Positions 1 through 64,000 of a stretch of 64,000 nt of DNA are shown here, in pieces. The position numbers were made by a program, and so were the translations under genes. The stretch covers positions 352,001-416,000 of the forward strand of contig OY760074.1 of assembly GCA_963663035.1 (NCBI GenBank), in the 5' to 3' direction. This DNA is from Acidobacteriota bacterium. GTDB lineage: Bacteria; Acidobacteriota; UBA6911; RPQK01; JADFOI01. Every line of letters starts with the position of its first letter. Within the stretch, counting starts at the first letter, position 1. The notes under the pieces were generated by a model. That model ran no database searches, had not been told where the DNA came from, and saw nothing but the letters and a program-made list of their open reading frames with translations.

Positions 1-1
1 G

Positions 2-1567
2 GAAACCTTGGGTAAGGAAGGGAAAAAACTCATTTTTCTGTTTGATGAGTTTGACGCCATCACTTCCAACTCCGCATTCGACGGCGAGTTCTTTTCCTAC
101 CTCCGATCTGCGGCCAACAACTACGCCGTGGCTTATGTGACATCTTCCAAAACGGAACTCCAGCGTCTCTGTCACTCTTCAGAGATTGCCGATTCTCCAT
201 TCTTCAACATCTTCACCAACCTCTATCTGAAACCGTTTGAGAGAGAAGAAGCAGTTGAGCTGATCACCCGGCCTTCGGAGAAGCATGGGAGTCCCTTAGA
301 TGCCTTTGTGGAAGAAATTATGGAATTGGCCGGACTCTTCCCTTTCTATTTACAGATTGCCTGTTCGATTTATTTCGATTGGCTGGAGGAAAATCCTTTT
401 AAGCCCCTCAACGACCAGGAGATCGAGACCCGCTTTCTGGAAGAAGCGGGTTCTCACTTTGAGTACTTTTGGGAACACGCTGGGTCCCAGGCCAGAGAGG
501 TGCTGACAGGCATCACCGAGGGAGTGCAACCCGGACCGGAAGAGGTTCACATCTGTCGGAGGTTCGTTCGGGAGGGATACCTGGTGGAAGAGGGTAAGGA
601 GCTTCGAATCTTTTCGCGGGTCTTTGCTGATTACATCCGATCGGTGGAACATCTCAGCCGTGAAAACAAGCCTCCCCAGACTTCCAAAATGTCTCAGAGT
701 AGCCGTCAGCTATCGCCTGGATTGAAAGTCAACCAATATGAGGTCCTGTTGAAACTGGGGGAGGGGGGCATGGGGGTTGTGTATCAGGCCCACGACACTG
801 CTCTGGACCGCAAGGTGGCTTTGAAGGTCATCAAACCTGAACTGTTGCAACAGGAGAATGCTCGAAAAAGATTTCTCCAGGAAGCGAGATCAGCTGCTGC
901 CCTGAACCATCCCGCCATCTGCGCTATTTATGAGCTTTTTGACTACGGGAATCAGGTTCTCCTGGTCATGGAATGGCTAGATGGCGAGACCCTCAGGGAC
1001 GAAGTGGATGAGGAAGGGCCTTTGGAGTGGAGGAAGCTGGTTCAGTGGTTGATCGAGGCTTGCGATGGGTTGGAAGTCGCTCATCAGCGACTCATGGTTC
1101 ATCGGGACATCAAGTCTTCAAATCTGATGATCACAACTGAGAACCATCTGAAGATTCTGGATTTTGGATTAGCAAAACATTGGGGACTGGAAAACGAGAG
1201 TACTCAGCTGACGGTTGAGGGCACCTTGGTGGGGACCCTGGGCTACGTTTCACCTGAGCAGGCTCGTGGCGACCCGGTGGATCAGCGCAGCGACCTGTTC
1301 TCCTTGGGTGTGGTGTTTTTCGAGGGCCTCACGGGAAAACTCCCCTTCCAGCGGAAAAGTACGACTGCCACACTGTACGCGATTGTGAATGAACCTGTTC
1401 CCGACCTGGCGCTTTACCAGATAGAGGATGCGGACAGGCTGGATCCTGTGATCAGAAAACTGCTGGAGAAAGCACCCGAAGACCGATATCAAAGCGCCGG
1501 GGAGTTGAAGAAAGACCTTAAACAACTGTTAAAAAAAGGAAGAGCCTTTCTTCCCTGGATCAAGTGA
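2..1567 (+). CDS. P-loop (AAA/STAND-like) ATPase fused to C-terminal Hanks-type Ser/Thr protein kinase, 5' partial
   Basis: Frame open from window edge. Walker B FLFDEFD. Kinase motifs GEGGMG, VALK, HRDIKSSN, DFG, YVSPE. Confidence 0.9.
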   Translation, partial: ETLGKEGKKLIFLFDEFDAITSNSAFDGEFFSYLRSAANNYAVAYVTSSKTELQRLCHSSEIADSPFFNIFTNLYLKPFEREEAVELITRPSEKHGSPLDAFVEEIMELAGLFPFYLQIACSIYFDWLEENPFKPLNDQEIETRFLEEAGSHFEYFWEHAGSQAREVLTGITEGVQPGPEEVHICRRFVREGYLVEEGKELRIFSRVFADYIRSVEHLSRENKPPQTSKMSQSSRQLSPGLKVNQYEVLLKLGEGGMGVVYQAHDTALDRKVALKVIKPELLQQENARKRFLQEARSAAALNHPAICAIYELFDYGNQVLLVMEWLDGETLRDEVDEEGPLEWRKLVQWLIEACDGLEVAHQRLMVHRDIKSSNLMITTENHLKILDFGLAKHWGLENESTQLTVEGTLVGTLGYVSPEQARGDPVDQRSDLFSLGVVFFEGLTGKLPFQRKSTTATLYAIVNEPVPDLALYQIEDADRLDPVIRKLLEKAPEDRYQSAGELKKDLKQLLKKGRAFLPWIK

Positions 1568-1587
1568 GGGGAGAGAGTTCGAGGCCC

Positions 1588-2772
1588 TCATAAGCGCCGC
1601 AGTTTGCGCCGGGCCTCCTTGATGGTATCTTCGAGCCCCTCCTGAGGGCCGGCCTGATCGAGCACCTGTTGGTAATATTCCTGGGCTTGAGCCTTTTCCC
1701 CTCTTTCGTTGTGAATTTCTGCCATGTGGAAATAGACTAAAGCTTCGGTTTCCGACTCCCCCTTGGGCTCCTCCAGGGCTTTGTTAAAGGCTTGAAGAGC
1801 CAGACCGTATTCACGAAGCTGTACATAGGTCTTTCCGATGCGGAAGTGAATCTCCCCTGCCTCAAGACCTGGAGCCTTATCGGGCAGTGTCTCGAGCAAG
1901 TTCTGATAGATCTCCAGCGCGGAATTGAAGTCGCTGAGTCTCAACTGATAGATCGCGGCCAGGTTGATGTCAAAAAGATAATTCTCAGGGTACTGCTCTC
2001 TCAGGTTCTGGAAAATCGCCACCGGCTGTAAAGGATCCCCTTTCCAGGAGTGCAGTAGGGCCAGCACCACTTGAGCGTCCAGCTGTCTATATTTCCCTTG
2101 CTCCGAAACCTGCTCAAGCCTCTCAAAGGCTCGCTCTTTGTCTCCCCGAATTCCGATCAGGAAGGCTAACCATTTGATGCTCCAGGGAAGGGTGGCTTTG
2201 GCAAATTCATTTCCGGCGATACTGACATTGGCATCCACAAAATTGGGGTCGAGCTCCAGAACCTCCTGGTGGACATTGTTGGCTTTCTTGCCGAAATTGA
2301 TGGCAGTTCCCGTACTCTTGGTGATGACGATGGCTTCACCCGCTAAGTTCTCGTAGGCAAGACCCTTGAAGTCGAGTGCCAACACGTCTTTGGGATTTTT
2401 CTCCAGAAGCCTTTCGCACAGAGCCAGAAGATTGTCGTTGGTCTCCCGGAAGTCTCGTATCTCTTGATTGATATCTTTGTGAGTCCGGCTCTTGGAAAAA
2501 GGAGTCGGGGTAGCATAGTCGTCGATGGCGAAATTGGCGGAAGCAAAGAGGAGCTTATTCCAGGTAGTAATGGACAACATCCCATATCCCACCGGATTAT
2601 CAGGGTACTCCCGGATGAGCTGATTGAAAATTCTCTCGGCTGCAGCGTAGTCTAGTCGGTAGATGGCATCCTGGCCCTCCCGTACACGCCGGTCCAAGGC
2701 ACTCTGATCCTGTCCCCAGAGCGAAGTTCCGATCAGGAGAAAAAGAGAGAAATAGAGTAGAAAGTCACGCAT
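1588..2772 (-). CDS. Secreted tetratricopeptide-repeat protein
   Basis: 394 aa, N-terminal signal peptide, several TPR-like helices (ALQAFNKALE, AQEYYQQVL). Confidence 0.85.
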   Translation of the reverse strand: MRDFLLYFSLFLLIGTSLWGQDQSALDRRVREGQDAIYRLDYAAAERIFNQLIREYPDNPVGYGMLSITTWNKLLFASANFAIDDYATPTPFSKSRTHKDINQEIRDFRETNDNLLALCERLLEKNPKDVLALDFKGLAYENLAGEAIVITKSTGTAINFGKKANNVHQEVLELDPNFVDANVSIAGNEFAKATLPWSIKWLAFLIGIRGDKERAFERLEQVSEQGKYRQLDAQVVLALLHSWKGDPLQPVAIFQNLREQYPENYLFDINLAAIYQLRLSDFNSALEIYQNLLETLPDKAPGLEAGEIHFRIGKTYVQLREYGLALQAFNKALEEPKGESETEALVYFHMAEIHNERGEKAQAQEYYQQVLDQAGPQEGLEDTIKEARRKLRRL

Positions 2773-2790
2773 CGATTTACCGTGAGTATA

Positions 2791-2820
2791 CCACCGAACT
2801 CCCCCGAACTTCCCCGAATT
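2791..2820. repeat. 3 x 10-bp tandem repeat in divergent intergenic region
   Basis: ccaccgaact cccccgaact tccccgaatt. Confidence 0.7.
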
Positions 2821-2879
2821 CCTGCTGACTTGCTCTGTTGGCAGAAAAGGTCAAGAATGAAGGCCAAAGTAGACTTCCT

Positions 2880-5024
2880 ATGAAGGGGCAAAAGGCAGTC
2901 AACATCCTTCTATTTCTTGTCTTGATCCTGCTGGCCGGTGTTGAGCTGTTCTTCATCTACAACCAGACCCTCTATTTCTCCGAGGCCTGGTTTCTCCTTC
3001 TCCTGGTGCTCCTGGGCTTCATTGGGCTGGTGATGCGGCGGTACGATCCCATCGTCGTCGTGCTGTGTCTCCTTCTGGCTTCTCTGTCGGTTCTGGTCAG
3101 TTTCGTGGTCCCGGGAGAACTGCTGGTTCTGGGGGGGTGGCTGGGTACCCTGTGCGCGTTTTTCTGGAGCATGCTGTTGCGGCTCTTTCCGTTTGTTTTT
3201 GTCCACTTCTCTCTCATCTTCCCGGTGACCAGTGAATGGGTTTATCAAAGGCCCCGTCGCCTGGCTCTGCTCTATCTGCCTTACGGGATCTTGCTGGTCT
3301 GTGAGCAGATTCAGGCGACCCGAGACATCAGTGACTTTGTTGCTATTGCCTCGATGCCACTGGGCTTCGTCCTGGGGATGGCCATTTTTGTTCGGCAATA
3401 TCTTTATTCTCTCAGCACTGCTGAAAGAAATCGGCTTCAAGTCATCCTCATCGGTTGCCTGGCTGGAGGTGTTCCCCAGATTTTATCCCTCTTTGGCAGC
3501 GCTCAACTGCCTCCAGTCATGGGGCAACTCGCCTATTTCTTACTGCCCCTGTTCCCTCTTTCTCTGGTCTTTGCTGTCCTGAAAGAAAACTTTTCAGACA
3601 TCCGGCGTGTCTCCCAACATCTCCTTGTCTATTCCTTGGTGAGCGCAGGAGTCCTGACTGGTTTTTTGAATTCTTCTATCGGACTGGCCTTCTTTTCAGG
3701 CCAAGAGCTGCAATTGGGGCTAAGCTCCCTACTGATTCCCCTGGCCCTTTCACTGGTCCTCCTTTACCCTCTCCAGCGCTGGGCTGGAGCTTACGTTTCC
3801 GCTCACTTCCATACCCAGGAAAGTGGCGGGAAGGAAGACCGCAGTGCGCTGAAGAGATTCCATCCCATTCAACCTAATCCTTACATCGTCGGGAACCCGG
3901 TACGCTCTCCCGAGATGTTCTTCGGAAGAGAGGAAGAATTCCAATTTATTCGGGTCAAGCTGGAGAACCAACCCCAAGGCTGCGTGATTGTTTTGCATGG
4001 GGAGAGGCGAACGGGAAAGACTTCCATTTTATACCAGGTTGTCAATGGACGTTTGGGGCCGAGCTTTCTTCCCGTTTTCCTGGACATGCAGGGCCTGGTG
4101 GTGAATGAAGACCAAGAGTTTCTACAGGCTCTGGCAGCCAAGATTGCAAGTGCCCTTTCCGAAAGGGATCCCTCCTTCAAGCCCATCCAACCCCAATCCA
4201 TTACCAGTTACCTCGACTTCAGCGGCTTTCTGGATTCCGTTTTCCGGCGGACAGGAGAACTGCGCTTGGTCTTGCTGGTGGACGAATATGAACTGATTTC
4301 GGAAAAGATCAAGGAGGGAAAACTCAGTGGTGAGATGTATGGCTATCTCAACAGCCTTCTGGAACGCTATCCCCACTTATCTTTTGTGTTCACTGGTTCT
4401 CAAAAACTGGAGGCCAACCCTCCCTGGAGCCCTCTGCTGGGAAAGTCCTCTTACCGCGAGATTACTTTTCTGGGTCGCAAGGATGCCGAGGAGTTAGTCT
4501 GCGCGCCTGTTCGAGAGAAGGTGTTTTTCAGACCTGGATCGGTGAAGGATCTTCTACGTCTGACCAACGGACATCCCTTCTTTACCCAGCTGCTTTGTCA
4601 AACCATGGTCGAAGTATTAAACGAGCTTCAAACCAACGTGGTGGACCGAAAGATCGGCGAAGCGGTTGTGCAGAGGGCTGTGGAGAATCCACCGCCTCAG
4701 CTCTTGTATCAATGGGCGGGTTTCTCCGGATCAGAAAAGCTGGTTTTGTCGGCTCTGGCAACTTTGCTCAAAACGCCGCAAGGTTATGTCTCTGCCAATC
4801 GGATCGATCGGTCAATTCGCTCTCTTCCTGAGGATCAGCGACAACAGCTCGATAGAGCGCACACCTCCATGAAGCTTGAGGCCTTGCGCCAACGCCTGCT
4901 GTTGGATCGTGATCAAACCCGCTACCGCTTCAGAATGGATTTGCTGCGCCTTTGGATTCAAGTTGAACACAATGTCTGGAATGTTTTGAACGAAATTGCG
5001 GAGACGCTGACCGCTGACAACTGA
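2880..5024 (+). CDS. Multi-pass membrane protein with C-terminal AAA/STAND-like ATPase
   Basis: About 10 hydrophobic segments, then NPYIVGNPV...FFGRE, Walker A GERRTGKT, Walker B LLVDE. ATG 2880 preferred over TTG 2838. Confidence 0.85.
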   Translation: MKGQKAVNILLFLVLILLAGVELFFIYNQTLYFSEAWFLLLLVLLGFIGLVMRRYDPIVVVLCLLLASLSVLVSFVVPGELLVLGGWLGTLCAFFWSMLLRLFPFVFVHFSLIFPVTSEWVYQRPRRLALLYLPYGILLVCEQIQATRDISDFVAIASMPLGFVLGMAIFVRQYLYSLSTAERNRLQVILIGCLAGGVPQILSLFGSAQLPPVMGQLAYFLLPLFPLSLVFAVLKENFSDIRRVSQHLLVYSLVSAGVLTGFLNSSIGLAFFSGQELQLGLSSLLIPLALSLVLLYPLQRWAGAYVSAHFHTQESGGKEDRSALKRFHPIQPNPYIVGNPVRSPEMFFGREEEFQFIRVKLENQPQGCVIVLHGERRTGKTSILYQVVNGRLGPSFLPVFLDMQGLVVNEDQEFLQALAAKIASALSERDPSFKPIQPQSITSYLDFSGFLDSVFRRTGELRLVLLVDEYELISEKIKEGKLSGEMYGYLNSLLERYPHLSFVFTGSQKLEANPPWSPLLGKSSYREITFLGRKDAEELVCAPVREKVFFRPGSVKDLLRLTNGHPFFTQLLCQTMVEVLNELQTNVVDRKIGEAVVQRAVENPPPQLLYQWAGFSGSEKLVLSALATLLKTPQGYVSANRIDRSIRSLPEDQRQQLDRAHTSMKLEALRQRLLLDRDQTRYRFRMDLLRLWIQVEHNVWNVLNEIAETLTADN

Positions 5025-5055
5025 CCGCTGACAGCTGACCACTGACCACTGACAA
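5007..5055. repeat. Heptamer tandem repeat, 7 x CTGAC(C/A)(G/A)
   Basis: ctgaccg ctgacaa ctgaccg ctgacag ctgacca ctgacca ctgacaa. It supplies the stop codon of the upstream gene. Confidence 0.9.
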
Positions 5056-5073
5056 TAGACAAAAGACAGATGT

Positions 5074-5101
5074 CTCCTGCCTCCTGACTCCTGACTCCTA
5101 C
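5074..5101. repeat. Heptamer tandem repeat, 4 x CTCCTGA-like
   Basis: ctcctgc ctcctga ctcctga ctcctac. Confidence 0.8.
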
Positions 5102-5118
5102 CTTCTTCTTCTAACTTC

Positions 5119-5147
5119 TTGACACTCTTTGGGTGGCTACTTATTAT
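5119..5147 (+). promoter_or_regulatory. Sigma70-type promoter for ihf-merR
   Basis: TTGACA-17 bp-TATTAT, about 50 bp upstream of the IHF start. Confidence 0.75.
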
Positions 5148-5197
5148 GAAGGTTAGGTGCGCGTCCCAAGGAAATTTCGGGCAAGAAGGCATCCATT

Positions 5198-5464
5198 GTG
5201 ATCAAAGCCGACCTGGCGAAAGTTGTTTACGAGAGGCACGGAGGGATTTCCTTCCGGGAAGCAAAGGATGTGGTGGAGTTGATTCTCGGAGTCATGAAGG
5301 GAAGCCTGGTAGGTGGCGAGAATGTGAAGCTGTCTGGATTTGGTACTCTCAATGTGGCCCAGCGCAAAGGGCGGCTGGGCCGGAACCCTCAAACGGGTGA
5401 TCGTATGAAGCTCGCAGCCAGCAGATACGTCACCTTCCGACCGTCTGGTCTTCATAGTTTTTAG
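5198..5464 (+). CDS. ihfA: Integration host factor / HU-family DNA-binding protein (probably IHF alpha)
   Basis: KADLA...[10 protein letters not shown]...GRNPQTG...VTFRPS. Followed by merR, as is usual for ihfA. Confidence 0.85.
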
Positions 5465-5475
5465 TTTCTTTCGCA

Positions 5476-5826
5476 ATGGCGGTAATCCGCAAGAAGCTCT
5501 TCTATAAAATCGGTGACGTTTGCCGGCTTTGCTCCATCCAGCCGTATGTGTTGCGTTACTGGGAGACCGAATTTGCCCTGCTGTCTCCCGCCAAGAACAG
5601 GGCGGGACAGCGTATTTACCGGGAAAAAGATCTGCAGCTGATCCAGGCGATTAAACAACTGCTTTACGATGAGGGCTATACCATTGCAGGAGCCAATCGG
5701 AAACTTCTCGACGATGGAAAATCTGACCTTCCTTTATTCAAGCAGAGTTTAAAAGTGGATCACACAAAGTCCCTCTCGGAGATTCAAAAGGAACTGGAAG
5801 AGGTGCTGACCATCCTGGAGGATTAG
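5476..5826 (+). CDS. MerR-family transcriptional regulator (ihfA-linked type)
   Basis: FYKIGDVC...[10 protein letters not shown]...[12 protein letters not shown]. Confidence 0.92.
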
Positions 5827-5879
5827 CCCGCACTTCTCACACCTATTCCTGGCCTCGCCTTGACTTTCAACCCATACTA

Positions 5880-5911
5880 ATAGAAAATTTAGTCGTGCCT
5901 AAATTTTCTAT
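5880..5911. promoter_or_regulatory. DtxR/MntR-like metal-regulator operator overlapping the multicopper oxidase promoter
   Basis: Perfect 13-bp inverted repeat ATAGAAAATTTAG-tcgtgc-CTAAATTTTCTAT with a TTAG-N6-CTAA core. TTGACT -35 box at 5860. Confidence 0.75.
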
Positions 5912-5932
5912 GTCAAAGTGAGGCCTACACAT

Positions 5933-6925
5933 ATGAAGAACAAATTCAGTCGGCGAACAGTATTGGGAGGTGCGGTCGGTGCCGCCGGTTTGGTCGGTGC
6001 CAAGGGACTGTTGGGGGTTCCCACAGTTTCTCCCGCTGAGCTGGACGTTGAAGCTCACGATGCGAGAGTGATGATGACCGCCGGTGAGGTGGATCTGAGT
6101 CAATTCGATCCCTCCAAATTCCTGACTGATTTCGACTACGGGACGGTGAGTCAATTGCCCAGCGGTCAGACCTTGCGGGAGTGGGAGATCGTGGCGGTCG
6201 ACCAGGACCTTGAAATTGCACCCGGAGTCTATTTCCCGGCCTGGACCTATAATGGACAGGTGCCGGGTCCGACCTTGCGTTGCAGCGAAGGCGATAGACT
6301 ACGCATCCACTTTTCGAACGCTGGCAGCCACCCTCATACGATCCACTTCCACGGTTTCCATCCGGCCACCATGGATGGCGTGTTTGAGGTGGTTATGCCG
6401 GGTGAAGCGCTGGTCTATGAGTTTGATGGCGGGCCCTCCGGGCTGCATCTTTACCATTGTCACTCGGTTCCCTTGAAGAGACACATTCACAAAGGCCTCT
6501 ACGGCGCCTTCATTGTCGACCCCCCGGAGAAACGACCGGAAGCCCATGAGATTGTGCTGGTCATGAATGGATTTGACACCAATTTTGATGGAGACAACGA
6601 GGTGTATGCCGTCAATACCGTGGCCTTTCACTATCATCGCCATCCCATCGAGGTGAAGCTTCAGGAACTCGTGCGGATTTATCTGGTCAACCTTCTGGAG
6701 TTTGATCTGGTGAACTCTCTTCACATCCATGGCAATTTCTTTGACGTTTACCGGACCGGAACCAGGCTGACCCCGGATGAATTTACCGACACCATCATGA
6801 TGTGTCAGGGGGAACGCCATGTTCTGGAGTTGAAATTCCGACATACCGGGAAGTTCATGTTCCACGCCCACCAGAGTGAGTTCGCTGAACTCGGATGGAT
6901 GGGTTTTTTTGATGTAAAGGAATAG
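5933..6925 (+). CDS. Tat-exported two-domain multicopper oxidase
   Basis: Twin-Arg SRRTVL. Copper motifs HPHTIHFHG, YHCH...H, HIHG, FHAH. Confidence 0.9.
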   Translation: MKNKFSRRTVLGGAVGAAGLVGAKGLLGVPTVSPAELDVEAHDARVMMTAGEVDLSQFDPSKFLTDFDYGTVSQLPSGQTLREWEIVAVDQDLEIAPGVYFPAWTYNGQVPGPTLRCSEGDRLRIHFSNAGSHPHTIHFHGFHPATMDGVFEVVMPGEALVYEFDGGPSGLHLYHCHSVPLKRHIHKGLYGAFIVDPPEKRPEAHEIVLVMNGFDTNFDGDNEVYAVNTVAFHYHRHPIEVKLQELVRIYLVNLLEFDLVNSLHIHGNFFDVYRTGTRLTPDEFTDTIMMCQGERHVLELKFRHTGKFMFHAHQSEFAELGWMGFFDVKE

Positions 6926-6932
6926 CAGGCTT

Positions 6933-8099
6933 ATGAATCAGTGGATTCGCGGACTTTTTCCAATCATGCTTCTGGGAGGCTTTTTGGCGCTCTTTTTCGC
7001 CTATGGGCCTCTGGGGGTATTCCTTGCTGATTTCCCACCAGTCGAGGAGTTGACCATTGAGCGGGCGGTACTTCCCGAACCGGATCACATCGTTCTTCAT
7101 GTGATCAACGGGGGACCCCAGCCGGTTACGGTTGCTCAGATCACGGTGGATGATGCGTTCTGGCAGTACTGGACGGATCCGGAAGAGAAGACCATTCCCC
7201 GCCTGGGCCAAATGAGGATCGACATTCCTTATCCCTGGGTGGAAGGTGACACCCACGAAGTCGTGATCCTGACCTCAACCGGTCTGACCTTCAGTCATGA
7301 GATTGCTGTGGCGACCGAGTCCCCACAGGTGGGCTGGACCTACTTTTGGACCTTCTCGCTATTGGGTATCTATGCGGGTGTTATCCCGGTTTTCTTAGGA
7401 CTGCTGTGGTACCCCTTCTTGCGGGAACTCAGTTCAAGATGGATTTCTTTTTTCCTCAGTCTGACCATGGGCCTGCTGGCCTTCCTGGCAGTGGATATGC
7501 TGGAGGAGGCGTTTGAGAGTGCGGAGGCAGTCCCTGGAGCGTATCAGGGGATCGCGCTGATTGGCATGGGTGTTATGGGGGCACTGCTGATTTTGGTTTA
7601 TCTGTCCCACCTCAAGGTGAGACCCTCGGATCGGTCCAGTGCGGAAGGCCGTCACTGGACTGCCGTGATGATTGCCACAGGTATCGGACTTCACAATCTG
7701 GGTGAGGGTCTGGCGATTGGCTCTTCCTATGCCCTTGGCGAGATTGCTCTGGGGACTTTTTTGGTTGTGGGCTTCACTCTGCACAATGTCACTGAGGGAT
7801 TGGGAATTGTGACGCCCATTGCAAAGGATCAGCCTTCCATCGGTCGCCTGGTCGTGCTGGGACTGATAGCCGGGGTTCCTACAGTGTTGGGAACCTGGAT
7901 GGGGGGCTTCAGTTATTCTCCCCTTTGGGCCACCCTTTTTCTAGCCATAGGGGTAGGGGCTATTCTTCAGGTGATTTACCAGCTCATGTCGCTATTCGCC
8001 AGACGAGAAGACACGGGTTTCGCCAGCGCTTATAATCTCACAGGCTTTCTTCTGGGTCTGGGGATAATGTACGGCACCGGGCTCCTGGTTGTGTCCTAA
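6933..8099 (+). CDS. ZIP-family metal transporter with N-terminal extracytoplasmic domain
   Basis: GIGLHNLGEGLAIG and FTLHNVTEGLG motifs, multiple TM helices. Confidence 0.9.
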   Translation: MNQWIRGLFPIMLLGGFLALFFAYGPLGVFLADFPPVEELTIERAVLPEPDHIVLHVINGGPQPVTVAQITVDDAFWQYWTDPEEKTIPRLGQMRIDIPYPWVEGDTHEVVILTSTGLTFSHEIAVATESPQVGWTYFWTFSLLGIYAGVIPVFLGLLWYPFLRELSSRWISFFLSLTMGLLAFLAVDMLEEAFESAEAVPGAYQGIALIGMGVMGALLILVYLSHLKVRPSDRSSAEGRHWTAVMIATGIGLHNLGEGLAIGSSYALGEIALGTFLVVGFTLHNVTEGLGIVTPIAKDQPSIGRLVVLGLIAGVPTVLGTWMGGFSYSPLWATLFLAIGVGAILQVIYQLMSLFARREDTGFASAYNLTGFLLGLGIMYGTGLLVVS

Positions 8100-8111
8100 A
8101 GGGAGGATTGC

Positions 8112-8573
8112 ATGAGTAAGCTCATTCACACTTCAAAAACGAGAATCTATCAAGACAAACGACCCAATCGACGTGCATTTATCGAGCATTTTAAGGAACC
8201 TGTGGTTTTTGGAATGCACGGTGGCATCAAGGAGTTCTACGGGGTTGAGTCGGAGGAGGAGCATCCGGCGACGCTCGACTACATCATTGCTGGGGTGGGG
8301 GGCTGACTGACAGGAACGTTAGCAGGCGTGCTGGAAGCACGTGAAATCTCAGCGACTTCGGGTCAGCTCTACGCGGATGTTGAAGGTGACATAGAGGAGG
8401 TTGATGATAAGGCAATCATCACCCGGATTCGAGTGCGTTATCATCTGAAGGATGTCCCGCCAGAGAAGCATGAGGTCGTGGAGCGAGCTCTGAAGATTCA
8501 TGAGGACTTCTGTCCGGCTGCGGCCAGCGTCAAGCGAGGCATCGCCATCGAGTTCTCGTGCGAGTTTGAGTAG
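8112..8573 (+). CDS. OsmC/Ohr-family peroxiredoxin-like selenoprotein (UGA=Sec at 8304-8306)
   Basis: ORFs 8112-8306 and 8328-8573 are in one frame, separated only by TGA. The fused sequence AGVGG-U-LTGTL...HEDFCPAAAS matches the two OsmC catalytic Cys positions. Strong RBS GGAGG. Confidence 0.85.
8326..8342 (+). promoter_or_regulatory. Putative bacterial SECIS apical hairpin
   Basis: GCGTGCT-GGA-AGCACGT stem-loop starting 20 nt after the in-frame UGA, with a G-first apical loop. Confidence 0.65.
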
Positions 8574-8609
8574 ACGCCCTTGCGGCTGTTTAGAAACTGG
8601 GGTGAGTCC

Positions 8610-9461
8610 CTAGACGTCGCCCTCTTGAACCTGTCGTTCAATATGAGCCAGGTTGGCCTCAATGGAGTGGAAATATTGGTTTTCCCCACTACTGAAGTGG
8701 TGTGAAAGTGCCTTATGGACCCCGCCCCAGTGGGTCTCGAGCATCCGTTTTACATAGTCTTCATAAAAACTGCGAGTCTGCCTGAGTAAATCCTCGGCAC
8801 TGCTATAGTCGTTGATCCAGCTGTCGGTGATCTCTGAGTAGGCGGCAGCCTCCGCGAATTCCTCATAGAGTGCATACAGGCTCTCGGGGTAGTCTGGTGC
8901 AGCCATTTGACCGAGCATGTCACCCGTACCCAGGATCCACCCGAGAAAGCTTTCTTTATCGTTTTCAAAGGGAATGTCCCCAACCTTGACCTCCACGCCG
9001 GTACAGTCGATGGCAAGCTGTATGAGGCGAATCTCATCAGCAGTGACATCAAACTCTGGAAGAAATTTTGCCGCAAATTTCCCGCTCCGTTTGACATGAG
9101 AGAGGGTGTATTTGCCACCTGTGCCCTCATCATCACCGACCTGTTTAATGAACCCGCTATCGTGTAACAGGGTAGCGGCCACAATCAGCTCAAAGTCGCG
9201 GCAGCTCAGGACAGGAGAGTTTCCGCTTTTGATGTGTCCGTCTAGAATCCGAGCCACCGCTACGGTGGCCTTACCCGTATGGGTCAGGTCGTGATAAGCG
9301 GTATCGCTGTGCTGGTAGCCAGGATACCTTCCTTCAAACAAGTCCTGTACTCGCTCAAAGACCTTGAACAGGAAGGTTGTGCTCTGGTCCGGGAAACACG
9401 AGCTAAAGGTCTCTTTGACAAAATCGAAGGTCTTTTTTCTGTCGACGTCGATATTAACCAT
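8610..9461 (-). CDS. HD-domain metal-dependent phosphohydrolase
   Basis: YHDLTH, LLHDSG and GDMLGQ motifs. ATG 9461 has a purine-rich RBS. The ORF-track extension to 9542 runs into the IS3. Confidence 0.85.
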   Translation of the reverse strand: MVNIDVDRKKTFDFVKETFSSCFPDQSTTFLFKVFERVQDLFEGRYPGYQHSDTAYHDLTHTGKATVAVARILDGHIKSGNSPVLSCRDFELIVAATLLHDSGFIKQVGDDEGTGGKYTLSHVKRSGKFAAKFLPEFDVTADEIRLIQLAIDCTGVEVKVGDIPFENDKESFLGWILGTGDMLGQMAAPDYPESLYALYEEFAEAAAYSEITDSWINDYSSAEDLLRQTRSFYEDYVKRMLETHWGGVHKALSHHFSSGENQYFHSIEANLAHIERQVQEGDV

Positions 9462-9476
9462 GACTCCGGCTTCCTC

Positions 9477-10742
9477 TGACCTGCCCCCACGAACGAGTCC
9501 ACCCTCTATGCTAGACCCGGGACCATTTGAAGTCCACTCCAAGGGATTGGATCCAGTGCCTGCGACCTAGGTAGTTTGGCCTCTGGCGCCGGCGGCCGAT
9601 AGGCCAAGGCGCTGTGAGGCCGGATCTGATTGTAATCCCTCCGCCAGCGTTCTACCAACACCTTGGCTTCCCCCAGCGTGTCGAAGATCTCCATGTTCAG
9701 CAGCTCATCCCGTAGTTTCCCGTTGAAACTCTCAATGTACCCATTCTCCCAGGGGCTGCCCGGCTCGATGTACAAGGTCCTTACCCCAACAGCCTGCAGC
9801 CAGTCCCGGACCGCCTGTGCCGTAAACTCCGATCCGTTATCGGACCGGATAAACTCAGGCACTCCCCGATCAACGAATAACTCCGCCAGCCGGTCCAACA
9901 CGTCTTGGTGATTCATCTGCCGTTTCACATCAATGGCGAGGCACTCTCTGGTGTACTCATCCAGGATCGTCAATAGCCGAAAGGCTCGCCCATCATGGGT
10001 CCGTTCATGCACGAAATCATAGCTCCAGACGTGGTTCTTGCGAGCCGCTCGTAACCGAACACAGGAACCGTCATTAAGCCACAGCCTCCTTCGTTTCGGC
10101 TGTCTGGACGGGACTTTCAGCCCTTCTTGTCTCCACAGCCTCTCCACCCGCTTAGGATTCACCTTCCACCCTTCCCCATGAAGTATCGCCGTGACCCGCC
10201 GGTAGCCATAACGCCCGTATTGCTTAGCAACTCCACCATCCGGGCCACCAATCGGGCCTCATCATCGGGAATTTGCCTTTCCCTTCGCTGGGTCGATCGA
10301 ACCTGTCCCAGCACTTGGCAGGCCCGACGTTCGGAGACTCGCTCTGCTCCTAATCGCTCTCGTACCCACATCACCGCTCGTCTCCTGTTCGCCGGGCCTA
10401 GAAGTTTCCCGAGGACACTTCCTTCAGGATCTGCTTGTCCAAAGACAGATCCGCCACCAGCTTCTTCAACCGGGTATTCTCCTTCTCCAACACCTTCAAC
10501 CTCTTGGCCTGGTCCAACCGGAGCCCTCCGTACTCTTTGCGCCACCGGTAGTAGGTCTGCTCGCTCACCCCCATCTGCTTCGACACCTGTCCCACCCTCT
10601 GTCCTTGGGCCAGACCCACCTCTGCCTCACGCAGCTTCATGATGATCTGTTCTGCCCTAAACCGCTTCCCTGCCATCCTTGCCTCCTTCCTAAACCGGAA
10701 ATCCTAACATTCAAACTGGACTCGTTTTAGGGGGCAAGGTCA
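9477..10742 (-). mobile_element. IS3-family element, copy 1 (orfB frameshifted)
   Basis: Terminal IRs TGACCT(T)GCCCC...; 4-bp TSD CCTC (9473-9476 / 10743-10746). orfA 10398-10676. orfB is broken near 10225 and the element is 1 bp shorter than copies 2 and 3. Confidence 0.95.
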
Positions 10743-11127
10743 CCTCTCATCAAGATTCTTAACATGGTCAGCCCAATGCTTTTCGAACAACTCGCGGTAC
10801 AGCCCTGTCGGTCACCTACTAGAGGCAATTTCCGTTCCAGAGTTTCCAGGCTGACCCGTGAAATCTGCTAAACCGCCTGCAGTTCAGGGATTTGTAGACC
10901 GATAGCGGGAAGTCGATTTCGAGCAAGGCCCTTGATTTCTCCCACAATTGTCAACGGAAGTTTACAGAAATATTCTGTGGGTGCAGACCGCCGAGGCGGG
11001 TACCACAACTTTTAAAGGAGCCCGAGGGCGTGCTAGACTCCGGCTCTAACCCCGCAAGGCTTGCAGTAGAAATATGCTCTGTAGCTTGTATCGGAATTGC
11101 CGCAAGTCCTTGAAAAAGAGAGTGGGT

Positions 11128-11204
11128 CGGGACGTGGCGCAGCCTGGTAGCGCACCTGAATGGGGTTCAGGGGGTCGGAGGTTCGAATCCTCTCGTCCCG
11201 ACCA
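11128..11204 (+). tRNA. tRNA-Pro (GGG)
   Basis: 77-nt cloverleaf, anticodon arm CCTGA-ATGGGGT-TCAGG, T-loop GGTTCGAATCC, encoded CCA. Confidence 0.97.
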
Positions 11205-11213
11205 ATCTCGAGG

Positions 11214-12510
11214 GGTGCATTCCGGACACATAGGTTACAGTTTATTCCGAAGACATAGGTAACACCTTTGCACCAAAAGGGTTATTTATAGGTTCAAACC
11301 TTCTACTGTCTTCGTCAAAGTAACCGAGGTCGTATTCCATAAACGACACCAGCCAAATTTTCTCTTTGACCTCTTTGATTCCAACATCTTGACCAGCAAA
11401 CACCGTGCTGAAGTTGATCTTTTGACTTTTCATACAGATTCTGCCGCAGCTGGTGACGGTCACGGTGCGATCGTGCATGGGGTACTCGACGCGCCCGATT
11501 CCTCGGTAGGGACAAGATGCGGGAGTATAGACCTCGGACGGAAACTTCATGCCCAGGGCCTCATGAGGTCTCTCAGTATTGTATTCCGCCTGAAAGGCAT
11601 TAAACCTCTCTTGCTGCTGAAGAAGGTTGTGGGCAGCGGGAACGACTGTGGCCTTCTTGAGGGTGAGATGAAGGCGCTCATGCCTTCCGTTCTGCTCGGG
11701 ATGGCCGGGCTTGATCCTCTCGATTCGGATTCCTAGCCTAAGCCACCAGACGGCCAGTCGACTGAGTCCAAACAATCCGTTGGGTGATGCAAAAGGGACT
11801 CCGTTGTCCGTGCGGATCGCTTCCGGCAAACCTAACTCTTGAAAGGTTCTCTCGAATACGGGGAAAGCACCTCTTTCCTTAACACTGTCGAGAGCCTCGA
11901 TGGCGAGCAGATAACGGCTGGCGTGATCGCTCACGGTGAGAGGATAACAGTACCGTTTGTCTCCCAGCATGAACTCTCCTTTGAAGTCGGCAGACCAAAG
12001 GTCATTGGGATTCTGGCTGCTGGACAATCGAGTCCCCTCTGCCTTGAACCGTCGCCGTTTTCTACAGTTCACCAGGCCGTTGCGATCCAGAACCGCGTGA
12101 ACTGTGCTCACCGCAGGCGGCCGTACATTCGGAAACCTACGAATCAGGAGCGCCCGAATCTTGGGAGCTCCCCAATACGGCTTCTCTCGCTTTAGCCTGA
12201 CCAGGGTCCGTTCCACCTGTTCGGGCAGTTGGTTTCCGTAACGATGCGGCTTGCGGCTCCGATCCACCAGGGCGTAAGCGCCGGTGTTTTGATAGCGGTT
12301 CCAAATCTTGTAGCCCGTCTTTCTGGATATCCCAAACTCCTCACACAGACGGCTCATGGACTCCCCATCCAACAGCTTCGCTATAAATCTCATTCTCTCG
12401 TCCATCACACAGATCTCCTTCCATGGCATCTCTGGGCACCTCCCAGAAGAAGCCTATAAGTGTTACCCATGTGTCCGGTATAATTTGTTACCCATCTTTC
12501 GGAATGGGCA
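11214..12510 (-). mobile_element. IS481-family element, copy 1 (intact)
   Basis: 395-aa HTH+DDE transposase. Ends carry repeated TGTTACC(C/T)ATGT-like motifs. 3-bp TSD AGG (11211-11213 / 12511-12513). Boundaries confirmed by comparison with copy 2. Confidence 0.93.
11242..12429 (-). CDS. IS481-family transposase (integrase core domain)
   Basis: MPWKE...GISRKTGYK, WSADFKG, IRTDNG, PEQNGRHER. Confidence 0.93.
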   Translation of the reverse strand: MPWKEICVMDERMRFIAKLLDGESMSRLCEEFGISRKTGYKIWNRYQNTGAYALVDRSRKPHRYGNQLPEQVERTLVRLKREKPYWGAPKIRALLIRRFPNVRPPAVSTVHAVLDRNGLVNCRKRRRFKAEGTRLSSSQNPNDLWSADFKGEFMLGDKRYCYPLTVSDHASRYLLAIEALDSVKERGAFPVFERTFQELGLPEAIRTDNGVPFASPNGLFGLSRLAVWWLRLGIRIERIKPGHPEQNGRHERLHLTLKKATVVPAAHNLLQQQERFNAFQAEYNTERPHEALGMKFPSEVYTPASCPYRGIGRVEYPMHDRTVTVTSCGRICMKSQKINFSTVFAGQDVGIKEVKEKIWLVSFMEYDLGYFDEDSRRFEPINNPFGAKVLPMSSE

Positions 12511-12551
12511 AGGCTTTCCCCCAATGGCAAAAAATGTTTAGCTCATATTCA

Positions 12552-14810
12552 ATGAAGGCAGGAGTCGAGCACGATAGAGTATCGGCTTTCGGAATCAGGC
12601 GGGTTGTCTTTTTTGTCTCGTGTCTCTGTCTGATGCATCTCCTGCACTTTAGTACTGCTTCCGCGCAGAATGTTCCGGTCGGCGATGGTGAAAAAACTGT
12701 GCGTGTGGTACGGGTTGAATCCCCGCCCATCATTGACGGCATATTGGATGACGCAGTTTGGGGACAAGCCGAAATGATCACCGACTTTCATCAGATCCGA
12801 CCCGGAAATGGTACAGAGCCTTCCGAGCCGACAGAGCTGTATCTGATCTATGACGATGACGCGATCTATATCGGTGCCCGCATGTACGACAGCGAACCGG
12901 AGCGGATCGCGGCGCCCACCGTTAGACACGGTCAGGGCCTGGGGAGAGACGATCGTATAGTGGTCATCCTTGACCCGTTCAATACACGACGGGGTGCCTA
13001 CCGCTTTGAGACGAATTCCAATGGCGTGCGGCACGATGCCCTCTACAAGAGCGTGAGCTCCTTTGATAGTGCATGGACAGTCATCTGGGATGTAGCGGCG
13101 ACCGTTTACGAGGACGGCTGGATGGCTGAGCTGGCGATACCTTTTAAGACCTTGCCTTTTGATCCATCGATCGATACATGGGGTTTTAACTTCGGGCGAG
13201 GGATCCGCCGCCGCGGCGAAGAGGTTGCCTGGGTGTCTCGCAATCGCAGCTATGATGCCAGCATCTTGGGGTCCGCAACCGGACTGGAAGGGCTGGACCA
13301 GGGCAGGGGCCTGGACGTCGTACCGTCGGTCTCCCTCAACCGACAGAACACCTATTCCCCATCGACAACAGATTCTAATTTTGATCCGTCATTGGATGTT
13401 TACTATCGGATCACGCCGTCACTCAATGCGTCATTGACGGTCAACACCGACTTCTCAGCGGCCGAGGTGGATGACCGGCAGGTCAATCTCACCCGCTTCA
13501 ACCTTTTTTTCCCCGAGAAGCGCGACTTCTTCCTGAACGACGCTGATCTGTTCGAGTTTGGAAGAATTGGCGGTACTGGGAATAGTGCGAGCTCAAGGTC
13601 AAGCAACAACAACGGGCGGCCGTTCTTTTCCCGACGACTGGGGCTGAGCGGGTCGGGAACACCGGTTGACCTGAAGTTTGGCGGCAAGCTCAGTGGTAGA
13701 GTGGGACCCTGGAACGTGGGTATGTTGGCGATGCGCCAGGATGCCTTTGAGTCCGTAGATGAAAGCACCGTGTTGGTGGGACGGGCCTCGGCCAACGTGC
13801 TGGATGAATCCAACCTAGGCATGATGGTCACGGCTGGTGACCCGAACTCCAATCTCGATAATGTTCTCGCCGGCGTCGATTTCCGCTACTTGAATACTCG
13901 CTTTCCCGGTGGTCGAGTTCTGGAGGCTGATGGGTGGTATCAGCAATCGGACACAGAAGGTCTGGAGGGTCAGGACTCCGCATTTGGCCTGGGAATGAGC
14001 ATACCGAGCAACACCGGGTGGCGCGGTGGTCTCTACCATAAGCAAGTGGAGACAAACTTCAATCCTGCGCTCGGATTCGTCAGCCGTTCGAACGTTCGGG
14101 ACACGACTGCCGACATGGGTTATACCTATTTCACGGGAGGTGGTTTCGTACAGGAGATTTTCTCTGGCTTTGACGTACAGCGCATCGGGTTCCTGGATGG
14201 CGGACTGCAGTCACAGGTTGTTCTTGGGCGGCTGGTCGAGATCCAGACCAACTCCAGGGACCAGTTCAGTGTTCACTACACTGCCACTAAAGAGGCAGTG
14301 ACGGAGCCGTTCACTATCTATGAGGATAATTCACAACAGGTCATTGTCCCACCTGGCAGCTACTCATTTGGTGAGACTGCGGTAAGTCTTGCAACGGGAA
14401 GGCAGCGAGATGTTTCTGGTGGGATGACATTTCGAACCGGGGATTTTTTCGATGGTACGCGACAGGATATCGCTGCAAATCTTTCCTGGAGGCAATCCAG
14501 GTACTTTAACTTGTCGGTCTCCTACAACCGAAACGACATCAAACTCCCCCAGGGGGATTTCGTCACCCATTTGTCGAGGCTCAACACCGGGGTCAACTTT
14601 TCCTCGACCGTGTATTGGGTGAACCTTGTTCAATACGATAATGTCTCCGAAGTGATAGGGGTTAATTCCCGTCTCGTATGGATACCGACCGCGGGTCAGG
14701 AAGGTCTCGTTGTCCTGAACCACAGGCGTCAGGACAGGGACAGGGACGGCTCATTCAGTTCCGAGTTGACGGATATTAACGTCAAGCTGAGTTACACCTT
14801 CCGCTTCTAG
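12552..14810 (+). CDS. DUF5916 / CBM9-like-domain outer-membrane protein
   Basis: Signal peptide, IDGILDDAVW, NTDFSAAEVD, FFPEKRDFF, C-terminal YTFRF beta-barrel signature. The ORF-track start lies inside the IS. Confidence 0.85.
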   Translation: MKAGVEHDRVSAFGIRRVVFFVSCLCLMHLLHFSTASAQNVPVGDGEKTVRVVRVESPPIIDGILDDAVWGQAEMITDFHQIRPGNGTEPSEPTELYLIYDDDAIYIGARMYDSEPERIAAPTVRHGQGLGRDDRIVVILDPFNTRRGAYRFETNSNGVRHDALYKSVSSFDSAWTVIWDVAATVYEDGWMAELAIPFKTLPFDPSIDTWGFNFGRGIRRRGEEVAWVSRNRSYDASILGSATGLEGLDQGRGLDVVPSVSLNRQNTYSPSTTDSNFDPSLDVYYRITPSLNASLTVNTDFSAAEVDDRQVNLTRFNLFFPEKRDFFLNDADLFEFGRIGGTGNSASSRSSNNNGRPFFSRRLGLSGSGTPVDLKFGGKLSGRVGPWNVGMLAMRQDAFESVDESTVLVGRASANVLDESNLGMMVTAGDPNSNLDNVLAGVDFRYLNTRFPGGRVLEADGWYQQSDTEGLEGQDSAFGLGMSIPSNTGWRGGLYHKQVETNFNPALGFVSRSNVRDTTADMGYTYFTGGGFVQEIFSGFDVQRIGFLDGGLQSQVVLGRLVEIQTNSRDQFSVHYTATKEAVTEPFTIYEDNSQQVIVPPGSYSFGETAVSLATGRQRDVSGGMTFRTGDFFDGTRQDIAANLSWRQSRYFNLSVSYNRNDIKLPQGDFVTHLSRLNTGVNFSSTVYWVNLVQYDNVSEVIGVNSRLVWIPTAGQEGLVVLNHRRQDRDRDGSFSSELTDINVKLSYTFRF

Positions 14811-15007
14811 TCTTCGGATTGCTCTGCCAAAACTGAAACCATTCTCCTTCGCACGGATCTTACCTCAAGCAAAGAAACTAAGGATTGGTCAAGGCGGAAT
14901 TATGGTGACAACCCACACCTTCCCTAACTGTTTTCCCATTGCCTTCAACCCCCAAAAGGCTCTAAGATCAAGGTGTCATGTACAAAAAAGAGGATAGGAA
15001 AGCCAGT

Positions 15008-15832
15008 ATGCCCATCAAATCACTGATCATCAGCTTAGCGCTATTGCTCATTCCCATTCCTGCCTTCGCACAGGATATGACTTCGCAGTTGATAGAAGCG
15101 GCGAAGAACGGCGAGACGCAGCAGGTGGTGGCCTTGCTTGATGCAGGTGCGGATGTCAATGCAGAGGCCGCCAATGAGGCAACAGCCTTGATGTGGGCAG
15201 TCACGACAGGCAAAACCGACACTGCACGCGTCCTGCTTGAGGCGGGCGCAGATAGTACATCTGTGCTACTGCTACTGGCCGAGCACGGTTACCTGGAAAT
15301 GATGAAAACCCTGCTGGATGCTGGTGCGGATGTGGATGGGACGGACGAGACTGGTGTCACAGCGCTGATGATGGCGGCAGTCGAAGGTCGCACTGAAGCC
15401 GTGCAGGACTTGCTGGAGGCGGGGGCAGACATAGCTATAGAGAACCAAGAGGGGTTGACCGCATTTATGATGGCAGTGGCAATGGACCAGGCTCAGATTG
15501 TAACGACCTTGATAGAGTCGGGGGCGGACGTGGATGGGAGAGATCAGGATGGTGTGACCATGCTGATGGGTGCGGCGTTGTTTGGAAACAATGAGACTGC
15601 GAAGATCTTGATAGAGGCGGGGGCGGACGTGCATGCCAAGGCCAACGACGGAATGACCGCGCTCATTGCTGTGTCAATCGTGGGTAATACCGAGATTGCA
15701 AAAGACCTGCTGGAGGCGGGGGCGGACCTGGTTGCCAAGGCCAACGACGGAATGACAGCCCTGATGGTCGCCGAAGAAGAGGGCCAGGACGAAATTGTCG
15801 ATCTGCTGAAGAAGGCCGAGGCCATGGAATGA
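15008..15832 (+). CDS. Secreted ankyrin-repeat protein
   Basis: Signal peptide and about 7 G.TALM.A...LLEAGADV repeats. Confidence 0.93.
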   Translation: MPIKSLIISLALLLIPIPAFAQDMTSQLIEAAKNGETQQVVALLDAGADVNAEAANEATALMWAVTTGKTDTARVLLEAGADSTSVLLLLAEHGYLEMMKTLLDAGADVDGTDETGVTALMMAAVEGRTEAVQDLLEAGADIAIENQEGLTAFMMAVAMDQAQIVTTLIESGADVDGRDQDGVTMLMGAALFGNNETAKILIEAGADVHAKANDGMTALIAVSIVGNTEIAKDLLEAGADLVAKANDGMTALMVAEEEGQDEIVDLLKKAEAME

Positions 15833-15920
15833 TCCTCTCCCGGCAGCTCAGTCCAGCCTGAAAAAGAGACTGTTCTTACCCACTTTTCGAGCCGAAATCC
15901 ACAAGCCTCAAAATAGCGAC

Positions 15921-16709
15921 ATGATGCTAACAGAGTTAACTTTATATCAGGTGGATGCCTTTGCATCGGAAGTCTTTTCCGGCAACCCAGCAGCCGTTTG
16001 TCCGTTACAAGCTTGGCTTTCTGACAAGGTACTTCAGTCCATTGCTGAGGAGAACAATGTCTCCGAGACGGCCTTTATTGTTCCCCAGGACGATGGCTTT
16101 CACATCCGATGGTTTACCCCGCAAGCGGAGGTGAATCTGTGCGGACATGCCACCCTGGCATCGGCCTTTATTCTTTTTGAAAAGCTGAATTGGGGACAGG
16201 AAGTGGTCACCTTCGAGTCCAGGAGTGGACGCTTGTCGGTGCGCCGAAGCGACGACGGTCTCATCTTGGACTTTCCATCCCTGCCCGGAACCCTCTGTGA
16301 ACCCCCCAGGGCCCTGGTCGATGGCTTGGGATGCGAGCCTCTTGAGGTTCTTGTATCTGAGAACTACATGGCCGTGTTTGAGCGCGAAGAGGATATCGTT
16401 GCGATCAGTCCCAATCTGGATGCCCTCACACAACTGGATCTGAGTGGAGTGATTGCAACTGCTCAGGGAAAGGAGGTTGACTTTGTGAGTCGGTACTTTG
16501 CTCCCAAAGTTGGAATTAACGAAGATCCGGTTACCGGATCAGCACATTGTATGCTGACCCCTTATTGGGCGGAGAAACTGGATAAAACTCAGCTCAAGGC
16601 CAGGCAGCTCTCCCAGAGGACTGGTGAATTGGGCTGTCAATTGAAGGGTGAACGCGTACTGATTTCTGGCAAGGCTGTACTCTACCTGGAAGGCAAGATC
16701 TGGATATGA
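15921..16709 (+). CDS. PhzF-family isomerase/epimerase
   Basis: QVDAF...GNPAAV, SETAF, LCGHATLA, EDPVTGSAHC. Confidence 0.93.
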   Translation: MMLTELTLYQVDAFASEVFSGNPAAVCPLQAWLSDKVLQSIAEENNVSETAFIVPQDDGFHIRWFTPQAEVNLCGHATLASAFILFEKLNWGQEVVTFESRSGRLSVRRSDDGLILDFPSLPGTLCEPPRALVDGLGCEPLEVLVSENYMAVFEREEDIVAISPNLDALTQLDLSGVIATAQGKEVDFVSRYFAPKVGINEDPVTGSAHCMLTPYWAEKLDKTQLKARQLSQRTGELGCQLKGERVLISGKAVLYLEGKIWI

Positions 16710-16737
16710 GGAAGCCGGCAGAAACTCCATCGACTTT

Positions 16738-17523
16738 TCACGAGGTCAGATCGTACATCAATCGGAAGTAGCCTATCCGCTCTGGATCTGCATCGATCCC
16801 ATACCTTTCCAGGAACAGGTCCTCCCATCCCGGACCAAGGTTCCAGGTCAAGCTCCAGGTGGCAACGGCCAGGTCCCACCATCGGTCGGCCAGACCGACT
16901 TCGCCGAGATCAACATATCCACTCACTCGGCCTGCCTGGATCAAGACGTTGGGCAGGCAATAATCCCCATGGCATAACACAACGTCCTCGCTCACGGGCA
17001 TTCTGACCTCGAGTTCCTGCAAGGCTTCCTGAGGGGTGAAGTGTTGATGCTCGGGGTGAAAGTCACTGGTGGGATCGACCAGTCCCGTATCAACTCGGAC
17101 ACGAATTTGGGCCAGGGCCTGATCCAAACGAAAGTCGAAAGGGCAATCCCGGATAGGCGCTTCATGGAACGTGCGCAACCCTTGAGCGAGGGTTGGCACC
17201 AGGGACGCCGGCTCCTCCATCAACTCTTCCTGTACGGCAACGACACCTGGTAGTGCTTCCGTGAGAAGCCATTCGACTCCTTCCTCTTGCCCGTAGGCGA
17301 GTGCCTTCGGGACGGGGAGCCAATGCTCGGCCCAACGCATTCGCTCACGCTCTTTGCCCAGGCTCGGCTCCCAGCCCAAGCGCGCAACCTTTAAATAGCG
17401 TGTCTGCCCACCCCAGCGCAGCCGCCAGGTTGCGGTTTCGGGGCCATAGGAATATTCGAGAGTGATCGTCCAGTTTTTGAACTGGGCAGCGACCGGGGGC
17501 GGAATGGGGAGCGGTTCGTGCAT
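16738..17523 (-). CDS. Aminoglycoside 3'-phosphotransferase-like kinase
   Basis: YLKV, CPFD, HGDYCLPNVL, VDLGEVGLADRWWDLA: the APH(3') motif set. Confidence 0.85.
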   Translation of the reverse strand: MHEPLPIPPPVAAQFKNWTITLEYSYGPETATWRLRWGGQTRYLKVARLGWEPSLGKERERMRWAEHWLPVPKALAYGQEEGVEWLLTEALPGVVAVQEELMEEPASLVPTLAQGLRTFHEAPIRDCPFDFRLDQALAQIRVRVDTGLVDPTSDFHPEHQHFTPQEALQELEVRMPVSEDVVLCHGDYCLPNVLIQAGRVSGYVDLGEVGLADRWWDLAVATWSLTWNLGPGWEDLFLERYGIDADPERIGYFRLMYDLTS

Positions 17524-17571
17524 CAGAGACCCTGACTTGATGCTTGTCTGTTTCAGTCTCCTTCAGTCCCG

Positions 17572-18231
17572 TCAGTGGGGTTTTGACCGATCCGAAATCA
17601 AGATCGCCGTTACGGCTACCGTCGCCCCGAATAGATTCGCCACAAGATCCCATCCGGTGTTGAGGTAGCCACCGACGTTGGTCTCAGGCACCAGCAGGGT
17701 GGACGCAAATTCAATCACTTCATTTAAGGCACCAAATCCCAATCCGGCGGCCGCCGACAGGACCATCAATCCCGCTGTGGGTCGCACCCGCTGGGACCAT
17801 CCCCCCAAGGCGGCACGCATCCCCTGCCAGCATACCCAGGTGGTAACACCAAACCCGAAGGCGTGTACCACATGATCGTATTTGAGCCGGTCGGGAATGA
17901 GCCAGAGCGAGTACAAAACATGGTTGGTGCCCAGGACCGGCCAACCCTCCGGCACGATCACAAGTCCTCCTAACATATGGGCGAGTCCCCAGATGCTCAG
18001 GCACCACAAGGCGCCTGAAGTGAGGGCGACACGGCCATGAACGACCCATACCACCCCTATCAGCAACGCTACCACCCCAATATAGAAAAGAAACTCATAG
18101 TTGCTGAGTTGTACCGCCGAGATCAGTGCGCCAGCCAGATACACAGAGGTGAACAGCGCCACCGGCCATACCCGGTCGGCTCCCTCTCTCCCTGGGGACG
18201 ATGCCGACTGTGAGGATTCCATAGGTCCCAT
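17572..18231 (-). CDS. Integral membrane protein (DUF2238-like)
   Basis: Multiple TMs, HMLGG, YDHVVH, ALNEVIEF, NTGWDL. Confidence 0.75.
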   Translation of the reverse strand: MGPMESSQSASSPGREGADRVWPVALFTSVYLAGALISAVQLSNYEFLFYIGVVALLIGVVWVVHGRVALTSGALWCLSIWGLAHMLGGLVIVPEGWPVLGTNHVLYSLWLIPDRLKYDHVVHAFGFGVTTWVCWQGMRAALGGWSQRVRPTAGLMVLSAAAGLGFGALNEVIEFASTLLVPETNVGGYLNTGWDLVANLFGATVAVTAILISDRSKPH

Positions 18232-18438
18232 GGTTTGCCTTGCCTGTTTAGCTGAAGGATCACCCTGGAGATTCGAGTACGGTAATCGTTAGAAAAGGGA
18301 GGACAAGGAATTTTGCAGCAGTACTAATGACAACCAACCTGGATGAAGTTGCAAGCCAGATTACAACAAGTCCACAGACCAGCAGCACAATACTAAGGGA
18401 TAGGTCGGCTTTGTCAAGCTAAGGCAGCGTCAGGCACA

Positions 18439-19026
18439 ATGGATGGATGGGATCACTTTATAGAGGGGGACACCGCCATCGCTGATCAACCCCGAATCTC
18501 TCCGGACATGACCGATCCCCGCCAGATCATGGCGGCGCTCACCGCGGTGCGCAACCGTCCTCCTCCCAAGGATCCCAGCTCGATGGGGTGCATCGGAGCG
18601 ATCCTGGCAATTCTCGCCATCGCCCTGCTACCGCTGGTGGCAGGCTGGACCGCGTTGTCGTCGACCGCGCTGTGGGGTATCGGGATCGCGCTGGGTATCA
18701 TGGTGCTCGGTGGCGGCTTGCTTGGGTTCTTCGGCAGCGGGTTCGTCCGCGGCGCGGTAGCGGGCGACGCAGAAGAGGCCATCGAGCAGCTGGTGGCCGC
18801 ATATCCGGATGGGGACCCGGCGATCCTGCGACAGGCTGCCGTACGCATACTCGATCAATCCACGGTGAGCACCGGGCCGGCGACGGTCGAGACCTTCGAC
18901 AGCGGGGAGGTGGCGGTGCGACTGGGCGATGCCCTCGCCTACCTGCTCAAAGTCGAGCGCATCCTGCTCCAGCGGAAGGAGATCTACCCGTGCTTCACCT
19001 CGCTCGGTCCCCACAGACACGAGTGA
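18439..19026 (+). CDS. Hypothetical membrane protein
   Basis: 195-aa high-GC ORF with two TM helices. Start may be 18508. Overlaps the 3' end of the convergent phosphatase gene. Confidence 0.65.
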   Translation: MDGWDHFIEGDTAIADQPRISPDMTDPRQIMAALTAVRNRPPPKDPSSMGCIGAILAILAIALLPLVAGWTALSSTALWGIGIALGIMVLGGGLLGFFGSGFVRGAVAGDAEEAIEQLVAAYPDGDPAILRQAAVRILDQSTVSTGPATVETFDSGEVAVRLGDALAYLLKVERILLQRKEIYPCFTSLGPHRHE

Positions 19027-19669
19027 CCAACGCTTTCTGTTCCTTCCTCAGGCCGATTCCAGGCCGGACGGCTTGCAGCTTTGTGATCGCCTCATCCACA
19101 TCCTGGGCCAGCCCTTCGAGCACAAGTATCGCCGCTGCCAACGTACCTGAACGGCCATGTCCCTCGGCACAGTGAATGTACATGGGTTGAGAAATGGGTA
19201 GGATCTCCTCCAGCAAGTTTCTGAAGTCGCTGTCGGAGGGGACCAAAGCATCCAACGTCGGCAGACACAGGTAGCGGCGTCCCGACCTCACTGCTGCTGG
19301 CTCAGGAAACTCGGCAGTCAAATCGACAATGACCTCTATCTGGGGTGGTAATTCGTGGGCAAAAGGACGTCGGCCGACATAGAGTCCAGGCCTAATCTCG
19401 TGACAACTGGGTTCGCTTCGAACCAGCCGCAAGAGGTGCCAAACTGCCCATACAAAGAGGAAGTAGGGAAGTAGACCCACGAGTGAGTACCAGGCGATCG
19501 TCCCGTCGCGACGTTTGCCAAACACCTTCACTCCCGACCCCAGGTAAGCCAAAGCCACAATCGAAAAGCTCAACGCAGGCCACAGCAATAACCAACCCCA
19601 GCCTCCTATGAGGCCCCCGTAATAAATCAGGATGCCAGCCACCAACAGAAATACTATTCCATATTTCAT
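18995..19669 (-). CDS. Membrane-anchored dual-specificity protein phosphatase
   Basis: Three N-terminal TMs, VDLTAEF, CX5R motif HCAEGHGRS. Confidence 0.9.
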   Translation of the reverse strand: MKYGIVFLLVAGILIYYGGLIGGWGWLLLWPALSFSIVALAYLGSGVKVFGKRRDGTIAWYSLVGLLPYFLFVWAVWHLLRLVRSEPSCHEIRPGLYVGRRPFAHELPPQIEVIVDLTAEFPEPAAVRSGRRYLCLPTLDALVPSDSDFRNLLEEILPISQPMYIHCAEGHGRSGTLAAAILVLEGLAQDVDEAITKLQAVRPGIGLRKEQKALVTRVCGDRAR

Positions 19670-19841
19670 AAGCCCCTACCTGAGGGAGGACAAGTACATG
19701 CCATACAAAAAGGGTACCAGAGTCCTGCCTGTTCGAGCTTCCGGGAGCCGCTGTGCGAAAACCCGGAACCCCCTCCTCCGCCGCCCTGACAAGTGACCTC
19801 TGATATTTGACACCCGACAGTTTTGTTTTACACACTAGATT

Positions 19842-43200: not shown

Positions 43201-43430
43201 TCCAGCTTCTTTTCCTTTAAGATTTCAAGCGCCCGCAAGGCATCGAACTGCATGAGGGCATACGGGGAGATAATGATGTCGTGTTCAGAATCGAGCTGGG
43301 TAAAGTAGTCCCGCTCACTCCTCGCAGTCTGACTTTCTACTTCAAACCCACCTCTCTCCAGTTCCTGTGTGATCGGGTCCAGGTCTTCTTCTTCGTTCCC
43401 CAACAAAAGAACACGGAGTGGAATCGACAT
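40221..43430 (-). CDS. REC-PASx4-GAF-HD-GYP cyclic-dinucleotide phosphodiesterase
   Basis: N-terminal receiver fold, four PAS/PAC units ending in DIT motifs, GAF, HDIGK and HHEKWDGSGYP. Confidence 0.92.
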   Translation of the reverse strand: MSIPLRVLLLGNEEEDLDPITQELERGGFEVESQTARSERDYFTQLDSEHDIIISPYALMQFDALRALEILKEKKLDIPFIVLGGKVGEELAVECLKQGAADFLLKARLNRLGQVVKRVVQESKVQREKKQSEASLEEGVARARNLLELCPVGIALLTQGEVTLINRVGAHFLGAASPKQVVKKSFADFAHPDTRKRLEERLQGAEEQPPGREAASKKRILLKERFVRLDGEEIDLELEAAPTTDNGNKALLLVLRDITGEERKKGVLPFHSKLLSQVPDAVVAVDNERNITYWNRSAEKMYDIVSDDALGMKLDEVYQKRWLNAEDEKASGEALAAKGFWRGRNTHILNSGKEIHVSSSVSRLQDKEGETTGLVSTIREITQQKQAEDKLKKERNFYSSVLRSAASLVLALDKEGRILLFNQACEELSGYSVNEVRNKHLWDFLLPPDEARSAQAFFKDLKSDQFPYTHEDNWVTKDATRRLVTWSETALKDEKGSVACVILTGVDITEHQEAEQADQESAEYFRSLVENSADALIILDQDGVMRFEGSSLEEMLGYKLGELEGKSLRELSHPDDVAVFSRAMEKLKKEPGATALMQLRLHNKADSWITVEGSSKNLSDPPVSGIVFTVRDITERKQVEEGRQRQIELLDVIHAIDVATSSGLDLQITAKVILEQLTSQLGVDAASVLLFNPDTHILKHFSGLGFRNIAIARSQVNIGEDVAGKAALERELIRIPDLRDSEEGSKRAELLADEGFVAYYAMPLVARGELKGVLEILNRSSLSPDPEWLDFLSTVAAQAAVAIDNADLIETLQRQNTGLGFAYDSTLEKVSYALDLREQLTTGHSHRVAEWTLQLGERVGMEGRDLVHVRHGALLHDIGKIRIPESILHKPGPLTEEEWKIMRQHPGYAFELMSEIPYLRAAVNIPHCHHEKWDGSGYPRGLKGREIPLAARVFAVVEAWDLLCSDRPYRKAWAPEEIREHLRSHSGIDFDPDIVEKFLELEKQGEFTPAALPESIPEEKTEEQAVQEERPVQDEKPIEEEPPIEEEKTVEEEEPKPRGQPPKPKTFLP

Positions 43431-43552
43431 CGTAATAGTCCCCTTTTTTTGGCCAATCGAGTATAACAGCATTGAAAACTTCTGGAGTACCAGCTATTCC
43501 CTGTGCTGCGTTACAATTCAACCTCTTCCAGTTATAATGCCTCTCTTTTAGT

Positions 43553-44335
43553 ATGAAAAATCGAGATCGGCTTGTCTTGTTGACCAACGACGATGGAGTC
43601 AGGGCGGAAGGACTCCTGGCAATGAAGAGAGAACTCTCTGGGTGGGGAAAGGTAGTCGTGGTGGCGCCTTCCGAGGAGCGCAGTGCCGTCAGTCAGGGGC
43701 TCACTATTCATTCTCCACTTCGGGTCTTTGAAGTCTCTAAGGACCACCACGCCTTGACAGGAACCCCTGCAGACTGCGTTATCTTCGCACTTCGAAAGAT
43801 GTTGCCGCGCCCTCCGGATCTGGTGGTGAGCGGAATCAATCATGGTCCCAATCTTGGTGATGATATTATCTATTCGGGTACGGTTGCGGGAGCCCGCGAA
43901 GCGGCCATTCACCAGATACCTGCTCTGGCTGCATCGGCGGTGAGCAACCGAGGTGACTCTTCCTTCTCTCAAGCAGCGGTGTTTGTGCGGCGTTTGATTG
44001 AAGAATTTTTCCCCTTTCCGACTGGGACTTTCTTGAATGTCAATATCCCCGAGGGGGATCCGGTGGCTTACCGCTTTACTCGACAGGGAAGTAAGGCGGC
44101 TGAGGGTGCGATTGAAGAGAAGAGAGACCCGCGCGGGCGGACGTATTACTGGATCGCCCGTGATGAAAGCGAGTGGATGATCGAAGCAGAAACCGATTAT
44201 GAGGCGATCCGTGCGGGGGAAGTCTCGGTGACACCCTTGCAGCGAGATCAGACCGACTACGGCTCCTTGGCAAGCTACAAAAAGCAGGGAGAAGAGATCC
44301 AGTTTGCCAGAGAGAACCGTGGTTCGGGGCACTAA
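43553..44335 (+). CDS. surE: 5'/3'-nucleotidase SurE
   Basis: LLTNDDG, GTPADCV, VVSGINHGPNLG, YSGTVAGA. Confidence 0.97.
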   Translation: MKNRDRLVLLTNDDGVRAEGLLAMKRELSGWGKVVVVAPSEERSAVSQGLTIHSPLRVFEVSKDHHALTGTPADCVIFALRKMLPRPPDLVVSGINHGPNLGDDIIYSGTVAGAREAAIHQIPALAASAVSNRGDSSFSQAAVFVRRLIEEFFPFPTGTFLNVNIPEGDPVAYRFTRQGSKAAEGAIEEKRDPRGRTYYWIARDESEWMIEAETDYEAIRAGEVSVTPLQRDQTDYGSLASYKKQGEEIQFARENRGSGH

Positions 44336-44384
44336 GCAGTAAAGTCCCAGCTGGAGATGGGTTGACCGATCACGAGGCGTTACA

Positions 44385-45008
44385 GTGGCATCTGAAGTAC
44401 CTGCTCGTTCTTTTGATCCGTTTCGCTGGCTGAGGAGGCTGTACGATTGGGTGGTCAGCCTATCTGAGCGGCCCAATGCAGTACCCTCACTGTTCGTGCT
44501 GGCCTTTGCTGAAGCTTCCTTCTTTCCCATCCCACCGGATATTCTGCTCATTGGTCTAGCCATTGGGGCTCCCAAACGGTCCCTGTGGTTTGCCACGATC
44601 TGCACCCTGGGATCGGCTCTGGGCGCCCTACTGGGATACCTTCTGGGACTGCAATTCTATGAACTGATCGGGCAGCAAATCGTCGAGTTCTATGCAGCAG
44701 GGGAACAATTTCAACGTGTCCAGGCCCTTTTCCAACAGTGGGATGTTCTGGCTATTGCCGTGGCTGGTTTTACTCCGATTCCCTTTAAAGTCTTTACCAT
44801 CTCAGCAGGAGTCTTCGAGCTCAATTTCATTACTTTTGCAGTGGCTGTGGTTTTGAGTCGGGGCGCACGGTTCTTCTTGTTGGGTGGATTGATCTGGCGA
44901 TTTGGGCCAAGCATACGGGATTTTGTGGACCGCTACTTTAATCTTCTGACCATCCTTTTTCTCATCCTTCTGGTGGGTGGATTCTTGATAATACAATATG
45001 TTGTTTAA
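44385..45008 (+). CDS. yqaA: YqaA/DedA (SNARE-associated) membrane protein
   Basis: [27 protein letters not shown]. Confidence 0.9.
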
Positions 45009-45057
45009 CTCGCTGTTATACAATGGGTCGGGTTGAGAAACCCGGCATGAAATCAAT

Positions 45058-45134
<77 letters not shown>

Positions 45135-45143
45135 CCCGCTTAT

Positions 45144-46890
45144 GGTGCATTCCGGACACATAGGTTACAGTTTATTCCGAAGACATAGGTAACACCTTTG
45201 CACCAAAAGGGTTATTTATAGGTTCAAACCTTCTACTGTCTTCGTCAAAGTAACCGAGGTCGTATTCCATAAACGACACCAGCCAAATTTTCTCTTTGAC
45301 CTCTTTGATTCCAACATCTTGACCAGCAAACACCGTGCTGAAGTTGATCTTTTGACTTTTCATACAGATTCTGCCGCAGCTGGTGACGGTCACGGTGCGA
45401 TCGTGCATGGGGTACTCGACGCGCCCGATTCCTCGGTAGGGACAAGATGCGGGAGTATAGACCTCGGACGGAAACTTCATGCCCAGGGCCTCATGAGGTC
45501 TCTCAGTATTGTATTCCGCCTGAAAGGCATTAAACCTCTCTTGCTGCTGAAGAAGGTTGTGGGCAGCGGGAACGACTGTGGCCTTCTTGAGGGTGAGATG
45601 AAGGCGCTCATGCCTTCCGTTCTGCTCGGGATGGCCGGGCTTGATCCTCTCGATTCGGATTCCTAGCCGCAATTATTCATAAGTTTGGGGTAGCCTAGTT
45701 CAGGGCTGAGAGTGTGTTCACGATTACAGGCGACTTGTTGAGCCAGTCGAGCCCCTGAGCTCGGCCCCAAACAATCCGTTGGGACACAGACGGGGTGATG
45801 CAAAAGGGCACAGATCCGAGAAGTTCCCGAACCCGGGCACCGGTGAGTCCGTGCTGTTGATCCGGCGGCGGAGCGTCTCAATCTCCAGGTTGTGCCAGGG
45901 AGTCCCGCACAGGTAATCCCGCAGGCGCAGGATTAAGACATAGGCCAGGGCGTGGATGAAGAGTCGGAACTGGTTGGCCAGGAAACGGTGGCAGCTCAAG
46001 CGATCCATGGCCAGATCTTTTTTGAAAGCTTTCACGAAGTTCTCGCACTGGCCCCGTCCGATGTAGTGGTCATACAGCTGCCCGGCCGTGAGATCCTGGC
46101 GGTTGGTGACCACAAAGCGACGGTTGAACCCGCGCTCGCTCACTTCCACCTTGGCCACCATGCGCCGCTCCCGGTCCCAACTGTCGGCCGTGCGGATCGC
46201 TTCCGGCAAACCTAACTCTTGAAAGGTTCTCTCGAATACGGGGAAAGCACCTCTTTCCTTAACACTGTCGAGAGCCTCGATGGCGAGCAGATAACGGCTG
46301 GCGTGATCGCTCACGGTGAGAGGATAACAGTACCGTTTGTCTCCCAGCATGAACTCTCCTTTGAAGTCGGCAGACCAAAGGTCATTGGGATTCTGGCTGC
46401 TGGACAATCGAGTCCCCTCTGCCTTGAACCGTCGCCGTTTTCTACAGTTCACCAGGCCGTTGCGATCCAGAACCGCGTGAACTGTGCTCACCGCAGGCGG
46501 CCGTACATTCGGAAACCTACGAATCAGGAGCGCCCGAATCTTGGGAGCTCCCCAATACGGCTTCTCTCGCTTTAGCCTGACCAGGGTCCGTTCCACCTGT
46601 TCGGGCAGTTGGTTTCCGTAACGATGCGGCTTGCGGCTCCGATCCACCAGGGCGTAAGCGCCGGTGTTTTGATAGCGGTTCCAAATCTTGTAGCCCGTCT
46701 TTCTGGATATCCCAAACTCCTCACACAGACGGCTCATGGACTCCCCATCCAACAGCTTCGCTATAAATCTCATTCTCTCGTCCATCACACAGATCTCCTT
46801 CCATGGCATCTCTGGGCACCTCCCAGAAGAAGCCTATAAGTGTTACCCATGTGTCCGGTATAATTTGTTACCCATCTTTCGGAATGGGCA
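45144..46890 (-). mobile_element. IS481-family element, copy 2, interrupted by partial IS1380 sequence
   Basis: Matches copy 1 outside 45667-46187. 3-bp TSD TAT (45141-45143 / 46891-46893). Confidence 0.92.
45667..46187 (-). mobile_element. Partial/mosaic IS1380 inserted at CTAG inside IS481
   Basis: Starts with IS1380 IR CCGCAATTATTCATA after CTAG (45663-45666). About 45690-45860 interleaves IS481 and IS1380 pieces; about 45862-46187 is clean IS1380. Confidence 0.8.
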
Positions 46891-46897
46891 TATCGGT

Positions 46898-47167
46898 ATG
46901 GTTGCTCGTCATTACATTGTGAAGGGTCGGGTGCAGGGAGTGGGTTTTCGCTACTTCACTCACCGCCTTGCAGTGGAACTGGATCTCAAGGGTTGGGTGA
47001 AAAATCTCGGAAATGGAGCAGTGGAGGTCCATGGGGAAGGTGACGAGAATCCACTGGAGCACTTCTTGAGCAAAATCAAAAGGGGGCCGTCTTTGGCCTC
47101 GGTCCAGGACGTTGAGACTGGGGAAGTGGAACCGGAAGGATACCAGGGTTTTTCAATTGAAAGGTGA
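46898..47167 (+). CDS. acyP: Acylphosphatase
   Basis: GRVQGVGFR, GWVKN, GPSLA. Confidence 0.95.
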   Translation: MVARHYIVKGRVQGVGFRYFTHRLAVELDLKGWVKNLGNGAVEVHGEGDENPLEHFLSKIKRGPSLASVQDVETGEVEPEGYQGFSIER

Positions 47168-47170
47168 GCT

Positions 47171-47686
47171 ATGGAAGACTTGAAGAAGAAGATCCGCGAG
47201 GTTCCTGACTTCCCAAAGCCGGGAATTCTCTTTTACGACCTCACCACTCTTTTAAAAGAGAAGGAAGGTCTTCGAAAGGTTATCGACCTCCTGACCCAGG
47301 AATACGAAGGCAAGAAGATAGATAAAGTGGTGGGAATTGAATCCCGGGGGTTCATTTTTGCGCCTGCTCTCGCTTACAACTTGAATGCGGGGTTGGTACT
47401 TGTCCGAAAGAAAGGCAAACTTCCTGCGGAATCGATCAGTGCTTCTTATGATCTCGAGTACGGTCAGGATGTTCTTGAAATGCACAAGGACTCTATTGAG
47501 CCGGGTCAGCGAGTGTTGATCGTTGATGATCTCATTGCTACCGGCGGCACTGCGGCAGCAACCGCGCAAATGGTCCTTCAGTTGGAAGGGGAGGTTGCCG
47601 GTCTGGCTTTTATTGTTGAGCTGGGATTCCTCAACGGTCGAGAAAAGCTGATTGGCTTCGATGTGTTCTCGATCCTGACCTATTAG
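47171..47686 (+). CDS. apt: Adenine phosphoribosyltransferase
   Basis: [34 protein letters not shown]. Confidence 0.97.
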
Positions 47687-48049
47687 CGCGGGTGTCCAGA
47701 AAGGCCAAGCTCTTCGTTCTCCGCGCCCTTCGATCCTCGACGTAGCTTAGTACTCACTTTCACAAATACGATAGCGTTTGTTGGGAGCGCGACGGAGCCC
47801 AAATCGAGGAGGAGCAACAAAGAGATGGGCCCGTCCCGCCCCAACCCTTCGGGCGGATGGGGGTTGCGGGCGATCTCTTTGTCACTCGTCGTCGTCGATG
47901 TCCCTGACATCGCCTCCTCCTCCCTTCGCGACCTCGCCTCGCAAGCCCCATCCGCAAACGTTACCGTATTTATGAAAGGGAGTACTTAGGCTACGCTTGC
48001 GGTCGAAGGACTTGTGCGGCCTCGATCTTGACCTGCCTGAACACCCGCG
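47687..48049. mobile_element. Structured MITE-like element (outer), carrying a nested insertion
   Basis: TIR CGCGGGTGTCCAG / CTGAACACCCGCG. Fills the gap between convergent stop codons. Central hairpin CGTAGC-TTAG-GCTACG is split by the inner element. Confidence 0.75.
47751..47984. mobile_element. Nested MITE (inner, 234 bp)
   Basis: 20-bp TIR TACTCACTTTCACAAATACG / CGTATTTATGAAAGGGAGTA (2 mismatches). 5-bp TSD CTTAG (47746-47750 / 47985-47989). Confidence 0.85.
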
Positions 48050-48050
48050 G

Positions 48051-48803
48051 TCAGTTGTTCTCCGCCTCGAGTTGCTCGAGGTGAATTCGAGCCTCCTGCA
48101 AGTACACACTGGTCGGATACTCGGTGGTTAATCTCTGGTAAAAAACCACAGCCTCCTGAGCATTACCCGCTGCCTCATGGTTCTGGGCGAGTTGTAGGAG
48201 TATCGTGTCCTTTGGGAAGAAGCCGGTCGATTCCAGAAGTATTTCCTCCAGCAAGGCTGTCGCTCGCTGCCGGTCGTCGTTCGATTGTGCAAGTCGGACC
48301 AGGAGCTGTCGAGCCAGGTTTTTGATCTGGGGCTGAGATGAATTCTCCATCACGAAAGTCAAGTCCCCCTCAGCCTGTTCCGCCTGGCCCATTTCTTGTT
48401 TGATCAGAGCCATGTAATAGCGTGCCAGGAGACCAAGGTCAGTGTTGGCGTGATCTTCCGCGATGGTCCTGAAGTGTGCCAGGGCTTCCACTCGACGTTC
48501 TTGATCAAATTGAAACTGAAATGTGGAGGGAATGGGTTGATCCTCGCTTACCCCTGTCGTCTCCTCGCTGACGGGAGCGTGGTAGATTTCCAGGGCCTCA
48601 GCAAATTGGGCTTGAAGCTCCTCAGAGCGACTCCCTTGGTAGTTCTGCCAGAAATAGGCTCCCAGGACAGAAAGCAAGAAAATCCCGAAGAAAGTGGCCA
48701 GTACAATGCTGTTCTTAGCAGCCCACCCCAAAATGCCAGTGAGAATGGCCTGAACCTTGTCTTCCTGGACAATCTCTTTCCGAGTCAATCGTTTCGCAGC
48801 CAC
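48051..48803 (-). CDS. Membrane-anchored TPR protein (YfgM-like)
   Basis: KRLTRKEI...D N-terminus, one TM, TPR helices, EYPTS. Confidence 0.8.
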   Translation of the reverse strand: MAAKRLTRKEIVQEDKVQAILTGILGWAAKNSIVLATFFGIFLLSVLGAYFWQNYQGSRSEELQAQFAEALEIYHAPVSEETTGVSEDQPIPSTFQFQFDQERRVEALAHFRTIAEDHANTDLGLLARYYMALIKQEMGQAEQAEGDLTFVMENSSQPQIKNLARQLLVRLAQSNDDRQRATALLEEILLESTGFFPKDTILLQLAQNHEAAGNAQEAVVFYQRLTTEYPTSVYLQEARIHLEQLEAENN

Positions 48804-48835
48804 GGAGATTCCTTTCTGTGCTCGTCAAAATCAAG

Positions 48836-48908
48836 TGCGCCTGGCAGGACTCGAACCTGCGGCGCAGGGGTTAGGAACCCCTTGCTCTATCCTCTGAGCT
48901 ACAGGCGC
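48836..48908 (-). tRNA. tRNA-Arg (CCT), CCA not encoded
   Basis: GCGCCTG acceptor stem, anticodon arm AGGGG-TTCCTAA-CCCCT, GGTTCGAGTCC. Confidence 0.95.
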
Positions 48909-48997
48909 ACGAACGGGGTAAGTGTAGCAAAACAAACGTGCTGGTGCCAGGGGTTCTGCCCTTAGAGCGACAGAGCCCTCGTCCTGGAAAAAAACAC

Positions 48998-49026
48998 TTG
49001 GCACTCACCGCTCTTTGGGCTATATT
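48998..49026 (+). promoter_or_regulatory. Sigma70-type promoter for leader peptide and ABC exporter
   Basis: TTGGCA-17 bp-TATATT with an A-tract upstream. Confidence 0.65.
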
Positions 49027-49065
49027 TCTCTTCTGGCTCGAAACTGGTCTTTGGAAGGAGATCTT

Positions 49066-49128
49066 ATGCGCACCTGGATGAACGTTATCGACGCCGCGCC
49101 GCTTGGCGTGGCCGGAGCGGGTGCGTAG
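49066..49128 (+). CDS. Putative 20-aa leader peptide MRTWMNVIDAAPLGVAGAGA
   Basis: Strong RBS GAAGGAG, short ORF followed directly by mutually exclusive hairpins. Confidence 0.65.
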   Translation: MRTWMNVIDAAPLGVAGAGA

Positions 49129-49208
49129 GACGCTCGGTTAGAGCGTCTCGAGACCCGCTCAGCGCGAGCGGGTCGAGTCCTTCCTCTTCGGTCTCTTTTA
49201 CCCCGCTC
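49114..49208 (+). promoter_or_regulatory. Attenuator-like alternative RNA structures
   Basis: Hairpins GACGCTC/GAGCGTC (49129-49147) and GACCCGCTC/GAGCGGGTC (49152-49174), then a pyrimidine tract. Competing GAGCGGGT in the leader and CCCGCTC at about 49202. Confidence 0.6.
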
Positions 49209-49241
49209 GTTCTTTGGTGGTCCGTGATGTGAGGGTAGGAG

Positions 49242-51098
49242 ATGACTTCGAAGTATCGACTGATCTGGGAGCTGATGGGTGGCCAGCGCCTCCGCTACGG
49301 AGCGGCCATCCTGTCCCTCGCGATCGGTTCCGCCTTTCTCTACCTGGTGCTCCTCGTTCCCCAGGCCACTCTCGACGTGGTGCTCTCGTCGAAGCCCGAG
49401 CAGGCATCGCCCCTCATCCGAGGGGTGGTGGATCGCCTCGGCGGTGCGGACTTCCTACGCGCGAATCTCTGGCTGGCCCTGGTCGGCATGGTGACCCTCA
49501 CGGCCATTGCCGGTTTCTTCACCTATCTCCGCGGCCGCTGGTCCGCCACCGCGAGCGAGGAGATCGTGAGAAAGCTTCGCGATCGGCTTTACGATCAGCT
49601 CCAGCATCTGCCCTGCCGCTTCCACGACCGGGCCGAGACCGGCGATCTCGTCCAGCGCTGTACATCGGATGTGGAGACCTTCCGCCGCTTTCTGGCCACC
49701 CAGATCGTGGAGATCGGGCGCGCCATCATCATGCTGGCGGCCCCAATCCCGCTCATGATCGCTCTCGACATCCGCATGACGCTCGTCTCGCTCCTCTTGG
49801 TGCCGGGAATCGTGATCTACTCCATCGTCTTCTTCCGGCGGGTGCGGTCCTCCTTCAAGAAGGTGGATGAGGCGGAAGGGCGCCTGACCAGCACCTTGCA
49901 AGAGAATCTCACCGGCATCCGCGTGGTCCGCGCCTTTCACCGCCAGGAGCACGAAAAGGAGAAGTTCGACGGGATCAACGGCCGCCACCGCCTTCTCGAC
50001 TACCGTCTCTATCAGCTGATGGCGTGGTACTGGTCGGTCTCTGACTTCTTCAGCTTGGGTCAAAAGGCCCTGGTGGTCGGGGTAGGGGGATACTGGCTCC
50101 TGGAGGGAACGCTACCCGTCGGCACCTTCTACTTCTTCCTTGCCGCGGTGACGATGTTCATCTGGCCGATTCGCATGATGGGTCGAGTCCTCACCGAGCT
50201 TGGCAAGGCTCTGGTGGCCATCGATCGCATCGGGATGATCCTGGAGCACCCTCGGGAAAGCGCGTCGGCGGTGCGGCCGGTCGGGTCTCTTCCCATCTCC
50301 CGGGGGGCGATCTCTTTCGATTGCGTCTCTTTCACCTATGGTGGCGCGGACCGCGTTCTCGATGAGATCTCCTTCGAGATCGAGGGGGGGACCACCTTGG
50401 CCCTCCTTGGTCCCTCGGGTTCCGGGAAGTCGACCATCGCGAACCTGCTCCTCCGATTCTACGATCCTCAAGAGGGAACGATCGCCATCGATGGACACGA
50501 CCTGGCCGGCCTGGAGCTGAGAGAAGCTCGGCAAAAAATCTCCTCGGTAATGCAGGAGCCCTTCCTCTACTCGAAGACGCTGCGGGACAACATCCGTCTC
50601 GGCCGTTCGAGCGCGCGGGAAGGGGAGATCCACGAGGCGGCCACGGTCGCCGCCGTGCACGACACGATCCTGGAGTTCGAGAAGGGCTACGACACCCAGG
50701 TTGGGGAACGGGGTGTGACTCTCTCCGGGGGGCAGCGGCAGCGGGTGGCTCTCGCCCGCGCGCTCGTCGACGACCCGACGATCCTCATCCTCGACGACGC
50801 CCTGAGCGCCGTCGACACCGAGACGGAATCGTTGATTCTCGAGGCCCTCCGTCGGCGCAAGGGACGACAGACCACGGTGGTGATCGCCCATCGCCTCTCA
50901 ACCCTTCGCCACGCGGACAAGACCATCGTCCTGGAGGGCGGACGGATCATCCAGGAGGGCACCCACCGATCTCTCCTCGCCGAGGAGGGGATGTACCGGC
51001 GCATCTGGAACCTCCAGACCGCGCTGGAGAAGGGAAGCCTGAAGAACCTCGAGAGCGTGGTCGAGGCCATTCCGGAACAAGGACAGAACGATGAGTGA
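49242..51098 (+). CDS. Heterodimeric ABC exporter subunit 1 (TMD+NBD, MdlA-like)
   Basis: GPSGSGKS, LSGGQRQR, degenerate Walker B LILDD. Confidence 0.95.
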   Translation: MTSKYRLIWELMGGQRLRYGAAILSLAIGSAFLYLVLLVPQATLDVVLSSKPEQASPLIRGVVDRLGGADFLRANLWLALVGMVTLTAIAGFFTYLRGRWSATASEEIVRKLRDRLYDQLQHLPCRFHDRAETGDLVQRCTSDVETFRRFLATQIVEIGRAIIMLAAPIPLMIALDIRMTLVSLLLVPGIVIYSIVFFRRVRSSFKKVDEAEGRLTSTLQENLTGIRVVRAFHRQEHEKEKFDGINGRHRLLDYRLYQLMAWYWSVSDFFSLGQKALVVGVGGYWLLEGTLPVGTFYFFLAAVTMFIWPIRMMGRVLTELGKALVAIDRIGMILEHPRESASAVRPVGSLPISRGAISFDCVSFTYGGADRVLDEISFEIEGGTTLALLGPSGSGKSTIANLLLRFYDPQEGTIAIDGHDLAGLELREARQKISSVMQEPFLYSKTLRDNIRLGRSSAREGEIHEAATVAAVHDTILEFEKGYDTQVGERGVTLSGGQRQRVALARALVDDPTILILDDALSAVDTETESLILEALRRRKGRQTTVVIAHRLSTLRHADKTIVLEGGRIIQEGTHRSLLAEEGMYRRIWNLQTALEKGSLKNLESVVEAIPEQGQNDE

Positions 51099-52914
51099 AG
51101 CAGAGTTATTGGAGGACAAGGTCGACGCGAGCCTCGACTTCGCGCTATGGGCGCGGGTCCTGCGCTTCGCCCGCCCCTACCGCCGGGCGCTGACCTGGCT
51201 TGCCCTGGCGGGAATCGTGCTCGCCATGGCCGATGTCTGTCTTCCCCTGATCACCAAATGGATCATCGACGACGCCACCACACCCGAGGGAGGAGAAAGG
51301 ATCCTCGCCCTCAGTCTTCTCTACCTGGGCCTGGTGGGCGTGATCTCCGCGATGATCTGGATCTTCATCATCTTCGCGGGACGAGCTGCCACCGGGATGG
51401 CGTACGACATCCGGCGGGCCGCCTTTGCCCATCTTCAAGCGCTCTCATTCAGCTTCTACGACGAGCGTCCGGTGGGCTGGCTGATGGCCCGGTTGACCTC
51501 CGATTGCAGTCGGTTCTCGTCGATCATTCCCTGGTGCCTTCTCGACCTGTTCTGGGGATCCTCGTTCCTCATCGGGATCTGCGTGGTGATGCTGCTGCTC
51601 GACTGGCGACTGGCCCTACTGGTGATGACGATTATCCCGCTCCTGGCGGTGATCAGTCTTGTCTTCCAGAAGAAGCTCATCCGCAGTCAACGTCTCGTCC
51701 GCAAGACCAATTCGCAGCTGACCGCGAGCTTCAACGAGGGGATCATGGGAGTCCGCACCACCAAGGCCCTGGTACGGGAAGAGCAGAATCTTAGCGAGTT
51801 CCAGGGGCTCTCCACCCGGATGTACGACTACAGCGTGAGAAATATGCTCCAGGCCGCGGTGTATCTCCCCCTGGTGATGACGCTCGGTGGCCTCGGGATC
51901 GGCCTCGCTCTCTGGAGGGGGGGACTCGATCTGGGGCCGGAAGCGGGGATCTCTCTGGGCACCCTCGTCGCCTTCATGCAGTACGCGGCTCTCCTCTACA
52001 TCCCGATTCAGGAGATGGCCGCCCGATTCACCGAGTTCCAGGCGGCCCAGGCTTCGGCGGAGCGGGTCCAGACCCTTCTTGACGCGATACCGGAGATCAC
52101 CGACACGCCGGAGGCGATCTCCGGCGACGGGGACCTCAGGCGCATCGAGACCATCGAGTTTCGACAGGTCTCCTTCGCCTATCGAGGAGGAGAAAAAGTA
52201 CTCGACCGGTTCGACCTTCGCGTCGAGGCCGGGGAATGCATCGCACTGGTGGGACCCACCGGCAGTGGCAAGAGCACCATTGTCAGCCTGGTGAGTCGCT
52301 TCTACGAGCCCACCGGGGGCAGCATCGCCTTAAACGGCCGCGACTATCGATACCTTCGTCTCGACTGGTTGCAGTCGAATATGGGTATCGTGCAGCAGAC
52401 TCCCCATCTCTTTCGCACCTCGATTCGGGAGAACATTCGCTATGGACGTCTCGAAGCGAGCGACGAGGAGGTGCGGGCGGCGGCGATCCAGGTCAACGCC
52501 GAGGAGTTCATCGCCGGTCTCGAGAAGGGCTACGACACCGACGTGGGGGAGAGCGGGAATGCCCTCTCCACGGGGCAAAAGCAACTGGTCTCCCTGGCGC
52601 GGGCGGTGCTCGCCGATCCCCAGATCTTTATCCTGGACGAGGCGACCTCATCCGTGGACACCGAAACCGAACAGCTCATCCAGGCGGGGATCGAGCGAGT
52701 GCTCGAGGGACGGATCAGCTTCATCATCGCCCACCGCCTCTCGACGGTGCGACGGGCCGATCGGATCCTCGTGATCGATCACGGCCGCATCCTGGAGGAG
52801 GGAGACCATGAAGAGCTCCTGCGGCGGCGGGGGCACTATCACAGCCTCTACCTACGCCAGTTCGCGGATGAAGCCCGGGAACGGCTGCTGACCGCAAGGC
52901 AGGAGCTCCAGTAG
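51091..52914 (+). CDS. Heterodimeric ABC exporter subunit 2 (TMD+NBD, MdlB-like)
   Basis: GPTGSGKS, degenerate signature LSTGQKQ, ILDEATS. Confidence 0.95.
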   Translation: MSEAELLEDKVDASLDFALWARVLRFARPYRRALTWLALAGIVLAMADVCLPLITKWIIDDATTPEGGERILALSLLYLGLVGVISAMIWIFIIFAGRAATGMAYDIRRAAFAHLQALSFSFYDERPVGWLMARLTSDCSRFSSIIPWCLLDLFWGSSFLIGICVVMLLLDWRLALLVMTIIPLLAVISLVFQKKLIRSQRLVRKTNSQLTASFNEGIMGVRTTKALVREEQNLSEFQGLSTRMYDYSVRNMLQAAVYLPLVMTLGGLGIGLALWRGGLDLGPEAGISLGTLVAFMQYAALLYIPIQEMAARFTEFQAAQASAERVQTLLDAIPEITDTPEAISGDGDLRRIETIEFRQVSFAYRGGEKVLDRFDLRVEAGECIALVGPTGSGKSTIVSLVSRFYEPTGGSIALNGRDYRYLRLDWLQSNMGIVQQTPHLFRTSIRENIRYGRLEASDEEVRAAAIQVNAEEFIAGLEKGYDTDVGESGNALSTGQKQLVSLARAVLADPQIFILDEATSSVDTETEQLIQAGIERVLEGRISFIIAHRLSTVRRADRILVIDHGRILEEGDHEELLRRRGHYHSLYLRQFADEARERLLTARQELQ

Positions 52915-52951
52915 GGGTGTAGCGCAGATGGGTGCTGCAATGAGTACGACC

Positions 52952-53548
52952 TCAACGATCTGACCGTACTACCTGCTCCAGTGCTACTTGAGGGCAGATG
53001 TTGTCTCTGATGTAGTCAATCAGATGAGTGGCCACGCCTCGAATCCTTTGCTCTATGGCTGGATCGGTGCTTTGACCTGATTCATCAAAGACCTTGTGAA
53101 CCGCGGCTACTGACACAGGTCCTGGGAGCACAATGGCCCCAACATGAGAGCAGACACTGCGTAGGTGTTCCAAAGCCTTTATGGCTCCAATGCTTCCGGC
53201 AGCTACGCCTATCAAGGCAACCGGTTTGCCACTTAACACTGATGGAAAGCCCAGGTGCTCGATGACCAATTTGATCACGCTACTATAACTACCGTGGTAT
53301 TCCGGTGTGGCAAAAATGACTCCTGTTGCATCGGAGACCTGTTGCTGCAATCTATCCATAACCGAAGAATCCTTGGCGGTGCCAGGCAAAGCCAGATCGA
53401 TTTTTGCGGGATCGATCACCTCAACGGCAGCGTCCTTGTGCTTGTTGATCTCATCGACGACTAAAGCCAAGGCTGCCGTCGTTAAATTGCCCGGACGCAC
53501 ACTCCCGATGAACGCCGCAATTCGGATGTCACAATCTTCCCTGATCAT
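52952..53548 (-). CDS. NADPH-dependent FMN reductase
   Basis: GSVRPG, ATPEYHGSYS, LSGKPVALIG. ATG 53548 has an RBS; alternative start 53584. Confidence 0.9.
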   Translation of the reverse strand: MIREDCDIRIAAFIGSVRPGNLTTAALALVVDEINKHKDAAVEVIDPAKIDLALPGTAKDSSVMDRLQQQVSDATGVIFATPEYHGSYSSVIKLVIEHLGFPSVLSGKPVALIGVAAGSIGAIKALEHLRSVCSHVGAIVLPGPVSVAAVHKVFDESGQSTDPAIEQRIRGVATHLIDYIRDNICPQVALEQVVRSDR

Positions 53549-53675
53549 GTGGCTTTCTCCTTCTTGCAGAGATTCTGACAGCATCGTGCACTGATCTCAA
53601 CACAAGAAGGAGTCTCGAACTTGTTCACCCGCTGCTGTTGGGCTAGAATCTCAGTACTGGAGAAAAGGAGAGTGC

Positions 53676-54077
53676 ATGCCATTTTCAGAGCTTGCTGATG
53701 TTCGGTTTGAAGGGGGAGGGGTGATGTTTCAGTATCTCCTCTTTGAGCTGAAAGGGGCTGCCCAGAAAAAAGCCATTGTCCGGGGTTTGAACTACAAATC
53801 CTACGAAGGTAAAACCGAGGAGCAGATCGTGAAGTGGGCCAAGGAGGAGCTGGGGGAAAGCGGCCTCTTGGAAAGTGGAGGTGAGCTCCAGATCGGGGGT
53901 GGTGGAAGCGTGTCCTTCAATACCTACTATGAGACCATCACCGTATTTGGGTCCAGCCAGACCTATGGCGTGGAAGAAGATCGAGAGGCAGTTGTAAAGC
54001 TGATAGAAACTTCATATCCGGAGCACGAGGTATCCTGGTTCAATCCCGAGTCCGCTGACTCGACTTCTAAAGAGTAA
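53676..54077 (+). CDS. Janus/Ocnus (PHPT1 phosphohistidine phosphatase)-like protein
   Basis: Ordered motifs DV...GV.FQYLL, KAIVRG, GGG.VS, ITVFGSSQTYG, YPEHEVSW resemble eukaryotic PHPT1 (recalled, not searched). Confidence 0.7.
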   Translation: MPFSELADVRFEGGGVMFQYLLFELKGAAQKKAIVRGLNYKSYEGKTEEQIVKWAKEELGESGLLESGGELQIGGGGSVSFNTYYETITVFGSSQTYGVEEDREAVVKLIETSYPEHEVSWFNPESADSTSKE

Positions 54078-54084
54078 AAAAGCC

Positions 54085-54426
54085 ATGCCTGTTGATCTTC
54101 TGAAAGACACTGCAACCATCAAGAAAACGGAACAGCGTAAGCGCAAACCTGTTGTGATCGCTGTCATCAATGACGCCTGTACGGGCTGTGCCGGCTCCCC
54201 TGCCTGTGTGGACTACTGCCCGATAGGGAACTGTATGATCTGGGTACCTGACCAGGAACATCCTCCATTCGGCCGAATAGAAGTCGACGGGCTGTTGTGC
54301 ATCGGTTGCAAGCTTTGTATCAGTAAAGGGCCGGAAGGAGCCTTTTTGGATGGCTGTCCCTGGGACGCGATCGACATGGTCTCAATCAAAGACTATGAGG
54401 CGGAATTGGGCCCCATGCCCTATTAG
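54085..54426 (+). CDS. 4Fe-4S dicluster ferredoxin
   Basis: CTGC...CVDYCP and CIGCKLC...GCPWDAI. Confidence 0.9.
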   Translation: MPVDLLKDTATIKKTEQRKRKPVVIAVINDACTGCAGSPACVDYCPIGNCMIWVPDQEHPPFGRIEVDGLLCIGCKLCISKGPEGAFLDGCPWDAIDMVSIKDYEAELGPMPY

Positions 54427-54634
54427 CCAGGACTATTCATACGCTGTCTGCTGCAGCGGCGGGATCATCCGTCCGGACTGCGCGACCCACAAGTGGGTGC
54501 CCCCGACCCGCAAGCGGGTACCCCTCGACCTTCTCGGCGTACTGCAAGAGTACGCCTGCGGGGGTCTCGGTCGCGACGCCTTGTCCTGCCGGCGCTTCCA
54601 CCGCTTCGCGACGACAGCCTATGAATAATCCGGG
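54427..54634 (+). mobile_element. Structured MITE with IS1380-type ends (208 bp)
   Basis: TIR CCAGGACTATTCATA / TATGAATAATCCGGG; the right end is identical to the IS1380 15-bp left IR. Homologous to 61289-61495. Confidence 0.85.
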
Positions 54635-54703
54635 CTAAGCGGGCTTCGCGCGCGTTTCAGGTTCCAGGTTTCAGTTGTTAGCTGTCAGGGGTTAGAGACT
54701 TTT

Positions 54704-55354
54704 ATGGCGAGACGAGTTGGACCCATTCAGCTTTCGCTTGCCGGTCTGGTCCTGGTAGCTTGTGTCGTGATTCCCTTTCTCTCCTGGCAGGGAACCTGGT
54801 TCGGGCGGCCTCTGGACGACGAGACACTCACCCAATACCTGGCTGATCAAGAAAAGTCCCGACGGGTTCAGCATGGGCTGGCTCAAATTGTTGAACGCAT
54901 GGAACGGGGTGATCCAGAAGTCGTGCAGTGGTACCAGAGCGTTGCGCAGCTCTCGGAGCACCCGGGTTCAGAGGTGCGAGTGACAGCAGCCTGGGTAATG
55001 GGCCAGGATTCAAGCTCTGATCTGTTCCACAAGGCTCTTCTTCAGATGCTTCATGATGAGGAAGTGCTGGTCAGGCGAAATGCAGCGTTATCACTGGTTC
55101 GATTTGGCGACGACAAGGGGCTAAACGAGTTGCGAGCTATGCTCACCTCCCCTGTCGATGCAGGGAAGGAACCGGTGACGCTTTCTCCAGATCCCACGCA
55201 TGTTTGGGAATCTCTGCGAGCCCTTGCCCTCATAGGGGGTGCTGATGAATTGCAGTTAGTCGACTCAGTCGCTGAGGATCCTCACTTCAGTGAGGAAGTA
55301 CGAGAACAGGCAGTGCTCACTCGAGAAGCGATTCAGGAAAGAATTCAGAAGTAA
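54704..55354 (+). CDS. Membrane-anchored HEAT-repeat protein
   Basis: N-terminal TM, VRVTAAWVMG, VRRNAALSLVRFGD. Confidence 0.85.
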   Translation: MARRVGPIQLSLAGLVLVACVVIPFLSWQGTWFGRPLDDETLTQYLADQEKSRRVQHGLAQIVERMERGDPEVVQWYQSVAQLSEHPGSEVRVTAAWVMGQDSSSDLFHKALLQMLHDEEVLVRRNAALSLVRFGDDKGLNELRAMLTSPVDAGKEPVTLSPDPTHVWESLRALALIGGADELQLVDSVAEDPHFSEEVREQAVLTREAIQERIQK

Positions 55355-55378
55355 GGGCACACGGCTGTGCGCCCCTAC
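55351..55378 (-). repeat. GTAG-type REP-like palindrome between convergent genes
   Basis: Minus strand GTAGGGGCGCACAGCCGTGTGCCCTTAC, matching the GTAGGGGCG...CCCNTAC REP pattern. Confidence 0.65.
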
Positions 55379-55410
55379 GCAAGAAACCTGGAACCCGGGA
55401 AGCGTGCAGT

Positions 55411-56190
55411 TTAGCCCTCGAAGCTGAACTCGATTTCCTGGCTTTCCTCAGGTGCCACCGTTATGACCTGTTCCTGGGTGCCGTACTTCTCGTGCCAAAC
55501 TTCAATGGTGTACTCTCCCGGAGGCAGATTGGGGAGCTCAAAGCTGCCATCCTCTCCCGTGACCGCAAAGTAAGGGTGAGGGACCACACCGACGTAAGCT
55601 TTCATCCAGGGATGAATGTTGCACTTCACCGGAATCATGACCTCGGGGCGTGGGAAGGCTCTGGCCATCTCCTGACCCGCAGCTTGAGAAATGTTCCACT
55701 CCCGGTTCTGCTGGGGCAGGGGGTGAATGTTGTGAGTCGTGTCGTCACTGTTGCGGATGCTGATGTCCTGATTGGTCTGAATTCCAAAAACGTGGGGCAG
55801 GTAGACACACCCGTCCTGCTCCATCATTACGGCCTGGGTGGGAGTATCAAAACTGTATTGTTCCAAACCTGCCTTGACCCAAACAAAGGCATTTTTCAAG
55901 GTGCCATTTTCGTTTACGACCACTTCCTGCGAATAGACAGGACCGCCGTGTTTTTCTTCGCATACGGGCTCTGCACCCATACGAATACGGGCCATCTGAG
56001 GTTGTTCGCCCTGGAAGCTGACTTTGCCTGAAACCGCTCCCGCCTGGGAGAGATCAGGGGCGACTCCCTGCGCTTCCCCTGCCGGGGCCTCGTCAGTAGC
56101 CACCTCAGCAGGAGTTTCTCCTCCTCCGCAGGCAAGGGGAACACAGACTAGAAATAAAAGGGCGATGAGGTGCAGTTTATTTTTCAGCAT
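55411..56190 (-). CDS. Lipoprotein with cupredoxin-like type-1 Cu motif and carboxypeptidase-regulatory-like domain
   Basis: Lipobox PLACG, THNIH...KCNIHPWM, LPPGEYTIEVWHE. Confidence 0.85.
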   Translation of the reverse strand: MLKNKLHLIALLFLVCVPLACGGGETPAEVATDEAPAGEAQGVAPDLSQAGAVSGKVSFQGEQPQMARIRMGAEPVCEEKHGGPVYSQEVVVNENGTLKNAFVWVKAGLEQYSFDTPTQAVMMEQDGCVYLPHVFGIQTNQDISIRNSDDTTHNIHPLPQQNREWNISQAAGQEMARAFPRPEVMIPVKCNIHPWMKAYVGVVPHPYFAVTGEDGSFELPNLPPGEYTIEVWHEKYGTQEQVITVAPEESQEIEFSFEG

Positions 56191-56241
56191 TTTCTTTTCC
56201 TCTCTCAAAAAAAGTTAACCAAAAGGAGGGATTCGATCCTA

Positions 56242-59200
56242 TCATCTTCCTGTCAGCCGACGCTGCTCTGCGGCGGTGTATTGGAACATATAACGTACCA
56301 TGAGCTTGGCATGATCCTGGTCGTAGTCTCGCAAGCTGGGCACGTCGGCCAGACCAAAAACCCAGCGCTGTCCGTCCTGACGAAACAGCCCCGAAGGCAT
56401 GTTCGTCCCCGGTCTGATGATCTCGGGATGGACGATCCAGCGTTCAGTCCAGTCTGATTTGAGGCGCTCTGGGATGAGCAGGAAATTCGGCGCCGTGGCC
56501 GTCTGATCGCCCACCGGGTCTCCCGTAGCATGACACGTCAAGCAGGGAGCCGCCCGGTGAGTGAAGAGCTCTCGCGCCATGGTCAGCTCTCGAGCCGACA
56601 GGGGCTGAAGCACGGGTGCTGTGTAGGGGAGCGACTGCTTGGACAGAGCGACAAAGAAGCGGACCAGCTGCTGAATTTCGGCATTGGATAGATCGAAGGT
56701 GGGCATGCGAGCTTGAAGATAACTGCGGACGCCATTGCGGTTCAGGTCGTTCTCTTCCAGAGCCGGATTTTCCAGGAAGCGGGCCAGCCAGTTGGGATCC
56801 ACCCGGGCTCCTTCACCGACCAGGCTGGGAGGGAGCTGCTCTCGCCAGTCCGGATCCTGATAGAGCGGCAGCTCTTCCAGCACGGTTGCTTCCTGGCCTG
56901 GAGTGAATTGATGGCAGGCCACACAATTGTACTTCTTGACCAACCACCAGCCCTTCTGAATCTCGCTGCGCTCGTCCGATGGCTGGTAGAAAGAATTTTC
57001 AGGGAATTTCGAGTCCGTACTTCCCAGAAGAAAAGTGGTGAGCTGTGTGATCTCTTCAGGGCTCAAATCAAAGTTGGGCATGCGCAATCGTTCCAACGGT
57101 TCTTTGATTTTGCCCTGGTCGAAAACTACCGGATCCGCCAGTTTGCGCTCGAAGAAGCCCTTGAGGTTATACCAACCGCCGTGTTTTGCCTCTGAGGTCA
57201 AAAGTGCAAAGTCCAACCGTTCGAGTGGTTTGCTGCCCTCTTTGGTTAAGTCGGTGCCGATTTTCCCCTCATTCTCCAGTCCACTGATTTCGTGACAACC
57301 GGCACAACCGAAGTTCCGCACGAAAAATCGACCCTCTTCCAACAGTCCCGGGTCATCCATATAAGGGGCCGGGGGATATTCGGCATCTTCATGCTGCTGC
57401 GTCATCAGATAACTGGCGATATCCCTTGTTTCCTCCCAGCTCAGGCGCAAATTGGGCATGACGGTGGCCTGTTGAACGTGGAGGAGATGGTCGCCCAGTG
57501 GGCACTGATTGTGTTCCAGGTCAAATTCGAAGGACAGTCCCTGACTGGCGTAATCTTCCTCAGTGATCTCTCTCTGGTGAACGGGGCAGTAGGGGAGTGT
57601 CCGTTCGCGGGGGTTATGGATCCAGCGGACCAGATAGTCATAATTCGCTTTCTCCCCCACGCGACTGAGATTGGCGGCGAAGGTGCCCCCGCTGGCCTCG
57701 TCTCCCTCTCCCATGGAATGACAGGCCATGCAGCCGCGGGTTTCAAAGAGAGTCTGTCCCTGGACAGGATCTCCCGGGGCTTGCTCGGGCAACTCGGCCT
57801 CAATCCCCGATTGCCAGAGAAAAGCCGAGATGGCCTGTACCTGATCTTCCTCCAAGCGAAATCGGGGCATTTTGGTGGTGGGTCGAAAGTCATGGGGGTT
57901 CTGGATCCAATTCGGGACCCATTCCTTTTTCAACTTGAGCCGCACTTCTTTCAAGTTGGGACCCACCTTTTTGATGGCCATCATCAAACCTGCTTCGCGG
58001 GCTTGGAAGTCTGCAAACTCAGTATCGATGCCGGCGATACTCATGGTGAGAGCTTCGGCTTGGGCGTAAAGTCGCTCGGCTTCCTCATTGGTTTGGGCGC
58101 GGTCAGCAGTTCCTACCGTTCTCTCAATCTGCAACTGGGTCTCGTTTTTTCTGGTGAGGAGATCTGTTAGGGATTTTTGGGTGTCACGCAGTTCTCTGGA
58201 CTCCGGCTCAAAGCCTTCACGAGCGTGGCAGCCCATACAGCCCAGAGAAAAAAGTTGCTTTCCCGCATCCAGGGTAGAAGATAACTCCAGATAGCGGTCA
58301 GCTTCATGACACTGCAAGCAACCCGCTTCAAAATTCTCGGATGGATAGAGTGGCCACAACCAATGTTTATACTGGCCATGAGCCTCAGTCGTGCCGACGG
58401 TGGCAACCCCGTTGCCATTGTGACAGGGTGAGCAGCCGAAGGTCTCTGGGTCATGGATTTGAAGCAGTTCAGGGTTGGGGTGGCTGGTAAAAACGCGACT
58501 CCCTCCCATGGCTTCTCGCGTGATCAAAACGGGTTCCAGAGTGCCCACATGACAGGATTCACACCGATCGACCAGCCCCAGTTCGGCATTGTGAATTTGT
58601 TTGATCTCAATCCTGAAGTCGTCCAGGCCGTCCAGTAGGCCATCCACTTGGGTCTCGGTCAAACTGGTCAGACGAGCGTTCAGGAAAGCATCCCGTTCTC
58701 GTCTCAGCTCGGTCGAGTGTCTCAAAAGCTCCACGGTACGACCCTGGAGCTCTCCTTGCCGAGCCTTGAGGGAGTTGAATTCCTCTTCCATTTGCGCGTA
58801 AGTATAGTCGTTGCTTTCAATGTTTCCGTCAGCGTCTGGTATCTCCAGAAGATAGGGGCCTATCCTCAGCGCTTCCACGTCCCTCTCCAGCCCCTCCTTC
58901 TGGGCATCACCGGATGTTTCCAGTACATAGATAGCTGCCTGCAGGCGACTCCTCTCGGTGGTAAACGTTTTGGTGATGGCCGCCAGTTGCAGTCTGACCA
59001 GGCGCTCTTCGGCTTCGATCTCAGCCAACTCAGGTTCGATCTCTGTTTCGGCCTCCTGAAGCGCTTGCTGGAGCTCTGTATAACCTTGCGAGCCCCGAAC
59101 TTCCTGCTCTTCCTCACCCCGTCTGGGCTTCAGATCGATGAGCACCTGTTGGTAACGCTCCACAAAATCCTCCTGGAAACCAATCCAGGGACGCAGACCC

Positions 59201-59373
59201 CAAACTTCATCGTACAGGGCCCACACCAGGCTCAGGATGAGCAGCAGAGAAAAAATAGCAGTGGCTGTAGCCAGAGAGGATTTGACAATAGGATCCTCCT
59301 GGGGAATGGGTCGTTCGTCAAGTCTGGACCGTGATCGCCACCAGGACAGAAGACGTTGTACTGGATTGCTCAT
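56242..59373 (-). CDS. Membrane-anchored octaheme c-type cytochrome of the Rieske/cyt b complex
   Basis: Eight CxxCH motifs (CESCH, CSPCH, CLQCH, CMGCH, CMACH, CAGCH, CVACH, CLTCH), N-terminal TM, coiled coils. Confidence 0.93.
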   Translation of the reverse strand: MSNPVQRLLSWWRSRSRLDERPIPQEDPIVKSSLATATAIFSLLLILSLVWALYDEVWGLRPWIGFQEDFVERYQQVLIDLKPRRGEEEQEVRGSQGYTELQQALQEAETEIEPELAEIEAEERLVRLQLAAITKTFTTERSRLQAAIYVLETSGDAQKEGLERDVEALRIGPYLLEIPDADGNIESNDYTYAQMEEEFNSLKARQGELQGRTVELLRHSTELRRERDAFLNARLTSLTETQVDGLLDGLDDFRIEIKQIHNAELGLVDRCESCHVGTLEPVLITREAMGGSRVFTSHPNPELLQIHDPETFGCSPCHNGNGVATVGTTEAHGQYKHWLWPLYPSENFEAGCLQCHEADRYLELSSTLDAGKQLFSLGCMGCHAREGFEPESRELRDTQKSLTDLLTRKNETQLQIERTVGTADRAQTNEEAERLYAQAEALTMSIAGIDTEFADFQAREAGLMMAIKKVGPNLKEVRLKLKKEWVPNWIQNPHDFRPTTKMPRFRLEEDQVQAISAFLWQSGIEAELPEQAPGDPVQGQTLFETRGCMACHSMGEGDEASGGTFAANLSRVGEKANYDYLVRWIHNPRERTLPYCPVHQREITEEDYASQGLSFEFDLEHNQCPLGDHLLHVQQATVMPNLRLSWEETRDIASYLMTQQHEDAEYPPAPYMDDPGLLEEGRFFVRNFGCAGCHEISGLENEGKIGTDLTKEGSKPLERLDFALLTSEAKHGGWYNLKGFFERKLADPVVFDQGKIKEPLERLRMPNFDLSPEEITQLTTFLLGSTDSKFPENSFYQPSDERSEIQKGWWLVKKYNCVACHQFTPGQEATVLEELPLYQDPDWREQLPPSLVGEGARVDPNWLARFLENPALEENDLNRNGVRSYLQARMPTFDLSNAEIQQLVRFFVALSKQSLPYTAPVLQPLSARELTMARELFTHRAAPCLTCHATGDPVGDQTATAPNFLLIPERLKSDWTERWIVHPEIIRPGTNMPSGLFRQDGQRWVFGLADVPSLRDYDQDHAKLMVRYMFQYTAAEQRRLTGR

Positions 59374-60305
59374 ATGTTAAACCAGGGAGTGACCATGACG
59401 TTCTTGATCCGGAAGACCAGACGAAGGAACATCTTTACCGGAAGAGCCCACATGATCAGTAAGAAACTTTGTAAGGTCAGGTATTGGACAAGGGTCATTT
59501 GCTGGTAGATTTTCCGATTGAATTTATTCCAGACAAAAAGTTTGTGGGTGAGCCACCCAAAAATGACGAAATAGAGCCCCACTGCACTAGCGCCCACAAG
59601 CCCTGACCAGGGCTGGGTGGTAATGCCGAACAGCTCATGGAGGTCTCGGTTGGTCTCAAAGACCAAGCGATGGTGATCCCAGGTTTCACCGGGCCAGAAC
59701 CACATCCAGCCCGGACCCCGGATGAAGGTGCCGATAAAAACCATAGACAGCCATAAAACCATAAAACCAAAGCAGAAAGTGAGAATGGCAAACTTGCGCT
59801 GGCGAAAGGTGTAATAGCCGTTTCCCAGGGGGTTGCAGTCGACATAGGGAATGATCATCAGCCCCACCAGGATGAGAGTCGGCATCACCACACCGGCAAT
59901 CCAGGGGTCAAAGTAGACCAGCATCTCCTGGAGACCCAGAAAGTACCAGGGAGCTTTGGCCGGATTCATGGTGAGGTTGGGATTGGCCGGTTCCTCCAAC
60001 GGAGCGTTCAGGGTGATCGACCAGACCATCAGGATTCCGGTGACAATGATGGCGGTCAGAAATTCCACTCTGAGAAGGTAGGGCCAAACATAGAGCTTTT
60101 GCGCCCATCCTTCTCGATAGGGTTCAACTTTCCGGTGGTGTGTCTTGGCCAGCTCCGGATCTTTGGTCAAACGGTCAATCAGGCGATCGTTAGCCAGGGC
60201 CTGCCGAAAACCGTACCAGGTAAAGAAAGGGATCAAAAACAGAAGCGCCACGATGGGAACATTGTCAGGCGCCGAAATAATTTCCCAGAGTTGTCCCCAA
60301 TCCAT
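59370..60305 (-). CDS. Cytochrome b C-terminal (subunit IV-like) protein
   Basis: VWPYLL, APLEEPANP...NPAKAPWYFLGLQE, IPYVD. Confidence 0.88.
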   Translation of the reverse strand: MDWGQLWEIISAPDNVPIVALLFLIPFFTWYGFRQALANDRLIDRLTKDPELAKTHHRKVEPYREGWAQKLYVWPYLLRVEFLTAIIVTGILMVWSITLNAPLEEPANPNLTMNPAKAPWYFLGLQEMLVYFDPWIAGVVMPTLILVGLMIIPYVDCNPLGNGYYTFRQRKFAILTFCFGFMVLWLSMVFIGTFIRGPGWMWFWPGETWDHHRLVFETNRDLHELFGITTQPWSGLVGASAVGLYFVIFGWLTHKLFVWNKFNRKIYQQMTLVQYLTLQSFLLIMWALPVKMFLRLVFRIKNVMVTPWFNI

Positions 60306-60329
60306 TCTTTTCAGTTGCCTCCTCCCCGA

Positions 60330-61256
60330 CTACTTACGGGGAAACTTCATCTCCGATTCCAACATGACCGGGGCCGGTCCCGAAATACTTCCGTCCTTGC
60401 GGACACGCCAGAAATGCACGGTCAGGAAGATAGTGAGGATCAGGGGAATGGCAATGCAGTGCCAGATATAAGCACGCAGCAAGGCATTGGCGTCCACGAT
60501 GGATCCCCCTAAAAGCGCAAAACGCACGTCGTTGAAGGCGGTCATCCCGAGTTGAGCTCCAAAGGGGCCTTCATGGCCCAAGAGCGGTGTCGCTCGAGCC
60601 ATATTGGTTCCCACCGTCACCGCCCAGAAGCCCAACTGGTCATCGGGAAGCAGATAGCCCGTGAAGGAGAGCAGCAGGGTCAAGACCAGGCAGATCACAC
60701 CCACGGTCCAGTTGAATTCTCGCGGAGTCTTATAAGACCCGGTCAGGAAGACGCGAAACATATGCAGCCAGACCGTGATGATCATCAAGTGGGCCCCCCA
60801 GCGGTGCATATTGCGCAGCAGACCTCCAAAGGGAACATCGTTATGCAGATACATGATGTCCTGGTAGGCCTGACCCTTGGTGGGGTGATAGTAGAACATG
60901 AGAAAGACGCCGGTGATGGTCAGAACGATGAAAAGATAAAGGGTGATACCACCCATCCCCCAGGTAAAACCGAAACGGATGGCATCGCGATTCACCTTAG
61001 CCGGCTGCACGTGCAGGAAGACGTTGGTCAGGACCGCCAGGGCCCGGCTGCGGGGGGTCTCATCCAGTTTGTGGCGGAAGATCGATTTCCACAGTTGGGT
61101 CCGCTTGTAGTCTTTGGCTGCCTTAAGGTCTTGCATTCCTTTCGCGATGAAAGGATTCAAGGCTTCTTTGAGGCGGTCAATCAGAGAGGACGGCCCCGCT
61201 GAGCTCTGCTCTCCTGACTTGGATTCTTCTCTCTTGCTCTTAGCGTCGTCGTTCAT
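60330..61256 (-). CDS. petB: Cytochrome b6-like N-terminal subunit
   Basis: [22 protein letters not shown]...[15 protein letters not shown]...VHF. Confidence 0.92.
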
Positions 61257-61288
61257 GGGTCACTTGTGGTGAGGAACTGCCAGGTAAG

Positions 61289-61495
61289 CCCTGATTATGC
61301 ATAGGTTCTCGTCATGAAGCGGCGGAAGTGCCGACCTGGCAAGGCGCGTGACCCGCAAGCGGGTGCCCCAGGCTCCCGCAAACGTACTCTTGAGTACGTT
61401 GAGGAGGCCGAGGGGTACCCGCATGTGCGGGTCGCGCAACGCTGGCAGGGCGGATGATTTCGCCGCTGCAGTAGAGAACTTATTCATAATCAGGG
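61289..61495 (-). mobile_element. Structured MITE with IS1380-type ends (207 bp) inside the respiratory operon
   Basis: TIR CCCTGATTATG(C/A)ATA at both ends. Abuts the Rieske TAG stop. Homologous to 54427-54634. Confidence 0.85.
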
Positions 61496-62065
61496 CTATA
61501 CACCCGTCAAGGAAGCACCATCATCTTCGAAGTGGCAGGTCGCTCCCGGGGCACACTGATAGAGCTGACTGGCGTCCACCACGATCTGCCCTTCAGCATC
61601 GAGCTCCAGATTTGCCCGGTCCATCGGCCGGGGCGCAGGACCTTCAAAATTAATCCCTTCGCTGTCGTATCCGCTGCCATGGCAGGGGCATTTAAATTTG
61701 TTCTCGCTCTCCACCCAATCGGGAGTGCAGCCCAGATGTGTACATTTGGCGTAGATGACAAAAAGTCCCTGGGTGTTCCGAACGACCCAGATCCGATGCT
61801 TCTGCTGAAATCGAGTATCGACCCCAAAACCGAAATCTGAAGGAGGGCCAATTCGGAATTTGGTCTTGGGTTCGAAGAGAGTTCGAGGAAAGAAAAAACG
61901 CATGGCCATCAGTAGATTGACGCCAATAAATCCAAAGACACAGGTCCAGGCGAACTTGCGTCGGTGGATGAGTTGCTTTTCGCTGGGACCCTGCTTGTCT
62001 TCACCGACCCCTTGCGCTTGATCTTCCTGTTGAACCTGGTCTTCTTGGGTCTTTTCTTCCGCCAT
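61496..62065 (-). CDS. petC: Rieske [2Fe-2S] subunit
   Basis: Twin-Arg HRRKF with TM, CTHLGC, CPCHGS, GPAPRP. Confidence 0.95.
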
Positions 62066-62148
62066 AGTGAGAACCTACGTTTAAGCGTTACAACTTATAT
62101 TCTGTTCCGGAACTCTGTCAAGATTTTCCTCTACTGGTTTTCTGCCGG

Positions 62149-62418
62149 CTATTTGTCCTGTCGAAAGGTGATAAAGAGTATCGTTGACATAATCGTAATC
62201 GGGGGAATTAAAAGCACTAAGATACCCATTTTCACGGCCTCAATGGCGCTCTCCGCCTGACCCTCCAGGGCAGTCCTGCACATGGCGCAGCCCTGGGCTG
62301 CGGCCGGGGAGGAGAAAAACAGAAGGAACAAACAGGAAAAGAACAAGAGAGGAAGGATGGAGTGCTGTGCTTTCCTCCTCTTTTGTGTTCCGGTGTTCAT
62401 TGGGTTCATTGCTCTCAT
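62149..62418 (-). CDS. Small membrane protein with CxxC (QGCAMC), oxidase-operon associated
   Basis: Signal/TM-QGCAMC-TM. Only the last 89 aa of the long track ORF is plausible. Confidence 0.75.
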   Translation of the reverse strand: MRAMNPMNTGTQKRRKAQHSILPLLFFSCLFLLFFSSPAAAQGCAMCRTALEGQAESAIEAVKMGILVLLIPPITIMSTILFITFRQDK

Positions 62419-62420
62419 CG

Positions 62421-62726
62421 TTACCTGCGCAGTTCCAGGAGCCTCAAGCTGTCGGGGAAGAAAATAAACAGTAAGGCGATGCAGATCACCACAGCCGGAA
62501 TGAGCGTCAGTGTGAGGCTGAGCTTCTCGAATCGAAGATGCATAAAGTAGGCTACAATCAATCCCGTCTTGATCAGAGAAAAGCCTACCAGGAGGATCAG
62601 CATCGGAGTCACAGGAATAGCCAGATAAGCCAGGATCACTTCTGCGATCGTCAAGGCCAGCAACCCCACCCAAACCGTCAGGTAAAGCCGGTTGCCATGA
62701 CTTTGATGTGCTGCTTCCATATTCAT
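62421..62726 (-). CDS. ctaF: Cytochrome c oxidase subunit IV (caa3-type)
   Basis: YLTVWVGLLALTIAEV, KTGLIVAYFMHLRFE. Confidence 0.9.
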   Translation of the reverse strand: MNMEAAHQSHGNRLYLTVWVGLLALTIAEVILAYLAIPVTPMLILLVGFSLIKTGLIVAYFMHLRFEKLSLTLTLIPAVVICIALLFIFFPDSLRLLELRR

Positions 62727-62749
62727 CTTGCTGGGCTCTCCTTGGTTGT

Positions 62750-63373
62750 TCAAATCTTCCAGGACAGCAGGTAGACCATGGGAAAAATAAACATCCAAAC
62801 CAGGTCCACGAAATGCCAGTAAAGTCCGCTGATTTCCACGTCCTCGGAAGTAAACTTTCCCTTTCCGAACCCCCAGGCAATCACTCCCAGGTAGATGACG
62901 CCGCCTGTGACGTGGGTCATGTGAAGACCGGTTAAGGTGAAGAAGGATGCACCGAAGAGCGGAGCTCCCCAGGGATTGCCAAAGGGTGTCACTCCTTCAT
63001 GGATCAGCTCCAGCCACTCGTTGGTGTGCAGGATAATAAAGAGTACCCCCCCCAGGATGGTGGCTAAAAGCCAGCCCACGGTCCGCCGTAGCTCCTTTTG
63101 CTTGGCTGCTGCTACAGCCATGACCATGGTTAAAGAGCTGGAGAGCAGACAGAAGGTCATCACGCTGGCCATGAAAATACTGAAGCCTTCAAAGGGCCTC
63201 GGCCAGTCTTCACTGGCAACGCGCACAAAGCTGTAAGCTATCAGCATCGCCGAAAAAGTCAGTGTATCGGAGAGAAGGAAAAGCCACATCCCTAATTTAT
63301 TCGAGCCAATGGCGTAGGGAGATCTTCCGCCTCCCCAGGCAGAGAGCCTGGTCTCACTTACCATGTCAGCCAT
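62750..63373 (-). CDS. ctaE: Heme-copper oxidase subunit III
   Basis: KLGMWLFLLSD, FFTLTGLHMTHV, GLYWHFVDLVW. Confidence 0.93.
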   Translation of the reverse strand: MADMVSETRLSAWGGGRSPYAIGSNKLGMWLFLLSDTLTFSAMLIAYSFVRVASEDWPRPFEGFSIFMASVMTFCLLSSSLTMVMAVAAAKQKELRRTVGWLLATILGGVLFIILHTNEWLELIHEGVTPFGNPWGAPLFGASFFTLTGLHMTHVTGGVIYLGVIAWGFGKGKFTSEDVEISGLYWHFVDLVWMFIFPMVYLLSWKI

Positions 63374-63377
63374 CCAT

Positions 63378-64000
63378 TTACCTCCAGATCAGAAGCAGGA
63401 GAAACAGGTAAATCCACAACCCGTCCATGAAATGCCAGTAGAGCGCAGTCACACCCAGGGTGGTTTCTCCCAGACCACCAGAGTTCCTCCGCCACACTTT
63501 CCAGGAAAGGTAGGAAAGGGCCATCACGCCTCCTAAGAGGTGGACGCCATGAGTTCCCGTTAATAAATAGAAAAAGGAGCTGCTGGGATTCGTGCTGATG
63601 TATACTCCACCCGCCACCAGTTCCCGCCAGGCCAGGAGCTGTCCAACCAGGAAGCTTACCCCCAAGCCAGTGGTCGCCCACCACCAGCGTTGAAAATGAG
63701 CTTGGTTATGACGCCAGCGACGAGCTTTTTCGAAAGTCAGACTACTGGCCAGCAGAATCAGTGTGTTGGGCCACAAAATTCCCGGGAGTGCTATAGGGAG
63801 CCAGTCATCGGACAGGCCCTTGCGGACAACGTAAGCACTGGTAAAGGCAGCAAAAACCATCAGGATAGCGGCCAATCCAAGCATCATGCCAGTATAGTAT
63901 CTCCGATCGGGAAGAGATGCGGGGCTGTCAGATCCGTCTCCCTGATTGCCACCCAAACCACCTCCAGCAACACCGCCACCTTTTCCTCCTGGTGATATCG
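63378..64000 (-). CDS. ctaE: Second heme-copper oxidase subunit III paralog, 5' partial
   Basis: FAAFTSAY, FFYLLTGTHGVH, LYWHFMDGLW. Frame open to window edge. Confidence 0.9.
   Translation of the reverse strand, partial: ISPGGKGGGVAGGGLGGNQGDGSDSPASLPDRRYYTGMMLGLAAILMVFAAFTSAYVVRKGLSDDWLPIALPGILWPNTLILLASSLTFEKARRWRHNQAHFQRWWWATTGLGVSFLVGQLLAWRELVAGGVYISTNPSSSFFYLLTGTHGVHLLGGVMALSYLSWKVWRRNSGGLGETTLGVTALYWHFMDGLWIYLFLLLLIWR

Follow-up and report, generated by a model that had tools for sequence, protein, structure and literature searches.

The insertion sites compared here show a widespread clade of the IS481 family with target-site specificity: its members insert beside tRNA genes of nearly every isotype, 9-10 bp beyond the 3' (CCA) end. 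It is always the end with the GGT tip, where the transposase gene has its 3' end, that faces the tRNA, and the insertion makes a 3-bp target duplication.

The window is the whole stretch of DNA analysed, 64,000 nucleotides from an Acidobacteriota bacterium (contig OY760074.1, positions 352,001 to 416,000). It holds two copies of the element with the following features:

11128-11204, + strand: tRNA-Pro(GGG), intact, CCA encoded, target of copy 1 (ARAGORN, sequence)
11205-11213, + strand: 9-nt spacer from the CCA to the IS tip, ending in the left target duplication AGG (11211-11213)
11214-12510, - strand: IS copy 1, 1297 bp, intact
11214-11263, + strand: tRNA-proximal end (IRL) with the tip GG and ~20-bp direct repeats at 11219-11238 and 11244-11263 (sequence)
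11242-12429, - strand: transposase of 395 aa with two HTH domains, an RNase-H/DDE core and a C-terminal beta-barrel
12461-12510, - strand: distal end (IRR), 5' of the transposase start codon, with the inward-reading tip TG and two ~20-bp repeats
12511-12513, + strand: right 3-bp target duplication, AGG (sequence, and an empty-site contig with 3 shared letters)
45058-45134, + strand: tRNA-Pro(CGG), intact, target of copy 2 (ARAGORN, sequence)
45135-45143, + strand: 9-nt spacer; its last 3 nt, TAT (45141-45143), are the left duplication
45144-46890, - strand: IS copy 2, oriented as copy 1, transposase gene broken
45669-46187, no strand given: 519-bp foreign segment in place of IS nt 526-594 of copy 2
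46891-46893, + strand: right 3-bp duplication of copy 2, TAT
48835-48908, - strand: tRNA-Arg(CCT), unoccupied, CCA not encoded, T loop TTCGAGT (ARAGORN)

Copy 1 is an IS481-family insertion sequence of 1297 bp (11214-12510) with a single 395-aa DDE transposase and, at each end, two direct repeats of ~20 bp with a spacing of 25 bp, which are putative transposase-binding repeats. The transposase ORF (11242-12429) is antisense to tRNA-Pro(GGG) and leaves only 28 bp and 81 bp of the element non-coding, and its stop codon (11242-11244) falls inside IRL. A simple scan of positions 11000-12700 found no terminators and no promoters at the IS ends. The initial annotation had extended the element to 12513, which takes in the target duplication; the IS itself ends at 12510. 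Its other observations on the two copies agree with the ARAGORN calls and the alignment: both start 9 nt after the CCA of a tRNA-Pro gene (at 11214 and 45144), they have the same orientation, their spacers are unrelated and their duplications separate (AGG and TAT), the proximal tip is GG and the ends carry repeated motifs, namely the direct repeats, while the tRNA-Arg gene is without an insertion. The description of a second copy of the IS holds in part, in that the copy is present after tRNA-Pro(CGG) but is not intact because of the 519-bp replacement. The last 325 bp of the replacing segment are identical to an internal part of another IS, present in ~30 copies and with a DDE_Tnp_1_4 transposase.

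The source genome contains 12 copies of the IS according to BLAST. Copy 1 has 100% identity with eight further full-length copies, and these nine copies, being at least 99.9% identical, are therefore recent. Eight of the 12 are found 9-10 nt 3' of an intact tRNA gene (three Pro, and one each of Ala, Ile, Phe, Met and Gly) and three are found 9 nt 3' of a tRNA 3' fragment, whereas one diverged copy (C1:2823572) has no tRNA called alongside. The transposase gene is antisense to the tRNA in all 11 tRNA-adjoining copies, which extends the shared orientation first noticed in the window. Specificity for tRNA-Pro, as initially suggested, is contradicted by this range of occupied genes and by the 14 isotypes among the targets family-wide; on the loci compared, the targeting is of tRNA genes in general. 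The genome has 51 tRNA genes in 3.59 Mb, and the odds of a random insertion coming to lie like this are about one in 10^5. The association of 11 of the 12 copies with a tRNA 3' end or fragment in one orientation is thus not due to chance. Of the 11 testable copies, those with both ends, eight carry a 3-bp target duplication and three lack a perfect one.

The occupied genes give some indication of what is recognised. The tRNA-Phe gene does not encode CCA, yet the distance from the T box to the insertion point is 23 nt, just as where the spacer is 9 nt. CCA is encoded in 7/8 occupied and 26/43 unoccupied genes of the source genome, which is a weak contrast (p = 0.23), and in 48/48 family targets scored with ARAGORN. 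Position 6 of the T loop is A or T in 8/8 occupied compared with 23/43 unoccupied genes (a post hoc comparison, Fisher p = 0.016). This preference is not general, since the T loop is TTCGAGT or TTCGAGC in 12 of 62 family targets. The tRNA 3' fragments start at the anticodon loop, which is typical of att sites left by integrating islands. The IS may already have been in place when they were split off, and they are therefore no proof that a non-functional fragment suffices as a target.

All eight occupied intact tRNA genes are on the + strand of the contig. From the GC skew, replication starts near 3.20 Mb and ends near 1.22 Mb. A replication-strand bias was considered and rejected; replication and the occupied tRNA genes run the same way in one replichore and against each other in the second, which gives no consistent relation. 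Nor was a terminal overlap of the contig supported: two tRNA-Ser(TGA) genes with the same flanks had pointed to one, but identity in an ungapped comparison was 36%.

Empty sites were found for several of the loci. A contig from public run X2 bridges an empty tRNA-Pro(GGG) site by joining 11210 to 12511 with 3 shared letters, leaving a single AGG. It has 34 letters on its shorter side, where the rule for bridging was 31 letters, and its depth of 14.3 is near that of the flanks (~16). A contig from run X1, which reaches from the right flank into the IS by 30 letters, was not counted, and stretches without contig cover and runs with a small share were left out of this evidence. In the relative G001, tRNA-Met is followed by a single ACT and then no IS, and tRNA-Pro(CGG) is without the IS in G002, G001 and G006. 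The right flank of the tRNA-Pro(GGG) locus was found in one relative only (G006), with no tRNA there. Searches with the left flanks of tRNA-Gly(GCC) and tRNA-Phe found the tRNA in relatives, where the right flank of the source genome was unmatched. The initial annotation had named two findings that would speak against it: other copies at non-tRNA sites or at variable distances, and a mis-assembled junction. In the event, 11 of the 12 copies are at tRNA sites, and mis-assembly is countered by the empty-site contig together with the independent loci.

The same arrangement is common in other genomes. Searches gave 364 relatives confirmed by tblastn, and the best 80 of these, with 63-94% identity and from about ten phyla, were kept. 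The strict pattern of T box, CCA, a spacer of 9-12 nt and the IS tip is found in 62 of these best 80, with a spacer of 9 nt in 36, 10 nt in 22, 11 nt in three and 12 nt in one. The offset is thus 9-10 nt in 58/62, and the orientation is the same throughout. ARAGORN called a tRNA on the opposite strand just beyond the transposase stop codon in 50 of the best 80 loci; none of these 50 targets is a leucine tRNA, and there is no tmRNA gene in the 80 loci. About 19 of the 80 adjoin att-like, promoterless tRNA 3' fragments. Four of the 80 have no tRNA-like flank; three of them (L050, L089 and L093) have truncated tips, one (L106) has a tip that is not truncated, and in L050 the tRNA is on the opposite side of the element. 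L020 is likewise without a tRNA-like flank. With a tolerance of +/-1 nt, a perfect duplication is present in 30/66 loci family-wide compared with 5/66 in a displaced control. The tRNA-proximal tip is GGT in 45/48 loci and TGT in 3/48, and the distal tip is TGA, TGC or TGT in 55/55 loci that had been pre-filtered for a TG tip. Model organisms have this arrangement too, alongside tRNA-Arg(CCG) on pSymB of S. meliloti 1021 and on a plasmid of R. leguminosarum.

More distant IS481 homologues (33-46% identity) served as a control, and ARAGORN called no tRNA in their 18 loci. In the phylogenetic tree, all 72 sequences of the clade fall together, apart from the 13 distant IS481 outgroups, with a support of 0.896. 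A clade targeting tRNA-gene flanks is proposed within IS481, putatively delimited by at least ~63% identity to the transposase, a tip of GGT or TGT, a pair of 20-bp repeats at each end, and 9-12 nt between the tip and the 3' end of a tRNA. The window element has all of these characteristics.

The transposase matches the Pfam families rve, rve_3, HTH_32, HTH_28 and LZ_Tnp_IS481. Its score with the NCBIfam IS481 model NF033577 (226.5 bits, aa 12-301) exceeds the cut-off of 224 by a small margin and places it in the IS481 family, compared with 102.9 bits against a cut-off of 160 for the IS3 model and 39.6 bits against a cut-off of 250 for NF033594 (ISNCY_2), which by sequence puts it outside IS1202/ISNCY. 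The size of 1297 bp, the imperfect terminal IRs and the 3-bp duplication also agree with IS481, as does the single 395-aa ORF that fills the element with no programmed frameshift, unlike IS3. A Foldseek search with the structure predicted by AlphaFold2 (pLDDT 80.7) gave the fold of IstA, TnsB, MuA and retroviral integrases, with TnsB among the top matches. No ISfinder name for the element came from the protein search, which returned only 'putative transposase' and similar, or from the plasmid annotation. Within the 1297 bp there is no second ORF, targeting gene or recombinase. The initial idea of a single-gene DDE element with a ruler-like offset and no separate targeting gene is thus upheld by 11/12 copies, 62/80 relatives and the one ORF.

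The explanation favoured here, which we hold to be fairly probable, is that of a targeted IS481 clade in which the transposase or transpososome reads the duplex DNA from the T arm to the CCA directly. It would itself recognise the T-arm box GGTTCRANNCC and continue through the acceptor 3' strand to the CCA, presumably the only part common to all tRNA genes, and the active sites would be placed ~23-24 bp 3' of the T-arm box. Neither an accessory protein nor a guide RNA appears to be encoded by the element. Since the tRNA gene is left intact, the site is a safe harbour that every genome offers. Transcripts reading on from the tRNA promoter would run antisense to the transposase gene, whose expression they could dampen. 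For the claim at its fullest, that one 395-aa transposase with no partner or guide RNA reads the T-arm-to-CCA DNA of any bacterial tRNA gene and inserts its element with constant spacing and orientation in some ten phyla, the chances seem evenly balanced.

The part of the tRNA gene that is conserved as DNA also folds in the RNA, and sequence alone can therefore not separate reading of DNA from recognition of the nascent tRNA or of a host factor. Indirect targeting, in which something assembled on the active tRNA gene (the folding nascent tRNA, RNA polymerase, or a factor for processing or termination) would tether the transposase, nevertheless appears rather unlikely. The T arm, acceptor and CCA are structural features of the RNA too and the orientation of the IS tracks that of tRNA transcription without exception, but a moving polymerase offers no obvious ruler of 9-10 bp. 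Tn7 TnsB, IS21 IstA and the retroviral and Ty integrases, related enzymes according to the fold matches, all use partners, and the motif bound at the IS ends has no counterpart in the target; on the other hand, function in about ten phyla speaks against a lineage-specific host protein. A host partner, XerC, has also been proposed for ISAjo2 in the available text of PMC10132070. In all four tRNA clusters seen (L058, L109, L114 and L124) the IS is found after the last tRNA, which could reflect tethering but is equally explained by selection against polar insertions. The ~19 of 80 loci and the three source-genome copies at promoterless 3' fragments also argue against tethering at active genes, unless the fragments arose after the IS was in place.

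It is very improbable that the target mimics the IS ends, so that the HTH domains which bind the 20-bp end repeats would also attach to a similar sequence in the tRNA gene. Insertions beside IR-like sequences have been reported for IS911 and IS30, the two repeats per end, 25 bp apart, could imply extra binding modules in the transpososome, and by eye part of the repeat faintly resembles the T loop. A weight matrix built from 124 end repeats, however, finds nothing in the tRNA region: over the 60 nt that precede the tip in the 62 targets its best mean is -36, on a scale where real sites average +28.8 and the shuffled background is -52 +/- 13, and there is no match at a fixed offset on either strand. 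The idea is thus rejected. That there is no targeting, only random insertion with survival beside tRNA genes or an IS riding on tyrosine-integrase islands, is hardly credible and is refuted by the spacing, orientation and duplication data: tRNA flanks are hot spots for islands and the att-like fragments at three source-genome copies and ~19/80 loci would fit, but selection cannot give a 9-10 nt spacing and one orientation in 62/80 independent loci, what moves is a 1297-bp unit that has a 3-bp duplication of its own and no recombinase inside, precise empty sites exist, and the nine nearly identical copies are recent.

Site-specific DDE transposition normally takes extra proteins (TnsC/TnsD in Tn7, IstB in IS21) or guide RNAs (CRISPR-associated transposons, IS110). 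In this case a simple IS with a single gene homes, oriented and at a fixed offset, to a site carried dozens-fold by every cell, does so in many phyla, and copies itself without breaking host genes. It offers a tractable system for studying how enzymes of the integrase fold gauge the distance to a DNA feature that they recognise, and might be a start for a minimal, broad-host-range tool for safe-harbour insertion. Homing to tRNA genes has evolved repeatedly among mobile elements, and a bacterial example is now added. If direct reading is true, this would be an independently evolved bacterial counterpart of the homing of Ty3, Ty1 and TRE to tRNA genes and the most compact universal safe-harbour integration system known. 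For annotation, IS481-family genes beside tRNAs, such as the one beside the essential tRNA-Arg on pSymB of S. meliloti, are targeted insertions and not signs of island boundaries.

Several known systems resemble the element in part. Tyrosine-integrase islands and phages share its landing site at the tRNA 3' end and both are found at the same loci. The islands recombine inside the tRNA gene, rebuild its 3' part and leave a duplicated fragment. The element, in contrast, has a DDE enzyme and no tyrosine recombinase, inserts outside the gene and makes a 3-bp duplication.

In eukaryotes, Ty3, Ty1, the Dictyostelium elements TRE5 and TRE3, and DGLT-A have an rve integrase that is led to tRNA genes as gene-poor safe havens, and it is the conserved T-arm sequence that makes up the B box of eukaryotes. 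These retroelements are tethered by TFIIIB, TFIIIC and Pol III subunits, mostly insert upstream and move through RNA, while bacteria are without Pol III machinery. The integrase fold is shared with the present element, which inserts downstream and is a DNA transposon.

Tn7-like elements are many kilobases long and use separate TnsC and TniQ/TnsD, or Cas with a guide RNA. The element differs in being one gene in 1297 bp, with no TnsC, TniQ or Cas-guide component. It shares with Tn7-like and CRISPR-associated transposons the safe-harbour logic, the oriented insertion at a set distance and the catalytic fold (TnsB); these transposons home downstream of conserved genes, tRNA genes included, as the accessible text of PMC11406308 has it.

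With the IS481 family (IS481, IS1002) the element shares one rve DDE transposase, an N-terminal HTH, a leucine-zipper region, a length of ~1.3 kb and imperfect IRs. Its 3-bp duplication is within the family range of 2-15 bp given by ISfinder, as quoted in PMC10045372. According to the same source, as far as its available text goes, most members have 6-bp duplications and TGT...ACA tips, unlike the 3-bp duplication and the GGT tRNA-proximal tip found here. ISGme8 and ISGme9 of Geobacter, considered as candidate tRNA targeters, were rejected; the paper on them, in its accessible part, places both near putative IHF/HU sites. No description of tRNA-gene targeting by an IS481 member was found in the literature searched.

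Bacterial tRNA genes are not known to have a DNA-bound protein equivalent to XerC. ISAjo2 of the IS1202 family inserts 5 bp from the XerC side of dif/pdif sites, and its authors suggest contact with DNA-bound XerC (PMC10132070, in the text available). It differs from the element in its dif/pdif target, its length of 1.5 kb, its transposase of 441-457 aa and its TGT/ACA tips (PMC10132070). The two are alike in having a single gene, a fixed offset and orientation at a conserved host site and no helpers of the Tn7 type, and also in the short duplication (3-5 bp), the two HTH domains, the RNase-H fold and beta-barrel, and an extra internal transposase-binding site per end, which for the element described here is a prediction (PMC10132070).

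The two tRNA-Pro genes of the window adjoin the same insertion sequence (IS), and when both regions are read and aligned it starts exactly 9 nt past the CCA in each. ARAGORN calls three tRNA genes in the 64 kb. The features are:

11128-11204: tRNA-Pro(GGG), called by ARAGORN
11214-12510: IS copy 1, 1297 bp, delimited by alignment of both regions
11242-12429, minus strand: transposase ORF, 395 aa, the single long ORF of the element
45058-45134: tRNA-Pro(CGG), called by ARAGORN, followed by IS copy 2
48835-48908, minus strand: tRNA-Arg(CCT), called by ARAGORN

As the initial annotation described, the spacers of the two copies are unrelated to each other and the 3-bp direct repeats differ (AGG at copy 1, TAT at copy 2); its end coordinate of 12513 included the duplication, and the element stops at 12510. 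The GG start and repeated end motifs that it reported were also found. Each IS end has two direct repeats of ~20 bp at a spacing of 25 bp, and the tips read GG at the tRNA-proximal end and TG at the distal end (inward reading). With one ORF that occupies all of it but 28 bp and 81 bp of non-coding DNA, the element agrees with the proposed single-gene DDE transposon without a visible targeting protein. The transposase stop codon is located within the tRNA-proximal IS end. An IS3-type element (HTH_Tnp_1 OrfA, rve/rve_3 OrfB; 9506-10676) lies ~450 bp upstream of tRNA-Pro(GGG), and its OrfA sequence also splits a diverged IS481-like copy near 830 kb on the contig.

The genome is a single contig (C1) of 3.59 Mb, with the window at C1:352001-416000, and contains 51 tRNA genes (ARAGORN). 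BLAST with the IS gave 12 copies and two short remnants: nine copies are full-length (99.9-100% identity), one is 94% identical with deletions, one is the interrupted copy 2 and one is cut to nt 1-797. Six of the 12 begin 9 nt past an intact tRNA (Pro-GGG, Pro-CGG, Pro-TGG, Ala-CGC, Met-CAT and Gly-GCC) and two begin 10 nt past the ARAGORN end of the tRNA (Ile-GAT and Phe-GAA). The tRNA-Phe(GAA) gene has no encoded CCA, and the insertion is found 23 nt past the T box, the conserved T-arm sequence, equal to the 9-nt cases. Another three begin 9 nt past a tRNA 3' fragment:

a duplicate of tRNA-Pro(TGG), ~11 kb downstream of the intact gene
an Arg-type fragment, ~3 kb from tRNA-Arg(ACG)
a pseudo-copy of tRNA-Gly(CCC)

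The remaining, diverged copy (C1:2823572) has no adjoining tRNA call. All 11 tRNA-adjoining copies have the transposase gene in antisense orientation to the tRNA, and a perfect 3-bp duplication is present in eight of the 11 copies with both ends, the exceptions being those at 774802, 1209868 and 1924976. The fixed offset and orientation first claimed for tRNA-Pro are therefore borne out by 11 of 12 copies, at 9-10 nt from tRNA 3' ends or 3' fragments, while the limitation to tRNA-Pro is not, since Ala, Ile, Phe, Met and Gly genes are also used, and 14 isotypes across the family.

All eight copies beside intact tRNAs are on the contig plus strand, which carries just 22 of the 51 tRNA genes; this bias has no consistent relation to replication direction as judged by GC skew (origin ~3.20 Mb, terminus ~1.22 Mb). 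At C1:1677922-1678900 the tRNA-Gly(CCC) pseudo-copy, which has a 4-nt D-loop deletion, is followed by a 9-nt spacer, IS nt 1-797, 2 nt and the intact tRNA-Gly(CCC), which has no IS at its own downstream site. At C1:763305-776098, tRNA-Pro(TGG) with its IS is followed after ~10 kb by a duplicated tRNA 3' part (from the anticodon loop) and a second IS with an imperfect duplication (ATC/CTC), an arrangement that looks like an integrated island between two targeted insertions. An 86-bp distal-end remnant (89.5% identity; C1:1927752-1927837) lies ~1.5 kb past the tRNA-Ile copy, which is also among the copies lacking a perfect 3-bp repeat; the present insertion may have followed an older, diverged one, and the related genome G004 has a 94%-identical element at the same tRNA-Ile. 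Upstream of tRNA-Gly(GCC) there is a possibly MITE-like repeat of ~200 bp (L004:740-936; C1:2946547-2946742) with at least 40 copies in this genome (75-96% identity) and dozens in each of six genus relatives. The unoccupied Asn, Arg-TCT, Arg-CCG, Arg-TCG and Ala-GGC tRNAs have a T-rich motif ending TCAAT/TCAGT ~5-12 nt past the CCA. The CCA is missing from four tRNA-Leu(TAA) genes, three of which are nearly identical in their flanks.

Empty sites were found in related genomes. The orthologous tRNA-Met in G001 has the same downstream sequence with a single ACT and no IS, and tRNA-Pro(CGG) in G001, G002 and G006 has a terminator-like hairpin and an acylphosphatase-like gene downstream, again with no IS. 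Contigs of four public runs of unrecorded kind were compared with window 10900-12900. In run X2 a contig joins 11210 directly to 12511 with three shared letters, AGG; its shorter side is 34 letters and its depth 14.3, the flanks having about 16. The contig represents the exact unoccupied site in a strain nearly identical to this one. IS-internal contigs in the four runs have a depth 6-11 times that of the flanks, and a loose end in X1 shows another tRNA 3' end, 9 nt and then the IS tip. The run contigs together with the nine near-identical copies establish recent transposition and rule out mis-assembly of the junctions, which the initial annotation had raised. In X1, X2 and X4 a second IS variant (window 11330-12510), different at ~5-7% of positions, has a contig depth similar to or higher than that of the identical variant.

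Copy 2 is not intact, as 519 bp (window 45669-46187) stand in for IS nt 526-594. The last 325 bp are an internal part of another IS, identical in ~30 genomic copies, whose reading frame matches Pfam DDE_Tnp_1_4; insertion sequences are very abundant in this genome. Two of these copies are:

window about 20973-21297 (C1:372973-373297)
window about 30457-30781 (C1:382457-382781)

The first 194 bp are absent elsewhere in the genome and include two short segments from the lost IS nt 526-594. The whole mosaic is in frame with the transposase, and may be a scar of repair or rearrangement or an assembly chimera. In relatives (L157, L159 and L160) a terminator-like hairpin separates tRNA-Pro(CGG) from the acylphosphatase-like gene; here it is absent (window 45135-46905), and the distance from tRNA to start codon is ~13 nt, the IS not counted.

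The transposase has HTH_28/HTH_32, LZ_Tnp_IS481, rve and rve_3 domains (Pfam) and narrowly passes the NCBIfam IS481 equivalog model (226.5 bits, cut-off 224). It did not pass the IS3, ISNCY_2 and IS630 models (IS3 102.9 against 160; ISNCY_2 39.6 against 250). An AlphaFold2 model from a 40-sequence alignment (mean pLDDT 80.7) predicts two helical HTH domains, at about residues 11-55 and 70-116, followed by an RNase-H core (~144-300) and a beta-barrel (~321-380). In Foldseek the model matched best to IS21 IstA (8b4h, E = 4.6e-15), type V-K TnsB, foamy-virus, RSV and HIV integrases, MuA and Tn7 TnsB. The C-terminal domain had been suggested as a candidate target reader; the predicted structure shows no additional domain that would qualify as a dedicated one. 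Conservation of the C-terminal tail cannot be interpreted because the tail is coded within the end repeat.

Relatives were collected by scanning one genome per species with a back-translated pattern; tblastn confirmed 364, and the best 80 (63-94% identity) were analysed. According to record titles these 80 derive from Acidobacteriota, Alpha-, Beta-, Gamma- and Deltaproteobacteria, Bdellovibrionota, Planctomycetes, Elusimicrobia, Gemmatimonadota, Verrucomicrobia, Nitrospira and an actinobacterial lineage. In 50 of the 80, ARAGORN found an opposite-strand tRNA 41-61 nt beyond the point where the protein match ends; these represent 14 isotypes (Pro, Thr, Ser, Arg, Asn, Gly, Phe, Met, Glu, Ala, Ile, Val, Lys and Asp), with no tRNA-Leu among these 50 targets. 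The tip could be located via the first end repeat in 48 (L124 and L125 lack the motif). All 48 target genes encode the CCA. Of these loci, 28 have a CCA-to-tip spacer of 9 nt, 17 of 10 nt, two of 11 nt and one of 12 nt, and the tRNA-proximal tip reads GGT in 45, against TGT in three. The remaining 30 loci were inspected by eye. Sixteen have a fragment of T-arm, acceptor and CCA 9-10 nt from the tip, three a degenerate tRNA fragment, and L121, with a 79-nt flank, the 3' part of tRNA-Gly; six end with the contig after 64 nt or less. Four have no tRNA-like flank: L050, L089 and L093 with truncated tips, and L106 with a tip that is not truncated; L050 has a tRNA-Val on its other side, 94 nt upstream of the transposase start. 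The strict pattern of T box, 12-13 nt, CCA, 9-12 nt and tip is found in 62 of the 80 (spacers of 9 nt in 36, 10 nt in 22, 11 nt in three and 12 nt in one), so that the rule also stands in relatives. A 3-bp duplication was counted in 30 of 66 loci with each tip free to shift one base, compared with 5 of 66 in a 5-nt-displaced control, a count in which automatic tip calling failed in several loci.

The arrangement also occurs in cultured organisms. A 5'-truncated member on Sinorhizobium meliloti 1021 pSymB (L153, NC_003078.1:1315300-1316412; aa 25-395, 66% identity) lies 10 nt past tRNA-Arg(CCG), reportedly an essential gene translocated to this replicon. A Rhizobium leguminosarum plasmid has a full copy 9 nt past tRNA-Arg(CCG), and on a Methylocystis plasmid a copy adjoins a tRNA-Glu-like fragment.

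Among 41 related genomes, matches of at least 52% identity follow the same rule: L018 adjoins tRNA-Ile, and L019, L021 and L034 adjoin tRNA-Arg-type 3' ends. Nothing tRNA-like lies alongside L020. At 18 loci of 33-46% identity a screen for whole tRNAs with ARAGORN called none within about 1.5 kb. A FastTree phylogeny of 85 sequences, leaving out nine of the 80 loci (in-frame stops) and two outgroup loci, places all 72 clade members together to the exclusion of 13 outgroups (support 0.896, stem length 0.60). The observation is confirmed, and the proposed reading is supported and widened to tRNA genes generally and to a cross-phylum clade.

The element integrates at a specific site, +9/+10 from tRNA 3' ends, and in a specific orientation, with a 3-bp duplication and no second gene. 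Most likely the transpososome directly reads, as duplex DNA, the one sequence that all targets share, which extends from the T-arm box along the acceptor strand as far as the CCA, and would cut about 23-24 bp downstream of the T box. This is favoured because one rule holds across about ten phyla, because the Phe case without CCA keeps the T-box distance and because occupied genes of this genome show a T-loop bias, position 6 being A/T in 8 of 8 occupied and 23 of 43 unoccupied genes (p = 0.016, a post hoc comparison). No counterpart of the end-repeat motif was found in the target, so that the surface at work must differ from the end-binding one. Tethering via nascent tRNA or a host factor is a serious rival, if clearly the less probable explanation: the same target nucleotides also define the RNA fold. 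The tRNA fragments at IS copies begin at the anticodon loop, as in island att sites, and may therefore have been displaced after insertion, which fits direct reading and tethering alike. Insertion leaves the tRNA intact and is likely to displace its downstream terminator; transcription from the tRNA promoter would therefore probably enter the transposase gene antisense.

Tn7-like elements and CRISPR-associated transposons use similar sites, but through extra proteins or guide RNAs. In eukaryotes, Pol III factors direct the Ty3, Ty1 and TRE elements to tRNA genes. The present element belongs to the IS481 family by sequence and organisation; its tip, GGT, is unusual and its duplication is 3 bp. 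Duplications in that family are 2-15 bp, mostly 6 bp, according to the accessible part of PMC10045372. In full-text literature searches, outside ISfinder, TnPedia, subscription journals and supplements, no homing to tRNA flanks by an IS481-type or other one-gene DDE IS turned up, and it is likewise absent from the accessible parts of PMC2700814, PMC11406308, PMC5994717, PMC11837538 and PMC9208149. The specificity has probably not been noted before, though the chance that it has is appreciable. In behaviour the closest described case is the IS1202/ISAjo2 group. According to the accessible part of PMC10132070, these one-gene elements lie 5 bp from dif/pdif sites in a single orientation, share the domain order seen here and have a second, internal binding site at either end. 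Target-specific IS elements as such are already known; what would be new here is one with an unusually universal target.

Follow-up and report, generated by a model that had tools for sequence, protein, structure and literature searches.

In a 64,000-nucleotide stretch of DNA from an Acidobacteriota bacterium, the whole of which we call the window, we describe a 133-aa protein that belongs to the PF05005 (Janus/Ocnus) family and yet is without two defining features of the PHPT1 enzyme, His53 and Arg78. We read this protein, with a probability of roughly 55%, as a pseudo-enzyme that binds a co-encoded ferredoxin through its former substrate cleft. To our knowledge, only one activity has been assigned to the PHPT1 fold. 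In the structure literature on PHPT1, Arg45, Lys21 and Arg78 are phosphate ligands. In the account of the enzyme given in PMC11277029, His53 is the proposed general base, and both His53 and His102 are important for activity. The PHPT1-like gene and its surroundings in the window are listed in Table 1.

Table 1 Features around the PHPT1-like gene, in positions of the window.
Feature	Position	Strand	Details
Shine-Dalgarno-like AAGGAG	53665..53670	+	Sequence reading; 5 nt ahead of the PHPT1-like ATG
PHPT1/Janus-Ocnus-fold gene	53676..54077	+	133-aa ORF, ATG start, TAA stop
2x[4Fe-4S] dicluster ferredoxin-like gene	54085..54426	+	113 aa, 7 bp downstream of the PHPT1-like gene
HEAT-repeat protein gene	54704..55354	+	216 aa, HEAT_2/PBS-lyase type, Pfam HEAT_2 E 4.8e-15
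Convergent respiratory operon	55411..63956	-	Pfam, NCBIfam
CarboxypepD_reg-like lipoprotein	55411-56208	-	
c-type cytochrome	56242-59373	-	1043 aa, 8 CxxCH motifs in relatives
Cytochrome b C-part	59370-60305	-	
Cytochrome b N-part	60330-61256	-	
Rieske	61496-62065	-	
ORF without assigned family	62149-62880	-	
COX3-like gene	62750-63373	-	
COX3-like gene	63378-63956	-	

Results

The homology of the window protein to PHPT1 is secure. Pfam PF05005 is matched with 41.1 bits (gathering score 23) and an E-value of 2e-10, over residues 7-117 of the protein and positions 5-107 of the 108 in the profile, and the same family is matched individually by all of 21 diverse members of its clade; NCBIfam returned no family for the protein. 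When all PDB chains were searched with HMMER, the significant matches were human PHPT1 only (2ai6, 2nmm and 2hw4, E 5e-6 to 7.3e-6). The alignment recovers the motif pairs on which the original prediction of a PHPT1 homologue had been based, namely DVRFEGGGVMFQYLL/DVDIDSDGVFKYVL, IVRG/IVRG, GGGSVS/GGGRIS, ITVFGSSQTYG/IHVYGYSMAYG and YPEHEVSWFN/YPDYEVTWAN. For an AlphaFold2 model based on 21 aligned clade sequences (A2), the mean pLDDT is 78.9 and the pTM 0.72, with pLDDT below 50 only at residues 128-133; the fold takes up residues 7-122 or so and is followed by a disordered acidic/Ser tail (residues 123-133). With this model, Foldseek placed PHPT1 at ranks 1-5 of the PDB (E 8.6e-10 to 9.6e-8; TM 0.69/0.78 for 2hw4) and the next entry, at rank 6, at an E-value of 0.12. 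VIA-align, which is independent of Foldseek and covered 48,161 representative chains, gave PHPT1 a Z of 14.1 (rmsd 2.2 Å over 111 residues at 26% identity) and the next chain a Z of 5.0. Family profile, alignment to solved structures and predicted fold thus all bear out the homology, the two checks by HMMER and Foldseek having each returned a match to PHPT1. VacA2 (Pfam, E 0.14, below the cut-off) and a nanobody (PDB, E 0.19) matched the Gly-rich loop by chance and were set aside.

The catalytic residues are a different matter. In the HMMER alignment SYEGK stands opposite EYHAD of PHPT1, which puts E44 opposite His53, and Q19 and S78 stand opposite Lys21 and Arg78, so the missing catalytic histidine and the replaced basic residues of the original prediction are both found. 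Arg45 is matched by R36, Tyr52 by Y43 and the GGGR loop by G75-G77-S78. At the site of His102, the pairwise alignment gives D102 and the profile alignment of relatives maybe R103, in either case no His. The sole His of the protein is H117 (His in 17/21 A2 sequences).

The loss of His53 goes beyond the window protein and is clade-wide, as column counts show in which 144 listed hits of at most 300 aa were aligned to the A2 profile and the denominators are the rows that cover a column. A His exactly at the His53 column is found in 0/20 clade representatives and in 49/100 non-clade proteins, and a His anywhere in columns 41-50 in 1/20 (P0165, in the next column) and 93/100, respectively. The Arg78 column is S/T in 18/19 clade and 10/121 non-clade rows and R/K in 0/19 and 66/121, while the Arg45 column is Arg in 18/18 and 98/100. 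Within A2, whose sequences are 37-89% identical to the window protein, the His53 column is variable (A5, R5, E4, Q2 and the singletons L, D, S, G and V; n=21), which means that no conserved residue has taken over from the base. The Lys21 column reads Q8, K6, R6 and I1, the Arg78 column is S/T in 21/21 sequences and R36, at the Arg45 position, is invariant (21/21). None of the 15 invariant columns (M1, G15, V16, Y20, L21, R36, N39, L59, G75-G77, N82, Y84, G92 and R103) is a His. Given the clade-wide loss of His53 and the importance of His53 and His102 in PHPT1, a PHPT1-type mechanism is very unlikely in the window protein, and with both His53 and Arg78 missing, annotation as a phosphohistidine phosphatase would be inappropriate.

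This leaves the question of whether the protein is still an enzyme of another kind, that is, a phosphatase or phosphotransferase that relies on other catalysis, for example by the invariant R36 and R103 with the near-invariant E100 and Y43, and that acts on a phospho-protein or small phospho-compound tied to the ferredoxin/HEAT system. The invariance of R36, the GGG loop, N39, N82, Y84 and R103 points to selection on a pocket-like set of residues, but none of the invariant columns offers a His, Cys or Asp as an alternative nucleophile, and the general base is absent from a column that is unconstrained. Likewise, the E-x-D-R motif with R103 is common to the His-retaining relatives and the Lys21 column is K/R in 12/21 clade members, but no clade row has a basic residue at the Arg78 column and the predicted complex described below buries the cleft against the ferredoxin. 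On balance we find continued enzymatic activity unlikely, though not far-fetched.

A word-indexed protein search gave 33 relatives at E ≤ 0.001 from 44 candidates, of which 32/33 have a precomputed PF05005 tag and for which the only names are 'hypothetical protein' from Acidobacteria MAGs. An exhaustive HMMER run with the A2 profile against 1.84 billion cluster representatives gave 171 matches at E ≤ 0.001, with 22 at ≤ 1e-10, 15 at ≤ 1e-30 and a sharp fall after about 21 representatives. The 17 full-length representatives of this top group split off in a quick maximum-likelihood tree of 106 rows, on a branch of 0.72 with an SH-aLRT of 100 (the only support measure of the tree). Across 401 genomes sampled evenly from the phylum, all 14 matches to the PF05005 model are in the window's own order and 'same class' or 'same phylum' genomes gave 0 matches; this model undercounts, given that the same-order genomes G036 and G218 were missed by it and their gene was recovered with a clade-specific HMM. 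The His-less clade is hence one well-supported branch, detected in one order of Acidobacteriota only.

Among 41 related genomes, 27 match the PF05005 model (26 above the cut-off), compared with 0 of 14 control genomes, and the frame is open in 27/27. Judging from these open frames and the 15 invariant columns at 37-89% identity, the PHPT1-like gene is still under selection. The lost catalytic residues might also be expected of a decaying relic without function, an explanation to which we give next to no chance in view of the open frames, the invariance kept across the order, the confident model that matches PHPT1 and the good Shine-Dalgarno motif.

The view of the original prediction that the family is generally eukaryotic turned out to be out of date. 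Most of the non-clade matches in the metagenome/genome library are unnamed metagenomic proteins, and 93 of the 100 counted above have a His in the catalytic segment. Nine non-clade clusters were checked by name, of which one was eukaryotic (a tick protein) and one apparently misnamed by JGI, and the His-retaining P0194 comes from a Candidatus Saccharibacteria MAG, where its contig is 71 kb long (locus L064). Reviews treat PHPT1, where they describe it, as a mammalian or animal enzyme (PMC11277029, PMC7948535). The taxonomic profile of PF05005 in Pfam is given as mainly cyanobacterial in PMC10989767. Fifteen His-retaining proteins have in common an invariant R(45), H(53), GGG and an E-P-D-R motif, the Arg of which is R103 of the window protein, and this suggests that the acidobacterial clade descends from a His-bearing prokaryotic stock. 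Proteins of the P0190/P0194 type are probably that stock, with the sister group left unresolved by the tree.

The gap of 7 bp to a ferredoxin gene was correctly predicted, the ferredoxin ATG being at position 54085. The ferredoxin has the cluster motifs C32-x2-C35-x5-C41-x3-C45-P and C72-x2-C75-x2-C78-x12-C91-P, and all eight cluster Cys (C32, C35, C41, C45, C72, C75, C78 and C91) are invariant in a 21-sequence alignment (A3), in which a basic N-terminal tail, RKRKP, and a C-terminal LGPxPY are conserved as well. Pfam Fer4_7 is matched at 27.5 bits against a cut-off of 27 and other Fer4 models fall below their cut-offs; NCBIfam gave generic Fe-S matches below threshold and no equivalog-level match, and a PDB sequence search gave no solved relative at E ≤ 0.01.

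In 25/26 loci the ferredoxin gene lies directly downstream of the PHPT1-like gene on the same strand, at gaps of -1 to 150 bp, and in the 26th the contig edge falls one base past the PHPT1-like stop; the 26 include the window's own locus, and two of them (L008 and L009) are identical over the PHPT1-like gene. The ferredoxin is 113 aa long in 24/25 loci and 111 aa in one, and it is much more conserved than its neighbour (64-90% identity across the set versus 37-89%). Its family is also far larger, with at least 1030 clusters, Terriglobia included, versus 33 for the PHPT1-like family. Within a sample of 201 genomes of the phylum, the ferredoxin was found in 17, nine of the window's order and eight of other classes. 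The PHPT1-like gene is upstream in 9/9 of the former, and a PHPT1-like ORF in 0/8 of the latter, for which roughly 1.5 kb of flank was covered; the ferredoxin therefore does not strictly need the partner.

A complex was predicted for the ferredoxin (A3), loaded with two [4Fe-4S] clusters, and the PHPT1-like protein cut to residues 1-126 (A2). It came out as 'supports binding', with a median ipSAE, a model confidence score, of 0.72 (runs 0.73, 0.65 and 0.72) compared with 0.00 for the best of three controls. The ipSAE mark is met by 58/80 solved complexes and 2/110 mismatched pairs, a calibration that is only rough here, because the input included self-built alignments and the iron-sulfur clusters. 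Contacts are consistent between runs (at least 85% agreement), with a partner pLDDT of 82 or more. On the PHPT1-like chain the contacts are residues 14-17, 19, 40-41, 45, 47, 77-78, 80, 82-85, 89, 91-93, 95, 122 and 124-125, which lie at or next to the columns of Lys21, His53, the GGGR loop and Ser94. The strands and loops of these residues make up the old active-site face, and it is on this face that the ferredoxin is predicted to dock. The ferredoxin would contribute residues 27-29, 48-49, 52-54, 66-71 and 106-112, the last being its C-terminal tail. By eye, the predicted contact segments look similar in the ferredoxins of other classes. We know of no solved PHPT1-ferredoxin complex and PDB sequence searches with the two proteins returned none, which makes it unlikely that the pass reflects a memorised structure.

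The excess conservation of the predicted interface over the rest of the protein is slight and not significant, either by mean top-residue frequency (0.70 versus 0.61 elsewhere, one-sided Mann-Whitney p 0.07) or by residues at least 90% conserved (7/24 versus 16/101 elsewhere, Fisher p 0.11). The invariant R36, N39 and R103 are outside the listed interface and could mark a retained ligand pocket. Another explanation is a small-ligand sensor, which would bind phosphate, a different anion or a nucleotide in the old pocket and regulate the ferredoxin or HEAT protein accordingly. PHPT1 itself is described as binding free phosphate in its pocket (PMC11277029), and in the clade Arg45 and the Gly-rich phosphate loop are kept and the gene is tightly coupled to that of the ferredoxin; with two of the three basic phosphate ligands lost or variable, and with the predicted interface overlapping the pocket, we nevertheless consider a sensor clearly unlikely.

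Finally, the two proteins could be encoded side by side without any contact, the PHPT1-like protein having an unrelated role. Adjacency is weak evidence, 7/44 blind-picked neighbours passed the same complex test and more than 1000 ferredoxin clusters stand against 33 PHPT1-like ones. On the other hand, the adjacency has been kept at 37-89% identity in 25/26 loci and in 14/14 wider regions, and the gap in complex score between the pair and its controls is wide (0.72 versus 0.00), which leaves mere neighbourhood a slim chance. Support for the functional tie to the ferredoxin that the original prediction had proposed comes from the near-universal adjacency and from the predicted complex, which clears its controls.

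Downstream of the ferredoxin, the HEAT-repeat protein has one N-terminal hydrophobic helix and is taken to be membrane-anchored; its N-terminal sequence suggests that it may be on the periplasmic side. Its gene was found in 22/26 loci within the stretch covered, and the trio of PHPT1-like, ferredoxin and HEAT genes is present in 14/14 same-order regions of 20 kb, with the HEAT gene at most 500 bp from the ferredoxin gene in 13/14. Since ferredoxin loci of other classes are without a PHPT1-like ORF in the flank covered and those of the same order have one, the PHPT1-like gene was apparently added, in this order alone, to a ferredoxin-HEAT unit that is older.

The original prediction placed the pair opposite a respiratory operon. 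That operon is there and is respiratory, with two COX3 genes, a Rieske gene, a split cytochrome b and the large c-type cytochrome, and it adjoins the trio only in close kin (L009-L013 and L054); at L004 the pair follows the cytochrome c and lipoprotein genes, all on one strand. For the PHPT1-like gene it is loose context, however: respiratory-operon genes lie within 10 kb in 2/14 of the same-order 20-kb regions, and the operon was rejected as a constant partner, the constant neighbours being the ferredoxin and HEAT genes. Respiratory-operon genes are near the ferredoxin in 4/6 other-class regions, where it is without a PHPT1-like partner. A link to respiration is accordingly suggestive for the ferredoxin-HEAT unit and is no constant of the PHPT1-like gene.

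A promoter and terminator scan around the PHPT1-like/ferredoxin pair gave nothing above shuffle expectation. The available RNA-library contigs are short and sparse, and DNA carry-over is possible in such libraries. Exact-match contigs from two metatranscriptome runs (X1, X2 and X9) cover 54216-54471, over part of the ferredoxin gene, and 0 contigs cover 53676-54077, at a low depth from which absence, strand and co-transcription are not readable.

Discussion

The original prediction had called the protein a 'pseudo-phosphatase or repurposed fold'. With the computed homology and fold, the clade-wide loss of the His, the constant ferredoxin adjacency and the predicted complex taken together, this is the best reading. 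In a clade of single origin, the general-base His53 and the phosphate-binding Arg78 are lost, and what persists is the fold, Arg45 and the Gly-rich loop; the PHPT1-like protein would most likely no longer strip phosphate from histidine. Its former substrate cleft would instead serve as a protein-protein surface for the 113-aa 2x[4Fe-4S] ferredoxin, whose gene starts 7 bp downstream and is presumably on the same message. Together they might form a two-protein ferredoxin module in which the PHPT1-like protein acts as stable subunit, adaptor or maturation chaperone, and which may act jointly with the presumably membrane-anchored HEAT-repeat protein encoded next to it, possibly to transfer electrons in respiration. 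A more specific proposal, which we put forward tentatively and regard as possible though doubtful, is that the cleft has turned into a docking surface for an iron-sulfur protein and that the pair is a subunit pair of a membrane electron-transfer module with the HEAT protein, feeding or regulating the Rieske/cytochrome b-oxidase chain.

If this proposal is true, the PHPT1 fold would gain its first pseudo-enzyme and its first role other than as a phosphatase, and the PHPT1-like protein and the ferredoxin would be a previously unrecognised subunit pair. The PHPT1-like protein is a candidate for a new accessory protein of a widespread, uncharacterised acidobacterial ferredoxin, and the order-wide His-less clade would offer a natural experiment on recognition by the PHPT1 cleft. 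For annotation, caution is needed, given that a PF05005 match alone is no ground for 'phosphohistidine phosphatase'. In the openly accessible article texts searched, we found no PHPT1-family pseudo-enzyme and no His-less or ferredoxin-linked PHPT1 relative. What is new is the loss of the His combined with the ferredoxin link; His-bearing prokaryotic relatives already exist.

Human PHPT1 (2HW4, 2NMM and 2AI6) has the Pfam family and the alpha/beta fold in common with the window protein over essentially the whole chain, along with Arg45, the GGG loop, Tyr52 and the C-terminal YP-x-x-EV-x-W. The window protein differs in having Glu for His53, Ser for Arg78, Gln for Lys21 and Asp-Arg where PHPT1 has His102, in about 10 extra residues that follow helix 1 and in its operon with a ferredoxin, and, unlike PHPT1, it is probably not a phosphatase. 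The His-retaining prokaryotic proteins (such as P0190 and P0194) are of the same family and of similar size and have R(45), GGG and E-P-D-R in common with the clade, but they keep the invariant His and usually have R/K at the Arg78 column (66/121). Janus-A, Janus-B and Ocnus of Drosophila are the founding members of PF05005. Compared by description, these are animal, testis-expressed proteins without a ferredoxin context, unlike the window protein. PMC13602238 takes Ocnus to be the PHPT1 of the fly. The known bacterial route for phosphohistidine removal, the activity of PHPT1, is SixA, which is described as a phosphohistidine phosphatase of the histidine phosphatase superfamily (PMC7948535). 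SixA is of another fold and family than the window protein, for which neither Pfam nor NCBIfam gave a match to that superfamily. A parallel is offered by the pseudophosphatases, described as inactive protein tyrosine phosphatase domains, such as that of PTPRU (PMC7320164): their fold and chemistry are unrelated to those of the acidobacterial clade, but the logic is the same, with the fold and substrate surface kept, the catalytic residue lost and the remainder reused for binding.

Variation in the PHPT1-like protein within and beyond the His-less clade

Many members of the His-less clade from the order's other families (loci L015-L026 of related genomes) carry low-complexity C-terminal tails of 30–70 residues, rich in K/A/E or R/P/K; the tail of the window protein is merely short, with an acidic/Ser composition. 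In one member, from L026, the domain is interrupted by approximately 17 residues that the profile lacks, which could be a genuine insertion or else an assembly or frame problem. The distant matches of the profile search include giant proteins with several PHPT1-like modules, and the 2,022-aa P0184, a protein cluster representative, has 16 matched stretches in this search. Another representative, P0176, is a PHPT1-like protein of 120 aa that retains the His, and its source name, ‘methylmalonyl-CoA mutase cobalamin-binding subunit’, looks like a mis-annotation.

Features in the surroundings of the PHPT1-like gene and among its relatives (L, locus of a related genome, with coordinates within that locus; P, protein cluster representative)
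Feature	Position or identifier	Strand	Remarks
NADPH-dependent FMN reductase gene	52952-53584	-	PF03358, E 5.9e-29; divergent, upstream of PHPT1-like gene
Dispersed repeat, ~135 bp	54504-54640		intergenic, ferredoxin gene to HEAT-repeat gene
Split cytochrome b and large c-type cytochrome of Rieske/cytochrome b operon	56242-61256	-
Small upstream Cys-containing ORF, examples	L016:2256-2528; L018:817-1092; L021:813-1082
Clade members with long low-complexity tail, examples	L016:1276-1887; L018:1462-2073; L025:1492-1959
Clade member with extra residues	L026:1351-2010
Giant multi-module PHPT1-like proteins	P0184, P0188, P0189, P0240, P0266, P0302

Genomic surroundings

The spacer that holds the dispersed repeat is far shorter in the close relatives L008 and L009. 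With a 241-bp query, the window's own genome gave 243 first-look candidates and 44 matches, mostly 72–93% identical, and read depth over the repeat rises from approximately 20 to approximately 2,900 in one DNA metagenome run.

In the facing respiratory operon the cytochrome b is split in a b6/PetD-like arrangement, and the c-type cytochrome is unusually large (1,043 aa), with a long coiled-coil-like N-terminal region. Homologues are found in another acidobacterial class at 48% identity.

On the upstream side, the FMN reductase gene is limited to the closest relatives (L007-L009) and hence lies outside the conserved unit. In several families of the order (L015-L026), a small conserved Cys-containing ORF of about 85–90 aa recurs just upstream of the PHPT1-like gene, with an N-terminal pattern that has C-x2-C-W at its end. 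The ORF may resemble zinc-finger anti-sigma factors.
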